Below are positions 1-64,000 of a stretch of DNA of 64,000 nucleotides, in pieces. Both the position numbers and the translations under genes were made by a program. Position 1 is the first letter of the stretch. Each line of letters starts with the position of its first letter. The stretch is from an uncultured Gemmatimonadaceae bacterium (GTDB taxonomy: Bacteria > Gemmatimonadota > Gemmatimonadetes > Gemmatimonadales > Gemmatimonadaceae), in assembly GCA_963817955.1 (NCBI GenBank), contig CAWFQK010000002.1, forward strand, positions 192,001-256,000, read 5' to 3'. Below the pieces are notes generated by a model. The model was not told where the DNA came from. It made no database searches and saw only the letters and a list, made by a program, of their open reading frames with translations.

Positions 1-388
1 GCTGCCGCAGCAGGAGCAGGGTCAGCGCCGCGGTGAGCTGTTCGGCGTAGGCCAGCTTGCTCAGCCGGTCGCTGGCACCGCTCCAAGCCATGGACGTGCT
101 GACGTCCAAGATGAGGCTGGCGCGGAGGTTCGTCTCCTCTTCGTACTGGCGCACCACCCAGCGGTCGGACCGCGCTACGATCTTCCAGTCGATATAGCGC
201 AGGTCGTCGCCCACCTGATACGGTCGGTACTCGGCAAATTCCACCGAGAATCCCTTGCGAGGCGATCGGTGAAGGCCGGACATGAAGCCGTCCACGATCC
301 ACCGGGCGACAATTTCCACGCGGCCCAGTGCCGCGAGGCTGGCTGGGTCGAACAGGTCAGCGCGGAGCGCACGGGGGGATGCTTCCAT
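1..388 (-). CDS. DUF58 (vWA-like, MoxR-associated) protein, N-terminal part; runs off the window
   Basis: Manual translation: MEASPRALRADLFDP...GFMSGLHRSPRKGFSVEFAEYRPYQVGDDLRYIDWK...VRQYEEETNL...LILDVSTSM, the typical DUF58 motifs. Confidence 0.9.
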   Translation of the reverse strand, partial: MEASPRALRADLFDPASLAALGRVEIVARWIVDGFMSGLHRSPRKGFSVEFAEYRPYQVGDDLRYIDWKIVARSDRWVVRQYEEETNLRASLILDVSTSMAWSGASDRLSKLAYAEQLTAALTLLLLRQ

Positions 389-584
389 CGGGGGGGAAAC
401 TTATCCAGTTTTGCGCCTGACCGGGGTTGCCGGCCCTGTAACCAGCAAACTTGCTCCGCGATCCGTAGTATTAAGCAATGGAGGCTGTCAGCCGGGATCC
501 CGGACTTCGGGTACCGATACTCACTATTGACAGCCGGAAAGGCGTATGCCTATTTGTATACACCACTCTTCGGAGATGCGTGTC

Positions 585-2018
585 ATGTTGCGGCCTATGG
601 GTTCGGTAGGATCCGCTCTTGGTGTTGTGCTCCTCGCGGGTGCCTGCGCCATACCGTCGCCGAGCGCCAGAATCTCGCGCTACGATGTGGCCCCATCTGC
701 CCAGTCAGCGCGAACACTCAGCGCCACGTCGCGCGATTCCCTGTTCGCGCAGTCGCTGGCCGACCACGAAGGCCCCGGCGTGAGCGTCCGCGCAGAAATG
801 TCGACCGTCTCCGATAGCCGTCGCGTACGCGCCCTATTTCACGCCGATGACGACGCGTACGTCATTGTTGGCCACATCGACGCCGACGGCATTCTTCGGA
901 TCGTCTTCCCCAGTGATCCTCGCGACGACGGATTCGTACACGGCGACAAGACATATCGCACGCCGGAATTCGTGGCCGGATTTGCGTCGCAATACCGCTA
1001 TCGTGAGTCGTCCGGGCTCTTTCACTACACACAGGCGTCGTCCGACTCGTACGATGGCGGTCTTGGATATGTGTTCGTCATCGCGGCGTGGCGCCCCATG
1101 CGCTTCGATCGTTTCCAGACGGAGAACGCGTGGGACAGCTTCGAGCTGGCCGACGCCGACTACATGAAGGATCCGCGCCCGGCTATCTACGAACTGGCGT
1201 CGCTGCTCGCCGGCGACAATCGTGAAGCATACACGGTAAAATTCGCACGCTATTACAACACGCAGGACCTCTACGGCGGCTATAGCAGCTTTGCGTTCGG
1301 CAATGGCAGTGGATATTGCTCCGGCTATGAGCCGTTCGGCTTCGCCATGTCTCCACTGTCCGGCCGCTATGGCTTTTTCAACCCGGCGTATGCCTGGGGC
1401 TCTTCGTACTCCTACCGCGGAACGGCGTACTCCTACGACGCTGGCGGCGACTGCTATCGAACCGGCTACCCGACGGGCTACTACTACAGCGGCCTCACGC
1501 TGGCGACCGGGGCCCAGCCATTCACGCCACCCATGCGCAAGCGCGGGTTCGATCCGGAAGGCTACCGGACGCACCCCATCCCGCAGCAGGACGCCCCGCA
1601 CCGCATGACGGTCCAGGATAATGCACAGGACACAGGACCGTCGACAGCGCACTTCTCTCCGCAGTATCGCCAGCGTGGTTTGATCACTAGTGACGAGCCG
1701 TCGACGGGTCCCGCGCCTCGTCAGCCGCGCATCGAGGCGCAACCGGGGTCTCAGGAACGCGTGCGTCCGGCGATTCAGGAAATGACCAATCGCCGGGCTC
1801 AAATCGCGCACGAAGGCAGCATCGCCAATCGTCCGCGGGCAACGCCGGAAACGCGTACCGAAGCGAGGCCGCGGAGCGCGCCGGCACCGCGCGCCGAACC
1901 GGTCCACGTGTCGCCGCGGGTGTCCTCGCCTCCGCCCGCTCCAGCACCGCGCGCCGAACCCTCGCGTCCGGCGAAGCCTCCCGAGCGCGAACACAACAGC
2001 CGATCGAAGGGCCAGTAA
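585..2018 (+). CDS. Putative lipoprotein with DUF4384-like domain and Pro/Arg-rich disordered tail
   Basis: GGAG upstream of ATG 585; lipobox [27 protein letters not shown] resembles DUF4384. Confidence 0.6.
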
Positions 2019-2035
2019 CCATTGTTCCACACCTC

Positions 2036-2070
2036 AACGCCGCGCACCCACGTGCGCGGCGTTTTCTTTT
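2036..2070 (+). terminator. Rho-independent terminator
   Basis: AACGCCGCGCAC-CCAC-GTGCGCGGCGTT followed by TTCTTTT. Confidence 0.8.
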
Positions 2071-2145
2071 GTCGGCCCGTGGCGCCACGCTATATTCCGA
2101 TGGCACAAGAGGTTCCCCGTTGCCATTGCCCTCGCTGAGTTTGCT

Positions 2146-3955
<1,810 letters not shown>

Positions 3956-4024
3956 GGGGACGGGACACGGCACACGTGTCTCAAGCCCCATCCCGTATCG
4001 AACACACCAGCCACTAGTCCCACG

Positions 4025-5049
4025 TTGCCCTCGTCCCTCGTCGTCCAGACGTCGTTCCTCGGCGACATGGTGCTGACCACGCCGTTGTTCGCATATCTCG
4101 CGCGCTCAGGGCCGGTCGACGTCCTGTGCACTCCGACGGCGGGGCCGTTGCTCGAGAATCATCCCGCGGTGCGTCGTGTCATCCTGTACGACAAGCGCGG
4201 CGCGGATCGCGGCCTGCACGGGTTTCTCGGCATGGCAGCCAGGTTGAAGCAGCGAGGAGTACGCCGCCGCGTATTTCGCGCAGGGTTCTGTGCGCAGTGG
4301 CGCCCTTGCGACTGGCCGCCGGAATTCGCGAGCGCGTCGGGATTTGCATCGTCGGCCGGCCGCCGGTTCTACACGACGCGCATTCAATCGATCGAGAATA
4401 CTGCATCACGCCGCGCGACTGCTTTCGCTTGGGACACGCAATCCGCTGCAGAGCGTGCCTCGCGAGGCGCTGCGGCCGCGACTCTTCCCGGGCGAAGCCG
4501 AGCGCCGCGCCGTAGATGCACTGCTCGCGCGACGTCGGCGATCGTCCGTTGCTTCGCTCTCGCGCCCGGCAGCGTCTGGGCGACGAAACGGTGGCCGTAC
4601 TACGCCGAGTTCGGCACGTTTGCTTCAGCCCGACATGACAGTGGTCGTGATCGGCGCGGTTCGCCGATCGCGAACTGGCATTGCAGATCGTGACTGCCAC
4701 GGGCGGCCACGCGATCGACGCCACGGACCGCCTCTCGCTGCTCGCGTCGGCCGAGCTGATTGGGCGCGCAGCGGCGATCGTGACCAACGATTCGGCGCCG
4801 CTGCACCTTGCATCGCGCCATGGGCACGCCAACCGTCGCCGATCTTCGGACCGACCGTGCCGGAATTCGGATTCGGACCGCTCGCCGATTCGGCCGTGGT
4901 GGCGGCCAACGCGTCCCTCGCCTGCCGCCCCTGCGACCCTCACGGGCCGCAGCGCTGCCCGCTTGGGCCACTGGCGATGTATGCGCGAGATTACAGCAGA
5001 CGCGGCAGCCTCGCTCGTTCGCGAGCTTCTTTCTTCACGGAATTCGTGA
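4025..5049 (+). CDS. waaF: GT9 family LPS heptosyltransferase (WaaF-like), frameshifted
   Basis: [50 protein letters not shown] motifs across frames. Confidence 0.85.
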
Positions 5050-5051
5050 CC

Positions 5052-6062
5052 ATGCCCACGAAGAAGCGGAACCAGTACATCATTGGCGTTGACCTCGGCG
5101 GAACGAATATCGTCGTCGGGGCGATGTCGAGCGACGGAAAGCATCATCTCGCCGTGCGCACCATCTCGACGAGCGCCGAGTTGGGCGCCGAGGCCGTGGC
5201 GGACCGCATCGTCGGATTGATCGAAGGCGTCATCCTCGACACCATCGCCGACACGAAGGCGACGCGAAAGGACTTCATCGGCGTCGGCATCGGCGCACCT
5301 GGACCCCTCGACCGCGAGCAGGGAATTGTGATCGTCGCGCCGAATCTCGGCTGGCGGAACTTCCCGCTGCGCGATCGCATCGTCAAACGGTTGAATCTTC
5401 CCGCCACGCTCGACAACGACGCGAATTGCGCGACGGTCGGCGAATGGTGGCAGGGTGCGGCGAGCGGCGGCACGAACGTCATCGGCCTGACGATCGGCAC
5501 CGGGATTGGCGGCGGCCTGATCATCGACGGCAAGCTGTATCACGGCGCGTCCGACGTCGCTGGCGAGATCGGACACACCACCATCGATCTCAACGGGCCG
5601 CCACTGCAAGTGCGGCAACTACGGCTGCCTCGAGGCGTACGCCTCGGGTCCGGCCATCGCCGACCCGCGCGCGCGAGGTCGCTCGTCCGCGAAGAAGACC
5701 GCGTCGCTGCTGCCGTCGCTGGTCGACGGCCACCTCGACCGCATTACCGCGCAGACGGTCTACGAGGCGGCGCAGCAGGGCGATGCCGTCGCCAGCGAGA
5801 TCGTGCGCGACACCGCGCGCTACCTCGGCATGGGCGTTGCGAATCTGCTGAACATCTTCAACCCCGACGTCGTCGTCGTCGCTGGCGGCGTGACGCAGGC
5901 GGGCGACGCGCTGTTCGTGCCGCTACGCGCCGAGGTGCGGCGCCGGGCGTTCACGCCCAGCAGTGGAGGCGATGCGCATCGTGCCCGGGGATGCTGCCCG
6001 GAACTGCCGGCGTCGTCGGTGCCGTGGCGACTTTCAAGATGCAGTACCTCGGCGAGCTGTAA
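5052..6062 (+). CDS. ROK family sugar kinase (glucokinase-like), internal frameshifts
   Basis: GVDLGGTN, LDNDANCA, IGTGIGGG, GEIGHT, and CKCGNYGCLEAYAS in an alternative frame. Confidence 0.9.
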   Translation: MPTKKRNQYIIGVDLGGTNIVVGAMSSDGKHHLAVRTISTSAELGAEAVADRIVGLIEGVILDTIADTKATRKDFIGVGIGAPGPLDREQGIVIVAPNLGWRNFPLRDRIVKRLNLPATLDNDANCATVGEWWQGAASGGTNVIGLTIGTGIGGGLIIDGKLYHGASDVAGEIGHTTIDLNGPPLQVRQLRLPRGVRLGSGHRRPARARSLVREEDRVAAAVAGRRPPRPHYRADGLRGGAAGRCRRQRDRARHRALPRHGRCESAEHLQPRRRRRRWRRDAGGRRAVRAATRRGAAPGVHAQQWRRCASCPGMLPGTAGVVGAVATFKMQYLGEL

Positions 6063-6072
6063 CACGGCGTCC

Positions 6073-7053
6073 ATGCGTCGCAAACGCGTCGGCGTCATCG
6101 GCTCGTTGGTCTGGGACGTGATCTACGACCGCGAACCACGCTCGCTGCCCGTCGAGGAATGGGGCGGCATCACGCTACGCCTTGTCCGGCCTCGACGCGG
6201 CGCTCGACGACGACTGGGAAATCGTCCCGCTCATCAAGGTCGGGTACGACCTCGCGGCGCGCGCGCGCGCAGTTCATCTCGACCATCGAGCACATGGCGC
6301 CCGACGCGGCGCTCATCGAAGTGCCGTATCCGCAACAATCGCGTCGAGCTGCGCTACTACACCGACGAACGGCGGAGCGAGGTGCTCATCGGCGGGGTTC
6401 CCGGCTGGACCTGGCTCGGGCTCAAGCCGGTGCTCGAAACGGCGCGCCTCGATGCGCTGTACATCAACTTCCTCAGCGGCTGGGAACTCGACCTCGAGAC
6501 CATGCGCAGCTGCATTCGGCAGCAGTTCGCGGGGCCGATCTACTGCGATCTGCACATGCTCGCGTGGGCCGTGGAGCAGACCGGTTTGCGCACATTGCGG
6601 CCAATCTCGCAGGCGCGCGAGTGGTGCGAATGTTTTGACTTACTGCAGATGAACGAGGACGAGATGACCATGCTCGCGCCGGACCCCATGACACTCGCCG
6701 CGACAGCGTTGCATGCCGGCGTGTGGTGTCTCGTCGTCACGCTCGGCAAGCGCGGCGCTGTGTACTTCGCCGCACCAGACTTCAACTACCTGGCGGATGC
6801 GAAGGCGGAGCGATCGCTCGGCACTACCGTTGGACCGGTACGGACGGCGCTCGTGCCGCCAGTGGCGGAAGAAGTCGGCGACCCGACCGGGTGTGGCGAC
6901 GTGTGGGGCGCCACCTATTTCTCACGGCTGCTCGCGGGTGATAACTTAGACGCCGCGATGCGCACCGCGAACCGCGCCGCGGCGCGCAACATCGGGCATC
7001 GCGGAGCCACCGGCCTCGCAAATCATCTCAGGGGGAAGATCAGCCTCACGTGA
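6073..7053 (+). CDS. PfkB/ribokinase family carbohydrate kinase, internal frameshifts
   Basis: VVTLGKRGA and GDPTGCGDVWGA anion-hole motif. Confidence 0.85.
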   Translation: MRRKRVGVIGSLVWDVIYDREPRSLPVEEWGGITLRLVRPRRGARRRLGNRPAHQGRVRPRGARARSSSRPSSTWRPTRRSSKCRIRNNRVELRYYTDERRSEVLIGGVPGWTWLGLKPVLETARLDALYINFLSGWELDLETMRSCIRQQFAGPIYCDLHMLAWAVEQTGLRTLRPISQAREWCECFDLLQMNEDEMTMLAPDPMTLAATALHAGVWCLVVTLGKRGAVYFAAPDFNYLADAKAERSLGTTVGPVRTALVPPVAEEVGDPTGCGDVWGATYFSRLLAGDNLDAAMRTANRAAARNIGHRGATGLANHLRGKISLT

Positions 7054-7943
7054 CGACTGTCATCACTGTTCCGCCCTCGCTCGACGATCACTCCTTCGAA
7101 CAGGTGCTGGAGCAGCTGGCGCCTCTTCCGCTGGACGCCAAGATCCTCGTTGACGCGCGGCATACACGCTGGGCGTCGCCCTACGGATTGACCGCGCTGC
7201 TCACGCTGGCTCAGACACGCACGGAACGGCCAGCCTTCGCTGTGCCGGAAATGGACGAGACGGCCTCGTATTGGGCGCGCGCCGCCTTCTTCCACCATGC
7301 CGAACAGCTCTACGACCTGCACGGCAGCTACCCCAAGCGACGCGAAGGCGACTCGAATTCGCTGCTCGACATCACACCGATCACGAAGAGCGATGACGTC
7401 CACAGTGTCGTCGGTCGGGTGCAGGAGCGCGCGCAACAGATCATCAAGACGGAGCTCAAGCTCGAATCGAAGGCGATCATCGGCTTCGCTATGACGTTGT
7501 CCGAGGTCTGCCAGAACATCATCGAACATGCCGGTCAAGGCGGCTGGGTGGCGGTGCAGAGTTACCGCTGGACCAAACGCCTTGGGCGCCGCGTTGTCGT
7601 CATTGCCGTCTGTGACGCCGGCCTCGGCTTTCGGAAGTCGCTCGAGAGCGCGCCGGGCCACATGCCAAACGCACGATGGGACGACGCCGCGGCACTCGAG
7701 GAGGCCGTGATCCGCGGCGTGAGCCGATTCCGCGACCGCAGCCGCGGCCAGGGACTGGCCGGCGCACGGAACTACGTCGGACGCTGGAACGGCAAGCTGT
7801 CGGCTCGCAGTGGCACAGCACGAATCTCGATCGTCCCGAGTTGGGACGACGATGTTCCGCTCGCGGAAGGGCTTGCGCCATTCCCTGGAGCTCAGGTTCA
7901 AGTCATCATTCCAGAGGCCGGCACCGGAGGCTCGGACCGATGA
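7050..7943 (+). CDS. N-terminal STAS-like domain fused to a GHKL/HATPase anti-sigma-type kinase
   Basis: ILVDARHTRWASPYGL (STAS-like); N-box LSEVCQNIIEHA, G1 VCDAGLGF, G2 RGQGL. Confidence 0.75.
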   Translation: MTTVITVPPSLDDHSFEQVLEQLAPLPLDAKILVDARHTRWASPYGLTALLTLAQTRTERPAFAVPEMDETASYWARAAFFHHAEQLYDLHGSYPKRREGDSNSLLDITPITKSDDVHSVVGRVQERAQQIIKTELKLESKAIIGFAMTLSEVCQNIIEHAGQGGWVAVQSYRWTKRLGRRVVVIAVCDAGLGFRKSLESAPGHMPNARWDDAAALEEAVIRGVSRFRDRSRGQGLAGARNYVGRWNGKLSARSGTARISIVPSWDDDVPLAEGLAPFPGAQVQVIIPEAGTGGSDR

Positions 7944-8497
7944 TGAACCACATCGACGTCAGTACCGTGCTGCGTGAGACACTGGCGTGCGATTTGTATT
8001 CGAACCTCGTCACGCGCTCGACAGGTGCCGCGGTCCGGGGGCAGATCGAGCGGCTGCTGAGCACGTCGCGCGACCGCGCGCTCACGATCATCGACTTCAC
8101 CCAGGTGTCGATGATCGATATCTCCTGTGCCGATGAAGTCGTCGCCAAGCTGCTCATGCGTTACGCGTCGGACAACCCGCCGCAAGAGGTTTACTTCCTG
8201 TTCCGTGGCGTTACCGAACACCACTGGGACGCGATCGAGGCGGTGCTCGAACGCCACGGGCTGGCGCTGGCGGTCGAGCAGAACGACGGCGTGGTACTGA
8301 TGGGCGTGGTCAGTGACGACGAGCGCAGCGCGTGGACCGCCGCGTTCCGCGACGGCGGCGTCGATGCCGCAGTGGTCGCGAGCGAAACCGGCGGTGATAC
8401 CGGTGCGGTGCAGCGGGCGCTCGATGCACTCTGCCGCCGCCGGCTCATCATGCAGGTCGGTAGCCATTACATAGCGGTCGGCAGTAACCGTGGCTAA
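7940..8497 (+). CDS. STAS-like (DUF4325-like) domain plus C-terminal winged-helix protein
   Basis: IIDFTQVSMIDISCADEVV resembles the STAS phosphoacceptor loop; C-terminal VQRALDALCRRRLIMQVGSHY resembles a wHTH; ATGA overlap with upstream kinase. Confidence 0.65.
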   Translation: MMNHIDVSTVLRETLACDLYSNLVTRSTGAAVRGQIERLLSTSRDRALTIIDFTQVSMIDISCADEVVAKLLMRYASDNPPQEVYFLFRGVTEHHWDAIEAVLERHGLALAVEQNDGVVLMGVVSDDERSAWTAAFRDGGVDAAVVASETGGDTGAVQRALDALCRRRLIMQVGSHYIAVGSNRG

Positions 8498-8801
8498 CGA
8501 AACATTCAATCAGCCGCTTCGCGTGGTCTCTCTCATCGCGACACACAGCGGCGATGCGGAGCGGGGACCACTCGTCACCATGAACCCGCAGGACGCCCGA
8601 TCGCGCTTGCTCACGGACGGCGAGCTGGCGTGGGTGTACGGCCCGCGGCGTCACGAACTGGCGACCGTGCGCATTGACCCGGGAACGCGCGAGGGCGACG
8701 TCGTCCTGCGAGACATCATTGGCGCGTCTCCATCGGAGATCGTGCGCGTCATCAAACCAGACTTCGACTCGCGCGGACGCCGCCCCACCGCGCTCGCCTG
8801 A
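8490..8801 (+). CDS. Stand-alone molybdopterin-dinucleotide-binding / double-psi beta-barrel domain protein
   Basis: VTMNPQDARSRLLTDGELAWVYGPR...VRIDPGTREGDVVL pattern. Confidence 0.65.
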   Translation: MANETFNQPLRVVSLIATHSGDAERGPLVTMNPQDARSRLLTDGELAWVYGPRRHELATVRIDPGTREGDVVLRDIIGASPSEIVRVIKPDFDSRGRRPTALA

Positions 8802-8810
8802 GAGGCCATC

Positions 8811-9971
8811 GTGCCCGCACGCAAGCACCGACCAAGCGATCTCGCCACACTCGCGGTCCACGCCGGAGCGGAAACGCGCGACGCGGACAGCGCAGTAGTG
8901 GCGCCGCTGGTCCAGTCAGTGAATTTCATTCAGGAAATCGGCACGGGCGAGGGCATGCGCTATCCCCGCTACGGCAATGCGCCGAACGCCGAGTTGGTGC
9001 AACGACGGCTCGCCGCGCTCGAACGCGCGGAAGCGGCACTGCTGTTGTCGAGCGGCATGGGCGCCGTGGCGTGCGGCCTGCTCGCGTTGCTCCGGCCTGG
9101 CGATCATCTGATTGCCAGCGCCTGGATCTACGGCGGTGCGGCGACCCTGCTGATGAAGGAATTCACCTCGCTCGGCATCGACGTATCGCTCGTCGACCCA
9201 CTCGAGCCGCGGATCTGGCGGAAGAAGCTCCGCACGCAAACCCGCGCGATCTTTCTCGAGACACCGGTGAATCCAACATGTCGCGTGCTCGACCTACGCC
9301 CGGTCAGCTACATCACGAAGGAGTGTGGCATCGCGCTCGTGGTCGATTCGACGTTTGCGAGTCCGATCAATCTCCGGCCGCTCGATCATGGCGCCGACGT
9401 CGTCATTCATTCGGCGACGAAGTACCTCAACGGCCATCACGACGTGCTCGCCGGCGCCGTCTGCGGCACAGCCTCCTACATCGAGGAAGTGCGGCAGAAG
9501 ATGATGGTGTGGGGCCAGGCCCCCGATCCGTTCGCCGCCTGGCTCATCGAGCGCGGACTCAAGACGCTCGACGTGCGCATGAAGCGCCACAATGAGAACG
9601 CGATGGCGGTGGCCCGGTGGTGCAGCGAACGGAAGGAAATTCGCCGCGTGCACTATCCCGGCCTGCCGTCACATCCCGACCATGACATCGCCGAGGCGCT
9701 CATGGATGGGTTCGGTGGCATGATGGCGATCGAACTGACGGGCGGCGCGCGCGCCGCGGAGAAGTTCCTGGGCAAACTGAAACTCTTCCGTCATGCGCCG
9801 AGTCTTGGCGGTGTCGATTCCCTGATTTCGGAGCCGCGATTCACGTCCCATGCGAACCTGCCGGCCGAGGCGCGCGCCGCGGCCGACATTCCGGACGGGT
9901 TTCTACGGCTGAGTATCGGCATCGAAAGTGCTCATGACCTCATCGGAGACATCGAACAGGCTCTGCATTAG
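8811..9971 (+). CDS. Cys/Met metabolism PLP enzyme (cystathionine or methionine gamma-lyase family)
   Basis: YPRYGN, SSGMGA, ETPVNPT, VDSTFASP, HSATKYLNGHHD, SLGGVDSL, LRLSIGIE. Confidence 0.92.
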   Translation: MPARKHRPSDLATLAVHAGAETRDADSAVVAPLVQSVNFIQEIGTGEGMRYPRYGNAPNAELVQRRLAALERAEAALLLSSGMGAVACGLLALLRPGDHLIASAWIYGGAATLLMKEFTSLGIDVSLVDPLEPRIWRKKLRTQTRAIFLETPVNPTCRVLDLRPVSYITKECGIALVVDSTFASPINLRPLDHGADVVIHSATKYLNGHHDVLAGAVCGTASYIEEVRQKMMVWGQAPDPFAAWLIERGLKTLDVRMKRHNENAMAVARWCSERKEIRRVHYPGLPSHPDHDIAEALMDGFGGMMAIELTGGARAAEKFLGKLKLFRHAPSLGGVDSLISEPRFTSHANLPAEARAAADIPDGFLRLSIGIESAHDLIGDIEQALH

Positions 9972-11111
9972 ATGACCGATCCCCTGCTGGCTCCGGACCG
10001 CCGCCGTCTGGAGCGGCGGACCAATCCGACGCTGGCGGAGCTGACCCTTCAGGAGCTGCGCCGGATGATGGTGACGACGATTCTGTTCGTCGTCACCGTC
10101 GTGCTGTTTCTCTGGATGGTCCGCACGGTCATCATCGCGGCAATGCTCGGCGTCATCGTCGCCACGTTCATGCGCCCGGTGCAGCTCTGGCTGTGCCGCA
10201 CGTTCGTGCGAAACAAGTTCGTAGCGTCCACCATGACGCTGCTGATGCTGATCCTGCCGATGCTCGCGCTGAGCGTGTACAGCTACAACGAGATCGCGGA
10301 CGTCGCGACGTACGTGAACGCGCACCAGGAAGAGATTGCCACCAAGATCGACCTGTCGTTGCACAGGGTACCCTTCCTGCAATCGGCGCACACCGGCGAC
10401 GCCGTGAAACACTACATGCTGGTGGCGTCGAACTATGGCACGAACATCCTGGGAACCGTGCGCGCCGCGCTGGCGCGTTTTGCCATCGCCTCCACGATCT
10501 TCGTGTTCACCGCCTATTACGTGATGGGCGACGCCGACGAGATCATGGAGTACATCCGCAGCCGCATTCCGCCGCGGTATGGCGAACTGTCCGCCGCGCT
10601 GGAGAAGAACGTGCGCGGAGTGCTGTACGGCGCGATCTACTCCACGTTCCTCACGCAGGCCGTCAAGTCGGTCATCATCCTGCTGATGAACCTCGTGTTC
10701 CAGGTTCCACTCGCCGGCGTGCTGGCCATCATCGCGTTCGTGATCGGCTTCTTCCCGATCGTCGGATCGTGGACCGTGTACGTTCCGGTCGCTATCTGGC
10801 TGACAATCTTCCGCGGATCGCCCGGCGAGGGCCTGGCGATGGTGATCTTGGGATTCCTCGTGAATACCGTCTACATCTCGACCTTCCTCCGGCCGAAGAT
10901 CGCGGCCGAACGGTCCAAGGTCCTCAACCTCTACTGGATGCTGGTCGCGCTGATCACGGGCGTCTACACGTTCGGGCTGGTGGGCATTCTCCTTGGGCCC
11001 ATGTTGATCGGGCTGCTCAAGGCCATTCTGGATACCATCACCTCGCAACCCGCATGGAACTGGACGGCCACGGAAGGTGACGCTGGGAGCGTCGATGCGT
11101 CTGAAGTTTAG
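9972..11111 (+). CDS. AI-2E (PerM) family transporter
   Basis: Multi-TM protein with FFPIVGSW, LRPKI and FGLVGILLGP motifs. Confidence 0.85.
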   Translation: MTDPLLAPDRRRLERRTNPTLAELTLQELRRMMVTTILFVVTVVLFLWMVRTVIIAAMLGVIVATFMRPVQLWLCRTFVRNKFVASTMTLLMLILPMLALSVYSYNEIADVATYVNAHQEEIATKIDLSLHRVPFLQSAHTGDAVKHYMLVASNYGTNILGTVRAALARFAIASTIFVFTAYYVMGDADEIMEYIRSRIPPRYGELSAALEKNVRGVLYGAIYSTFLTQAVKSVIILLMNLVFQVPLAGVLAIIAFVIGFFPIVGSWTVYVPVAIWLTIFRGSPGEGLAMVILGFLVNTVYISTFLRPKIAAERSKVLNLYWMLVALITGVYTFGLVGILLGPMLIGLLKAILDTITSQPAWNWTATEGDAGSVDASEV

Positions 11112-11113
11112 CC

Positions 11114-11815
11114 ATGATTCGCTTCGACAAAGTCTCGAAAGTCTACCCACGAGCCGCCGCGGGTGCCGCGGCACTCCGCGACGTCAGCTTCCGCGTTGGG
11201 AAGGGTGAATTCGTCTTTCTGACCGGGCCGAGCGGCGCCGGAAAGAGCACCATCCTCAAACTGTTGTACATGGAAGAGCGCCCCACGAGTGGTGAGGTGC
11301 GCATCAGCGGCTACACGTCGCGTGCGGTCAAGCGGCGCGAGGTCGCACAGCTCCGCCGCCGCCTCGGCATCATCTTCCAGGATTTTCGGCTGCTCGACGA
11401 CCGCACCGCCGAAGCCAACGTTGCCTTCGCCCTGGAGGTGATTGGTGCGCCGCGCACGAGCATCCCGAACAAGGTCGCCCGGGCACTCGCCCAGGTCGGG
11501 CTGGCATCGAAGGCGCGCGCGTTCCCAAAGGAGCTCTCCGGCGGCGAGCAGCAACGCGTGGCGTTCGCCCGCGCGCTGGTGAACGATCCGTTCGTGCTGA
11601 TTGCCGACGAACCAACGGGCAATCTCGATGAGCGCGCCACGCGCGGCATCTTCCAACTGCTCCGCGAAATCAATGCGGCGGGCACCGCCGTGCTCATGGC
11701 GACGCACGATCTCGAGATCGTCCGCTCCACCGAGTATCGCTGCATCGAACTCAATCACGGCGAAATCGTATTCGATTCGGCGGATACGCCGCGCGTGGCG
11801 ATGGAGGCCGACTGA
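11114..11815 (+). CDS. ftsE: Cell division ATP-binding protein FtsE
   Basis: GPSGAGKST, IFQDFRLL, LSGGEQQRV, ADEPTGNLD; adjacent to ftsX. Confidence 0.95.
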   Translation: MIRFDKVSKVYPRAAAGAAALRDVSFRVGKGEFVFLTGPSGAGKSTILKLLYMEERPTSGEVRISGYTSRAVKRREVAQLRRRLGIIFQDFRLLDDRTAEANVAFALEVIGAPRTSIPNKVARALAQVGLASKARAFPKELSGGEQQRVAFARALVNDPFVLIADEPTGNLDERATRGIFQLLREINAAGTAVLMATHDLEIVRSTEYRCIELNHGEIVFDSADTPRVAMEAD

Positions 11816-12663
11816 TGCTCGCCACCCGCACGGCCCTGGCCGCATTCCGGCGCGCCCCTCTGCTCAGCCTCCTGAGTATCACCACCATCGCGTTCTCGCT
11901 CTTTGCGTTTGGCTTGTTTGGCCTCGTCGCGCTGAACATCCGGCAGGCGCTCCAGCACGTTGAGGAACGCGTCGAGATCCGCGCCTTTGTTGCAGACCGC
12001 ACGCCCGTGGAGCGCACGACCCTCGCCTCCGACGAGATCGCGAAGTATCCCGAAGTGCTCAAGGTGGACATCGTGACGCAGGAGCAGGCACTCGATCGGG
12101 CACGCAAGGAGCTCGGCGAGTTCAAGGATGTATTCGACGGCGAGTTCCTGCCCGCCTCGCTCGATGTGAAGCTCAAGCCGGGATTCCGTGATCCTGCCAC
12201 GGTACGAAAGATCGCCGACCGCCTGCGTGGCTACGACTTCGTGGACGACGTACGCTTCGGCGAGGAGTGGATCACGCAGCTCTACCGGCTCCGCAACATC
12301 GCCGGTGTCGCCGGTGCGGCACTCGGCCTCGCGTTCGCGGCCGTGGCAATCATCATCATTGGCGCCACCATTCGCATGGCCATCCTTGCGCGCAGTAAGG
12401 AGATCTCGATCATGCGCCTGGTCGGGGCCACGGACAGCTTCATTCGCCGCCCATACCTCATCGAAGGCTCGATCAAAGGCATACTTGGCGGCGTGCTGGC
12501 GCTCGCGCTGACCTACTTCGCAATGCGGGTCCTCGAGCAGTACCTCCACTTCGAGACCGTCTTCTTCGACCGGCGCCTCGCCACCCTCGGCATTCTGTTC
12601 GGCGCACTCATGGGCTTGTTGGGCAGCGCGGTGTCGGTCGGTCGGCATCTTCGGCAGGTGTGA
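11815..12663 (+). CDS. ftsX: Cell division permease FtsX
   Basis: 1+3 TM topology; ARSKEISIMRLVGATDSFIRRPYLIEG. Confidence 0.93.
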   Translation: MLATRTALAAFRRAPLLSLLSITTIAFSLFAFGLFGLVALNIRQALQHVEERVEIRAFVADRTPVERTTLASDEIAKYPEVLKVDIVTQEQALDRARKELGEFKDVFDGEFLPASLDVKLKPGFRDPATVRKIADRLRGYDFVDDVRFGEEWITQLYRLRNIAGVAGAALGLAFAAVAIIIIGATIRMAILARSKEISIMRLVGATDSFIRRPYLIEGSIKGILGGVLALALTYFAMRVLEQYLHFETVFFDRRLATLGILFGALMGLLGSAVSVGRHLRQV

Positions 12664-12666
12664 GCC

Positions 12667-13911
12667 GTGGCGCGTAGAGCGCGACGAGTGCTGAAGGGCC
12701 CCGGTGCGTGGGTTCGGCGGGCGATCGTCGTCGCGGCCGGAGTGTTGGCCATGATGTCCGTCACGGCTCGCTGTTCGCCCCTCCTCGCCCAAGACAAGAT
12801 CCGCGCACAGCGCGACACGCTCGAACGCATTCGGCGCGAGCGCGAGGAACTACAGCGTCACGCCGCGGAGCTCCGCACAACGGTCCACGATCTGAACGAC
12901 GAGGTGACGAACCTCGATCGTCGCGCGGCCGTCACGGCACGCATCGTCAAGACGCTCAACTCGCAGCTCACCGCGATCAGCGCTGACGTCAACGATGCGG
13001 CGAACAAAGTCAACACCACCGAGACCGAGCTGGCGGCGAAGAAAGCCGCCCTGCGGCGCCGGTTGATCGACATCTACAAGCGTGGACCGCTGTACACGAC
13101 AGAGGCGATGCTCTCGGCGCGGTCCTTCGGCGAGCTCGTGGCTCGGTACAAATACCTGCATCTGCTCGCGCTGCACGATCGCTCACTGGTCGGTCGCGTC
13201 GAGGAATTACGCGATCAGGTGCAGCGCGAACACGACCGGCTCATGACGCTGCAGAACGCTCTCGAGGAAAATCGCACCGACAAGCAGCGCGAGGAGGAAA
13301 CACTGCGCGCGCTCGAGCGCGAGCGGGCGTCCAGCCTCGTGCAGACCAAGCGACAATCGAAGCAGACGGAAGATCGGTTGGACCGTCTCAAAGCCACGGA
13401 AACACAGCTCACGAACGCGATCGCCGTCCTCGAGGCCGAGCGCCTGCGCGCCGAGCGCCTGCGCACCGAGCGCCGTCCGAGCGCCGCGCGCGCGGCGAGC
13501 ACGATCAAGACGAGCGACTACGGCAAGCTCGATTGGCCGGTCGAGGGAACCCTCCTGTACACCTATGGCAAGGCACAGACGGCGAGCAACACCACTATTC
13601 GCTGGAACGGTGTCGGCATCAAGGCGACGGTCGGCACAGGCGTTCGATCCGTGGCAGCGGGCAAAGTGGTGAGCGTGCGCCAACTGGGCACGTACGGTCT
13701 CACGGTGATCATCGATCACGGCGGCGGCGACTACTCCATCTACGGCTCGCTGGCTCGCGCCGACGTGCGCGAGCAGCAGACCGTCACCAAAGGCCAGGTG
13801 ATCGGAGGCGTCGGAATTTCCGACCCTGATCTGCCGCCGCACCTGCATTTCGAGATCCGGCATGGCGGACCCGCGGTCGATCCGGCGAACTGGTTGAGGG
13901 GGGAGCGGTAG
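12667..13911 (+). CDS. envC: EnvC-like murein hydrolase activator (coiled coil plus M23 domain)
   Basis: Long coiled coil; WPVEG, YGLTVIIDHG, HLHFEIR; follows ftsEX. Start uncertain. Confidence 0.85.
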   Translation: MARRARRVLKGPGAWVRRAIVVAAGVLAMMSVTARCSPLLAQDKIRAQRDTLERIRREREELQRHAAELRTTVHDLNDEVTNLDRRAAVTARIVKTLNSQLTAISADVNDAANKVNTTETELAAKKAALRRRLIDIYKRGPLYTTEAMLSARSFGELVARYKYLHLLALHDRSLVGRVEELRDQVQREHDRLMTLQNALEENRTDKQREEETLRALERERASSLVQTKRQSKQTEDRLDRLKATETQLTNAIAVLEAERLRAERLRTERRPSAARAASTIKTSDYGKLDWPVEGTLLYTYGKAQTASNTTIRWNGVGIKATVGTGVRSVAAGKVVSVRQLGTYGLTVIIDHGGGDYSIYGSLARADVREQQTVTKGQVIGGVGISDPDLPPHLHFEIRHGGPAVDPANWLRGER

Positions 13912-13957
13912 GGCGGCTCGACCGCTAACGCTCCACCGCTCCGCGTATATTCCCACC

Positions 13958-14938
13958 ATGCCCCGGTCACGAAACGCTGCACCAGCTGAGAAGACCACGG
14001 TGAAGAAGCCGGCATTCAACCCCAAGACGGACAGTGCGACTGATCCGACTTGGGTACCGCCCGTGTGGGATGATGACGTCCTCCTTGGTGCGCACGTGTC
14101 GATCGCTGGAGGCACGCACCAGGCGCCGGCACGTGCGCGGGCGATTGGCGCCAGCGCCATGCAGATCTTCACGAAGATGGCCAACCGCTGGGCCGAGCGG
14201 ATATGCGAGGAGGACGAATGCCGCTCGTACCAGGCGGCGCTGGGCGCGACACGCGTGCGCGCAACGGTGGCCCACGATTCGTACCTGATCAACCTCGCCA
14301 GCCCCGACGAAACACTGCGACGACGGTCGATCGAATCGTTCGTCGCTGAGCTGCAGCGGTGCGAGGCGCTGGGAATCACGTATCTCGTGTCCCACCCTGG
14401 GAACTACATCGACGAGCAAATGTCAGGCATCGCACGCAATGCCGACGCGATCACCGAGGCGCTGGCACGGGTACCGGGGCATACCGTACTCTGCATGGAG
14501 ACCACCTCGGGAAGCGGCACGGCCATCGGGTCGACCTTCGAGGACTTGGCCGCGCTGCTCGGCGGAGTGTCTCAGGAGCATCGGTCGCGTGTCGCCATCT
14601 GCGTCGATACCTGCCATGCCTACTCCGCTGGGTACGATCTCGTGAACGACTACCAGGACGTCTGGGCCCGCTTCGACGGTGTGCTGGGACTGGACCACCT
14701 GAAGGTGCTGCACCTCAATGACTCGAAGACTGCATTCAATTCCAGACGGGACCGCCACGAGTTGATCGGGGAAGGTTCCCTGGGCGAGATCGCTTTCCGG
14801 CAAATTATGAACGACCAGCGGATGAGCCGTGTACCAAAGGTGATCGAGACGCCAAAGGGCACCGACCCCACGGCCACCGATGCCCGGATGCTGGCCAGAC
14901 TGCGCAGCTACCTTGAGAACCGTCCGCCAGCACTTTGA
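13958..14938 (+). CDS. nfo: Endonuclease IV
   Basis: LGAHVSIAGG, HDSYLINLASP, HPG, CVDTCH, HLNDSK, DRHE.IGEG, IETP. Confidence 0.95.
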   Translation: MPRSRNAAPAEKTTVKKPAFNPKTDSATDPTWVPPVWDDDVLLGAHVSIAGGTHQAPARARAIGASAMQIFTKMANRWAERICEEDECRSYQAALGATRVRATVAHDSYLINLASPDETLRRRSIESFVAELQRCEALGITYLVSHPGNYIDEQMSGIARNADAITEALARVPGHTVLCMETTSGSGTAIGSTFEDLAALLGGVSQEHRSRVAICVDTCHAYSAGYDLVNDYQDVWARFDGVLGLDHLKVLHLNDSKTAFNSRRDRHELIGEGSLGEIAFRQIMNDQRMSRVPKVIETPKGTDPTATDARMLARLRSYLENRPPAL

Positions 14939-14964
14939 CTGGCTCGTCCGTACGATCTACTGGA

Positions 14965-15312
14965 ATGCCATCTCGATCCGTCGCCGCCCACTCGGCCCGA
15001 CACTGGTTGCTCACCGTCATTGCCTTTATCGCGATGGCGGCGCAAGTCGTCGTGGCCATAGCGCCCCTGACGGAAGGGCGCGACGGGCGCTACGCGTCGC
15101 ACATCGAGACTGACGGCACGCATCTCCACTTCGCGCACAACGATGCCACCTGTGCCGCCTGCCAGGCGCGATCGATTCATGGCACGGCCGCACGTGAACC
15201 AGCGCGCCTCGTAGCCTCGGGCGGTCACGCGTTCATAACGCTGTGGATCGCGAATAGTGCAGAGCCGGCGATCCGTTTTTCACAGGACAATCCCCGCGCG
15301 CCGCCGGTGTGA
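14965..15312 (+). CDS. DUF2946/CutF/CruR-like leader protein (signal or TM segment, His-rich CxxC, C-terminal RAPP)
   Basis: WLLTVIAFIAMAAQVVVAIAP ... HIETDGTHLHFAHNDATCAACQ ... NPRAPPV-stop, 51 nt upstream of the TolC gene. Confidence 0.75.
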   Translation: MPSRSVAAHSARHWLLTVIAFIAMAAQVVVAIAPLTEGRDGRYASHIETDGTHLHFAHNDATCAACQARSIHGTAAREPARLVASGGHAFITLWIANSAEPAIRFSQDNPRAPPV

Positions 15313-15350
15313 GCTGACCCGTTTGTTGTAGTGGTTTGCGTCAGTTCACA
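15308..15350 (+). promoter_or_regulatory. mRNA stem-loop overlapping the leader ORF stop codon, just upstream of the TolC initiation region
   Basis: TGTGAGCTGAC (15308-15318) pairs with GTCAGTTCACA (15340-15350): 11 bp with one G-U; ATG at 15364. Confidence 0.6.
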
Positions 15351-15363
15351 ATTTAGAGACAAC

Positions 15364-16632
15364 ATGCGCCTTTTTATGGGATTGTGCGCGCTTGCCGTGT
15401 GCGGCAGCGCCGCGTCCGCGCAGCAGCGCGCGGACGATTCATTACGTCTGTCCCGACGCCAAGCCGTCGCCGAAGCACTGGTGCGCAACGCGCAGCTCGA
15501 AGTCGCGCGCGAGCAAACCGCCGAGGCGCGCGCGCGACGCGTGCAGGGCATCGCCATTCCCGATATGACGCTGTCCGCAGCGTTCGATCAGGCTCCGGGA
15601 CCGTTCACGTTCGGGGCGGCGGGCTCTCGCCCCGTAGCCTTGGGATTGGGGATTCCCTTTCCGGACAAGTTCCGGCTGAACAACCGCATCGGTCTGGCTG
15701 GCATTCGGCAGAGCGAATCGAACTACCGACTGCAACAGCAGACCATAGCCAATCAAACATCGGCCACGTATGACTCGCTGCTCGCGGCGTTCAAACACCG
15801 CGAGAGTCTTCTCGAAGCCCAGACGCTGGCCCACGATTTTCTCACGCGGACGCAGGCTCGCTACAACGCCGGGAGCGCGGCGCGACTGGACGTCATTCAG
15901 GCGCAGGTTGGCGTGGCGCAGGCCGCCAATGATCTGATCTCCAACGAGCGCGACCTGGCCAACGCGCAAGCCTCGCTCAACCGAACACTCGGCCGCGTCA
16001 TCGGCGCCCCGATCGCACCCACCGACTCGCTCGGCGTGCCACCACCGCTCCCCGACTCGGCGGGAATCGAGTCCATTGCGCTCGCCAACCGCCCGGAATT
16101 GGCGATGATCGAAAGCCAGCAACAGGGCGCACGCGCCACTACCAGCCTGACGAAAGAGTTCTGGTTGCCCGACCTCAATTTTTCGGTGCAGCGCGACTAT
16201 GCGCAGCCAGGCTCACCGTTGTTCACGACCGGCTTTTCGCTCCCACTTCCTGCGTTCTATTGGCAACACGCCAAGGGCGACATCGCCGTCGCTCAGCACT
16301 TCGAGAAAGAGCTTGCCGCGAGCTACCGCGATACGCGAGCCCAGGTCACGCAGGACGTCCGCTCGGCATACGCCAACGCCAGCACGGCAATGCGGCAGGT
16401 GGTTTTCATCCGCGACGAGCTCGTCCCCGCGGCGCGCGACGCGTACCGCGTCGCCTCCACCAGCTACAGCCTGGGCGGGTCCTCGGCACTCGAAGTCATC
16501 ACTGCACGCACAGCCCTTCTCCAAGCGGAGAGTCAGCTCGCTGACGCCCTCGCTGCCGCCAATACCGCCCGCGCCGATCTGGACCGCGCGCTCGGCGTCA
16601 CCATTCCGCCGCTGGGAGCTTCCAATCGATGA
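15364..16632 (+). CDS. TolC/CzcC family outer membrane efflux protein
   Basis: Signal peptide; two OEP repeats (RYNAGSAARLDVIQAQV; SYSLGGSSALEVITAR). Confidence 0.9.
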   Translation: MRLFMGLCALAVCGSAASAQQRADDSLRLSRRQAVAEALVRNAQLEVAREQTAEARARRVQGIAIPDMTLSAAFDQAPGPFTFGAAGSRPVALGLGIPFPDKFRLNNRIGLAGIRQSESNYRLQQQTIANQTSATYDSLLAAFKHRESLLEAQTLAHDFLTRTQARYNAGSAARLDVIQAQVGVAQAANDLISNERDLANAQASLNRTLGRVIGAPIAPTDSLGVPPPLPDSAGIESIALANRPELAMIESQQQGARATTSLTKEFWLPDLNFSVQRDYAQPGSPLFTTGFSLPLPAFYWQHAKGDIAVAQHFEKELAASYRDTRAQVTQDVRSAYANASTAMRQVVFIRDELVPAARDAYRVASTSYSLGGSSALEVITARTALLQAESQLADALAAANTARADLDRALGVTIPPLGASNR

Positions 16633-17786
16633 GATCTTCATTCGCTCGCGCCGTCGCGTTGAGTGCCGCCTACATGGCCGCATTCAGCGTCGGCGGGTGC
16701 ACCAAGGCCGCAAGCAAGCCCGCGGATTCCACCCAGGTATCGACCGGTGAGGCCGCCAATTTCACGGTGACCGCGGAACAGAGAAAGCGCATTCATGTGG
16801 TGACCGCGCAGGTCACGACATTCACTCCGGTCATCGAAGCGACAGGCAACGTCGCGTTCAACGGGGACAAGTCCACACAGGTGCTGTCCCCCGTTTCAGG
16901 TCCCGCCGTTCGAGTCGTTGGCAACGTCGGCATGAACGTGACCCGCGGTGAACCCCTCGCGTACGTGGCGTCGCCCGACTTTGCATCAGCCGTTGCCGCA
17001 TACCGAAAGGCGCAAAGCGCAGATCGTCAATCAAAGCGAGTCGCGGACCGGGACTCGGCGCTCTTCAAGAACGACGCAATTGCGCGCGCCGATCTCGAGC
17101 AAGCGCAGTCAGACGTCGCAGCGGCCGAGGCAGACCTCGAGTCCTCCATCCAGACGATGCGATCGCTGGGCGTAGAGGATGCTCAAATCGCGGCCATACG
17201 GGAGGGCCACTCGGCGTCGATCGAAGCAATCATTCGCTCGCCCATTACCGGAACGATCGTCGAGAAGCTGATTGCCGACGGCCAACTCTTGCAAGCCGGC
17301 ACGACGCAGACGTTCACGATCGCCGACTTGAGCACGGTGTGGGTGAACGCGAACATCTTCGCCAACGACGTCAGGGACGTTGCGGTGGGGCAGCCGGCGA
17401 TGATTCTCGCTGACGTCACTCAAACGCCCATTCCGGGACGCGTCGATTACATCGGTTCGCTCGCCGATCCGGGCACGAAGGCTGTCTCGGTGCGCCTGCT
17501 CGTCCCGAATGACAACCGCGTGCTGCGGAAGGACATGTTCGTCCGCGTCAAGATCACGTCGCGCGCCGAGCATCGCGGCATCCTCGTTCCGGCATCATCC
17601 GTTCTCCGCGACGAAGAAAATCTGCCGTTCGTGTTCCTCGCCGCGGCGGGCAACGGATTCGCACGGCGGCGAGTCACCCTGGGCACACGGGTCGGCGACT
17701 TGTACGAGGTGACCTCCGGTCTCGCAGCCGGTGACCAAGTCGTGGCGGAAGGCGCGCTCTTCCTCCAGTTCGCGGAAAGCCAGTGA
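16629..17786 (+). CDS. RND efflux periplasmic adaptor (CzcB/CusB-like), probable lipoprotein
   Basis: VGGC lipobox-like; IRSPITGTIVE, IADLSTVWV, GLAAGDQVVAEGA. Confidence 0.9.
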   Translation: MRSSFARAVALSAAYMAAFSVGGCTKAASKPADSTQVSTGEAANFTVTAEQRKRIHVVTAQVTTFTPVIEATGNVAFNGDKSTQVLSPVSGPAVRVVGNVGMNVTRGEPLAYVASPDFASAVAAYRKAQSADRQSKRVADRDSALFKNDAIARADLEQAQSDVAAAEADLESSIQTMRSLGVEDAQIAAIREGHSASIEAIIRSPITGTIVEKLIADGQLLQAGTTQTFTIADLSTVWVNANIFANDVRDVAVGQPAMILADVTQTPIPGRVDYIGSLADPGTKAVSVRLLVPNDNRVLRKDMFVRVKITSRAEHRGILVPASSVLRDEENLPFVFLAAAGNGFARRRVTLGTRVGDLYEVTSGLAAGDQVVAEGALFLQFAESQ

Positions 17787-20700
17787 CACACCCCGATCGT
17801 TCCGGCCGCGAGCTACCTCCGGTGGGAAGCGAACAGGGCCGGCATGGCCCTATTCAGCGTCTCGTCGTAGCTGCCGTAGGTCAACCGATTATCAGTGCGT
17901 TCATCATCGTCGCGATCATCGCCGTCGGCATCTTCTCGCTACGTCGGCTGCCGGTCGACGCGTATCCCGATGTCTCGTCGCCGAGCGTGGCCGTCACCAC
18001 CCAATGGTCCGGCCACGCAGCGGAAGAAATCGAGCGCCTGATCTCCGTGCCAATCGAGACGGAACTCAATGGGCTACCCAACTTGGTCGTGATGCGGTCG
18101 ATCTCGTTGTACGGTGTGTCGAGCATCCGCGTCACGTTTACCGACAACACCGACATCTACTTCGCGCGCCAACAAGTGCTCGAGCGGCTGGGCGGAGCGT
18201 CGTTGCCCAGCGGCGTGACGCCCGGATTGGAAGCGCCATTCTCGCCGTCAGGGCTCGTCTATCGCTACGTCCTGCAGAGTCCCGACCGGAGTCCCATGGA
18301 GCTGCACGTGCTCCAGGACTGGGTGCTGAGCAAGGCGTATCGGGCCGTGCCGGGCGTGGCCGATGTGGCGCTCCTGGGCGGTCAAACCATGGAATACCAC
18401 GTCGACGTGGACCCGACGCGGCTGGCGGGCGCCGGGCTATCGATTGACGATGTCGCCACGGCACTCGGCGCGAACAACTCCAACGCCGGCGGCGGATTCT
18501 ACTCCGAGGGCGGCCAATTCTTCTACGTCCGCGGACTTGGACGCGTCGTGACGCTCGAAGACATCGGCAACATCGTCATCGCGGTGAAGAACAGCGTTCC
18601 GGTGCTGATCAAGGACGTCGCGACCGTTGGGATCGGCGCCGCCCCGCGGCTCGGCGAGTTCGGCTTCATGAAGCAAGACGACGCCGTCGAAGGCATCGTG
18701 CTCATGCGACGGGGCGAACAGGCGCAGGTTGTCCTCAAGCGCGTCGAGGCGAAGACGCAGGAGCTCAACGACCATGTCCTTCCGAAGGATGTCAAAGTCC
18801 TTCCGTTCTACGATCGGAGCGATCTCGTCAAGCTGACCACGCGCACGGTGGCGGACAACCTGATTCGCGGCATCGTGCTCGTCGTGATCGTGCTGATCTT
18901 CTTCCTGTACGATCTCCGCTCGGGTCTCATCGTCGCCATCACGATCCCGTTATCCCTGCTGATCGCATTCATGTGCCTGGACCTCCGGCACATCCCCGCC
19001 AACCTGCTGTCCATTGGCGCAATCGACTTTGGAATTCTCGTCGACGGCGCCGTGGTCATGGTGGAAAACGTCTACCGGCAACTCGCGCGACGACACGGCA
19101 CGGTGTACCGGGTTCGCGACGTGGTGCTCGATGCCGCGTCCGAGGTCAATCGGCCAATCGTCTACGCCATCGCCGTGATCGTGGCCGGCTTCCTACCGAT
19201 CTACGCGTTGACCGGGCCCTCAGGCAAGCTGTTCACGCCCATGGCCGACACGACGATCTACGCATTGATCGGCGCGCTGTTCCTCACGCTCACCGTGGTC
19301 CCGGTACTCTGCGTGTGGGTGCTGCGGAAGGGCGTCCAGGAGCGCCGGAATCGGCCGTTCGAGTGGATTCGCGACCAGTACGCCACCGGCCTTGATTGGT
19401 GCCTGCGGCACGTGCGCGCCACGATCGGAGCGTCCGTGGTGATCCTCGCCATTTCCATCGGCATCGCGATGTCACTCGGCGGCGAATTCATGCCGAAGCT
19501 CGACGAGGGGGCGATCTGGGTGCGCGCCACCATGCCCTACACGATCTCCTTCGAGGCATCGGCGCAAATCGTGCCGCAGGTGCGTGCCGTATTGATGAGC
19601 TTCCCCGAGGTCACGACGGTAGCGTCGGAGCACGGGCGTGACGACGCCGGCACGGATCCCATCGGGTTCTACAACGCCGAATTCTACGTCGGACTGAAGC
19701 CATACGGTGATTGGAAGGGCCCGTACCACTCAAAGAACGAGCTGATCGACGCCATGCAGAAAAAGCTGGCGGTCTTTCCAGGCATCACCTTCAACTATAC
19801 GCAGCCGGCAGAAGACGCCGTCGACGAGGCTCTCACGGGTCTCAAGAGTTCGCTGGACGTCAAAGTGTTTGGCACGGATCTGGGCCTCCTGGAGCAGAAG
19901 GGACGTCAGATCAAGGCCATCATCGAGCGCGTGCCCGGGATCACTCACGTGACGCTCGTTCAGGAGTTGGGCCAGCCCAGCCTCACGGTCTCGGTCGATC
20001 GGGCAAAGCTCGCGCGATACGGTCTCAGTTCGGACGCCGTCAACCAGTTGATCTCGGCGGCCGTTGGTGGAACAGCGGCGACCCAGGTGGTTCAAGGGGA
20101 GCGGACGTTCGATCTCGTGGTGCGCCTGCAAGAGCAGTATCGCGCGAATCCAAACGAGATTGGCAACATTCTCATCGCCACGCCCGACGGCAACCAGGTG
20201 CCACTCCGCGAGGTGGCCGACATCCAGGTCGCGAATGGCGCGTCATTTATTTACCGGCAGGACAACTCGCGATACATCGGCGTGCAGTACTCGGTTGAGG
20301 GACGCGACTTGGCCAGCGCGGTCGACGAAGCGCAAGCCGCGGTCGCCAAGCAAGTCAAGATGCCCACCGGCTACTCGACCCGATGGGGCGGCGAATTCGA
20401 ACAGTACAACGCGTCACACGCGCAGATCGACGTCGTGGTTCCACTCACGGTCATCCTCGTGTTCGGCATCCTGTTCCTCTTGTACAAGAATTTCAAGTTT
20501 CCGCTCATCACCGTGCTTGGGGTCATCCTCTCCGGTCCGATTGGCGGATTGCTGGCCCTCCGCCTCACTGGAACCCCGTTGTCGGTGTCGTCGATGATCG
20601 GATTCCTGGCGCTGTTCGGCGTGTCCGTGCAGACGGCCGTGGTCTACATCTCCTACGCCAACGAGCTGCGCCTGGGAGGACAGAGTATCGTCGACGCGAC

Positions 20701-20926
20701 GCGCGCTGCGGCGTTACTCCGACTCCGGCCGATCATGATGACCGCGCTCGTCGCCGCGCTCGGGTTGTTGCCGGCTGCGTTGGCGACCGGCGTCGGCTCG
20801 AGCACACAGAAGCCGTTCGCGCTGGTCATCGTGGGCGGATTGTTCTCACGGCTCTTGATCAGCGTGTTCCTCATGCCCGTCCTGTACACGATGGCGGCAC
20901 GCGAAGGAGATCATCTGGAGGTGTGA
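17783..20926 (+). CDS. CzcA/CusA family heavy-metal RND efflux transporter
   Basis: 1047 aa; LPVDAYPDV, HME signature GAIDFGILVDGAVVMVEN, GGEFMPKLDEG, RLRPIMMTALVAALG. Confidence 0.95.
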   Translation: MTHPDRSGRELPPVGSEQGRHGPIQRLVVAAVGQPIISAFIIVAIIAVGIFSLRRLPVDAYPDVSSPSVAVTTQWSGHAAEEIERLISVPIETELNGLPNLVVMRSISLYGVSSIRVTFTDNTDIYFARQQVLERLGGASLPSGVTPGLEAPFSPSGLVYRYVLQSPDRSPMELHVLQDWVLSKAYRAVPGVADVALLGGQTMEYHVDVDPTRLAGAGLSIDDVATALGANNSNAGGGFYSEGGQFFYVRGLGRVVTLEDIGNIVIAVKNSVPVLIKDVATVGIGAAPRLGEFGFMKQDDAVEGIVLMRRGEQAQVVLKRVEAKTQELNDHVLPKDVKVLPFYDRSDLVKLTTRTVADNLIRGIVLVVIVLIFFLYDLRSGLIVAITIPLSLLIAFMCLDLRHIPANLLSIGAIDFGILVDGAVVMVENVYRQLARRHGTVYRVRDVVLDAASEVNRPIVYAIAVIVAGFLPIYALTGPSGKLFTPMADTTIYALIGALFLTLTVVPVLCVWVLRKGVQERRNRPFEWIRDQYATGLDWCLRHVRATIGASVVILAISIGIAMSLGGEFMPKLDEGAIWVRATMPYTISFEASAQIVPQVRAVLMSFPEVTTVASEHGRDDAGTDPIGFYNAEFYVGLKPYGDWKGPYHSKNELIDAMQKKLAVFPGITFNYTQPAEDAVDEALTGLKSSLDVKVFGTDLGLLEQKGRQIKAIIERVPGITHVTLVQELGQPSLTVSVDRAKLARYGLSSDAVNQLISAAVGGTAATQVVQGERTFDLVVRLQEQYRANPNEIGNILIATPDGNQVPLREVADIQVANGASFIYRQDNSRYIGVQYSVEGRDLASAVDEAQAAVAKQVKMPTGYSTRWGGEFEQYNASHAQIDVVVPLTVILVFGILFLLYKNFKFPLITVLGVILSGPIGGLLALRLTGTPLSVSSMIGFLALFGVSVQTAVVYISYANELRLGGQSIVDATRAAALLRLRPIMMTALVAALGLLPAALATGVGSSTQKPFALVIVGGLFSRLLISVFLMPVLYTMAAREGDHLEV

Positions 20927-20966
20927 GCGCCTTCGCGAGACGCGGCAAGCTCGATAGCTTTCGGCC

Positions 20967-22007
20967 GTGAAGCGGACACCTGGCGTGATCAACAACGAAA
21001 AGACCGATGATCGAAGGCGGATCGTCGGTCTTTTTGCGTTACTCGTGGTGGCGAATATCGGCGCGTGGGCATGGGCGCTGATCGCCTTTCGCCGCTATCC
21101 ACTGCTGTTGGGCACCGCACTCCTCGCCTATGGTCTGGGGCTGCGCCACGCGATCGACGCCGATCACATTGCCGCGATCGACAACGTCACTCGAAAGCTG
21201 ATGCAGGAGGGCCAACGTCCGATTGCCACCGGCTTCTTCTTCTCGCTCGGGCATTCGACCGTCGTGGTCCTGGCGTCGGTGGCCATCGCCGCCACAGCCA
21301 TGGCGCTCGGTACCCAGCTCGCCGCATGGCACGACGTGGGCGGCATCATCGGGACCAGTGTGTCCGCGCTCTTCCTGCTCGGCATTGCCGTGATGAACCT
21401 GTTCATCCTCGCGTCGGTGTACCGCGCATTCGACCGCGTGAAGGACGGTGGCGAGCTCGGCGACGGTGACCTGGATCTGCTCCTGAGTGGCGGCGGCTTG
21501 CTGGCGCGCATCTTCCGGCCGCTCTTCGGGATGATTCGTCGAAGCTGGCACATGTATCCGCTCGGTCTGCTGTTCGGATTGGGGTTCGACACCGCCACCG
21601 AAATCGGGGTCCTCGGCATCTCGGCGGCAGAGGCGGCAAAGGGCATGTCGATCTGGTCGATCATGGTGTTCCCTGCCCTCTTCACCGTTGGCATGTCGCT
21701 CGTGGACACGGCCGATAGCGTGCTGATGCTCGGCGCGTACGGGTGGGCCTATCGCAAGCCGATTAGAAAACTCTACTACAACTTCACCATCACGTTCATT
21801 TCGGTAGTCGTGGCACTGCTCGTCGGCGGAGTCGAGGCGCTGGGGCTGCTCGGACGCCGATTCGGATTCCAGGGGCCGTTCTGGAGCACCATTGCTGCGC
21901 TGAACGGTAACTTTGGAATCATCGGGTACCTGATCATCGGCATCTTCATCATGAGCTGGGCAGTATCGGCCCTCGTCTATCGCATGAAGACGTGGGATAA
22001 GGCTTAG
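20967..22007 (+). CDS. HoxN/NixA (NiCoT) nickel/cobalt permease
   Basis: GLRHAIDADHIAAID, FFSLGHSTVV, LFGLGFDTATE signatures. Confidence 0.95.
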   Translation: MKRTPGVINNEKTDDRRRIVGLFALLVVANIGAWAWALIAFRRYPLLLGTALLAYGLGLRHAIDADHIAAIDNVTRKLMQEGQRPIATGFFFSLGHSTVVVLASVAIAATAMALGTQLAAWHDVGGIIGTSVSALFLLGIAVMNLFILASVYRAFDRVKDGGELGDGDLDLLLSGGGLLARIFRPLFGMIRRSWHMYPLGLLFGLGFDTATEIGVLGISAAEAAKGMSIWSIMVFPALFTVGMSLVDTADSVLMLGAYGWAYRKPIRKLYYNFTITFISVVVALLVGGVEALGLLGRRFGFQGPFWSTIAALNGNFGIIGYLIIGIFIMSWAVSALVYRMKTWDKA

Positions 22008-22243
22008 TCGGTCCGCCGTCCGCCGCGCCGGCGGTCGTCCCGTCGCCGATCATATCCTTCGCGTCCCCGCAGGGTGCGCCAGAGCGAGAATACGAACAGA
22101 GCCCCTATTATCCAATAAACCGGCGAAATGAGCGGCCGCGTCGCGGGCGCGAACTCTCCCACACTGTAAACGGCAGCTCCCGCGATCGCAAAGAAGACCA
22201 CCACACGAGTCAGTCGGAAGACCTGATGGCGGTTGATGGACAT
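22004..22243 (-). CDS. Small 2-TM hypothetical protein with C-terminal DRR repeats
   Basis: MSINRHQVFRL..., two hydrophobic helices, ends YDRRRDDRRRGGRRTD. Confidence 0.55.
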   Translation of the reverse strand: MSINRHQVFRLTRVVVFFAIAGAAVYSVGEFAPATRPLISPVYWIIGALFVFSLWRTLRGREGYDRRRDDRRRGGRRTD

Positions 22244-22360
22244 AATGGCGAAGCTGATAGGGTCCAGCCGAGCGAAACGCTCCGGCCTTTGTTCGGGACC
22301 AACCAACCCATCATGGGCGACTGACTTGCGCCTTCTGATCGGCTATTCTTCATCACGGTC

Positions 22361-24674
<2,314 letters not shown>

Positions 24675-24678
<4 letters not shown>

Positions 24679-26303
24679 TGGCGACTCAGACAACGCCGCA
24701 GGAGTACGCAGGTTTTCAGGGCAGGGTTGCGGTTGGAAGCCCAGGGACTGAACCCCCAGGGCGAGGTACACTGGAATCTCCTTGCGCCGGTCCTGATCCA
24801 GGACGCGATCCGCCGGGGTGAGGGCCAACTCGCCGACATGGGCCCCTTCTGTTGCGTGACCGCGCCGCACACCGGCCGTTCGCCGAACGACAAATTCCTC
24901 GTCAAGGAATCGTCGTCTCAGGCGGACGTGGACTGGGGCAAGGTCAACCAGCCGATCTCGGACGAAAAGTTCGAGCTGCTACTCGCCGACGTTCGCGAGT
25001 ACCTCGACACGCGCAACGAGCTGTTCGTGGAGGACCTCTACTGCGGTGCCGATCCGGCGTATCGTCTGTCGGTGCGCTATGTCTCGCCGAACGCGTGGCA
25101 GATGGCGTTCGTGCGCAACATGTTCATCCGTCCGGATGCACACCGAGTTGCCGACGTTTGATCCGAACTTCACGGTGCTGCACGTACCGGAGTTCGAAGC
25201 CACTCCGTCGAAACATGGCACGCGCACAGGCACGTTCATCGTGCTCAGTCTCGCCAAGCGCATGATTCTCATCGGCGGCACGCGGTACGCCGGCGAGTTG
25301 AAGAAGGCGATGTTCACGGTCATGAACTACTACATGCCGAAGACCGGCGTGCTGTCCATGCACTGCTCGGCGAATATCGGCCCCGCCGGCGATACGGCAC
25401 TCTTTTTCGGCCTGTCGGGCACGGGCAAGACGACGCTCTCGGCCGATCCCAAGCGTTCGCTCATCGGCGACGACGAGCATGGGTGGTCGCCGGAAGGCGT
25501 GTTCAACTTCGAAGGCGGATGCTACGCGAAGGTGATCAACCTGTCGCCCGAAGGTGAGCCCGACATCTATCGCACGACACAGATGTTCGGCACGATCCTG
25601 GAAAACGTCGTGCTCGACCCGACCACACGCAAGGTGAAGTTCGAGGATCAATCGATCACCGAGAACACGCGTGCGTCGTACCCGCTCAACTACATCCCGC
25701 ACCATGTGCCGATCGGGACGCGGCGGGCATCCGAAGAACATCGTATTCCTCACCGCCGACGCATTTGGCGTTCTGCCACCGATCGCCAAGCTCACGCGCG
25801 AACAAGCGATGTACTACTTCCTCTCGGGCTACACCGCCAAGGTGGCAGGCACCGAGCGGGGCGTGAAGGAGCCGCAGGCGACGTTCTCCTCTTGCTTCGG
25901 CGCCGTGTTCCTGGTGTGGCATGCAACGAAGTACGCGGAGATGCTCGGCAAACTGATCGACGAGCATGGCTCGGACGTCTGGCTCGTGAACACCGGTTGG
26001 ACGGGCGGCGCCTTCGGCGTCGGCACGCGGATGCGGTTGGCGTATACCCGGTCCATGGTGAATGCGCTCCTGCGTGGCGATCTCCGTTCGACCAAGTGCG
26101 TCACCGATCCAATCTTCGGGCTGCAGGTGCCAACGAAGATCGTCGACGTTCCACCGGACGTGCTCAACCCGCGCCACACGTGGGCGGACAAGGATGCGTA
26201 CGACACACAAGCCAAGAAGCTCGCGTCGATGTTCCGTGACAATTTCGCGAACTTCGAGAGCCACGTGCCGGAGAGCGTCAAGCTGGCCGGCCCGAAGGGT
26301 TGA
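24675..26303 (+). CDS. pckA: Phosphoenolpyruvate carboxykinase (ATP), frameshifted; start uncertain
   Basis: [66 protein letters not shown]. Confidence 0.95.
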
Positions 26304-26344
26304 CGAGACACGAGACACGAGACACGAGACACGAGACACGAGAC
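26303..26344 (+). repeat. Perfect tandem heptamer (ACGAGAC)x6
   Basis: Read directly; begins at the last base of the pckA stop codon. Confidence 0.95.
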
Positions 26345-26353
26345 GATGCGAAG

Positions 26354-26387
26354 AAGGCCGGAGCGAGGATGTCGCTCCGGCCTTTTT
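26354..26387 (+). terminator. Rho-independent terminator of maeB-pckA
   Basis: AAGGCCGGAGCGA-GGATG-TCGCTCCGGCCTT followed by TTT. Confidence 0.85.
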
Positions 26388-26487
26388 CGCGCCATGCGTG
26401 CCTTTGCGCCGCTGTTAATGACCTTCGCGAAGGTTCGCTGACACGGGACACGCAACGCACAACTCACAACTGGCAACTCGAACCTCG

Positions 26488-26550
26488 CCGACCGGCGGGC
26501 CGACCGCTACGGAGCAGCCAGCGACATCCGGCCGGTCAACACCCGGAGTC
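26488..26550. repeat. Dispersed intergenic repeat, copy 1 (42-bp identical core plus CCCGGAGTC)
   Basis: CCGACCGGCGGGCCGACCGCTACGGAGCAGCCAGCGACATCC at 26488-26529 is identical to 47495-47536. Confidence 0.9.
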
Positions 26551-26590
26551 CAATCCGCGCTGCACCGGCCGGCGAGAGTAGGGAAGGTCG

Positions 26591-27337
26591 CTAGCCCGTC
26601 GGAATCGACTGCCTCACCGCTTGGCGCTCGGCGACACGAACTGGCTCGATGGCGCCCGCGCCGAGTGCGAGGATCGGCGCTGCCTCGTTCAGTTGCTGCG
26701 GTTGGTTCGTCCCGGGATGCGCTGACTGCGGCGGGCGCTCGGCGAAGACCTTGGTCACGAAACGCTGGCCTTCGGCGATACGCTCGATTTCAATCGCGAT
26801 GGCGTCTACCGCATGCTCCAGGCGCTCCAGCCGTTGTGGCGTTTCGTCCGACGGAGCCGGCGCAACCTTCGGCGCGCCACGCCAGATACGCCGCGCATAC
26901 GCAATGGCAATCGGCAGCACTACGCAGATGATGACCGTGAACATCATGCCAACGACCATGTCCGGATCAACTTGTCGGGACCGAGGCATCGGGGGTGGCA
27001 TGAGCTGGCCGGCCGGTCCGATCTGACTCACCGGAATGTTCTGGCGAAAGCCGACCTGCGCCTTGGCATTCGACAGGCTCATCTCGGTCTGCAGGATCTG
27101 ATTGTCCAGATTGACCTTCTGGAGCTCGAGCCCCGACCGAACCACGCTGCCTTTCTGGGAAACATTGATCTGCCGCTGCAGGACCCTTCGCTGGGCCACG
27201 AGCCCGGCAAGTTGCTGCGAGAGGTCCGCCACTTGGGCCTGCAGCGCTTCGGTCGGCAGCGTGCCAGCAGGCCCCGGCGAGGGTAGCTGGGCCTTGGGAG
27301 GCGCGGGCAACGTCGGTGATTGCTGGGGATTCGGCAT
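26591..27337 (-). CDS. Hypothetical membrane protein (coiled coil, TM, coiled coil)
   Basis: AGGTGA RBS; single TM; RLERLEHAVDAIAIEIERIAEGQRFVTK C-terminal segment. Confidence 0.7.
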   Translation of the reverse strand: MPNPQQSPTLPAPPKAQLPSPGPAGTLPTEALQAQVADLSQQLAGLVAQRRVLQRQINVSQKGSVVRSGLELQKVNLDNQILQTEMSLSNAKAQVGFRQNIPVSQIGPAGQLMPPPMPRSRQVDPDMVVGMMFTVIICVVLPIAIAYARRIWRGAPKVAPAPSDETPQRLERLEHAVDAIAIEIERIAEGQRFVTKVFAERPPQSAHPGTNQPQQLNEAAPILALGAGAIEPVRVAERQAVRQSIPTG

Positions 27338-27427
27338 GAGTCACCTTACGCATTCGGGAGGGGGGAGGTTTCTTGGCGCTGACAGCCGTTCACGCGTTTC
27401 CGGCCACTGGCAGCTAACATTCGGCCC

Positions 27428-28705
27428 ATGTCCGTTGAAATAGTCAGGGACCCGCTCTGGAACAACATACGCCTCGATCCGCTCAGTTTCGAGCTGATCG
27501 ATACACCGGCGTTTCAGCGTCTGCGCTACGTGCGCCAGCTGGGGCTGGCGTTTCTCGTGTATCCGGGCGCTACGCATTCACGGTTCGAGCACGCCCTCGG
27601 AACGTATCACCTGGCTCGGCGGGCTCTCTCGCTGTTCGAGGAACATGAGGACTTCACCTCGATCGGCCGCGATGAATGCATGATCGTCCGCATCGCCGCC
27701 CTGCTGCACGACGTCGGGCACTACCCGTTCTCGCACGCGCTGGAAGAGATCGGCGCACAGCACCATGAAGACGTGGCGCGGCCGCTCATCTGCGGAGGCG
27801 AAGTGGCAACCATCCTGCGCCGCGAGCTGGGCGCCACGGCGCCGGAACGGATCGTCGCGCTCATCCGCGGCGAGAGCGACAGTCCGCTTCAGGGGCTGAT
27901 CTCCGGGTCGATCGACCTCGACAAGCTCGACTATTTGCGACGCGACGCATTCATGTGCGGCGTGAGCTACGGCGAGATCGACGTCGACCGACTGATGAAT
28001 GCCCTCACGCTGGTGCGCGACCCGGAGACTGGGCGCCTCGAAGTGGGTATGGTGGAAAAAGGGCTCTCGGCCCTCGAGTCGTTGTTGTTCGCCAAGTATC
28101 AGATGTATCGCAACGTGTACTGGCATCACGCCGTGCGCAGCGCGACGGCGATGTACAAACGGCTGGTGGCGGACGCCCTCGACGCCGGCGCGCTCGATGT
28201 ACAGGCCCTGGCGGCCTTCACCGACGAAGGCATCCTCGCCACACTCGGCCAACGATCGCCCACGGCCATGCTTCATGCACTCCGCGAACGGCGGTTGTAC
28301 AAACGGGCCTTCGAATGTCCGGCTGCGCTGCTCGCGCCCGACGCCGCGGAGTGGATTGCGGACGACCGGCCGCTGACGGTGGCGGTGGAGAACGCGCTCG
28401 CCACGGAGATCGGACTCGCACCGGGCGACGTGCTGCTCGACTATCCGACCAAGACGCAGATGCTCGGACTCGACCTGCTCGTGCAGCGGCCCTATGGCGA
28501 AGTGCGGCGACTGACCGCAGCGGGCTGGGAAGGCGCCATCAACCTGCCGAAGCTGTCGGAAGAGTTCTACCGGTCAGCGCGCTGGTTGCGCATGTACGCC
28601 ACGCCGAGAGTGGCCGTGGATCCAGCAAAAGTCATCCGGCTGGCGAGTCGGAGCGTGGACGACGTGAGAGACCGGCTCGCGACCGGGAAAGCACTGCTGG
28701 TATAG
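27428..28705 (+). CDS. HD-domain phosphohydrolase (SAMHD1/dNTPase-like family)
   Basis: FQRLRYVRQLG, YPGATHSRFEHALG, LLHDVGHYPFSH, DLDKLDYL.RD, MYRNVYWHH. Confidence 0.9.
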   Translation: MSVEIVRDPLWNNIRLDPLSFELIDTPAFQRLRYVRQLGLAFLVYPGATHSRFEHALGTYHLARRALSLFEEHEDFTSIGRDECMIVRIAALLHDVGHYPFSHALEEIGAQHHEDVARPLICGGEVATILRRELGATAPERIVALIRGESDSPLQGLISGSIDLDKLDYLRRDAFMCGVSYGEIDVDRLMNALTLVRDPETGRLEVGMVEKGLSALESLLFAKYQMYRNVYWHHAVRSATAMYKRLVADALDAGALDVQALAAFTDEGILATLGQRSPTAMLHALRERRLYKRAFECPAALLAPDAAEWIADDRPLTVAVENALATEIGLAPGDVLLDYPTKTQMLGLDLLVQRPYGEVRRLTAAGWEGAINLPKLSEEFYRSARWLRMYATPRVAVDPAKVIRLASRSVDDVRDRLATGKALLV

Positions 28706-28759
28706 CGTGCCACGGCCGGCGAAACGATTCGGGATCGTCGCGCCGGCCGCAGCCCTGCC

Positions 28760-31435
28760 CTACCGAATTGCCGCGTCTTTCCGGTAGTAATCTCCAAGCA
28801 GATGTTCGGCGAAATACTCGAACATCAAATGATTCGTGTACGGCGTCATATCCCCGTACGAGTGCGGCTTGCCCGGCAGCATCATGAAGTCGAATCGCTT
28901 GTTCGCCTTGATGAGGGCTTGCACGAGACGAATGGTATTGGCCGGGTGGACGTTGTTGTCCATGTCACCAGTCTCGAGGAGCAGGTTGCCCTTGAGATTG
29001 GCTGCCAGTTCCACCGTCGTCGGCACGCGAATCTGAAACGTGTCGACGCTGTCGTCGGCGGCGATCGAGCCATCGACGAGCGCGGACGCGCTCACTGCTC
29101 CGCCATTCCCGCCGCGGCCAGCGCCGTTCCCATTCCCGTCCCGCGGCCCGCCCGGCGCCGCGCCGGCCTGGACCACTCCCCCTCGGCCTGGCGCTTTCGC
29201 GACGATCTTCAGGCCGTGGTACTGCTCGCTCCAGTTCTCATTGTAAATATTGTTGTCATGATTTCCTGATTCGCTCACGCCCACCTTGAAGAACTCGTTG
29301 TAGGGCGGCAGCAGCATCGCCGTGGCGGTCAGGAACCCGCCGCCCGAGTGGCCGTAGATGCCGACGCGGTCGATGTCGATCCACTTGTGCCGCGCCGCGA
29401 GCTGCTCGATGCCGGTCTTCTTGTCGGCCAGGGCGTAGTCGCGAAGGTTGTAGTAGCTGAACCCCTGGTACTCCTGCGAGCGCTGCGGGCTTCCGCCACG
29501 GTTGCCGATCTGGATCACGATGAAGCCGAGCTGCGCGAGCTGCTGCGGCACCGCCGTCGGCGAGAAGGTGAAATTCACCGACTCCGTCTGCGGGCCCGGA
29601 TACACGTTGGCAATGATCGGGTACGTCTTCGTCGAATCGAAGTCGAATGGCCGCCACAGGTTGCCGTAGATGTCGGTGACGCCGTCCGCGGCCTTCGTGT
29701 GGAAGGTCTCCGGCGCACGCCAGCCGAGCTCCTTGAGGCGCGACACGTCCATGGTTTCCAGATCCATCACGATCTTGCCGGTCGCGTCGCGCAGCACGGC
29801 TTTCGGCACGAGATCGATCCGCGAATAGTTGTCCACCAGCCATCGCTTGTTGGACGAGAGCCGCGAATCGTGTGATGCGTCGCCGTTGTCGAGCATGGCG
29901 AAGCCGGTGCCGTCGAGATTCACGCGATACGTGTGCGTGTAGTACGGATTCTCGGCCGGCTCGCGTCCCACCGCCGTGAAGAACAACACGCCCTTGACCG
30001 AGTCGACGTCCACAATACGCTCGGCGCGCCACGCGCCGGCGGTCAACGGCCGCTTCAGATGGCCTGCGTTGTCGTAGAGGTAGTAATGGCCCCAGCCGGT
30101 ACGCTCCGACCACCAGATCATGTCGCCACCCGATTTCACGTAGCGGACATTCTGGCGTTCACTCGAGTTGTTCTCGATGTCCTCGCGCAGCAGCGCTGTC
30201 GTCGTCTGCGACGGCAACTCCACGTCGAGCAGCTCGAAATGACGCTGCGTCCGGTCGCGCCGGACCATGCGCAAATGATCGCTGCCCTTTCCGTTCCAGT
30301 GCAGGTCGAATAGCCGTTGGTCCTTCCACTTCTTGATGTTCACCGGCGTGAGCTTCGTCTCGCCGGCCTTGTACACGTACAGCTCTTCCTGCCCGACATT
30401 ATCCTCGCCAGGCATGGCGTAGCTGTAGCTCATCAGCTCCGGACGCGGGCTCGCCGTATTGTTGACGAGGTACAGCTCCTTCACCTTGCGCATGTCCATG
30501 CGCGTCACCGCGAATCCTTTGTTGTCGGGCGACCAGGTGACGCTGGCGCGTACCCGCGGATCGCGATTCACCGCCCCACGGCCCCCGCCACCACCGCCGC
30601 CGCCGCCCTGCTCATCCTGCAGGTTCTGTCCCTGCAGCGTGAGCTCCTGCTGCTGCCGCTCCTGGAGCGTATCGCGCGCGCCAAAGCTGTAGTTCTTCGC
30701 GCCGTCCTTCGTGAGTTGGACGGTGTCCTTCGTTGCCACTTTCACGACGTACAGGTTATGGTCGCGCGCAAACGCGAACATGCTGCTGTCCGGCGAATAG
30801 TTGTGGAAGTCATTGCCGCCGCGACCGCCGCCCTGGCCACCACCACCCCCGGCCGCACCGCCGCGTCCTCCGGCATTTCCGCCGCAGGTGTTGAGCGTGT
30901 CAGGCGGTGTGGCGGCCGCGGCACTATCGCCGTTCGCTGCCGCACCGCGACCTCCGCGTCCCGCACCTGTGGACGCCGGCCCCAGTCGCTTCAACACTTC
31001 GGTGCCAACATCCCACTGCCAACGCGAGCTGTCGGCCGTGAACGTGAAGTCCTTCCGATCCTTGGAGAATGTGATCGCGTTGAACGGCAGGTTCTGCGGA
31101 TCGTGCGAGTGGTGGCTCAGGTCGGAGAGTTGTGAAGCCAGCTTCACCTGATCGAACAGCGGCTTTTTCGTTTTCGTCGTCGGTACGACGAGATAGAACG
31201 TGGACCCGCTGTGATCCTTCCAGTCGTAGCAGAGCGAATCGCTCTGCCCCAGCCAGTGGGGGTTGACGGACGCGGTGTACAGCCGCGAGCGAAGGTTGGC
31301 CGCGGAGAATTTATCGGACAATTCCCAATTGGCCTTGTTCGCCTGCCCCTGCGCCAGAAGCGTGAGGGCGGGCAACGCCAGGAATACGGCTGCGACACGC
31401 AAGGCGCGTCCCGCCGCCGTCGATTGATGAGACAT
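28760..31435 (-). CDS. Secreted S9B dipeptidyl peptidase IV family protein
   Basis: Signal peptide, DPPIV N-terminal propeller, GIYGHSGGG nucleophile, DMDNNVHP, catalytic His in GKPH. Confidence 0.92.
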   Translation of the reverse strand: MSHQSTAAGRALRVAAVFLALPALTLLAQGQANKANWELSDKFSAANLRSRLYTASVNPHWLGQSDSLCYDWKDHSGSTFYLVVPTTKTKKPLFDQVKLASQLSDLSHHSHDPQNLPFNAITFSKDRKDFTFTADSSRWQWDVGTEVLKRLGPASTGAGRGGRGAAANGDSAAAATPPDTLNTCGGNAGGRGGAAGGGGGQGGGRGGNDFHNYSPDSSMFAFARDHNLYVVKVATKDTVQLTKDGAKNYSFGARDTLQERQQQELTLQGQNLQDEQGGGGGGGGGRGAVNRDPRVRASVTWSPDNKGFAVTRMDMRKVKELYLVNNTASPRPELMSYSYAMPGEDNVGQEELYVYKAGETKLTPVNIKKWKDQRLFDLHWNGKGSDHLRMVRRDRTQRHFELLDVELPSQTTTALLREDIENNSSERQNVRYVKSGGDMIWWSERTGWGHYYLYDNAGHLKRPLTAGAWRAERIVDVDSVKGVLFFTAVGREPAENPYYTHTYRVNLDGTGFAMLDNGDASHDSRLSSNKRWLVDNYSRIDLVPKAVLRDATGKIVMDLETMDVSRLKELGWRAPETFHTKAADGVTDIYGNLWRPFDFDSTKTYPIIANVYPGPQTESVNFTFSPTAVPQQLAQLGFIVIQIGNRGGSPQRSQEYQGFSYYNLRDYALADKKTGIEQLAARHKWIDIDRVGIYGHSGGGFLTATAMLLPPYNEFFKVGVSESGNHDNNIYNENWSEQYHGLKIVAKAPGRGGVVQAGAAPGGPRDGNGNGAGRGGNGGAVSASALVDGSIAADDSVDTFQIRVPTTVELAANLKGNLLLETGDMDNNVHPANTIRLVQALIKANKRFDFMMLPGKPHSYGDMTPYTNHLMFEYFAEHLLGDYYRKDAAIR

Positions 31436-31500
31436 GCAGAGCTCTCCCAACGAGGAGGTATGTGGAGGTGAGGGGGAGAGGAGAGGAGAGGAGAGGCAAG

Positions 31501-31530
31501 AGGGGCCCGCGCACTTCAGCGGCCCCTACA
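31501..31530 (-). repeat. GTAG-type REP-like palindrome
   Basis: Minus strand TGTAGGGGCCGC-TGAAGTGC-GCGGGCCCCT, next to a (GAGAG)n tract. Confidence 0.45.
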
Positions 31531-31573
31531 GATTTGCAGCACGGCACGGCTCGGCGGAAGGGCCAAGCGACGT

Positions 31574-32362
31574 TTAGCGTCGCGCTTCGATCTCTTGGGT
31601 CCGCGCCGTGGACGTTTCGTCCTCATCGGGGGCGATTTGAACCACGATCGCCGTGATGTTGTCGAGCCCGCCACGCCCGTTTGCCTCGGAAATGAGCGCG
31701 TGAACCTTGCGTTCCGGCTCGGCGCGCGACAAGAGCAGCATTTGCAGGCGGCGATCGTCCACCATACCGGTAAGCCCGTCACTGGCTACGAGGAACAGGT
31801 CGCCCAGCCGCACATCGCCCTGATAGACGTCGGGCTCCACCTCGGGGCTGGCGCCCACACAGCGTGTGATCACGTTGCTGTAGGGATGATACCGCGCCTG
31901 CTCCGGCGTGAGAAAGCCGGCGTCGACCTGCTCCTGCACGTAGGAGTGGTCCTTGGTGATCTGGTGCAGCGCGCCATCACGCAACAAGTACACACGCGAG
32001 TCGCCCACCTGTCCAATGAGGTACCTGGTGTGCGAGACGAGCAACACGGACGCCGTCGTGCCCATGCCTTGCTTGTCCGTCTCGGTGATCGTGCGGTCGT
32101 GAATGTTCCTGTTCGCCTTGCGCAGCGCATCCTTCACGCGCTCGGCAGCGCCGCGATCACCCAGATCGCGCACGCTGGCCAGCTCCAGCTCGATGATCTG
32201 GACTGCCATCTCGCTCGCAACCTCACCGGCGGCGTGCCCGCCCATGCCATCGGCGACGATGAACAACCCGCGATCGATGCCGGCGTTCACGGCATAGTTG
32301 TCTTCGTTCCCGGACCGGATCATGCCAACGTCAGTCCGCGCGGCGTGAAGCAGACGCACCAT
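31574..32362 (-). CDS. PP2C (Stp1/PrpC) Ser/Thr protein phosphatase
   Basis: RSGNEDN, VADGMGGHAAGEVAS, GMGTT, VGDSRVY, DHS, ASDGL, GGLDNIT. Confidence 0.95.
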   Translation of the reverse strand: MVRLLHAARTDVGMIRSGNEDNYAVNAGIDRGLFIVADGMGGHAAGEVASEMAVQIIELELASVRDLGDRGAAERVKDALRKANRNIHDRTITETDKQGMGTTASVLLVSHTRYLIGQVGDSRVYLLRDGALHQITKDHSYVQEQVDAGFLTPEQARYHPYSNVITRCVGASPEVEPDVYQGDVRLGDLFLVASDGLTGMVDDRRLQMLLLSRAEPERKVHALISEANGRGGLDNITAIVVQIAPDEDETSTARTQEIEARR

Positions 32363-33640
32363 TTAGCGATTCAGCAAGAAGAAGCCGGCCGTCGCTGCGA
32401 CGACCAGCACTACGACAATCCACACCCACGCGGGGAAGCCAGCTTTGGCGGACAACTGAACCGGCGACGTGCTCGCGACAATAGGCGCCGGCATCGCCAG
32501 GGTCTCGCGCAATTTCGAGCCATCCACGCTCGTGATGACGCGCGTCCCCATGGTAGTATCGGCACCGGCGCCATGCGGACGGAAGGCCATCGTCACGCCG
32601 CCAAAGCGTACATTTTGAGTGCCATCAAGCCGTCGCTCGGCAGTGATGCGCTGCCCGGCAACATAGGTACCGTTCGTTGAGCCGACGTCCACCAGATACC
32701 ATCCGTCATCGCGACGTTGGAGCTTGGCGTGCGTGTCCGAAACACTATCGTCGCTGATTGCGACGTCATTATGCGCGCCTCGACCGATGTGCGCGAGCGG
32801 CACGCAGATCTCGAAGATCTTGGCTTTGAACGGACCGTCGCTCGTGATCTCGAGCGTCGCAAACACCGGTCGCTCTTCGCCCACCGACGCGGTCGGCACG
32901 ACCGTGGCGGCCGGAACCACCGGCGCCGCTGCAGACGCGGGAGCCGGAGCAGGCTTCGTCGCGGCAGCGGGCTTGGCCACCGTAGCCACCGGAATGTCGG
33001 CGTAGAAACGGAGTTCCTCGGTACCGATCCGAATCACATCGGCGCGCGACAGCATTTGCGTCTTGTCGATGCGCATGCCGTTGACGAACACGCCATTGGC
33101 ACTGAGGTCGCGAATCTCATAACCGCCTGCGACTGGAGCGACTTGAGCATGATTGCGCGACACCTCGTTCTGCGCCACGACCACGCCGCAGCTCGCGTCA
33201 CGACCGATCGAGATTCCGTCGGCCGGTACACTGTATTCCTTGCCGTCGAAGAGTGACACGAGACGCCCACCAGTGGCCGCGGTGGCGCGCGCCGGTCCGG
33301 AGCGTTTTTGCTCCATGGCCGCCACCGTGGTCGCCGATACGAATTGCGTGGCGCCAGCCTTCGAATCCTCGGAGTACAGCAGCTCGCAGCCGCCGATTTC
33401 CACCTTGTCGCCGTGCATCAGCGGCGTCGGTTCGACGAGCGGAATGCCGTTCACCCGCACCGCGCCGGCATCGCCAGTGCGGCGGATGACCGCCCGTGTA
33501 TCATCTGTCACGTCCACGATCGCCTGGACCCCGAGCGCTGCATCGGCATCGACCCGGACATCGACGGCAGCGCCTGCACCCAGCCGATTCGGGCCGGGAC
33601 GCAAGGAATACCGCTGATCGTTGACCTGGATGACCGGCAT
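32363..33640 (-). CDS. Protein with three FHA domains and a C-terminal TM anchor
   Basis: IGR..S..HA..NG motifs twice, plus a degenerate first FHA; C-terminal hydrophobic helix. Confidence 0.85.
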   Translation of the reverse strand: MPVIQVNDQRYSLRPGPNRLGAGAAVDVRVDADAALGVQAIVDVTDDTRAVIRRTGDAGAVRVNGIPLVEPTPLMHGDKVEIGGCELLYSEDSKAGATQFVSATTVAAMEQKRSGPARATAATGGRLVSLFDGKEYSVPADGISIGRDASCGVVVAQNEVSRNHAQVAPVAGGYEIRDLSANGVFVNGMRIDKTQMLSRADVIRIGTEELRFYADIPVATVAKPAAATKPAPAPASAAAPVVPAATVVPTASVGEERPVFATLEITSDGPFKAKIFEICVPLAHIGRGAHNDVAISDDSVSDTHAKLQRRDDGWYLVDVGSTNGTYVAGQRITAERRLDGTQNVRFGGVTMAFRPHGAGADTTMGTRVITSVDGSKLRETLAMPAPIVASTSPVQLSAKAGFPAWVWIVVVLVVAATAGFFLLNR

Positions 33641-33765
33641 GTGAGTGCGCTAGCGCGACGGTCCGAATCGGGATACGGCAGCGCAGGCGAGCCTCGCGAC
33701 GCCGGCGTCGGGGAACGGAGTGACTCCGGCAGAAACTATCCCATCGCCCCTCTGGCTCGCAAGCG

Positions 33766-35604
33766 TCATGCGCCCGCCTGGAGCGCGTCGCGCAGCGCGC
33801 CTGCCTGTAGACGATACAAGCGGTCGTAGAGGCCCCGTTTCGCGAGCAACTGCCTGTGCGTGCCGCGCTCGCGGACTTGGCCATGGTGCAGCACCAGGAT
33901 CTCGTCAGAATCGACGATGGTGCTCAATCGATGTGCAACCGCGATCGTCGTGCGTCCCTGCATCAACACGCCAAGCGCTCGCTGAATGTCCGCCTCGATC
34001 TCGCTGTCCACGGCGCTCGTTGCCTCATCGAGCACGAGCAACGCGGGATCGGCGGCGATGGCGCGCGCGAACGACAGCAATTGTCGCTCGCCAACGCTGA
34101 TCGATGCGCCACGCTCGCCCAGCTCCTGCGCGTATCCGTGCGGCAGACGCCGAATGACGCGATCGGCACCGACGCGCGCCGCCGCTATCGCCACGTCTTC
34201 TTCGGAAATCGGATTCGACAATCGGATGTTGGTCAGGACGTCGCCTGCGAATAGAAAGATGTCTTGCTGAACGTAGCCGATGAGCGCGCGCAGATCGGAG
34301 AGCGACAGATCGCGCACGTCGATGCCATCCACCAGGATGCGGCCGCGCTGTGGATCATAGAAACGGAGAAGCAGGTTGATGATCGTCGTCTTCCCTGCCC
34401 CCGTGTGACCGACGAGCGCGAGCGTCCGGCCAGGCTCGACTATAAAGCTCACGCCCTTCAATACCCACTCCGGCGACACGGACTGGCCTGGATCGCGGGC
34501 GACGTGGCCGAGATCGTACGCGAACCACACATCCTGGAACTCTACCGTCACGCCAGGCCGGTGGAGCGGTCGAACGGTTGAGTGGTCGAGTGAACCCACT
34601 CCTCCTCCTTCCGCAACCGTCGTGTCCAACAGTGTAAAGACACGTTCGCTCGCTGCCATCGCCTGCTGTAACGTGTTGAACTTGTCCGACAGATCCTGGA
34701 GCGGTTGAAAGAATCGGCGCACGAGTTGGAGGAACGCAGCGACCGTGCCCACGGTGAGCGACCCCGCTTGCACGCGGTGCGCGCCGGAGACGATGAGGCT
34801 CGCCAGGGCGATCGACGTCAACACCTCGATGGTCGGGAAATAGAGCGCGTAGTACGTGATCGCATCGAGATTCGCCTGGAGATGGCCGCGATTCAGCTCC
34901 TCGAATCGCTGCCCCTCGGTGGCTTCGCGTCCGAAGAGCTGGACCACGCGCATTCCCGAAATGCGCTCCTGCAGAAAGGAGTTGATGCGCGCAATGCGGG
35001 AGCGGATGTCGCGATACGAGTCGCGCACCTTCGCGCGGAAGACATGCGACGCCCAGCAGACAAACGGAATCACGGCGAACGACGCCAGGGCAAGACGCCA
35101 ATCGGTGGCGAGCATCATCGCGCTGATCGCCAGCAGGGTGAACAGGTCACCGAGTCCCGCCACGACGCCCGCGGTGAACAGCTCGTTCAGCGACTCGACA
35201 TCCGACGTCACGCGCGTCACCAGCCGCCCCACCGGATTGCGGTCGAAGAACACTACCGGCAATCGCTGCACATGCGTGAAGATGTCACGCCGCAGGTCGC
35301 GCATCACCCGCTGGCCGAGGAGACTCGTGAATATCGTCTCGCCATACTGACAGGCAAATGCAATGACGAGCGATGAGCCGAACAGCAGCGCCCACCGAAC
35401 GGCAAGGCCGGTATCGTGCGCTGGCAACGCAATGTCGATGACGCGCTGCGTCATCAGCGGCCCGACGAGCTGCAGCAATCCATCGAGCATCAAACAAGCG
35501 AGCGCCGCGGCCACCAGCCAGCCGTACGGCTTCACATATACGGACAGGCGGCGAACGAGACGGGAATCGTACGCTTTGCCGACGACATCTTCTTCGAGGT
35601 GCAC
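33766..35604 (-). CDS. ABC exporter, fused TMD-NBD (MdlB-like)
   Basis: FFDRNPVGRLVTRVTSDV, GHTGAGKTT, ISVGERQLL, LDEATS, AHRLST. Confidence 0.93.
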   Translation of the reverse strand: MHLEEDVVGKAYDSRLVRRLSVYVKPYGWLVAAALACLMLDGLLQLVGPLMTQRVIDIALPAHDTGLAVRWALLFGSSLVIAFACQYGETIFTSLLGQRVMRDLRRDIFTHVQRLPVVFFDRNPVGRLVTRVTSDVESLNELFTAGVVAGLGDLFTLLAISAMMLATDWRLALASFAVIPFVCWASHVFRAKVRDSYRDIRSRIARINSFLQERISGMRVVQLFGREATEGQRFEELNRGHLQANLDAITYYALYFPTIEVLTSIALASLIVSGAHRVQAGSLTVGTVAAFLQLVRRFFQPLQDLSDKFNTLQQAMAASERVFTLLDTTVAEGGGVGSLDHSTVRPLHRPGVTVEFQDVWFAYDLGHVARDPGQSVSPEWVLKGVSFIVEPGRTLALVGHTGAGKTTIINLLLRFYDPQRGRILVDGIDVRDLSLSDLRALIGYVQQDIFLFAGDVLTNIRLSNPISEEDVAIAAARVGADRVIRRLPHGYAQELGERGASISVGERQLLSFARAIAADPALLVLDEATSAVDSEIEADIQRALGVLMQGRTTIAVAHRLSTIVDSDEILVLHHGQVRERGTHRQLLAKRGLYDRLYRLQAGALRDALQAGA

Positions 35605-35740
35605 GCTGGGACTGGTAACTGGTTACTGGTCACTCGCTGTTCGTCGTTCCTTGGCCGGTGCCACTTCAAAACTAGTTCAGCTCACGATGAGCAGGATCGG
35701 CCGGACCATGAGTGGCGGATTCGGCGGTTTCTGCCGTGCT

Positions 35741-35755
35741 TGGTATGCGCGTTGC
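35741..35755 (+). promoter_or_regulatory. Putative sigma54 -24/-12 promoter
   Basis: TGGTATG-CGCG-TTGC with exact GG-N10-GC spacing, about 40 nt upstream of the GGAGG-led GlsB gene. Confidence 0.5.
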
Positions 35756-35797
35756 GTGGTGCGAGTCTGACCGACCCTTTATTTTCGGAGGCTTACT

Positions 35798-36064
35798 ATG
35801 GGTATCATCGCGTGGATCGTGCTCGGCCTCATCGCGGGCGCAATCGCCAAGGCGCTCATGCCGGGACGCGATCCGGGCGGGATCGTCGTCACGATTCTCA
35901 TCGGCATCGTCGGCGCCTTTCTCGGCGGGTTCCTCGGCAACCTCATCACAGGAACCGGACTGAATGGGTTCTCCCTCTGGAGCATCCTGCTCGCCATTGT
36001 CGGCGCGCTCATTCTGCTCTGGATCTATCGCGCGACGACGCGGACGCGCACGACGAATCTCTAA
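35798..36064 (+). CDS. GlsB/YeaQ/YmgE (transglycosylase-associated) stress membrane protein
   Basis: WIVLGLIAGAIAKALMPGRDPGG...GIVGAFLGG; GGAGG RBS. Confidence 0.9.
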   Translation: MGIIAWIVLGLIAGAIAKALMPGRDPGGIVVTILIGIVGAFLGGFLGNLITGTGLNGFSLWSILLAIVGALILLWIYRATTRTRTTNL

Positions 36065-36199
36065 GGAGATGTTTGAGTGACCCGCCGCGCGCGGCAGGCC
36101 GACCGTGGGCCTGCCGCGCGCGGTGCGTTTCAGCACCATCCTGCACATGATGCTGCCTTGGCTCTTCCATCGCCGGGCCGTCCAGGCGAACCTTTCCGT

Positions 36200-36463
36200 A
36201 TGCCACTCTGGCTCTATTGGATTCTGCTCGGGCTCGTTGCCGGCTCACTGGCCAAGTTCCTCATGCCGGGTCGCGACCCCACTGGATGCATTTTCACTGT
36301 GCTCCTGGGAATCGTCGGCGCAATGCTTGGCGGCCTGATCGGCGCGCAGCTCGGATGGGGAAAGGTGACACAGGGTGAGTTCGATTTCCGCTCGATCGGA
36401 ATCGCCACCTTTGGGGCGCTCATCCTGCTGACCGTCGGTCGTATAATGCGGCGCCGGCGCTGA
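36200..36463 (+). CDS. Second GlsB/YeaQ/YmgE family protein
   Basis: [23 protein letters not shown]...GIVGAMLGG. Confidence 0.88.
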
Positions 36464-36534
36464 GCGGGAGATCGGCGACCACAGAATGCGCTTCGCCATC
36501 TGTTCGGTCCCGAACTCCGGCTAAATTTCGTTGG

Positions 36535-39420
36535 ATGAAGGACTTCATCATCGTCCGCGGGGCTCGGCAGAATAATCTGAAGGGGTTCGATGTCCAGATC
36601 CCCCGCCGCGCACTCACGGTGGTCACCGGACCGTCCGGCTCCGGAAAGTCCTCGCTCGCCTTCGACACCATCTATGCCGAAGGGCAGCGGCGATACGTCG
36701 AATCGCTATCCGCCTATGCGCGGCAGTTCCTCGAGCGCATGGAGAAGCCCGCCGTCGACTCGATCGAGGGGCTGTCTCCCGCCGTGGCGATCGAGCAGAA
36801 GAACTACACCAAGACCTCACGGTCTACCGTCGGCACGTCCACCGAGATCTACGACTACTTCCGCCTGCTCTGGGCACGCATTGGGCGAACGTTCTGCCCG
36901 CTCTGCGGCCGGGAGATGAAGCCCGACACAGTGCAGTCGGTGTCTGACATCATTCTCGGATTGTCGGAGGGCACGAAGTTCTTCGTCACATTCCCGTTGC
37001 ACCTGTCGCAAGAGGTGACGCACGATGTGGTGGTCGAAAACCTGCGCGCTCAAGGATTCGTGCGCGTCAGCGTCGACGGCGTCATCAAGCACCTCGACGA
37101 CCTGCTCAACGAAGCGATCGACGTCACGTTTGCCAACGAACTGCTCGTTGTCGTGGATCGGCTGGCGGTTGGCGACGAAGCGCGCTCGCGCATGGCCGAC
37201 GCCGTGGGCACCGCCTTCCGCGAGGGAGACGGTGATTGCGTCATCGTGTTCACCGCGCCGATCGTGGTCGCGCCGATTGCCAACCGCCCGTCTTCCGTCG
37301 CGCGTTTCACCGAGCGGTATGAATGCGCCACCGACGGCACGCGGGCGCCATCGCCCTCGCCGCAGCTCTTCTCGTTCAACAGTCCCCGCGGCGCTTGCAA
37401 GCGTTGTAACGGCTTTGGGGCGACACTCGAGTACGACGAGGCGCTCGTCGTTCCCTACCCCACGCGGTCGTTGCGCGACGGCGCGATCGCGCCGTGGACC
37501 ATGCCACGCTACGAAAACAAACGCCGAGCCCTCGCCGAATTCGCGAGAAAGGAAGGCGTCTCCATGGATGCGCCATGGGAAACGCTGCCCGTCGCGGCGC
37601 GCGACAAGCTGCTCCGTGGAAAAGCAAAGGGGTTCAAGGGCATCCTGCCGTTCCTCGTGGACCTCGAGGACAAGAAATACAAACAGTACATCCGCGTGTT
37701 CCTGCGGCAGTATCAAACGGCACAGGAGTGCCCCGACTGCAAAGGCACCAAGCTGCAGCCGGAGGCATTACAGGTGCGCGTCGCGGACCGCACCATCGCC
37801 CAAGTCAGCGAGCTGCCCGTGGATCGGTTGCTCGCCTGGTTGGAGACGGTGACCCTCACGTCGTTCGAGCAGCAGGTGGCATCACACATTCTCCACGAAG
37901 CACGCGACCGCGTGCAGTTTCTCTGCGACGTGGGCCTCAACTATCTCACCATGCAACGCGCCACCCGTACGCTGTCGGGAGGCGAAGCGCAGCGCATCGG
38001 CTTGGCGAACTCGCTCGGTTCGCGGCTCGTCGACACGCTGTACGTGCTCGACGAACCGTCTATCGGCCTGCACTCGCGCGACATGGCACGCCTGCTCAGC
38101 CTCCTTCACCGTCTGCGCGACGCAGGCAACACGGTGCTCGTCGTCGAGCACGACGCCGACGCCATTCGCGCCGCCGACTACATGGTGGAGTTGGGACCGG
38201 CGAGCGGCGAGCAGGGCGGATACCTGGTGTTTGACGGTCCGACCTCCCGCATCGCCGAGAGCCCCCTCACCGGCGCGTATCTGACGGGCGAAAAGGAGAT
38301 CCCCATTCCGGCGGCACGGCGGCGGCTCGGACCTCGGTGGATCACGCTCACCGGCGCACGCGAGCACAACCTCAAGGGCGTGGACATCAAGATTCCGCTC
38401 GGCGCCGTCACGGTCGTGACCGGTGTGTCAGGCTCTGGCAAGAGTACTCTCATACACGACGTCCTGGCTCGCGCTGTCGAGACGCGCCTGCACGGCGAGC
38501 ACAGTGCCAAGCAGTACCTCGGCGAACGGGTGGGCGCGTACGACACGCTCACCGGTATCGAGGCGATCGACGACATCGTCATGATCGACCAGAGTCCGAT
38601 CGGCAAATCGCCGCGGTCCAACCCGGTGACGTACGTCAAAGCGTTCGACGAGATTCGCCGGATCTTCGCCGACGCGCCATTGTCCCGCGAGCGCCGATAT
38701 ACCGCCGGCACGTTCAGCTTCAACGTTGCCGGAGGACGCTGCGAGACGTGCGAAGGCGCGGGATACCTTCAGGTCGAGATGGTGTTCATGGCCGACGTGT
38801 TCGTGCCCTGCGACGACTGCGGCGGCAAACGCTTCAAGCCCGCCGTGCTCGACGTGCGCGTTCACGGCAGAAACGTGCATGAGGTACTCGAGCTCACCAT
38901 TGACGAGGCGATTCGCTTCTTTCCGCGCGAGGAGAAACTCGGTCAGGCGTTGTGGCAGCTCCAGCAAGTCGGGCTCGGCTACCTCAGGCTTGGCCAGCCG
39001 GCCACGACGCTCTCGGGGGGCGAGGCGCAACGCCTCAAGGTGGCGCGGGAACTGGCCCTCACGAGCAAGAAGACAGGCAAGAAACTCTACATCATGGATG
39101 AGCCGACTACGGGTCTCCATCTCGACGACATTCGCAAACTCGCGCACGTGTTCGATCGACTGGTAGACGCCGGACATACGCTCGTGCTGATCGAGCACAA
39201 CATGGACGTCATCAAGCTCGCCGATTGGGTGATCGACCTTGGTCCGGACGCGGGTGATCGCGGAGGCGAAGTCGTTGCAGCCGGACGGCCCGAAGAAGTC
39301 GCCCGCGTGACCGGTTCGCACACCGGACAGTGGCTGCGAACCGTGCTCCCGGGGTTCGAGGAATTCGATGCTCACCATCCGCGCCGAGCCTCCGCGCGGC
39401 GAGTGCCACAAGCGGTTTAA
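36535..39420 (+). CDS. uvrA: Excinuclease ABC subunit A
   Basis: [23 protein letters not shown], Zn fingers, two LSGGEAQR motifs, second Walker A GVSGSGKS. Confidence 0.96.
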
Positions 39421-39460
39421 GTCGCTGGTGGGGCTGAGGTTGTGCGACTCTGCGTCCCCG

Positions 39461-39488
39461 TTGACTTCGACGCCTCCTTCGCTACCTT
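39461..39488 (+). promoter_or_regulatory. Sigma70-type promoter of tRNA-Asn
   Basis: TTGACT-16 nt-TACCTT, 10 nt upstream of the tRNA. Confidence 0.6.
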
Positions 39489-39498
39489 ATCAGTCTGA

Positions 39499-39571
39499 TC
39501 CCAGGTAGCTCAGTCGGTAGAGCAGCGCACTGTTAATGCGCGGGTCGGGGGTTCGAGTCCCTCCCTGGGAG
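39499..39571 (+). tRNA. tRNA-Asn (GTT), CCA not encoded
   Basis: TCCCAGG/CCTGGGA acceptor stem, TAGCTCAGTCGGTAGAGC D arm, CTGTTAA anticodon loop, GTTCGAGTC T loop. Confidence 0.97.
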
Positions 39572-39585
39572 CTTGAGGAAACACG

Positions 39586-39619
39586 AAACGCCATCGCCAC
39601 GCGCGGTGGCGTTTTTTTT
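39586..39619 (+). terminator. Rho-independent terminator after the tRNA
   Basis: AAACGCCATCGC...GCGGTGGCG followed by a T8 run. Confidence 0.85.
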
Positions 39620-39694
39620 ACCGCGATGTTGGCACGTTCACTGCCCAGTAATGACATTCCCTCTTCATCCAGTGAACTCGCTCCACGGATTCAA

Positions 39695-40795
39695 ATGATG
39701 TGCTGTCGTTCTTCGATGATGTTGTTCGCCGCCGCCGGGCTCGCCGCCTGTAGCGCTCAAGCAAGCACGAAAGGCTCCGCGGCCGGCGACTCGTCGCGTA
39801 CCGCAAGCGGCACCGTCGGCAAGGCGGCATCACTAGCGACGTCCCGCTCCGCCGCCATACCGGCCACGATCACCGCGGGCGATACCGCCCATCCGCGGCT
39901 CAACCCCGGCCGCAACGCGCACGACAGCGTGTCGTACCTTTCGGCCATTCGATCCGGGGGACGGATGCTGGCGAAATGGCCCGCTGCGCCCACGCCACTC
40001 CCTGGCTCGCTCCTGCCGGCCAAACGCATCGTCGCGTTTTACGGGAATCCGCTCTCGAAGAAGATGGGCGTGCTCGGCGAATACCCAGTCGATCAGATGC
40101 TGGCCAAGCTCGACGAAACCACCGCTCTATGGCGGAAAGCTGATCCGTCGACGCCGGTGCAGCCGGCGTTGCACCTGATTGCGGTCGTCGCCCAGGGGGC
40201 TCCGGGACGCGACGGCATGTATCGGTTACGCATGGACACGGCGTTGATCGAGAAAGTCTACGGTTGGGCGCAGCAGAAGAACGCGCTGCTCTTCCTCGAC
40301 GTACAGGTGGGCCACAGCACCATGCAGCAGGAGTTGCCACGCCTCATGCCATTCCTCGCGCGGCCGAACGTACACCTGGCGATGGATGCCGAGTTCTCCA
40401 TGCATTACGATCGCGAAGGAATGCCCCCCGGAAAAAAGGTGGGACAGTTCGACGCAGCGGATGTGAATTGGGTGTCGCAGCAGCTCCAGCAGCTCGTGAG
40501 TGCAAAGCATCTGCCGCCAAAGGTTCTGGTCGTGCACCGTTGGACACGGAAGATGATCTCCAACGCGTCGCGGATCACGCTCGATCCGCGCGTACAGATC
40601 GTGATGGACATGGACGGATGGGGTCCGCCCTGGCTCAAGTTTGACTCATATCGGGACTACGAAGTCGCCGAGCCGGTGGAATTCACCGGGTTCAAGCTGT
40701 TCTTCCACAACGACGTGAAGAAAGGCGACGCGTTGCTCACACCAACCGAGGTGTTGCGTCTGCTGCCGAGGCCGATGTACATCCAGTATCAGTAA
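39695..40795 (+). CDS. Conserved hypothetical lipoprotein; start uncertain
   Basis: GLAAC lipobox; globular C-terminal domain (RIVAFYGNP, LFLDVQVG, LPPKVLVVH, MDGWG, TGFKLFF). Confidence 0.7.
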   Translation: MMCCRSSMMLFAAAGLAACSAQASTKGSAAGDSSRTASGTVGKAASLATSRSAAIPATITAGDTAHPRLNPGRNAHDSVSYLSAIRSGGRMLAKWPAAPTPLPGSLLPAKRIVAFYGNPLSKKMGVLGEYPVDQMLAKLDETTALWRKADPSTPVQPALHLIAVVAQGAPGRDGMYRLRMDTALIEKVYGWAQQKNALLFLDVQVGHSTMQQELPRLMPFLARPNVHLAMDAEFSMHYDREGMPPGKKVGQFDAADVNWVSQQLQQLVSAKHLPPKVLVVHRWTRKMISNASRITLDPRVQIVMDMDGWGPPWLKFDSYRDYEVAEPVEFTGFKLFFHNDVKKGDALLTPTEVLRLLPRPMYIQYQ

Positions 40796-41466
40796 GTCGC
40801 GCTGACGACTATCCGGATCAGGCGATCGAGTTTCGGAAATTCGCGGTCGACGTACAGATTGCCGCCGCTGACGAGCGGCCCCTGCTTGCCCGCGCGCACG
40901 CCGCCACCCGACGTCTCGCCGTAGCCCGAGTACAGCCGATCGACCACATCCATGCCGTCGATCACGCGGCCGATCGGCGCGAAACCCTGTGCGTCGAGAC
41001 GCGTATTGTCCACGACGCTGATGAACAGCTGCGTCGTCCGGGCATTCGGTCCGGTCATCGCGAACGCAATCGTGCCGCGCACATTGCGCTCCCGCACCGT
41101 GTCATCCGGGAACGCGCGATCGTACCATCGCTTGGCGACAACTGGGTCGCCGGCAATGCCGAACTGCGCAATGAAGCCCGGCACCACGCGCGTGAAGCGC
41201 GAGTCGTCGAAGTATCCAGCGCGCGACAGATTGTAGAAGCGGTCAGCACCCAGCGGCGCCCACGCGCGCTCGATACGAAGGACAAAGGTGCCCTGAGTGG
41301 TTTCGACGCGCGCGGTGAACGCGTCGGGCGCTTGAGCACGCCAGAACGAAGCGGCTGGATCGAGCAGCACCGCATGGCGCTCGTCGGAGCCGAGCGATCC
41401 CAGACCGCCATGAAAACAGGCGGTCGCGCCAAGCAAGAGTGCGAGAACGAAAGAGATGCGTCGCAT
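40789..41466 (-). CDS. Cyclophilin-type peptidyl-prolyl isomerase, probable lipoprotein
   Basis: [54 protein letters not shown]. Confidence 0.9.
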
Positions 41467-41611
41467 GGTGACGAAAGGTGTGAGCGCGCCGCAACGGCCG
41501 CTACCCGTCCGGCGCCCCGCTGGTTCGCATGGAGCGAAGGCTCGACCACACGCGGTGACGCGGATCGTAGCGGTGCACGTATATTCCAGCGCACCATCAC
41601 CCTCTCTCGAC

Positions 41612-42136
41612 ATGGCGAACGACACGTCAGCGGCGAACGGCCAAACCCCATGGGTGAGCGTCATCATGGGGAGCAGATCTGACCTCAAGTACATGCAGGC
41701 GGCGATCGATACGCTTGCCGAGCTTGGGGTGCCGCACGAAGCAAAGATCGTGTCGGCGCATCGCACGCCCGACCGGATGTTCGAGTTCGCCTCGACGGCG
41801 GAAGTGCGCGGCATCGAAGTGATCATTGCGGCGGCAGGTGGCGCGGCGCACCTGCCCGGCATGGTCGCCGCCAAAACCACGGTGCCCGTACTCGGCGTCC
41901 CGGTGCCGGCGACGACGCTCAACGGACTCGACTCGCTCCTCTCGATCGTTCAGATGCCGAAGGGCGTTCCGGTGGGAACGCTGGCGATCGGCGAGCCGGG
42001 TGCGGTCAACGCCGCGCTCCTCGCCACGTCCATCGTGTCCATCACACGCCCCGATGTTCGCGAGCGCCTTCGTGCCTGGCGTCAGCAACGGACAGACGAC
42101 GTCCTCGCCAACTGCGATCTCTCGCCGCGGAGTTGA
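41612..42136 (+). CDS. purE: N5-CAIR mutase
   Basis: [36 protein letters not shown]. Confidence 0.96.
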
Positions 42137-43272
42137 TGCCGAGCATTGGACCGGGATCGACGATCGGCATACTGGGCGGTGGTCAGCTAGGACGCATGAC
42201 GGCGATGGCCGCGCGCACGCTCGGCTATCACGTGCACGTGCTCGACCCCGATGCCGAGTGCGCGGCCAGCGCCGTCGTCGATCGCGTGGTTGCCGCGAAG
42301 TTTGATGACGCCGATGCAGCTGCGGATCTCGCGCGCCATTGCGACGTCGTCACACTGGAAATAGAGCAGATCGGCGTCAATGCACTGCACGCAGCGTTGC
42401 GTCACGCTCCAGTGCGGCCCGGTCCGGCGATCATCGCTGCCGTACAGGATCGGGCGGAGCAGAGGCGCTGGTTGTCGAGCAACGGCTTCCCAGTGGGTCC
42501 ATATCGCGAGGTACACGACGCCGACGAGATCGCAGCGGCCGCGCACGAGCTCGGGCCGCTGTTCGTGAAGGCCTGCCGTGGCGGCTACGATGGCCGCAGC
42601 CAGGTGCGTGTACACGCAGCGAGCGAGGCAGCCGATGCCTGGCGCGGCGTCGGACGGCACTCCATTGCTGAACAGGCGCTCGAGCTCATGGCAGAGTTGT
42701 CGGTGATGGTCGCGCGGCGGCCGAGCGGCGAGATTCGCGTCTACCCGCCGGCACTCAACTTCCACGAGCGACAGATTCTCGCCTGGTCGGTGATCCCCGC
42801 ACCGCTACCGGACGAGGTGACGCGTCGGGCCGAAGCCATCGCGCGAGGCATCGCCGAAGCGTTCCAGCTCGAGGGCCTACTGGCCGTGGAGCTCTTTCTC
42901 CTCCGCGACGGCACGCTGCTCGTCAACGAGCTCGCGCCGCGTCCGCACAATTCGTTTCACCAGACGGAAGTGGCGTGCGCCACGAGCCAGTTCGAACAGA
43001 TCGTTCGCGCGGTGTGCGACCTCCCGCTGGGCGATCCGCGTGTGCTTCGCCCGGGCGCAATTTACAATCTGTTCGGCGAACTGTGGGAGCGCGGTACGCC
43101 GGCGTTCGAGGCGGCATTGGCCCAGCCGGGCGTGCGCGTCCATCTCTACGGCAAGCACGGCGCGCGTGCCGGCCGGAAGATGGGGCACCTCTCCGCGACC
43201 GGAGACACACCTGAGGACGCCCTACGCCGCGTCCGGCAAGCCGCGGTTTCGATCGGCGCGGCGGCAACGTAA
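42136..43272 (+). CDS. purK: N5-CAIR synthetase
   Basis: ILGGGQLGRM, GGYDGRSQ, NELAPRPHNS, HLYGK...GRKMGH. Confidence 0.95.
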   Translation: MPSIGPGSTIGILGGGQLGRMTAMAARTLGYHVHVLDPDAECAASAVVDRVVAAKFDDADAAADLARHCDVVTLEIEQIGVNALHAALRHAPVRPGPAIIAAVQDRAEQRRWLSSNGFPVGPYREVHDADEIAAAAHELGPLFVKACRGGYDGRSQVRVHAASEAADAWRGVGRHSIAEQALELMAELSVMVARRPSGEIRVYPPALNFHERQILAWSVIPAPLPDEVTRRAEAIARGIAEAFQLEGLLAVELFLLRDGTLLVNELAPRPHNSFHQTEVACATSQFEQIVRAVCDLPLGDPRVLRPGAIYNLFGELWERGTPAFEAALAQPGVRVHLYGKHGARAGRKMGHLSATGDTPEDALRRVRQAAVSIGAAAT

Positions 43273-43302
43273 GATTCTCCTTTCGCTCGGGGATTCTACA
43301 TC

Positions 43303-43863
43303 ATGCGTACGAAACGCGCCTTGCTCGCAATCGCCGTCGTAATTGCCGCGTGCTCCCCGGCCACGAAGCCGCTTCCTAACCGGGCCCCAGCCCCCGTGAA
43401 TGCCGCTGCGGGGCTTGCCCCAGCCGCCACTGCAACGCTGCACGACCTCGTGGGGCTGCGCGTTGGCACCGTGACATTTCTCGAAAGCCATGCGGGGATC
43501 ATCGTCTATGGCGATGTGAGCGGGCTCGGCCTTGGCGCACATGCCGTTCACATTCACGAAGTCGGAAAGTGTGAACCGCCATTCACGACCGCAGGCGGCC
43601 ACTTCAATCCAACGGGCCGCCATCACGGCTACCGTAATCCGGAAGGCCCGCATCTTGGCGATCTTCCGAACATCGACACACCCGCCGCGGGACGCCGCCA
43701 TTTCGAGTTTCTGCTGCCTGGCGTAACGCTCAAGGGCGAGAACGCGTTGCTCGACAAAGACGGCGCCTCGATCGTGTTTCACTCGACGCGCGACGACTAT
43801 CTCACCGATCCGGCGGGCAATTCCGGGTCGCGGATCGCCTGCGGCGTCATCATCGCCAAGTAG
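43303..43863 (+). CDS. sodC: Cu/Zn superoxide dismutase, lipoprotein
   Basis: HAVHIHE, AGGHFNP, PHLGDLPN, IVFH, GNSGSRIACG; VIAAC lipobox. Confidence 0.93.
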   Translation: MRTKRALLAIAVVIAACSPATKPLPNRAPAPVNAAAGLAPAATATLHDLVGLRVGTVTFLESHAGIIVYGDVSGLGLGAHAVHIHEVGKCEPPFTTAGGHFNPTGRHHGYRNPEGPHLGDLPNIDTPAAGRRHFEFLLPGVTLKGENALLDKDGASIVFHSTRDDYLTDPAGNSGSRIACGVIIAK

Positions 43864-43869
43864 CCGCCA

Positions 43870-44976
43870 ATGCAGATCGCCGACTTCGCGCTCGAGCGGT
43901 ACTTCGCACGGTGGGAGTTCGCGGTCCGGCACGTCTTGTGTGCGTCGGACATCGAGCCGCTCGCCCAGGCTGAGTTGCTGGCGATGGCGGACGACGACGC
44001 GCGGCACCGGTGGGAGTCGCTGCGACTCGGCTACACGGAGTCGCTCGGACTGCCCGCGCTCCGTGACGAGATCGCTGAGCTCTATCCAGGTCTGGAACGG
44101 CAAGACGTGATCACCTTTTCCGGCGCGGAAGAGGGCGTATTCCTTGGGATGCACGCCATGCTCGGTCCAGGCGACCACGCCGTGGTCGTTTGGCCTTCGT
44201 ATCAATCGTTGTACGAGGTGGCACGCTCGATCGGCGCCGAGGTGACCTTCGTGCCGTTGCGGCCGGGGGACTGGTCGTTCAATGTCGACGCGGTGGCGGC
44301 GGCGATGCGGCCGAGCACTCGCGTCATCGTCATCAACTTTCCGCACAGTCCCACCGGCGCACAGATCGACGCCGTTCAAATGGCGCGCCTGTTGGACATC
44401 GCGGAGCTGCACGGCGTGCACGTCCTCTCCGACGAGGTCTATCGCTTCCTCGAACACGACGGCAAAGCGCTTGCGCCGGCCGCGTCGAGCTCGTGGCGCG
44501 GCATAAGCCTCGGTGTGATGTCAAAAGCCTTTGGCCTCGCCGGGCTCCGCATCGGGTGGATCGCGACAAGAGACGCCGAGGTCCGTTCGAAGCTCGCCGC
44601 GTTCAAAGATTACACGACCATCTGCAATGCCGCGCCGAGCGAGATTCTCGCGCTCATCGCGCTGCGCGCGCGCCACCAGTTGATCGCGCGGGCACAGACC
44701 ATTCTCTCAGCCAATCTCCGGGAGCTCGACGCATTCTTTACGCGCAACGAGGAGCGGTTTTCCTGGGTGCGTCCCATCGCGGGCAGCGTCTGTTTTCCCA
44801 CCCTCCGAGCGGGAGACGTCAATGCGTTCGCCGAGTCGCTCGTCGAGCGCGAGGGCGTACTGATCCTGCCGGGCTCGCAGTTCGGATACCCTGGGAACCA
44901 CTTCCGTGTCGGCTACGGCCGTCGCGATATGACGGAAGGGCTCGCCAGACTGGAAGCGTTCGCCGGAGGTGCTTGA
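43870..44976 (+). CDS. Class I/II PLP-dependent aminotransferase
   Basis: INFPHSPTG, LSDEVY, MSKAFGLAGLRIGW. Confidence 0.9.
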   Translation: MQIADFALERYFARWEFAVRHVLCASDIEPLAQAELLAMADDDARHRWESLRLGYTESLGLPALRDEIAELYPGLERQDVITFSGAEEGVFLGMHAMLGPGDHAVVVWPSYQSLYEVARSIGAEVTFVPLRPGDWSFNVDAVAAAMRPSTRVIVINFPHSPTGAQIDAVQMARLLDIAELHGVHVLSDEVYRFLEHDGKALAPAASSSWRGISLGVMSKAFGLAGLRIGWIATRDAEVRSKLAAFKDYTTICNAAPSEILALIALRARHQLIARAQTILSANLRELDAFFTRNEERFSWVRPIAGSVCFPTLRAGDVNAFAESLVEREGVLILPGSQFGYPGNHFRVGYGRRDMTEGLARLEAFAGGA

Positions 44977-45743
44977 TGTCCGGCACTGCACTTGCCGAGC
45001 ATAGGGGTGTGCTCACAGATCAGCTGGCCTCGGACGACCACGCGCAATTGCGCGGAATAGTGCTCGGCGCGCTCGGCGGGGCATTGTTTGCGGCCGGCGG
45101 CCCCGGTGGCCGCCGCTCCGGCCTGCTCATGCGCATGGCCGGCGTCATATGCATGGCTGCGGCCGCGACACCAGTCGTGGCCGAACAGGTCCGGCGCGCC
45201 GGCGAGCGGCGCCGACGGGTGGCGGTCCGGTCCTCGTTCGACATCGAGCGGCCGGTGGTCGACGTCTTCGCCTTCTTCAAGGACTTCGAGAATTTTCCAC
45301 GCGTCATTGGCGCGTTGCGTAGCGTGATCGATTATCAAGATGGCCGTTCGCGCTGGGAGATGTACTCTACTGCCGGTAGCGTTGTGGCGTGGGACGCCGT
45401 CGTCACGAAGTACGTGCCCAATAGCGTCATCGCCTGGGAAAGCGTGCCGGGGAGCACGGTGGAGAGCGCCGGCTTGGTGCGATTCACGCCCCGAGGGCCT
45501 CTGGCGACGCGCGTCGACCTCGTCCTCACCCATCATCCGGCGCACACCGGACTGAACGATGCCATGCGCGCGCTCGTCAGCGCGCCCGCCGCCACGCGCC
45601 TGCAGGACGCCCTGGACCGCACGCCCTTCTACGTGGAGTCGCTGCCGCACGAAGCGCCTGACGAGAGTCCGCTGGAACCACCTGACGCACACGTCTACGA
45701 CTCGCCGGCGCCGGTCTTGTCGTTGGTCCGGCGACCCCACTGA
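44976..45743 (+). CDS. SRPBCC/cyclase-dehydrase family protein with N-terminal membrane segment
   Basis: VFAFFKDFENFPR, SRW, IAWESVPGS..SAGLVRF. Confidence 0.8.
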   Translation: MSGTALAEHRGVLTDQLASDDHAQLRGIVLGALGGALFAAGGPGGRRSGLLMRMAGVICMAAAATPVVAEQVRRAGERRRRVAVRSSFDIERPVVDVFAFFKDFENFPRVIGALRSVIDYQDGRSRWEMYSTAGSVVAWDAVVTKYVPNSVIAWESVPGSTVESAGLVRFTPRGPLATRVDLVLTHHPAHTGLNDAMRALVSAPAATRLQDALDRTPFYVESLPHEAPDESPLEPPDAHVYDSPAPVLSLVRRPH

Positions 45744-46522
45744 TGGCGGTCCCCGATCGGCGTCACGCTTTGGTCCTCACGCGACGCGGTGTGAATTTCG
45801 AGTAACCTGAACGGCGGCCGATCCGGATAGCGGACGCGCAGTAGGGCGTGTGCAACGTTGAATACGGGAATGCCCGTCTGCGTCTTTCCCTCAGGAGTGC
45901 CCTTGTGCGCATGGCCGTGGAAGACGGCCGTCACCTCGAAGCGCGACAGCGGCTCTTCCAGACGGCTGGATCCGAGAAACGGGAAGATCTCTGGTGGCTC
46001 ACCCTCTACGGTCGCGCGGATGGGGGAGTAGTGCATCACGGCGATTCGATGATCCGAGGCGAGGCGTGCCAGAGCGGACTCGAGTTTCAGCGCCTCCTGC
46101 ACCGCCTCGTGCACGAAATCCTTGATCGTTTTCTCGCCCCACGGGCCGAGCGCGCCGCGACCGAATCCGCCACAGAATCCGCGCACACCCGCAAAGCCGA
46201 CGCCGCGGTATTCCCACGTATCGCCGTCGAGCATGTGTACGCCGACGTCGGTGAGCGTCTTTGCGATTTCCCGTTCTTCCCCGGTTTCGAAGTCGTGGTT
46301 CCCCAGGACGCCAACCACGGGGATCTTCACCTGCGCCAGGTCCTTGGCGAGAATGCGCGCTTCTTCCGCCAATCCATAGTCCGTCAGATCGCCACAGAGC
46401 ACGAGCACATCCGCCGATTCAGCAATCTGCATGAACAGCGGCTGCAGGCTGCCCTGGGAGTTCTTGGAGTAGTGGATGTCGCCGACCGCAGCCAGGCGAA
46501 CGACGTCACCAGTGATGGCCAT
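45695..46522 (-). CDS. Calcineurin-like metallophosphoesterase
   Basis: GDIH, GDLT, GNHD, MHYSP, FHGHAH. Confidence 0.9.
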   Translation of the reverse strand: MAITGDVVRLAAVGDIHYSKNSQGSLQPLFMQIAESADVLVLCGDLTDYGLAEEARILAKDLAQVKIPVVGVLGNHDFETGEEREIAKTLTDVGVHMLDGDTWEYRGVGFAGVRGFCGGFGRGALGPWGEKTIKDFVHEAVQEALKLESALARLASDHRIAVMHYSPIRATVEGEPPEIFPFLGSSRLEEPLSRFEVTAVFHGHAHKGTPEGKTQTGIPVFNVAHALLRVRYPDRPPFRLLEIHTASREDQSVTPIGDRHQWGRRTNDKTGAGES

Positions 46523-46644
46523 TGCGGGTGCTCCGGATTGTGCAGGAACCCTTCATGGGAGGATTCGGGCCACGACCAGAAGTCCGGCTCGCTGGATCCC
46601 TCAACAGTCCGCCTAGCCTCCGATTTGCACTTGTAGCGGCAACC

Positions 46645-47451
46645 ATGGCGTACAAATCCACGTTTGATCACCCGGGACGTGACACGAATGCCTTCTACCG
46701 GCGGACACTGCATGTCCTGAGCGACGCGCGCGTGCCGTTCATGGTCGGCGGATCACATGCCCTACTCAACTACACCGGCATCGTGCGGGAAACGAAGGAC
46801 TTCGATCTCTTCATACAATCCGCGGATCTGGACGCGGCGCTCCAGGCGTTGCGCACCGCGGAGTATCACACGGAGATCACGTTCCCGCATTGGCTCGCCA
46901 AGGCACGGCACGGCACCGATGTCGTCGATCTCGTGTTCGCCTCGGGCAACGGCGTCTGCCGCGTGGACGACGAGTGGTTCGCCAACGCCCTGGAGGCCGA
47001 CGTGCTCGGCATGCCGGTGAAGATCGTCCCGGTTGAAGAACTGTTATGGCAGAAGTCGTACGTCATGGAGCGGGAACGCTACGACGGCGCCGACGTCGCC
47101 CACATTCTGCGCAGTTGTGCCGAGACGCTGGATTGGGACCGCGTGCTCCGGCGATTCGATTCACACTGGCAACTGCTGCTGTCGTACCTCGTGTTGTTCG
47201 GTTTCATCTATCCGTCGGAGCGCCACCGCATCCCGACCCGCATCATGATGGAATTGCAGACCCGCTTGCAGCAGACCGTCAGCGACTCGCCGAGCAGCGA
47301 CAAGGTATGCCGTGGCACCCTCACGTCACGTGGTCAGTACGTGCTCGACATCGGACGCTACGGCTACGAAGACGCCCGCCTCGCCCCCCGCGGCAACATG
47401 ACCGCGGAAGATGCGGTGTACTGGACGTGGGCGATCGATCACATCGAGTAA
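46645..47451 (+). CDS. Pol-beta superfamily nucleotidyltransferase
   Basis: FMVGGSHAL...TKDFDLF (GS..DxD), third Asp in VVDLVF, then ERERYDGADV. Confidence 0.8.
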   Translation: MAYKSTFDHPGRDTNAFYRRTLHVLSDARVPFMVGGSHALLNYTGIVRETKDFDLFIQSADLDAALQALRTAEYHTEITFPHWLAKARHGTDVVDLVFASGNGVCRVDDEWFANALEADVLGMPVKIVPVEELLWQKSYVMERERYDGADVAHILRSCAETLDWDRVLRRFDSHWQLLLSYLVLFGFIYPSERHRIPTRIMMELQTRLQQTVSDSPSSDKVCRGTLTSRGQYVLDIGRYGYEDARLAPRGNMTAEDAVYWTWAIDHIE

Positions 47452-47494
47452 CGGCGACACGGCCGGGGCTGTCGAACCGGTACGGCGCCTCGCA

Positions 47495-47558
47495 CCGACC
47501 GGCGGGCCGACCGCTACGGAGCAGCCAGCGACATCCAGCCAGAATTGAGCCCGGAGTC
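47495..47558. repeat. Dispersed intergenic repeat, copy 2
   Basis: 42-bp core identical to 26488-26529 in the same orientation, followed by CCCGGAGTC. Confidence 0.9.
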
Positions 47559-47582
47559 AAACGCGCCTTCCAATCGCTCCTA

Positions 47583-48314
47583 TCAGCTCGCCACCTGCGC
47601 CGTCACCCCGCCGAACCGTCGCTCCCGCATCTCGAATTCGCTCAACGCCGAGAGAAATTCCTGCTCGGTGAACTCCGGCCACATACGGGCAGTGAAATAG
47701 AACTCGGCGTACGCGCATTCCCAGAGCAGGAAATCGCTCAGCCGCTGCTCGCCGCCCGTGCGAATGAGCAGATCGACGTCGCGAATCGGGAACGGATCGT
47801 GGTTCACCTGCGCGAGGAGGCGAGCGAATCGCTCGCGCGTATGCACTTCTCCGCTGGCCAGCGTCGCGGCCTGCATGATCGATTCGCGCGCCGAGTAATC
47901 GATGGCCACCCGCAAGTGCAGGTTGCGTCCGTGCGCCGTCAGCGCCTCTGCTTCCTGGATCGCGACGACCAGCGCCGTGGGAAGGCGGTCGCGGCGCCCG
48001 ATGATCGTGAGACGCACCCCATTCTCGAGACAGCGCTTCGCCTCCACGCGGAGCGAACGTCGCAGCAGACGCATCAGCGCGCCGACCTCCCGCGTCGGGC
48101 GCCTCCAGTTGTCCGACGAGAACGCGTAGATGGTCAACGTGGCGACATCCGTCCGCGTCGCGGCTTCGACGATCTTGCGCGCCGTGCGCACGCCGGCACT
48201 GTGACCCGCCGTGCGCGGCATACCGCGCGCGCCGGCCCAGCGACCGTTGCCATCCATGATGATCCCGACATGAATGCCGCTATCCGGCGACGGGACCGCG
48301 AGTGATCGCTGCAT
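47583..48314 (-). CDS. uppS: cis-prenyltransferase (undecaprenyl diphosphate synthase family)
   Basis: HVGIIMDGNGRWA, YAFSSDNWRRP, DLLIRTGGEQRLSDFLLW, RERRFGG. Confidence 0.92.
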   Translation of the reverse strand: MQRSLAVPSPDSGIHVGIIMDGNGRWAGARGMPRTAGHSAGVRTARKIVEAATRTDVATLTIYAFSSDNWRRPTREVGALMRLLRRSLRVEAKRCLENGVRLTIIGRRDRLPTALVVAIQEAEALTAHGRNLHLRVAIDYSARESIMQAATLASGEVHTRERFARLLAQVNHDPFPIRDVDLLIRTGGEQRLSDFLLWECAYAEFYFTARMWPEFTEQEFLSALSEFEMRERRFGGVTAQVAS

Positions 48315-48344
48315 GAGAGAGAGAGCCGAAGAAGTGGCGCGGCG

Positions 48345-48734
48345 TCAACGCTCGCGCGTCGCCCGAATGAGAGCTTCCATGTGATTGAGATACCGGTCGA
48401 GGGCTCGGCGGCCAAACGACGTGATCGTATACTCCGTCTTCGGCATGCGCCCCTCGAACGTCTTGGTGCACGCAATGTACTCGGCTTCCTCGAGCTTCCG
48501 GGCGTGGACGCTGAGATTGCCGTCCGTCGTCTGCATGAGCTTTTTCAGATCGTTGAAGCTGAGCGATTCGTTGACCGCGAGCGCGCTCAGGATGCCGAGT
48601 CGGAGTCGCTCGTGAATCAACCGGTCGAGCGCCAATGGGCCCTCGGACGGAGCCCGGCCGCGAACGGTCCGCAAGGCTCCCCCCACTTCCTTGTCGTGCG
48701 CGTCCGGCCGCCGCTTGCGTTGGGGTTTAGCCAC
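48345..48734 (-). CDS. Winged-helix transcriptional regulator (HTH_34/MarR-like)
   Basis: LDRLIHERLRLGILSAL...FNDLK...TDGNLSVHARKLEEAEYI...T.Y.IT..G. Confidence 0.9.
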   Translation of the reverse strand: MAKPQRKRRPDAHDKEVGGALRTVRGRAPSEGPLALDRLIHERLRLGILSALAVNESLSFNDLKKLMQTTDGNLSVHARKLEEAEYIACTKTFEGRMPKTEYTITSFGRRALDRYLNHMEALIRATRER

Positions 48735-49341
48735 CGTGCCTCCGTGCGATCCAGAGCCCGAATACCACGTGCAAGCCGCCGAACGCCGCGACCATCAATC
48801 CTGTGGTCCACGCCGGCGGCGCCAGGAGTGCCACGGTGCCCAACAGCATGAAGACCGCGCCCATGACGGGAACGCTGCGCACGGAATACGTGCCGGCGCT
48901 CACGACGGCCGCCCCGTACAGCAGCATCCAGATGCCCGGCAAAAACGCGTACAGTTCGTGCTGGACGAGCACCGCGGTCAGCACCGCTCCCACGATCATC
49001 GCTGGCGAGAAGCTCAATACGAGCTTTCTCATTGGTCCCGACAGCAGCGGCATGTTCGCCGCGTGGGACTTGAGCGTCATCGACGCGACCGAGAGGCCCG
49101 CCGCGATGCCGGCTTCCGCCAGCCAGGTGGCCACCCACGCCCAGGGCAACGTCTGCCGTGAACTCACGAACGCCGCGCCAACCGCCGTCATCCCGATCGC
49201 CACCTGTCCCCACCCGGACACAGCGGTGAACGTGGCGGCGCGCTCCATCATGCCGCGGATGAAGCGCAGATTGTCCATCGCGCGCGCCTGCATTTCCGGC
49301 GGATCGGAGCGGCGGGGCCGCAGCGGAGTGACGGGAGCCAT
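48727..49341 (-). CDS. Hypothetical 6-TM membrane protein
   Basis: AMDNLRFIRGMMERA N-terminus, six hydrophobic helices, FGGLHVVFG; overlaps the regulator start. Confidence 0.8.
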   Translation of the reverse strand: MAPVTPLRPRRSDPPEMQARAMDNLRFIRGMMERAATFTAVSGWGQVAIGMTAVGAAFVSSRQTLPWAWVATWLAEAGIAAGLSVASMTLKSHAANMPLLSGPMRKLVLSFSPAMIVGAVLTAVLVQHELYAFLPGIWMLLYGAAVVSAGTYSVRSVPVMGAVFMLLGTVALLAPPAWTTGLMVAAFGGLHVVFGLWIARRHGG

Positions 49342-49350
49342 GATTGGCGT

Positions 49351-49399
49351 AGGTTAACCGCCCACGCCAATCAGAGTCAAGTACTTTGCATTACAAAGT
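49351..49399 (-). promoter_or_regulatory. Palindromic operator next to a sigma70-type promoter
   Basis: ACTTTG-N5-CAAAGT (49383-49399) immediately upstream of minus-strand TTGACT-18 nt-TAACCT. Confidence 0.65.
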
Positions 49400-49403
49400 T
49401 TTC

Positions 49404-49616
49404 TTACGGCTGCTGAGGCGGATCGCTGGCCGGGAAGCTCTCGTCCGACTGCTCGTCTATCCGCGCATCGTCGCTCATGCCGCCCGAGCGCTCCTGCTTC
49501 CCGCCCTTGCTCTTGAGCTTCTTCTCCCGGCTCCGCCCGTCGCTCGGCTGTGTATCACTCATGTCACCTGCGTCACTACGGTCCAGGTGATCTTGGTCAG
49601 GTCGCTTGTCCCTCAT
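49404..49616 (-). CDS. Small hydrophilic protein with C-terminal DEQSDESFPASDPP motif
   Basis: ESFPASDPP is a recurrent motif of small uncharacterised bacterial proteins (recalled, not searched). Confidence 0.6.
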   Translation of the reverse strand: MRDKRPDQDHLDRSDAGDMSDTQPSDGRSREKKLKSKGGKQERSGGMSDDARIDEQSDESFPASDPPQQP

Positions 49617-49703
49617 AACTACGCCTCGAGTCTGGTGTCGATCTCCTGAACCCTCACGAATTATGCCGGGTTCCGGCTCAGCCGCGGCGCGTTCAGGCGA
49701 TCG

Positions 49704-50849
49704 CTACCGCTCGCTCACTTTGTACTTCGCCAGAATCGCCTTCACCTTGTCCAACGGAATCGCGTCCACCGTGTGGCCATTGGCCCGGGTCGTCGTCGCC
49801 TGGAACATCGAGTTGTAGATCGCCTCTTCGGTGGCTTCCACCGCGGCCTCGAACAACCCCGACATCTGTTCGTTCGCCAGCTCTTCCGTCGTCAGACGCG
49901 TCGCCGTAACCGCCCGGCGAACCCGCTCGCTCGTCGAGAACGCAATCACGTAGTCACCGGATCCGTTCGACGCCGACGATCCAGTTCGCGCCAGGCCCAT
50001 GATCGCGCGGGCCGCCAACCGTCCGAGATTGCGATCCGACAGCGGCGCGTCGGTGGCAATGACCATCACGCACGATCCGTCCCCGCGCTCGCCCGGCGAC
50101 TCCGCTTCTCGCTTGAACGCATACTGCCCGAGCTCCCTCCCCACCGGCGCACCGAGCACCTGCAGGATTCCGCCGAAGTTCGTCTGCGTCAGCACACCAA
50201 TCGTGTAGCCGCCGAGCGACGGCGGCAGCACGCGCGATGACGTCCCGATTCCTCCCTTCCACCCAAACGCGACCGTCCCGGTGCCCGCGCCCACACTGCC
50301 TTCGGCCACCGGACCACTCGCAGCCGACGTCAGGGCCGCACGCACCTGCTCCGCGGTGATCGGACGGGAGCGAATGTCGTTGAGCGTTCCATCATTGGTC
50401 TCGGCGACGACCGGATTCAGCGAACGGACATTCTCCATCCCCGGCTGCTCGAGCATCCAGGCGACCATGGCGTCAGCCGCCTTCCATACGCAGAGCGTGC
50501 ACGTCAGAAGAATCGGCGTTTCCAGTTCGCCGAGTTCGCGCAGCTGCGTCACCCCCGTCATCTTGCCGAACCCGTTTCCGACGTGAAGCGCCGCGGGGAC
50601 GCGTTCGCGGAACATGTTTCCGGCGTGCGGGAGAATGGCGGTGACCCCGGTACGCACCGAGTCACCCTGAATGACGGTGGTCTGGCCGACCTTCACTCCG
50701 GCCACGTCGGTGATGGCGTTGTACCGTCCGGGAGTGAACACCCCAGGCTTGACACCCAGGTCTCGTGCGCGCGCACGCTGCGCGGAAAGCATCGTTGAAG
50801 CAGCCGTCATGGCGAGCAGCGCGGTGCTGAAGGGCCGGAGCAATTGCAT
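49704..50849 (-). CDS. P1 family (DmpA-like) aminopeptidase, secreted
   Basis: NAITDVAGVKVG, RTGVTAI, GNGFGK, EGSVGAGTG, WKGGIGTSSR, GDGS cleavage site, SNGSGD. Confidence 0.92.
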   Translation of the reverse strand: MQLLRPFSTALLAMTAASTMLSAQRARARDLGVKPGVFTPGRYNAITDVAGVKVGQTTVIQGDSVRTGVTAILPHAGNMFRERVPAALHVGNGFGKMTGVTQLRELGELETPILLTCTLCVWKAADAMVAWMLEQPGMENVRSLNPVVAETNDGTLNDIRSRPITAEQVRAALTSAASGPVAEGSVGAGTGTVAFGWKGGIGTSSRVLPPSLGGYTIGVLTQTNFGGILQVLGAPVGRELGQYAFKREAESPGERGDGSCVMVIATDAPLSDRNLGRLAARAIMGLARTGSSASNGSGDYVIAFSTSERVRRAVTATRLTTEELANEQMSGLFEAAVEATEEAIYNSMFQATTTRANGHTVDAIPLDKVKAILAKYKVSER

Positions 50850-51005
50850 TCTCGTGGGGGTTCCGTGACGTATCAGCGTACGCGCAAACCCTCTGGTCGG
50901 CAACGGCAGCCGCTCCCCCCCCACCCCTACCCCCACCCCCACAACGCCGCTGCAGCCCCGAGTGGCACAGTTGGCCGACACGGCGGCGCGCCTCTATCTT
51001 CAAAC

Positions 51006-52079
51006 GTGCCTCTCCTTCCGCTTTACGGCCACTCAGCGCTGCGCGACCGTCTGCGCGAAGCCGTCGCGCATCAGACGTTGCCGGCCAGTCTTCTGCTACA
51101 GGGCCCGCGTGGCGTCGGCAAACAGCAGATCGCCCTCTGGATCGCGCGCCTTCTGGTGTGCGAGCAGCCAGACGCCGCCCCGTGCGGCAGCTGCAAGTCG
51201 TGCCACATGGCCGCCGAGCTCCACCATCCCGACTTGCACTGGATCTTTCCTCGTCCACGGCTCAAGGATTCGGACCCGGACCCGGACGACGTAAAGCAGG
51301 ACCTCGCCGACGCAATCGCCGAACGCATGGAAAACGGAGGCGTGTACGAAGCGCCGGGCGGTGACGAAGCCATATTCGTCGCCACCGTCCGAGCGGTGGT
51401 GCGCACGGCTGTGATGTCGCCGGCGATGGGTAGGCGCAAGGTGTTCGTGATTGGCGACGCCGAGCGTATGGTGGCCCAAGAAGGCTCGGATCAGGCGGCC
51501 AACGCCTTCCTCAAACTCCTCGAGGAGCCGCCGGCGAACACGAATATCTTGTTGACGTCCAGCGAGCCGGGCGCACTGCTTCCCACCATTCGGTCCCGAG
51601 TCGTTTCGGTCCGCGTCCCCCCACTCGCCGCCAGTGATGTCCGGGCGTTTCTGGGCAATGAAACGGTGCGTTCGCAGCTGGACTTCTCCGGCAACCGGGA
51701 TCTCGACGAGTTGGTACTGCTCGCTGGTGGCGCGCCGGGTCGGCTCGTGGGACGCAACACTTGGCAGGCCGCTCTTGACCAGGCCAAACGACTGCTCGAC
51801 GCGGCAGCTGCGCCAGACCGCGGAACGCGAATGCGTGCGGCGCTCTCGCAGGGCGCGACTGGCGCCCGCGGCAAATTCAGCGACACCCTCGATGCACTCA
51901 CCGTCCTTCTCCACGAGCGATCACGATCCGCGGCCCAAAACGGGAAAGACTCCGAGGCCGCTGGCGCAGCGAAGGCCATCGATGCCGTCGAGACCGCCAA
52001 GGAGCGCGCAGGCGGTAACGTCAATCCCCAGCTGGTCACGGCCTCGCTCCTCAACCAAATCGCCCCTCTCATGCGATGA
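51006..52079 (+). CDS. holB: DNA polymerase III subunit delta-prime
   Basis: [44 protein letters not shown]. Confidence 0.9.
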
Positions 52080-52600
52080 GTGAAAAACTGACGCATGTAG
52101 GGGATTCCGGTGAGGCACATATGGTGGATGTATCCCACAAAAACGCCACCGATCGTTGCGCACGCGCCACAGGTGTCATCCGGATGTCGCACGCAACCCT
52201 CACTGCCATCATTGGAGCTCAGCTCAAAAAGGGAGACGTGCTCGGTGTCGCGCGGATTGCCGCCGTCATGGCCGCCAAGCGCACGGCGGACTTGATCCCT
52301 CTGTGTCATCCACTGCCATTGACCGACATCCAGGTGGCGCTGACCACCGACGAGACGCTCCCGGGCGTACGGGCTGAGGCGACGGTGAGAACCACCGGGA
52401 GAACTGGCGTTGAAATGGAGGCGCTGACGGCGGTTTCGGTCGCGCTACTCACGGTTTATGACATGGCAAAAGCGGTGGATCGGTCGATGGAAATCTCCGA
52501 TATATCGCTGGCGGAAAAGTCCGGAGGGGCGCGCGGCGATTACGCAAGAGTTGATGGCACAGGGCCTGCCCCTTATCCTGAGTCCGGCAGTACGAAGTAG
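52076..52600 (+). CDS. moaC: Cyclic pyranopterin monophosphate synthase
   Basis: [40 protein letters not shown]. Confidence 0.96.
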
Positions 52601-52632
52601 TACTGCGTTAACCTGTTGCCAAAGAGAGACTT

Positions 52633-53334
52633 ATGCGCAACCTACGTGGGACGTACGTCCACCGGGGTGATGCGGCCAGGCGACGGAGACGCATCAGACA
52701 GATGCTCTTCGTAGGAGCCTCGGTGGTCGTGACGATGATCGTCCTGGCCATCCGCAAGTCCACTCCGGCGAACGCCGAGCCTGCGGTGACCGAGAGCCAC
52801 TCGTTCTTTTCGAGGGGCGATTCCCGGGCGCTGCTCCAAGAGCTCGAAACGACCAAGGGCGAACTGAGTCTCGTCCGCGCTCAGTTCGAGCGGGCTGACA
52901 AGATCATGGAGTATTCGAATCGGTTCGGTATCACGGCTGGCTTGTCCGGCATCGTGTTCGACGCTTCGCTCCGTGAAGGGATCGATCCCGAGTTGGCCTA
53001 CCGCCTGGTTCGGCTGGAAAGCGAATTCAACACGCATGCGGTGAGCAAGGTCGGTGCGATCGGGCTGACGCAGCTCATGCCCGGTACGGCGCGCCGGTGG
53101 GAGAAGGGCGTGACGCGCGATGACCTGTTCAACCCCAAGACGAACCTGAGAGTCGGCTTCCGCTACCTTCGGAACCTGCTCGATCAGTACAAGGGCGACG
53201 TTCGGCTCGCATTGCTGGCGTACAATAGAGGGGAGGACGCGGTGTGGCGGGACGTACACGCCGGTGTGAATCCGGGAAACGGATACGATCTCTCCGTTCT
53301 CCAGGGATACAAGGGCAAGGGGCTGATACAGTAG
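52633..53334 (+). CDS. SLT-domain lytic transglycosylase
   Basis: N-terminal TM; LESEFN, GAIGLTQLMP, ALLAYNRG. Confidence 0.88.
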   Translation: MRNLRGTYVHRGDAARRRRRIRQMLFVGASVVVTMIVLAIRKSTPANAEPAVTESHSFFSRGDSRALLQELETTKGELSLVRAQFERADKIMEYSNRFGITAGLSGIVFDASLREGIDPELAYRLVRLESEFNTHAVSKVGAIGLTQLMPGTARRWEKGVTRDDLFNPKTNLRVGFRYLRNLLDQYKGDVRLALLAYNRGEDAVWRDVHAGVNPGNGYDLSVLQGYKGKGLIQ

Positions 53335-53352
53335 ATCAGCCCAGCCAGTACA

Positions 53353-54927
53353 TCAACGAGCGCCGTGCTTCTTCGCGGCGCCCGTTTTCTTTGTCCGGGC
53401 AGTCGTTGTGGCAATGGTCTTACTTGACCGCTTTCCCACCACCAACGACTGGCCGGAGAAGATCAGCGCGCGGCGCAGCCCATTCGCCTTCATCAGCGAA
53501 GCCGTCGTCGTATGGTACTTCTTTGCAATGCCGCTCAGCGTCTCTCCGGACTTCACGATGTGCGTCGTGGCGGCATGCGAGCTCGAGTAACGCTCGATGG
53601 ACGGATCGGGGACGGACGCAGCCGCGGTCGCAACAGCGAGTGTGGGCACCACCACTGACTGACCGGCGGCGAGATTGCCGCTCTTCAACACGCGTAGTTT
53701 GGGGTTGTACCGCGCGAGCTGTCGTGCGGTAATGCCGTCGTGTCGCCCTATCGTGGCGAGGCTCTGCCCCTTCTGGGACTCCACGGTGTGGAGTCCCACT
53801 CGCTCGCTCTTCGGCAGGTCGGCGAACGCCAGCGGAAAGCTGTCCGCCATCCCTTCAGGAATGCGGATGAAGAACGAGTCCTTTGGCGGCGTGACCCCGC
53901 GCAGCACGTGCGGATTCAGTTCCTGGATCTCCGATACCTTGGCACGCGCCGCATGTGCCACGGCAGCCAGAGGTGTTGACGGGCCGACTCGCACCGAGTC
54001 GTAGCGAAATGGCGATTCCGGACGCACGGTCATGCCGTACCGGCCAGGCTCCTTGGCGATGAGCGCGACGGCGATCAGTTGCGGTACGTACTCCCGAGTC
54101 TCATTTCGCAAATAGTCCTTCTCGGCGAGTGCGAAAAACAGATCGTCCCCCGTGGTGCCTTCCAGGTCATCGGCATAGCGCGACAGTCCGCGCGCCACAC
54201 GCCCGGGTCCGCCATTGTACGCCGCCGCCGCCAGATACAGCGACCCGAATTGCTCCCGCAGACCCTTGATGAAGCGAACGGCGGCAACGGTGGAACGCAT
54301 CGGATCTCGCCGTTCGTCAACCCACCAGTCGACGCGCATGCCCATGTCGCGCGCGGTCGACGTCATGAACTGCCACATGCCGACGGCGGCCGCACGCGAG
54401 TACGCGTTCGGGTCAAATCCGCTCTCGATGAGAGCCAGATAGTACATGTCCTCCGGTAGGCCACCTTCGCGCATCTTGGTCCGGATCATCGGCTCGAACC
54501 GTGTTCCACGCTCGAGTTGTTCGGTAATCCGCTCCTTCGCCACGCCGCTGAACACGTGGACGTAGTGCTCCACCCGGTCGGTGGACTCGTACGATCGGAC
54601 CTCGATGTCCCACGACGGCGTGTCGACCGCCGAATCCGCGATCGCCGGAGCATTCACTCCCTTGTCTTCGCCAAAGACCTCGACCGCGCGCCGCGTGATG
54701 TCGGTGGAGGTCACGTGGACGGAGTCGGCCATTGGCGCCACCGCGACAGCCGCTGGATCCGGAGCCCGAGCAGACAAGGGGACAACCGGAGTCCCTTCCT
54801 GCACTACGGTGGCTGGAGCTGACGAAACGGCTGGGACCAGAACGGGTTGTGGAACCCCGGGCTGCTGCCGGACGCAGGCCGCAGCAAATACGATGGCCGC
54901 AACAGCCGGCAATGTGCGCTTCGTCAC
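53353..54927 (-). CDS. MltD-like lytic transglycosylase with LysM domains, lipoprotein
   Basis: FAAAC lipobox; IESGF, AVGMWQFM, AAYNGG, ETREYVP; C-terminal LysM HIVKSGETLSGIAKKY. Confidence 0.9.
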   Translation of the reverse strand: MTKRTLPAVAAIVFAAACVRQQPGVPQPVLVPAVSSAPATVVQEGTPVVPLSARAPDPAAVAVAPMADSVHVTSTDITRRAVEVFGEDKGVNAPAIADSAVDTPSWDIEVRSYESTDRVEHYVHVFSGVAKERITEQLERGTRFEPMIRTKMREGGLPEDMYYLALIESGFDPNAYSRAAAVGMWQFMTSTARDMGMRVDWWVDERRDPMRSTVAAVRFIKGLREQFGSLYLAAAAYNGGPGRVARGLSRYADDLEGTTGDDLFFALAEKDYLRNETREYVPQLIAVALIAKEPGRYGMTVRPESPFRYDSVRVGPSTPLAAVAHAARAKVSEIQELNPHVLRGVTPPKDSFFIRIPEGMADSFPLAFADLPKSERVGLHTVESQKGQSLATIGRHDGITARQLARYNPKLRVLKSGNLAAGQSVVVPTLAVATAAASVPDPSIERYSSSHAATTHIVKSGETLSGIAKKYHTTTASLMKANGLRRALIFSGQSLVVGKRSSKTIATTTARTKKTGAAKKHGAR

Positions 54928-54951
54928 TACGCTCCCTCCCTGAAAACGACA

Positions 54952-54976
54952 ATCGCCGCCCTGCGAGGGCGGCGAT
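54952..54976 (-). terminator. Hairpin terminator after the 55041-55502 gene
   Basis: ATCGCCGCCCT-GCG-AGGGCGGCGAT; minus strand continues TGTCGTTTT. Confidence 0.6.
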
Positions 54977-55040
54977 CAACAAGCCCGACGATGAGCGACG
55001 CGACATCAACTCCCGCCTCGCATCATCTGTCGCCTATCAC

Positions 55041-55502
55041 CTATCGCATCGCAACGTAATTACCCAGCACGCGATTTGTCGCGTTCAGCACAGCCATCGC
55101 CGCGCCCCGACGCGTGTCGGTCTCCGCCAGATAGCATCCCACCAGCCGGGTCAACTGCGCGTCCTCGCGCAGAGTAACCGACACAATGAGCAGGTTCGCG
55201 TCGAACGCGCGGACATGTTTCACAGCAAGGAGCTCGAAATGCATGGCACCCCTGGCGAAGTTCTCGAGTGCACGGAGCGCCGCTTCGGCCGCCACGCGGA
55301 AGTCGCCCAACGGGCTGGACTGCCCGGATGCGGAACCGGTGTACACACTTGCATCCCACTCCAGCGAGACCGCCGCCGAGCACTGCCCGGCGGGGCTTCG
55401 CGTGAAGCTGAAGTCCGCGAACTTGAGACGTTCACGCCGCGCAGTCAACGGGAGGACGGCGGTGGCGCTGGATGCAACTGGTTCTTGCAGGGAAAGCGAC
55501 AT
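55041..55502 (-). CDS. Conserved hypothetical protein
   Basis: GAGG RBS; alpha/beta pattern ending AAMAVLNATNR. Confidence 0.65.
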   Translation of the reverse strand: MSLSLQEPVASSATAVLPLTARRERLKFADFSFTRSPAGQCSAAVSLEWDASVYTGSASGQSSPLGDFRVAAEAALRALENFARGAMHFELLAVKHVRAFDANLLIVSVTLREDAQLTRLVGCYLAETDTRRGAAMAVLNATNRVLGNYVAMR

Positions 55503-55760
55503 GGTGAGCCTCTAAGAAAGGCGAAACCAGGAGCCGCATCGCCCCGCTGCTAAACGAGTGAATTATGCCGAACGCAACAAGGATCTGCTTGTAACGCGCG
55601 TCACGGGATCTAATATTCGCCCGAATGAGACTCCCCATGATCGCTTTCGGGGTTGCGGTCGCCCTGTCCAATGCCGCATTGCCCAGGTTAATGGGGCAAT
55701 CGTCGGTGTTGCATTTCGGGATCTGGAAACTCGCGATATGCTCTATCTGACGGAGCGGTC

Positions 55761-56213
55761 ATGATCATTGCTATAGGTACCGACCACGCCGGCTTCACGC
55801 TCAAGAGCACGATCGTGGAATCGGTGCGCAACGCCGGCCACGAGGTGCTCGACTGCGGCGCGTTCGAGCTGACACCGGATGACGACTACCCCGATTTCGC
55901 CTTTGCCGTGGCCCATGCGCTACTCGAAGCGCGCGCCCACCGCGGCATTCTCATTTGCGGCAGCGGGGTGGGCGCGTCGGTCGCCGCGAACAAGTTCACC
56001 GGCATCCGGTCGGGGCTCTGCCACGACACGTTCTCGGCCCACCAGGGTGTGGAGGACGACGCGATGAACGTGCTCACCATCGGTGCGCGCGTGATCGGAC
56101 CGTCGCTCGCCACCGAGCTTGTCGGTGCGTTTCTGCGCGCCGAGTTCTCCGGCGCCACGCGGCATTTACGGCGACTGGAGAAGGTCAGCGGATTCGAGAA
56201 GCGGCGCTCGTAA
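55761..56213 (+). CDS. rpiB: Ribose 5-phosphate isomerase B
   Basis: IGTDHAG, DDYPD, ICGSGVG...ANK, NVLTIGAR, RHLRRL. Confidence 0.93.
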   Translation: MIIAIGTDHAGFTLKSTIVESVRNAGHEVLDCGAFELTPDDDYPDFAFAVAHALLEARAHRGILICGSGVGASVAANKFTGIRSGLCHDTFSAHQGVEDDAMNVLTIGARVIGPSLATELVGAFLRAEFSGATRHLRRLEKVSGFEKRRS

Positions 56214-56264
56214 ACAACAGCGAGCCAAGTAGCCGTGCGGCCAGTTTCCGCCGAGATTGCAGGC

Positions 56265-56690
56265 ATGACCACTTCGGACTCTATCCCGTTCCTCGCGCAG
56301 CTTCAAAAGCTGGACGATCGCGGTCTCGCCGACACGCTCGGAATCGACGTGCTCGAGCTCACGCCGTCGCGCGTTGTCGCGACCATGCCCGTGAATGATC
56401 GCACGCGGCAGCCGGTGGGGATTCTCCACGGCGGCGCGTCGGTGGCGCTGGCCGAAACTGTCGCCTCACTCGGCGCGGCAGCGAACCTCGATCGCGGCAA
56501 ATTCGTGGCGATCGGACTGGAGATCAACGCCAACCATCTCCGCGCAAAATCAGACGGGATCGTCACGGCCACCGCAACACCAATCTTCGTCGGTCGCACC
56601 ACGCACGTCTGGGATGTGCGGATCAATGATGAGGAAGGCCGCCCAGTATGCGTCTCGCGCTGCACGGTGGTGGTACGGCCGAAGCGTTAA
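56265..56690 (+). CDS. PaaI/MenI hotdog-fold thioesterase
   Basis: RTRQPVGILHGGASVALAET, GLEINANHLR. Confidence 0.9.
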   Translation: MTTSDSIPFLAQLQKLDDRGLADTLGIDVLELTPSRVVATMPVNDRTRQPVGILHGGASVALAETVASLGAAANLDRGKFVAIGLEINANHLRAKSDGIVTATATPIFVGRTTHVWDVRINDEEGRPVCVSRCTVVVRPKR

Positions 56691-56709
56691 ATGTCCCGTG
56701 TCCCCCCTG

Positions 56710-57033
56710 TCACGTGTCCCCGCTCCGGCACCACTCGGCTACGCGCGTTCGAACCTGGGCCCATCGTGGTTGGCCGGATACGATCGAGCGCGTGTCGAGT
56801 CCACGCAAGCGCACCACGTCCTCGACGAGCCGATAGAATAGCGCGGTAATTTCGTCTTGCGCCAACCCGCGTTGGCGCAGCTCGGCGGCAGCGACGAGCA
56901 CGGCACGACGTAGCGTCGGCATCGCGCGCGTGGGGCTGAGCACAGCCTGTGCGACCGCCCGGTCGAGCCGTGTCTTGAGCCGCGCGGTGAACGGCGCGGC
57001 AATCTCCACCACTCCGTACGGTCGGGCAGTCAT
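56710..57033 (-). CDS. Hypothetical small helical protein
   Basis: ORF from ATG 57033 in the same orientation as its neighbours; no recognised motif. Confidence 0.45.
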   Translation of the reverse strand: MTARPYGVVEIAAPFTARLKTRLDRAVAQAVLSPTRAMPTLRRAVLVAAAELRQRGLAQDEITALFYRLVEDVVRLRGLDTRSIVSGQPRWAQVRTRVAEWCRSGDT

Positions 57034-57052
57034 CGCGGGTCGGGCGCGCGAC

Positions 57053-57376
57053 TCAGCGCCGCAGCATGGCCGCGGCTTCCCACCGCACCGCAGGCGAATC
57101 GCGGTGCCGCTGGACAAACGCGGCGGCTTCGTAGTTTCGCGCGGCCAGGACTTGCCCGCGCAGCCGATGCGCGTTGCGCGTCAGGCGCGGCAGCACGATT
57201 GCCGATGCTTCCGACAGGCGAAGCTGCTCGGATAGCGTGAGTCGCAGGGTTCCAATCCGTGCCGCGTCCGCGCGTTCAACGGGCACACCGGCGGCATGAA
57301 TGGCGGCACCGAACACCGCCGGCGATTCTCGGTGGAGTTCGTTGAGCAAACGACCAACGGTCGTGATTTGCGCCAT
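57053..57376 (-). CDS. Hypothetical protein
   Basis: MAQITTVGRLL...; fills the gap between co-oriented genes; no recognised motif. Confidence 0.45.
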   Translation of the reverse strand: MAQITTVGRLLNELHRESPAVFGAAIHAAGVPVERADAARIGTLRLTLSEQLRLSEASAIVLPRLTRNAHRLRGQVLAARNYEAAAFVQRHRDSPAVRWEAAAMLRR

Positions 57377-57490
57377 GAGTCTGCGTCCGGGTGTCGGCGT
57401 GAGGGCGCTGCAACCAGCGCTCACGAACGAACCTAGGCGGTTGCAAGACACGTTCCGACTGCGTTCACTGCAACTCAGCCGTGACGCGAC

Positions 57491-58093
57491 TCAGAGCGGA
57501 GACGGACCCCGCCAGTTGAGCACACCGAATTTCGGTGCCCTCTCGTTCAGCTCGAGCGTAGTCACCGATGCTGGCGACACGTCAAAGCGCAGCAGATCGT
57601 CGAGCCCAACATTGAGTCCCCAGCAGACGATCGATCGAAGAACGTCACCGTGAGAACACACCACCACGCGCCCACTCGGGTGCGCGCTCTGAATGACGCG
57701 GAGCGCAGCGACTGCCCGATCCTGGACTTCCCCAATGATCTCGCCGCCTGGTATTCGCGTCGCGCTCCGCCGGGTGCGAAACTGCGTCCACCTAGGATCC
57801 TGCTCCAATTCGACGAACGTCTTCCCTGTCCACTCGCCGAAATCGAGCTCGATCAGCGCCGGCACTTGGCACACGTCGAGGCCGAGACTGGCGGCGAGCG
57901 GTGCCACAGTCTCCAGCGTTCGCTCCAGAGGACTCGAATAGATCGCGTCTGGCGCCAGCGGCGCGAGCCATTCGGCAAGCCGCTTGGCTTGTCGCACGCC
58001 TTCCGTATTGAGACGAACCCCGGGCGAACGACCGGCGAGGTACCGACCAATCGGATCACACGCGCCGTGGCGCATCAACAAGAAGGTGGTCAT
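57491..58093 (-). CDS. Histidine phosphatase (phosphoglycerate mutase family)
   Basis: LMRHG, SSPLERT, ELDFGEW, PGGE, VCSHGD. Confidence 0.92.
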   Translation of the reverse strand: MTTFLLMRHGACDPIGRYLAGRSPGVRLNTEGVRQAKRLAEWLAPLAPDAIYSSPLERTLETVAPLAASLGLDVCQVPALIELDFGEWTGKTFVELEQDPRWTQFRTRRSATRIPGGEIIGEVQDRAVAALRVIQSAHPSGRVVVCSHGDVLRSIVCWGLNVGLDDLLRFDVSPASVTTLELNERAPKFGVLNWRGPSPL

Positions 58094-58111
58094 GGACTGA
58101 AACTAGCGCGC

Positions 58112-58444
58112 TCAGCGGGCGCTCAGCGTCTTCCGCCTGGCAGCCGACTCTTGCTCCAGACGGCCGCACATGATGTCGCACAGCCGGAATACGTCCTTTC
58201 CAGCCAGCGTGTAATACACGAAGAGTCCCTCTTTGCGGCGATCGACGAACCCCGCTGAAAAGAGGAACTGGAGGTGCTTGGACGCATTGGCCTGCCCAAG
58301 ACCGGTCGAATCGACCACGTCGGTGACCGTCATCTCGCCATCGCGCAGCGCGCTGAGAATCTGGAGCCGCGCCGGCTCAGAGAGCGCCTTGAATCGCTCG
58401 GCGACCAACCCCAGCACATCGGGCGTCAACTTGGCGTGCGTCAC
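58112..58444 (-). CDS. ArsR/SmtB family regulator with C-terminal CxxxC
   Basis: FKALSEPARLQIL, QANASKHL, RRKEGLFVYY, LCDIMC; GGAGA RBS before GTG. Confidence 0.9.
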   Translation of the reverse strand: MTHAKLTPDVLGLVAERFKALSEPARLQILSALRDGEMTVTDVVDSTGLGQANASKHLQFLFSAGFVDRRKEGLFVYYTLAGKDVFRLCDIMCGRLEQESAARRKTLSAR

Positions 58445-58508
58445 GTTCGCGTCTCCCAGGAGAGTACTGTATGCCAATATAGTCGGACTACATGCCTTCA
58501 TACGGCAA

Positions 58509-58538
58509 CCGTGTCCCGTGTCCCGTGTCTGGTGTCCC
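58509..58538 (-). repeat. GGGACAC heptamer tandem (about 4 copies) directly after the osmC-like stop codon
   Basis: Minus strand TAA-GGGACAC-CAGACAC-GGGACAC-GGGACAC. Confidence 0.8.
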
Positions 58539-58979
58539 TTAGACGCCAGCCCCCGTCCCCACCGGCGCCTCGATCAGCACCGCGACCTCCGCTCCGCGCG
58601 ACAAGGTGTTGTGAGCCGGGCAACTGCGGGCGACGCTCTCGAGCATGCTCACATAGTGCTCGGGTACGCCCAGCGGTAGAATGACGCGCGCGACGAATTT
58701 CCCGATCCGGTGCGGATTGGCCGCGCCTACCGTTTCGACCTCTACGCGCAAGCCCGCGTGCGACAGTCCACGCGCCACGCAGAACTGCTGCACGTAGAGC
58801 GCGATACATGTGCCGAGCGATGCGCCGAGCAGTTCGATCGGTGACGGACCGGCGTCGCCGCCGCCGGCGCGTACTGGCTGATCGACGATGAGTTGGTGCG
58901 ACCCCACCTGGGCGGCGAACCGCACCCCCTCCTGATGCGTCACAACGATTGGAGCGCGAACACGTGGTGTAGTCATCAT
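58539..58979 (-). CDS. OsmC/YhfA family protein
   Basis: DQP..AGGGDAGPSPIELLGASLGTC ... RSCPAHNTL. Confidence 0.9.
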   Translation of the reverse strand: MMTTPRVRAPIVVTHQEGVRFAAQVGSHQLIVDQPVRAGGGDAGPSPIELLGASLGTCIALYVQQFCVARGLSHAGLRVEVETVGAANPHRIGKFVARVILPLGVPEHYVSMLESVARSCPAHNTLSRGAEVAVLIEAPVGTGAGV

Positions 58980-59110
58980 GCCCTCCGGGCAACGAATGAG
59001 CGTGGCACGAAGGAATCTATATGACTATACAGTTGAATACTAGCCGGAACTTCCCTTACGCCGCACCGGCGAACCCTGGGCCGGCGCGGCGCCGGAACAT
59101 GCAGCGCGCC

Positions 59111-60184
59111 TTACCGCGGCGCTGGTTTCTGCGGTTGCGCGATGTACTCCGCTGGGATGGCACCGGTCAACGTGCCGAGCCAGGTGTGAATGTCCCGCAC
59201 TTGCGTGCTCGTTAACTCGCGTCCCAGTTGATGGCGCGCCATGAGCAGGATGGCCGAATCGAGCGACGCGATCGACCCATCGTGCAGGTACGGTCCGGTC
59301 TTCTCGACGTTTCTCAACAACGCCACCTTGAACACGTAGAGATCCGCCGGCTGCCCCGTCACGCGGATGCGGCCACTGTCGGTGAGCGCCGGCCATGGCT
59401 TCACGAGTCCAAGCTTCTGGAACGTCTGTCCGCCAACGTAGGGGCCGGCGTGACAGGCCGTACAGCCCGTGCGAACGAACATCGTGAGCCCGCGCACCTC
59501 CTCTGGACTCAACGCCCCCTCTTTGCCACCGACGTAGGCATCCCAACGCGACGGCGTCACCAGTCCGCGCTCGAACGCGCCGATCGCGCGGCCGACATTA
59601 TCGTACGTGACCGGCTGCGCGTCGTTGGGGAACGCACGTCTGAAGGCAGCCTGGTACGTCGCCGACCCCCGCATGTGTGCGAGTACGGCTGCCGAATCCG
59701 GCATCGCCATCTCGGCCGGGTTGAGAATCGGGCCCTTCGCCTGCTCCTCGACCGTGGCGGCGCGGCCATCCCAGAATTGCGCGACCTGTCCCGCGGCATT
59801 GTACACCGTCGGCGCGTTGCGATTGCCGGCATGGCCGAGATCGCCAAAGCTCACCTTCCGACCGTCGGCCCCGTACCCGTTCAGCGGATGGCACGTGTTG
59901 CAGGAGACGTCGTGCCCATCCGACAACACCGTCTCGTGGTACAGCGTTCGTCCGAGCTCTATCTGCGCTGGTGTCGGCGCCGCGCCCGGTGCCGCCATGG
60001 TAGCCGGCAGTTTCGCGAACATCGCCAATTCGGGCGCGGTCAACGGCCGCGCGATGTCGGCGGCGCTCACTTCACCACTCGCGGTACCCTGTTGCGCCGC
60101 GCTCTGCCGTTCGCCCTGGTTCGCCCTTCCACACGCCGCGAACAACGCGGCCACGCCAAGCACCATGATCGCTGGATCTCTCAT
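59111..60184 (-). CDS. Di-haem cytochrome c peroxidase (CcpA/MauG family), lipoprotein
   Basis: CNTCH and CTACH haem motifs, RNAPTVYN, QFWDGRA, LRNVEKTGPYLHDG; GAGGAGGAG RBS. Confidence 0.92.
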   Translation of the reverse strand: MRDPAIMVLGVAALFAACGRANQGERQSAAQQGTASGEVSAADIARPLTAPELAMFAKLPATMAAPGAAPTPAQIELGRTLYHETVLSDGHDVSCNTCHPLNGYGADGRKVSFGDLGHAGNRNAPTVYNAAGQVAQFWDGRAATVEEQAKGPILNPAEMAMPDSAAVLAHMRGSATYQAAFRRAFPNDAQPVTYDNVGRAIGAFERGLVTPSRWDAYVGGKEGALSPEEVRGLTMFVRTGCTACHAGPYVGGQTFQKLGLVKPWPALTDSGRIRVTGQPADLYVFKVALLRNVEKTGPYLHDGSIASLDSAILLMARHQLGRELTSTQVRDIHTWLGTLTGAIPAEYIAQPQKPAPR

Positions 60185-60292
60185 TCGGCTCCTCCTCGTT
60201 GAGCCCAAACGATCACGCTCCGGCGAGCCGGTGCCTATCCGGCTTCCGCCCCCGCTGCGTGGGTGGAAGCCGGATGTCCCGTGTCCCGCGTC

Positions 60293-60712
60293 TCAGGTCG
60301 CGCCCTGATCGAGCGCCTGGAGCACCCGCACCATCCGCGCGCGTACGTCCTCGGCAATTGGCCGGATCGACTCGTTACCGGCCAACTGCAGAGCTTCCAC
60401 TGGATCCATCACCGCCACAATGCTGCGCGCCGGATCGTCATCCGCGTACACCACGACATTGCACGGAAGCAGCAACCCAATGTCGAGCTCGGCGCTCAAC
60501 GCGCGATGGGCGAGCGGCGGATTGCATGCGCCCAGAATGACGTATGGACGGAAATCGACACCGAGCTTCTTCTTCATCGTTGCCGCCATGTCGATCTCGC
60601 AGAGCACGCCGAATCCCTCGGCGGCAAGCGCCTCCTTCGTGCGAGCCGTCGCCGCCGCGTACGCCAGTGGAATGTTCGTGCTGAGGCCGTAGCGCGTCGT
60701 CTGTGAAATCAT
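60293..60712 (-). CDS. DUF302 domain protein
   Basis: GFGVLCEID, YVILGACNPPLA, IGLLLPCNVVV. Confidence 0.9.
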   Translation of the reverse strand: MISQTTRYGLSTNIPLAYAAATARTKEALAAEGFGVLCEIDMAATMKKKLGVDFRPYVILGACNPPLAHRALSAELDIGLLLPCNVVVYADDDPARSIVAVMDPVEALQLAGNESIRPIAEDVRARMVRVLQALDQGAT

Positions 60713-60790
60713 TTCAGTCTCCCGTTGCGCGTGGCGGTCAATCTACCATCTCGACTGGAACTGTCCGCCAGGGGTCTCACCACGCCACAC

Positions 60791-60991
60791 TCAGCGGCGC
60801 CGACACCCGAACGCGCCGAATCGTCCGAGCACGCGCTCGAGCGGGCACATATCCGTAAAACTGTATTGCAGCAGATTCGCCCCGACGAACGCCGTGAACA
60901 GCAGCCACGCCGGGTGGACCCACCAACCCAGCGCCAGCGACGCAAGGATGAACACGCCGGCGAAACGGCGAATGATGCGGTCATCGCACAT
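60791..60991 (-). CDS. DUF2892 (YgaP-like) small membrane protein
   Basis: IRRFAGVFIL...FTAFVGANLLQYSFTDMCP. Confidence 0.88.
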   Translation of the reverse strand: MCDDRIIRRFAGVFILASLALGWWVHPAWLLFTAFVGANLLQYSFTDMCPLERVLGRFGAFGCRRR

Positions 60992-61007
60992 TGGGATATC
61001 CTCGAGG

Positions 61008-61298
61008 TTAGAAGAACGTGTCTGTCGGGAGTACGGCAACGTGCAGCCGCTCGCCGGCGGGTAACCGTGCACTTTCGTCGCGGAGCGTGGTCACTAACTC
61101 GGCGGACTGCGCTTCCGGGGTCACGCTGATCCACAGCGTCGACTCGCCGGGCCAGGCGCGCGACCCATCACGTCGTCCGCTGCTGCCCACGCCGTGCGTA
61201 TTGCGGAATTCCGTGTAGCCACCGGCGTGATGCCGATCAAGCAGTGACGAAATCCGATGCGGCTGCGAGCCGCTGTACACCACCATCAGCATCTTCAT
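61008..61298 (-). CDS. P-II-like (PG0541-type) transporter-associated protein
   Basis: GYTEFRNTHGVGSSG...GSRAWPG; P-II-like size; immediately downstream of an RND gene. Confidence 0.7.
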   Translation of the reverse strand: MKMLMVVYSGSQPHRISSLLDRHHAGGYTEFRNTHGVGSSGRRDGSRAWPGESTLWISVTPEAQSAELVTTLRDESARLPAGERLHVAVLPTDTFF

Positions 61299-64000
61299 CG
61301 ATCAGTGCCTCGCGTGGAGCCACCGGCTCGCGCCGGCGCAGCTCCCAGTAGAGAATTGGAACAACGATCATCGTCAGCAGCGTGGCCACTACCGCGCCAC
61401 TCATCAGCGCTACGGCGAGGCCCTGGAAGATCGGATCGAGCACCATCACCAGGCCGCCCACGACCACGGCGGCCGCCGTGAGCGCAATGGGACGAAAGCG
61501 AACGGCGCCAGCCTCCAGCACCGCTTCCCGCAACGGCCGGCCGCGCGCCTCGGCAAGCTGGATGAAGTCCACCAGCAGAATCGAGTTCCGCACGATGATG
61601 CCGGCGAGCGCGATCATGCCAATCATCGACGTGGCAGTGAAGAACGCACCGCTGATCGCGTGCCCGGGCAAAATGCCGATCAGGGTGAGCGGAATGGGTG
61701 CCATGATCACCAGCGGTACCTTGAACGACTGGAACCAGCCCACCACCAGCACGTAGATGAGCACCAGCACGATGGCGAACGCGAGCCCAAGATCGCGGAA
61801 TACCTCGATCGTCACTTGCCACTCGCCATCCCACTTGATCGCCGTCTCATCGAGCCGACTTGGTGCCACCGCGTTGTAGCGCGCGATCTGCGCGCCGTTC
61901 ACGCGAATGCTGTCGAGGCGCTTGTTCATTGTGAGAATCGCATACACCGGCGACTCGATCTGACCGGCCACGTCGCCGGTCACATAGATCGCTGGTCGCA
62001 GATCCTTGCGGATGCGACTGCTCTCGATGGTGCCGGACACCACGGTGACGAAGCGGGCCAACGGCTGCGGTCCCGTTGCCGTCGCGATCGGGAGCGCCAG
62101 GAGGGCATCGACCGACGAGCGTTGCGCCAGCGGCAAGCGCGGCACGATGGCTGTGCCCTCTCGGGCCGTTGGCGAGCTGGCAATACCAGACGCGGCGCCG
62201 GACAGCGCGAGATAGAGCGTCTGCGTAATCTGTTCCACGCTCGCCCCCGCCTCCGCCGCACGCACACGATCGACGCGGAACGTGCGCTGCTGCTGTGGCG
62301 CCTCGACCGTCCAGTCCACGTCCACCACGCCAGGCGTCGTTTCGAACACGCGCTTCACGTCGCGCGCCGCCTCGAGCCTCACCGAGTCGTTCGCCGCGTA
62401 GACCTCGGCGACGAGCGTCGACAACACGGGCGGGCCAGGAGGAATCTCTGCCACCTTCGCCGACGCGTCGTAGCGGCGAGCGATCGAATCGATGCCGGGG
62501 CGCACGGCAACGGCAATGGCGTGGCTCTGCCGCGAGCGGTCGCCCTTCGGGAGCAGGTTCACCTGCACGTCGGCGACATTCGGACCGGCGCGCATGAAAT
62601 AGTGCCGCACGAGTCCGTTGAAATTGAACGGCGCCGCGGTGCCTGCGTAGACTTCCGTGCTCAGGACCTCAGGCACGTTGTGCAGATACCGTGCGATCTC
62701 CTGTCCAAGCGCGTTCGTCGTCTCGAGCGTCGTGCCCTCGGGAAGATCGAGCACCACTTGGAATTCACTCTTGTTGTCGAATGGCAGCATCTTCACTTTC
62801 ACCGCCTTCAAGAACACGAGTCCCATCGACAGGGCGAGCAACCCGACAATGCTTCCGTAGAAGGTCCGCCGCAGTGCGGGGCGGTCCATCAGCGGCGTCA
62901 TGATCCGCGCATAGAATCGCGCGAATCCCGACCGCTCTTCTTCCTCGTGCGCACGGTCGTGCGCCTTGGCCGGCGTGTGCACGTGCCCCTTGAGGAGCCG
63001 ATAGGCGAGATAGGGCGTCACGATGAACGCCACGGCGAGTGACGCGAGCATCGCGAACGACGCGCCAATCGGGATCGGCCGCATGTACGGCCCCATCATC
63101 CCCGATACGAATGCCATCGGCAAGATTGCCGCGATCACCGTGAACGTCGCGAGGATCGTTGGATTCCCCACTTCGTCCACCGCCTCCACCGCCGCCACTT
63201 CGGGCGTGCGGTCGCCCATCTTCAGGTGACGATAGATGTTCTCGACCACCACGATCGCGTCATCCACCAGAATGCCAATCGAGAAGATGAGCGCGAACAG
63301 CGTGATGCGGTTGAGCGTGTATCCAAGGGCGTAATAGGCGAACAGCGTCAGCGCCAACGTCACGGGTACAGCCACGAGCACGACCGCGGCTTCGCGCCAT
63401 CCGAGAAAGATCCAGATGAGCAGCGTGACCGACAGCGTGGCGATCAGGAGATGGAGAATCAGCTCGCGCGCCTTCTCCCCTGCCGTCGCACCATAGTCAC
63501 GCGTGACCGTGAGCTTGACGTCCGGCGGCAGGAGCCGCGCTTCGGCGGCGTGGACGCGTTCGAGCACGACCTCGGTGACGCGTGTGGCATTCGCGCCCTT
63601 GCGTTTGGCCACGGCAATGGTGACGGCCGGCTCCGATGCGCCCGACCGGTCCTCGTGCGACACGTACGTCGTCGGCTCGCCGAAATCCTCGCTCACGTCG
63701 GCAACGTTGCGAACATAGACCGGGGCGCCCGCTCGTACGCCCACGACCACGCTGCCCACGTCGGCCGACGTCGTGAGCGGCGCACCCACTGCAACACGAA
63801 AGACCTGGTTGGCGTCCGCGAAATCGCCTGCCTGGAGCCGCGCGTTGGCGCTCTTGAGCGCCATCGCCACTTCGCCCGGCGTGACGCCGCTCGCCGCCAG
63901 CCGCGATGCATCCAGCGTCACTCGGATTTGCTTCGGCTGTCCGCCGGTCACAAACGTCTCGGACACATCGGGCACGGTGCGGATCTCATCCTCGAGATGC
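61237..64000 (-). CDS. AcrB-type RND efflux permease; N-terminus lies beyond the window
   Basis: TLNRITLFALIFSIGILVDDAIVVVENI, KMLPFDNKSE, GIIVRNSILLVDF, VRFRPIALTA. Confidence 0.93.
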   Translation of the reverse strand, partial: HLEDEIRTVPDVSETFVTGGQPKQIRVTLDASRLAASGVTPGEVAMALKSANARLQAGDFADANQVFRVAVGAPLTTSADVGSVVVGVRAGAPVYVRNVADVSEDFGEPTTYVSHEDRSGASEPAVTIAVAKRKGANATRVTEVVLERVHAAEARLLPPDVKLTVTRDYGATAGEKARELILHLLIATLSVTLLIWIFLGWREAAVVLVAVPVTLALTLFAYYALGYTLNRITLFALIFSIGILVDDAIVVVENIYRHLKMGDRTPEVAAVEAVDEVGNPTILATFTVIAAILPMAFVSGMMGPYMRPIPIGASFAMLASLAVAFIVTPYLAYRLLKGHVHTPAKAHDRAHEEEERSGFARFYARIMTPLMDRPALRRTFYGSIVGLLALSMGLVFLKAVKVKMLPFDNKSEFQVVLDLPEGTTLETTNALGQEIARYLHNVPEVLSTEVYAGTAAPFNFNGLVRHYFMRAGPNVADVQVNLLPKGDRSRQSHAIAVAVRPGIDSIARRYDASAKVAEIPPGPPVLSTLVAEVYAANDSVRLEAARDVKRVFETTPGVVDVDWTVEAPQQQRTFRVDRVRAAEAGASVEQITQTLYLALSGAASGIASSPTAREGTAIVPRLPLAQRSSVDALLALPIATATGPQPLARFVTVVSGTIESSRIRKDLRPAIYVTGDVAGQIESPVYAILTMNKRLDSIRVNGAQIARYNAVAPSRLDETAIKWDGEWQVTIEVFRDLGLAFAIVLVLIYVLVVGWFQSFKVPLVIMAPIPLTLIGILPGHAISGAFFTATSMIGMIALAGIIVRNSILLVDFIQLAEARGRPLREAVLEAGAVRFRPIALTAAAVVVGGLVMVLDPIFQGLAVALMSGAVVATLLTMIVVPILYWELRRREPVAPREALIDEDADGGVQRLAAASDFVTA

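Follow-up and report, generated by a model that had tools for sequence, protein, structure and literature searches.

The 115-codon open reading frame that precedes an OEP-CzcB-CzcA operon in an uncultured member of the Gemmatimonadaceae is a real, conserved gene, and we consider it fairly probable that its product is a regulatory leader peptide of the CutF/CruR type, acting in cis at the head of this operon. The window, by which we mean the entire 64,000-nucleotide stretch of DNA that was analysed, contains the leader and its neighbours in the following arrangement.

14926..14964, + strand: conserved motif just 5' of the leader ATG, a candidate promoter or operator
14965..15312, + strand: leader gene, 115 aa plus stop, a putative regulatory peptide that resembles CutF/CruR and has diverged from DUF2946 and DUF6153
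15364..16632, + strand: outer-membrane factor, OEP/TolC family (PF02321, E = 3e-47)
16629..17786, + strand: CzcB/NccB-type periplasmic adaptor (PF16576, E = 1.3e-43; TIGR00999, E = 5.4e-46)
17783..20926, + strand: CusA/CzcA-family heavy-metal RND pump (TIGR00914, 892.9 bits, cut-off 701; TMH4 motif IDFGILVDGAVVMVEN)
20967..22007, + strand: HoxN/NixA-type Ni/Co permease (NiCoT; TIGR00802, 412.5 bits), a variable add-on

Five observations carry our reading of the leader: the conservation of the gene, the invariance of its motifs and of the length of its spacer, its linkage to the operon, a conserved stem at its stop codon, and a codon bias at its C-terminal prolines. The leader protein (...SHIETDGTHLHFAHNDATCAACQARSIHGT...QDNPRAPPV*) possesses the hydrophobic N-terminal segment, the His-rich stretch with CxxC and the NPRAPPV-stop terminus that the initial annotation had read from the letters, all of them within 14965-15312. 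Its parts are as follows.

15001..15069, + strand: hydrophobic signal-anchor or signal segment, codons 13-35, region identity 0.68 (alignment A1)
15097..15183, + strand: putative metal-binding motif, codons 45-73, S-H-[IV]-E-x2-G-x3-H-x2-H-x-D-A-T-C-A-A-C-Q-A-R-S-I-H-G-T
15184..15279, + strand: spacer, codons 74-105, fixed in length and variable in sequence, region identity 0.35, AlphaFold2 pLDDT 47-60
15295..15306, + strand: putative RAPP arrest motif, CGC GCG CCG CCG, based on conservation, with stall sites assigned by analogy

AlphaFold2 predicts a helix at residues ~13-35 (pLDDT 95-98), which is the sole confident fold in a model with a mean pLDDT of 65 and values of 47-68 past residue 40. 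The putative metal motif, in short form H-x-E...H-x2-H-x4-C-x2-C, has its cysteines at C63 (15151-53) and C66 (15160-62), and the residues H46, E48, G51, H55, H58, C63, C66 and Q-A-R-S are invariant across 35 aligned relatives. At the C-terminus, R111 is encoded at 15295-97, P113 at 15301-03, P114 at 15304-06 and the last Val at 15307-09, followed by the TGA stop codon at 15310-12. Sequence identity reaches 0.78 both in the metal motif and in the C-terminal NPRAPPxVI and drops to 0.35 in the spacer; as judged from sequence, such a pattern of a conserved motif and C-terminus separated by a variable spacer would be typical of a regulatory nascent chain.

The proposal that the leader is a conserved gene is firmly upheld by its relatives. 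A chance open reading frame was considered and is ruled out by 99 close relatives at 90% clustering (E down to 3.5e-29) together with 376 clusters at 50% identity (E <= 1e-3), and the reading frame and its motifs are clearly beyond chance, given their conservation across hundreds of relatives. The leader is present in 21 of the 24 genomes from its own genus, in 34 of 69 other Gemmatimonadaceae genomes sampled, in two of 125 genomes of the next family and in none of the 106 genomes from the remaining families of the phylum sample, a tally that counts one genome flagged as unpublished (G185). Among the 46 unique close relatives, a set that includes the window's own copy, the gap between CxxC and RAPP is exactly 44 residues without exception. 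Fifteen of 19 loci from other genera show the same gap (the others have 43-46), as do 117 of the 133 distant representatives that carry both motifs (others 43-47); these 133, with CxxC plus R[AG]PP, stem from 147 representatives examined. RAPP itself occurs in 46/46 close and 132/133 distant relatives, and it is followed before the stop by three residues in 42/46 close relatives and by one residue in 4/46, the window's copy among them. Hence, the CxxC, its flanking His and Glu residues and the C-terminal RAPP are kept in orthologues, as had been anticipated; they are invariant or nearly so, and their spacing is fixed at 44. Among the six-frame open reading frames of the whole genome, 57 end in a C-terminal R[AG]PP, and two of these also contain a strongly hydrophobic segment: the leader described here and a DUF2946 paralog.

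Searches of Pfam and NCBIfam with the leader returned no match at E <= 0.1. The initial annotation had suggested a profile check against DUF2946, and its outcome was divided. Against PF11162, the window protein scores 10.2 bits (E = 1.4; residues 43-114 on profile positions 44-117), well below the gathering cut-off of 23.7 bits. Sub-threshold matches in the same register were obtained at E <= 10 for 29 of 35 members; the best of these (E = 9.4e-4) also lies under the cut-off, since a 24.2-bit match has E = 6e-5. Homology to DUF2946 was nevertheless supported by hhalign, which aligned A1 with the DUF2946 protein of the same genome (L023:1894-2280; 24.2 bits) at a probability of 93% and E = 3.3e-7, over 61 columns that span only the TM segment and the metal motif. 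The Pfam threshold for DUF2946 consequently misses whole branches of the family. Sub-threshold matches to DUF6153 (PF19650) were found in 20/35 members, the best with E = 2.8e-4. As judged by eye from the sequences available from Fujiwara (2025; PMC12992588), DUF6153 proteins share with the leader an H-x-D-A-T-C-A core and a C-terminal RAPP. They differ in having a longer tail after RAPP (...LxELQLLRI) and a single core Cys in place of CxxC, and, as RAPP leaders of actinobacteria that lie upstream of genes for DUF305 proteins or multicopper oxidases, they belong to another phylum and precede other genes. The genome studied here also contains two CruR-like leaders ahead of TonB-dependent receptors.

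The leader (115 aa, TM helix) is a small secretory or membrane protein positioned directly upstream of the OEP gene on the same strand, from which it is separated by 51 nt. The OEP gene lies directly 3' of the leader in 31/31 close loci, as do czcB and czcA wherever the sequence extends far enough, and it is found downstream of the leader in 15/19 loci from other genera. The adaptor protein attains 156.9 bits against TIGR00999, under the curated cut-off of 319.3. In the pump, the TMH4 sequence fits DFGX3DGAX3VEN, with VEN beginning at residue 427; this motif is given as the HME1/HME2 signature in the relevant part of PMC3637150, and the assignment of the pump to the divalent-cation type can therefore stand. 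Given this signature of the pump, divalent metals (Zn, Co, Cd, Ni) are the likely ligands, and the leader is probably tuned to such metals, as far as its sequence context indicates. The NiCoT gene, which had been taken as a hint of Ni/Co tuning, was dropped as a clue to metal specificity: besides the window, only one of nine related loci reaching past czcA has it there (L033), and it is not a conserved member of the operon. No regulator gene was present among the immediate neighbours examined (a peptidase gene and nfo upstream, a malic enzyme gene downstream).

Upstream of the leader, the conserved motif reads ...CTTTGAC...CCGTACGATCT... in the window and (G)CTAGCGTTTYGG...CCGTAGNNTT... in relatives. 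Within the upstream regions of the 46 unique relatives, TAGCGnT occurs in 32 and C[GA]TA in 39, and the motif is found with or without nfo as the upstream gene. There is no Shine-Dalgarno (SD) sequence before the leader ATG. A scan of 13700-15500 yielded neither sigma-70 consensus promoters nor intrinsic terminators, the latter indicating that the stem at the stop codon is not a classical terminator, and Rfam gave no match at E <= 1 in 14700-15600.

In the close relatives, the codons of the presumed arrest site pair with the ribosome-binding site of the pump operon. In 45/46 relatives, the pump SD offers its GGG as pairing partner to the Pro-Pro codons of RAPP, and the stop-codon stem lies inside this helix. 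In minimum-free-energy structures, the second Pro codon is fully paired with positions -13..-4 of the OEP start in 43/46 and the first Pro codon in two more, and the stop codon is fully paired in 44/46. When the intergenic region was dinucleotide-shuffled with the coding arm held fixed, the median z over the 46 relatives was -2.7, with 34 of them below -2. The Pro-Pro codons are CCTCCC in 32/46, and the second one is CCC in 45/46; in seven genes of the window, CCT accounts for 8% and CCC for 33% of Pro codon usage. In loci from other genera, the 3' end of the leader pairs over at least 4 nt with the SD region in 14 of 19 cases, by means of different sequences (e.g., CCCAGAGAAU/AUUCUCUGGG and CCCCUG/CAGGGG). 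The cognate arm duplexes of these loci average -14.28 kcal/mol versus -10.87 +/- 0.68 for permuted arms, with 0/5000 permutations as low, and those of the close relatives -19.28 versus -17.09, again 0/5000, in both cases among kin that are not independent of each other. In an unfitted MAFFT alignment, 82% of the cells are paired, compared with 21-51% when the partners are slid.

The covarying hairpin pairs that had been envisaged for homologous loci did not materialize as a formal signal. The covariation score of 0.073 versus 0.066 in shuffles is not significant, being matched by 61/500 shuffles, and changes on both sides occur in only 4 of 15 stem pairs (7 cells). A fixed-column structure cannot track the register shift of one clade (GAUU/AAUC with a CAC bulge), and much of the 5' arm is coding-constrained as well. 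RNAalifold (MAFFT alignment A2) recovered only a 4-bp CUGA/UCAG core with no compensatory pairs; it also joined the R-A codons over a long range to the AUGCGC of the OEP start, in a helix that lies beyond covariation testing because it is made of invariant coding bases. An equilibrium model in which the footprint of the stalled ribosome was masked raises the median accessibility of the SD core from 0.35 to 0.41-0.48; the flanking context decides whether it is as few as 5 or as many as 9 of the 46 relatives that rise by >0.2, and 5-10 that fall by >0.2. As modelled, there is no clean switch. An SD sequence is not obvious in most other genes of the window, and SD masking may for this reason matter less in this lineage.

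The copy in the window departs from its relatives at this very point. Its elements are as follows.

15308..15318, + strand: hairpin 5' arm TGTGAGCTGAC, spanning the TGA stop (15310-12) with the two bases before it, which end the Val codon, and the six bases after it
15340..15350, + strand: hairpin 3' arm GTCAGTTCACA, homologous to the ...CTCAGxTTCAC... arm that relatives conserve
15355..15359, + strand: SD-like AGAGA of the OEP gene, where relatives have AGGGA, GGGAG or similar

An 11-bp stem (one G-U) over the last codon and the stop, ending 13 nt upstream of the OEP ATG at 15364, is present just as it had been described. Taken alone, this hairpin is no better than shuffled sequence: a 66-nt fold gives -16.5 kcal/mol with z = -0.98 (31/200 shuffles fold equally well), a 111-nt fold z = +1.11, and intergenic shuffling with the coding arm fixed z = -0.74. 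It gains significance because it is the positional counterpart of the hairpin conserved in relatives. The window's copy is the sole one of 46 with CCGCCG as Pro codons and has AGAGA in place of GGGA; the helix between Pro codons and SD is absent from it, and the hairpin does not touch the AGAGA. For the SD core, a largely unpaired state is already predicted (0.62-0.86), and masking the footprint of the stalled ribosome gives no rise. On the idea that this hairpin gates the pump, the results are mixed: the stop-codon stem is conserved in relatives and is predicted to bury the SD there, whereas the window's copy spares the AGAGA and does not exceed chance.

These data lend themselves to a model in which we infer the arrest and export of the chain and its binding of metal, as well as the regulatory output and the direction in which metal would shift it. 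The hydrophobic N-terminus would take the nascent chain to the Sec translocon and thereby place the His/Glu/His/His/CxxC motif on the periplasmic side. By analogy with ApdA/ApdP, as far as their structures are set out in the available text (PMC10951233), the ribosome would stall at RAPP with the codon at 15301-03 occupying the P site and that at 15304-06 the A site. The 44-residue spacer could then serve as a ruler that puts the metal site at or just past the translocon exit during arrest, and metal occupancy would alter the pulling force on the chain and with it the length of the arrest. The arrested ribosome would cover the 5' arm of the stem, which is formed by the Pro-Pro codons together with the final codons and the stop; the 3' arm lies directly 5' of the OEP start and in nearly all relatives includes the OEP SD, whose GGG is predicted to pair with the Pro CCC. 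A longer arrest would give the 30S subunit more time to load on the OEP gene and would probably also shield the mRNA from polarity. That metal prolongs the arrest and thereby turns the pump on, following the logic of CutF, is our guess, made because the target is an exporter.

A more detailed version of this model is possible, yet we regard it as doubtful. Here, the leader would be a transmembrane arrest sensor of divalent metals (Zn/Co/Cd/Ni) and the main regulator of the HME-RND pump. The CCU-CCC codons in the P and A sites would themselves be the anti-SD, and the three post-RAPP codons would matter chiefly at the RNA level, allowing the arrested ribosome to enclose the 5' arm in full. With the 44-residue ruler, an H2C2-type metal knuckle would be held at the periplasmic mouth of SecYEG, where metal binding would tune the pulling force. 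If true, the superfamily would follow a general design rule in which the arrest site doubles as anti-SD, and nascent-chain metal sensing would extend beyond copper.

It is unlikely, in our estimation, that the leader product is a stable metal-binding protein of the periplasm, anchored in the membrane and working in trans as a CzcI-like modulator or metallochaperone for the pump, with an incidental RAPP and a stem that provides ordinary translational coupling or mRNA stabilisation. The strongly conserved His/Glu/Cys site, the membrane anchor and the strict linkage to the pump would fit such a protein, and CzcI is treated, in the available part of PMC9973294, as a CutF-like variant in which the Pro motif is missing. 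However, the spacer varies in sequence and not in length, AlphaFold2 is confident of nothing but the helix (mean pLDDT 65), and RAPP stands 1-3 residues from the stop in 46/46 relatives with a synonymous bias at Pro-Pro; moreover, RAPP is reported as avoided in proteomes save in such leaders, according to the accessible text of PMC12992588.

Two further readings accept much of the leader and question the RNA switch. Arrest might occur as proposed while the regulated step is Rho-dependent termination or polarity, without unmasking of the SD; metal would then relieve the arrest and turn the operon off, and if metal prolonged the arrest, the transcript would be protected. CruR, an experimentally studied RAPP member, works in this way as described in the available sections of PMC9426467. 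The same genome contains two CruR-like leaders before TonB-dependent receptors, the window hairpin misses the SD, and no switch is predicted by the model of accessibility. Against this stand an intergenic region that is short (39-61 nt) and structured, compared with the 162 nt of unstructured, C-rich RNA reported for CruR (PMC9426467, in part), and the failure to find a C>G bubble in the 3' half of the leader. An exporter switched off by metal would make no physiological sense, and a Rho-dependent step would have no need of the conserved pairing between arrest codons and SD. We consider this account quite improbable. Very improbable, in our view, is a decay of the switch in this particular genome, in which the peptide is intact, the CCC/GGG helix is lost, the pump is constitutive or weak and the 11-bp stem is a remnant. 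The window's copy is indeed the single outlier of 46 for both Pro codons and SD, its hairpin z-scores are not significant and its SD is predicted to be open; but the copy retains every invariant residue, the 44-residue spacer and RAPP, and the 11-bp stop-codon stem has been kept with its 3' arm 13 nt from the ATG, presumably near enough to hinder the 30S subunit.

RAPP and RGPP arrest peptides were reportedly the subject of work by Sakiyama in 2021. Like ApdA, ApdP (Morici, 2024; PMC10951233, in part) and the RAPP set of Streptomyces lividans, the leader is a small membrane or secretory protein with a C-terminal RAPP just upstream of the gene that it would regulate; ApdA and ApdP are described as monitors of Sec/YidC activity, whereas the leader family carries a putative metal site. 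According to the accessible text of Fujiwara (2025; PMC12992588), RAPP is strongly avoided in proteomes except in such leaders, and RAPP uORFs are enriched upstream of genes for RND adaptors (620 versus 148 for AAPP), TolC-family proteins (530 versus 380) and CusA/CzcA (50 versus 7). The strings 'CQARSI', 'DNPRAPP' and 'Gemmatimonad' do not appear among the entries listed in the portion of the source data of that study that was accessible. OEP/RND genes are the commonest downstream neighbours of CutF-like proteins in the available text of Ozturk et al. (2023; PMC9973294), and the leader passes the filters for CutF-like proteins given there. The leader family has no match in three small supplementary files of that study and may be listed in its File S1. 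The novelty implied by the initial annotation was hence set too high: leaders of this kind are already in print as CutF, CruR, DUF2946 and RAPP uORF lists, including CutF-like leaders before OEP/RND genes and RAPP uORFs before TolC, RND-adaptor and CzcA genes, and the leader is a further member. In the Gemmatimonadaceae, a family of soil bacteria, this leader type is not known to have been described before. The two superfamily leaders studied experimentally are both copper-responsive in the accounts available, with CutF controlling an oxidase and CruR an importer (PMC9973294; PMC9426467), and the accessible CutF, CruR and RAPP literature contained no experimental test of a leader paired with an OEP/RND pump. 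For such a pair, the Gemmatimonadaceae subfamily offers an unusually clean case, with its 44-residue ruler, its putative His/Glu/Cys site and a pump with a divalent signature. The pairing of arrest codons with the SD would in addition make an RNA effect separable from a nascent-chain effect without a change in the peptide.

CzcI of Cupriavidus metallidurans, compared here by description, resembles the leader as a small exported protein directly upstream of czcCBA; it is counted by Ozturk et al. among the CutF-like proteins and reported, in the text available, as lacking a C-terminal Pro motif (PMC9973294). CruR (Bp2923) of Bordetella pertussis, a DUF2946 protein (Roy et al., 2022, mBio; PMC9426467, in part), shares with the leader the CxxC, a RAPP three residues from the C-terminus, an export signal and the position at the head of a metal-homeostasis operon, and the spacing between CxxC and RAPP is conserved in both (45 in CruR, 44 in the leader). 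CruR controls an importer by Rho-dependent termination over 162 nt of unstructured, C-rich intergenic RNA, with Cu relieving the arrest; in contrast, the intergenic region of the leader is folded and 39-61 nt long in the 46 close relatives, and its target is an exporter. CutF of the cutFOG operon of Rhodobacter capsulatus (Ozturk et al., 2023, mBio, PMC9973294; bioRxiv preprint of 2025, 10.1101/2025.02.05.636593; both in part) has in common with the leader a small size, Sec targeting, a Cys motif, a Pro-rich C-terminal stalling motif (predicted in our case) and a short intergenic stem-loop, which in CutF masks the next gene's ribosome-binding site; a metal-detoxifying target is common to both. 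CutF contains CxxxC and PPP, is sensitive to EF-P, senses Cu and controls a multicopper oxidase, whereas the leader has H/E/H/H/CxxC and RAPP, precedes an RND pump of the DFG-DGA-VEN (divalent) type and resides in Gemmatimonadaceae. In CutF, the anti-SD is provided by the intergenic stem, while in the leader it would be formed by the Pro-Pro codons themselves.

The frame of 115 codons that opens with the ATG at 14965 and closes with the TGA at 15310-15312 is a real, conserved gene. Its product has a basic N-terminus, a hydrophobic stretch of 23 residues, the putative metal-binding motif SHIETDGTHLHFAHNDATCAACQARSIHGT, a stretch of 32 residues and the C-terminus QDNPRAPPV; for the ORF, its motifs and the 11-bp stem, the sequence is as the initial annotation had described it. 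The features concerned are the following (window coordinates).

14965-15312, plus strand: leader ORF
15308-15318 (TGTGAGCTGAC) with 15340-15350 (GTCAGTTCACA): stem of 11 bp with one G-U pair, ending 13 nt short of the OEP start codon
15364: start of the gene for OEP, an outer-membrane factor of the TolC family
20967-22007: HoxN/NixA-type Ni/Co permease gene (NiCoT), between czcA and the malic-enzyme gene, found in the window and at one further locus (L033) only

A word-indexed search matched 99 proteins of about 115-117 aa (best E 3.5e-29), the few named ones being MAG proteins from Gemmatimonadaceae/Gemmatimonadales, and a profile run against 1.84 billion representatives returned 376 clusters at E <= 1e-3, 201 of them at E <= 1e-10. 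At the level of whole genomes, 21 of 24 from the same genus have the leader, as against 0 of 16 drawn from two sister families. In an evenly drawn phylum sample of 301 genomes, the tally of which includes the positive genome G185 (flagged unpublished), it was present in 34/69 other genomes of the family, in 2/125 of the next family and in 0/106 elsewhere, and the positive genomes are spread across 18 of 127 genera.

We aligned 35 of the 99 matches, hand-picked across the E-value range; two rows have frameshift-like tails. Q27, E37, H46, E48, G51, H55, H58, C63, C66, Q67, A68, R69, S70 and R111 are invariant, and at least 90% of the sequences keep A112, P113 and P114. Identity is 0.68 in the TM segment, 0.78 in the metal motif, 0.35 in the spacer and 0.78 in the C-terminus. 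AlphaFold2, run on this alignment, was confident for the helix only (pLDDT 95-98; 47-68 elsewhere). The distance from CxxC to RAPP is kept at 44 residues in all 46 close relatives, the distinct sequences that remained after removal of duplicates from 63 examined loci, two of which lacked the motif in the available stretch. RAPP is followed by three residues in 42 of the 46 and by one in four, among them the window copy. Of 19 loci in other genera, 15 likewise have a gap of 44, two have 43, one has 45 and one 46. Among 147 distant representatives examined (out of 150 listed and 376 found), 133 contain both CxxC and R[AG]PP (RAPP 132, RGPP 1), with gaps of 44 (117), 43 (10), 45 (5) and 47 (1); most of the remaining 14 are truncations, fusions or variants (RDPP, RSPP, RPPP).

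By Pfam's own threshold the leader is not a member of DUF2946, as its score of 10.2 bits falls below the cut-off of 23.7 bits. Its weak match is nevertheless in register (residues 43-114 with profile positions 44-117), DUF2946 is matched by 29 of the 35 relatives at E <= 10 (best 9.4e-4) and DUF6153 by 20 of the 35 (best E 2.8e-4). Furthermore, hhalign relates the family profile to a DUF2946 paralog from the same genome with a probability of 93% (E = 3.3e-7), over the TM segment and metal motif only. Because of these in-register weak matches and the hhalign homology, the leader family is, as judged from sequence comparison, a divergent branch of the DUF2946/DUF6153 superfamily. By eye, the core H-x-D-A-T-C-A recurs in actinobacterial DUF6153 RAPP leaders (PMC12992588, supplementary file 8), and this sharing suggests one ancient metal-site module across phyla.

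The genome contains two further members of the DUF2946 superfamily outside the window, both ahead of genes for TonB-dependent receptors. The first (G000:C4:698393-698779, plus strand; locus L023:1894-2280) scores 24.2 bits, just at the DUF2946 cut-off, and reads ...HVEDH..HCHRAH..DCALC, followed after 44 residues by RAPPALVLGLA; 42 nt separate it from its downstream receptor gene (CarboxypepD_reg and Plug domains), and on visual inspection its final codons and stop lie within a GC-rich stem. The second (G000:C2:96446-96772, minus strand; locus L022:1486-1935) is DUF2946-like (21.3 bits), rich in Met, His and Cys (CCCPCC), and ends in PNGPPPLHV, without RAPP; a receptor gene (Plug domain) follows it, and a LytTR response-regulator gene is found on the opposite side. 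A strongly hydrophobic segment is present in only two of the genome's 57 six-frame ORFs of up to 300 aa with R[AG]PP within 10 residues of the end, namely the leader and the first paralog.

Upstream of the leader are genes for an M23 peptidase and endonuclease IV (nfo); downstream follow OEP/TolC, a CzcB-type adaptor, a CusA/CzcA-family RND pump and the Ni/Co permease. The order leader-OEP holds in 31 of 31 close loci (tblastn with the window proteins), and czcB and czcA come next wherever the sequence extends. The pump motif IDFGILVDGAVVMVEN fits DFGX3DGAX3VEN, the signature of HME1 (Zn/Co/Cd) and HME2 (Co/Ni) pumps (PMC3637150). The downstream permease gene had been taken as a hint to Ni/Co; however, in nine loci that reach past czcA, the malic-enzyme gene follows directly in seven, NiCoT in one (L033) and neither in one. 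Since these seven run from czcA into the malic-enzyme gene, NiCoT looks, from gene order, like an occasional insertion. In the 19 other-genera loci the leader is followed by a gene for a signal-peptide protein (423-487 aa), identified as OEP by Pfam in 13 and by tblastn in two more, with a weak match in L085. At L070, L073, L074 and L076, the next gene (signal-peptide protein, 432-443 aa) had no OEP match by tblastn, and the leader family may control other outer-membrane proteins besides OEP. Only faint porin-like matches were found for the next genes of L070 and L076.

About 8-40 nt ahead of the leader ATG (window 14926-14964), relatives share a conserved motif, (G)CTAGCGTTTYGG ... CCGTAGNNTT, and no Shine-Dalgarno (SD) sequence separates it from the ATG. 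Loci with and without nfo as the upstream gene have it, and the window copy overlaps the stop codon of nfo. It could serve as an operator or as the operon promoter, the start being near-leaderless in the latter case.

The stop-codon hairpin proposed to gate the pump genes stands as a feature of the relatives, but the window copy folds no better than its shuffles. The latter is by itself indistinguishable from chance: z = -0.98 for a 66-nt fold (31 of 200 shuffles equally good), +1.11 for 111 nt, and -0.74 when the intergenic region was shuffled with the coding arm fixed. We folded the relatives' RNA one sequence at a time, over the stretch bounded by the first Pro codon and the OEP AUG. Their hairpin is extended; the GGG of AGGGAC, GGGAG or similar, at -10 to -8, is bound by the second Pro codon (CCC), and CTCAGxTTCAC is the partner of the x-V-I-stop codons and one further base. 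In 43/46 relatives the second Pro codon is paired with all three of its bases into the region -13 to -4, two more use the first Pro codon, and the window copy is the sole one of the 46 from which this Pro-codon/SD contact is absent. No base of the stop codon is left unpaired in 44/46. Dinucleotide shuffling of the intergenic region, with the coding arm fixed, gave a median z of -2.7, with 34 of 46 below -2. The Pro-Pro codons are CCTCCC (32), CCACCC (7), CCGCCC (3), CCCCCC (3) and CCGCCG (1, the window); seven window genes use CCT and CCC for 8% and 33% of their Pro codons, respectively. The adjacent Ala codon, GCG or GCA, is freely variable.

Leaders of other genera carry other residues after RAPP (REL, RES, LKS, QVS and others) and a different 3' arm, yet complementarity is kept, for example as CCCAGAGAAU/AUUCUCUGGG, CCCCUG/CAGGGG, or GGUAAG/CUUACC with CUCCUCC/GGAAGAG. 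In 14/19 of these loci, 4 nt or more of the SD window are paired with the 3' end of the leader, and in 11/19 the Pro codons supply at least 3 nt. Cognate arm duplexes average -14.28 kcal/mol versus -10.87 +/- 0.68 for permuted arms in other genera, and -19.28 versus -17.09 in close relatives; none of 5000 permutations was as low in either set, a count that is not a probability as kin are non-independent. A G-rich SD-like element precedes OEP in 18/19 other-genera loci and all 45 close relatives. Most of the confidently placed genes between 12667 and 23650 (nfo, malic enzyme, czcB, NiCoT) lack a recognisable SD, a point against the RNA model.

Several results speak against an RNA switch. On the unfitted MAFFT alignment, a 15-pair consensus is paired in 82% of cells versus 21-51% with partners slid; two causes are conceivable for the conservation of the 5' arm, as it consists largely of coding sequence. 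The covariation score is 0.073 versus 0.066 in shuffles (reached by 61/500), two-sided changes occur in four of the 15 pairs only (seven cells), and RNAalifold recovered a 4-bp core only. In a partition-function model masking a ribosome footprint of -12 to +15, with the first Pro codon in the P site, the median unpaired probability of the SD core moved from 0.35 to 0.41-0.48 over 46 sequences; depending on which of three flanking contexts was used, changes above 0.2 were upward in 5-9 and downward in 5-10 of the 46. The window SD core, 0.62-0.86 unpaired beforehand, showed no rise. RNAalifold also pairs the Arg-Ala codons of RAPP (GCGC[G/A], 15295-15300) with UGCGC at the OEP start (15365-15369), columns 8-12 with 88-92 of the nucleotide alignment; this pairing is absent from the window MFE, both sides are invariant coding sequence, and the variable third Ala base (G/A) pairs with U either way, so covariation is uninformative.

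By analogy with the ApdA/ApdP structures (PMC10951233), a stalled ribosome would hold 15301-15303 in the P site and 15304-15306 in the A site and, going by established footprint sizes, would cover about 15 nt downstream. In the relatives this footprint would take in the second Pro codon, the last three codons and the stop, the entire 5' arm, which would account for the three residues after RAPP. At the stall, C66 and H46 would be 47 and 67 residues from the peptidyl-transferase centre, placing the putative metal site presumably at the outer end of the ribosome-SecYEG conduit, where metal could alter the force pulling on the nascent chain, a mechanism put forward for CutF (10.1101/2025.02.05.636593) and CruR (PMC9426467). 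Because the target is an exporter, we favour by analogy the CutF polarity, in which metal would prolong the predicted arrest, the stem would stay open and OEP-czcBA would be translated.

The general kind of leader, CutF-like or RAPP-containing and ahead of OEP/RND genes, is already known, as Ozturk et al. (2023; PMC9973294) and Fujiwara et al. (2025; PMC12992588) describe such leaders. The former report 5,334 CutF-like proteins (below 150 aa, signal peptide, C-terminal PP), mostly from Pseudomonadota and Bacteroidota with other phyla minor, whose commonest downstream neighbours are OEP and then RND genes, and some of whose clusters are probably not Cu-specific. The latter place RAPP/RGPP uORFs upstream of many metal genes, with enrichment in their source data upstream of RND-adaptor, TolC-family and CusA/CzcA genes. 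Our full-text literature searches returned no paper pairing 'Gemmatimonad' with DUF2946, CutF-like, CruR or arrest peptide, and found CzcI, czcCBA, ribosome stalling and upstream open reading frame together only in Ozturk et al. (2023), without zinc. In CruR the reported CxxC-RAPP distance is 45 residues (Roy et al., PMC9426467), whereas it is 44 here. New relative to these systems are the sub-threshold branch and its Gemmatimonadaceae lineage, a mixed His/Glu/Cys putative metal site ahead of a divalent-type pump, and predicted arrest codons that would double as an anti-SD.
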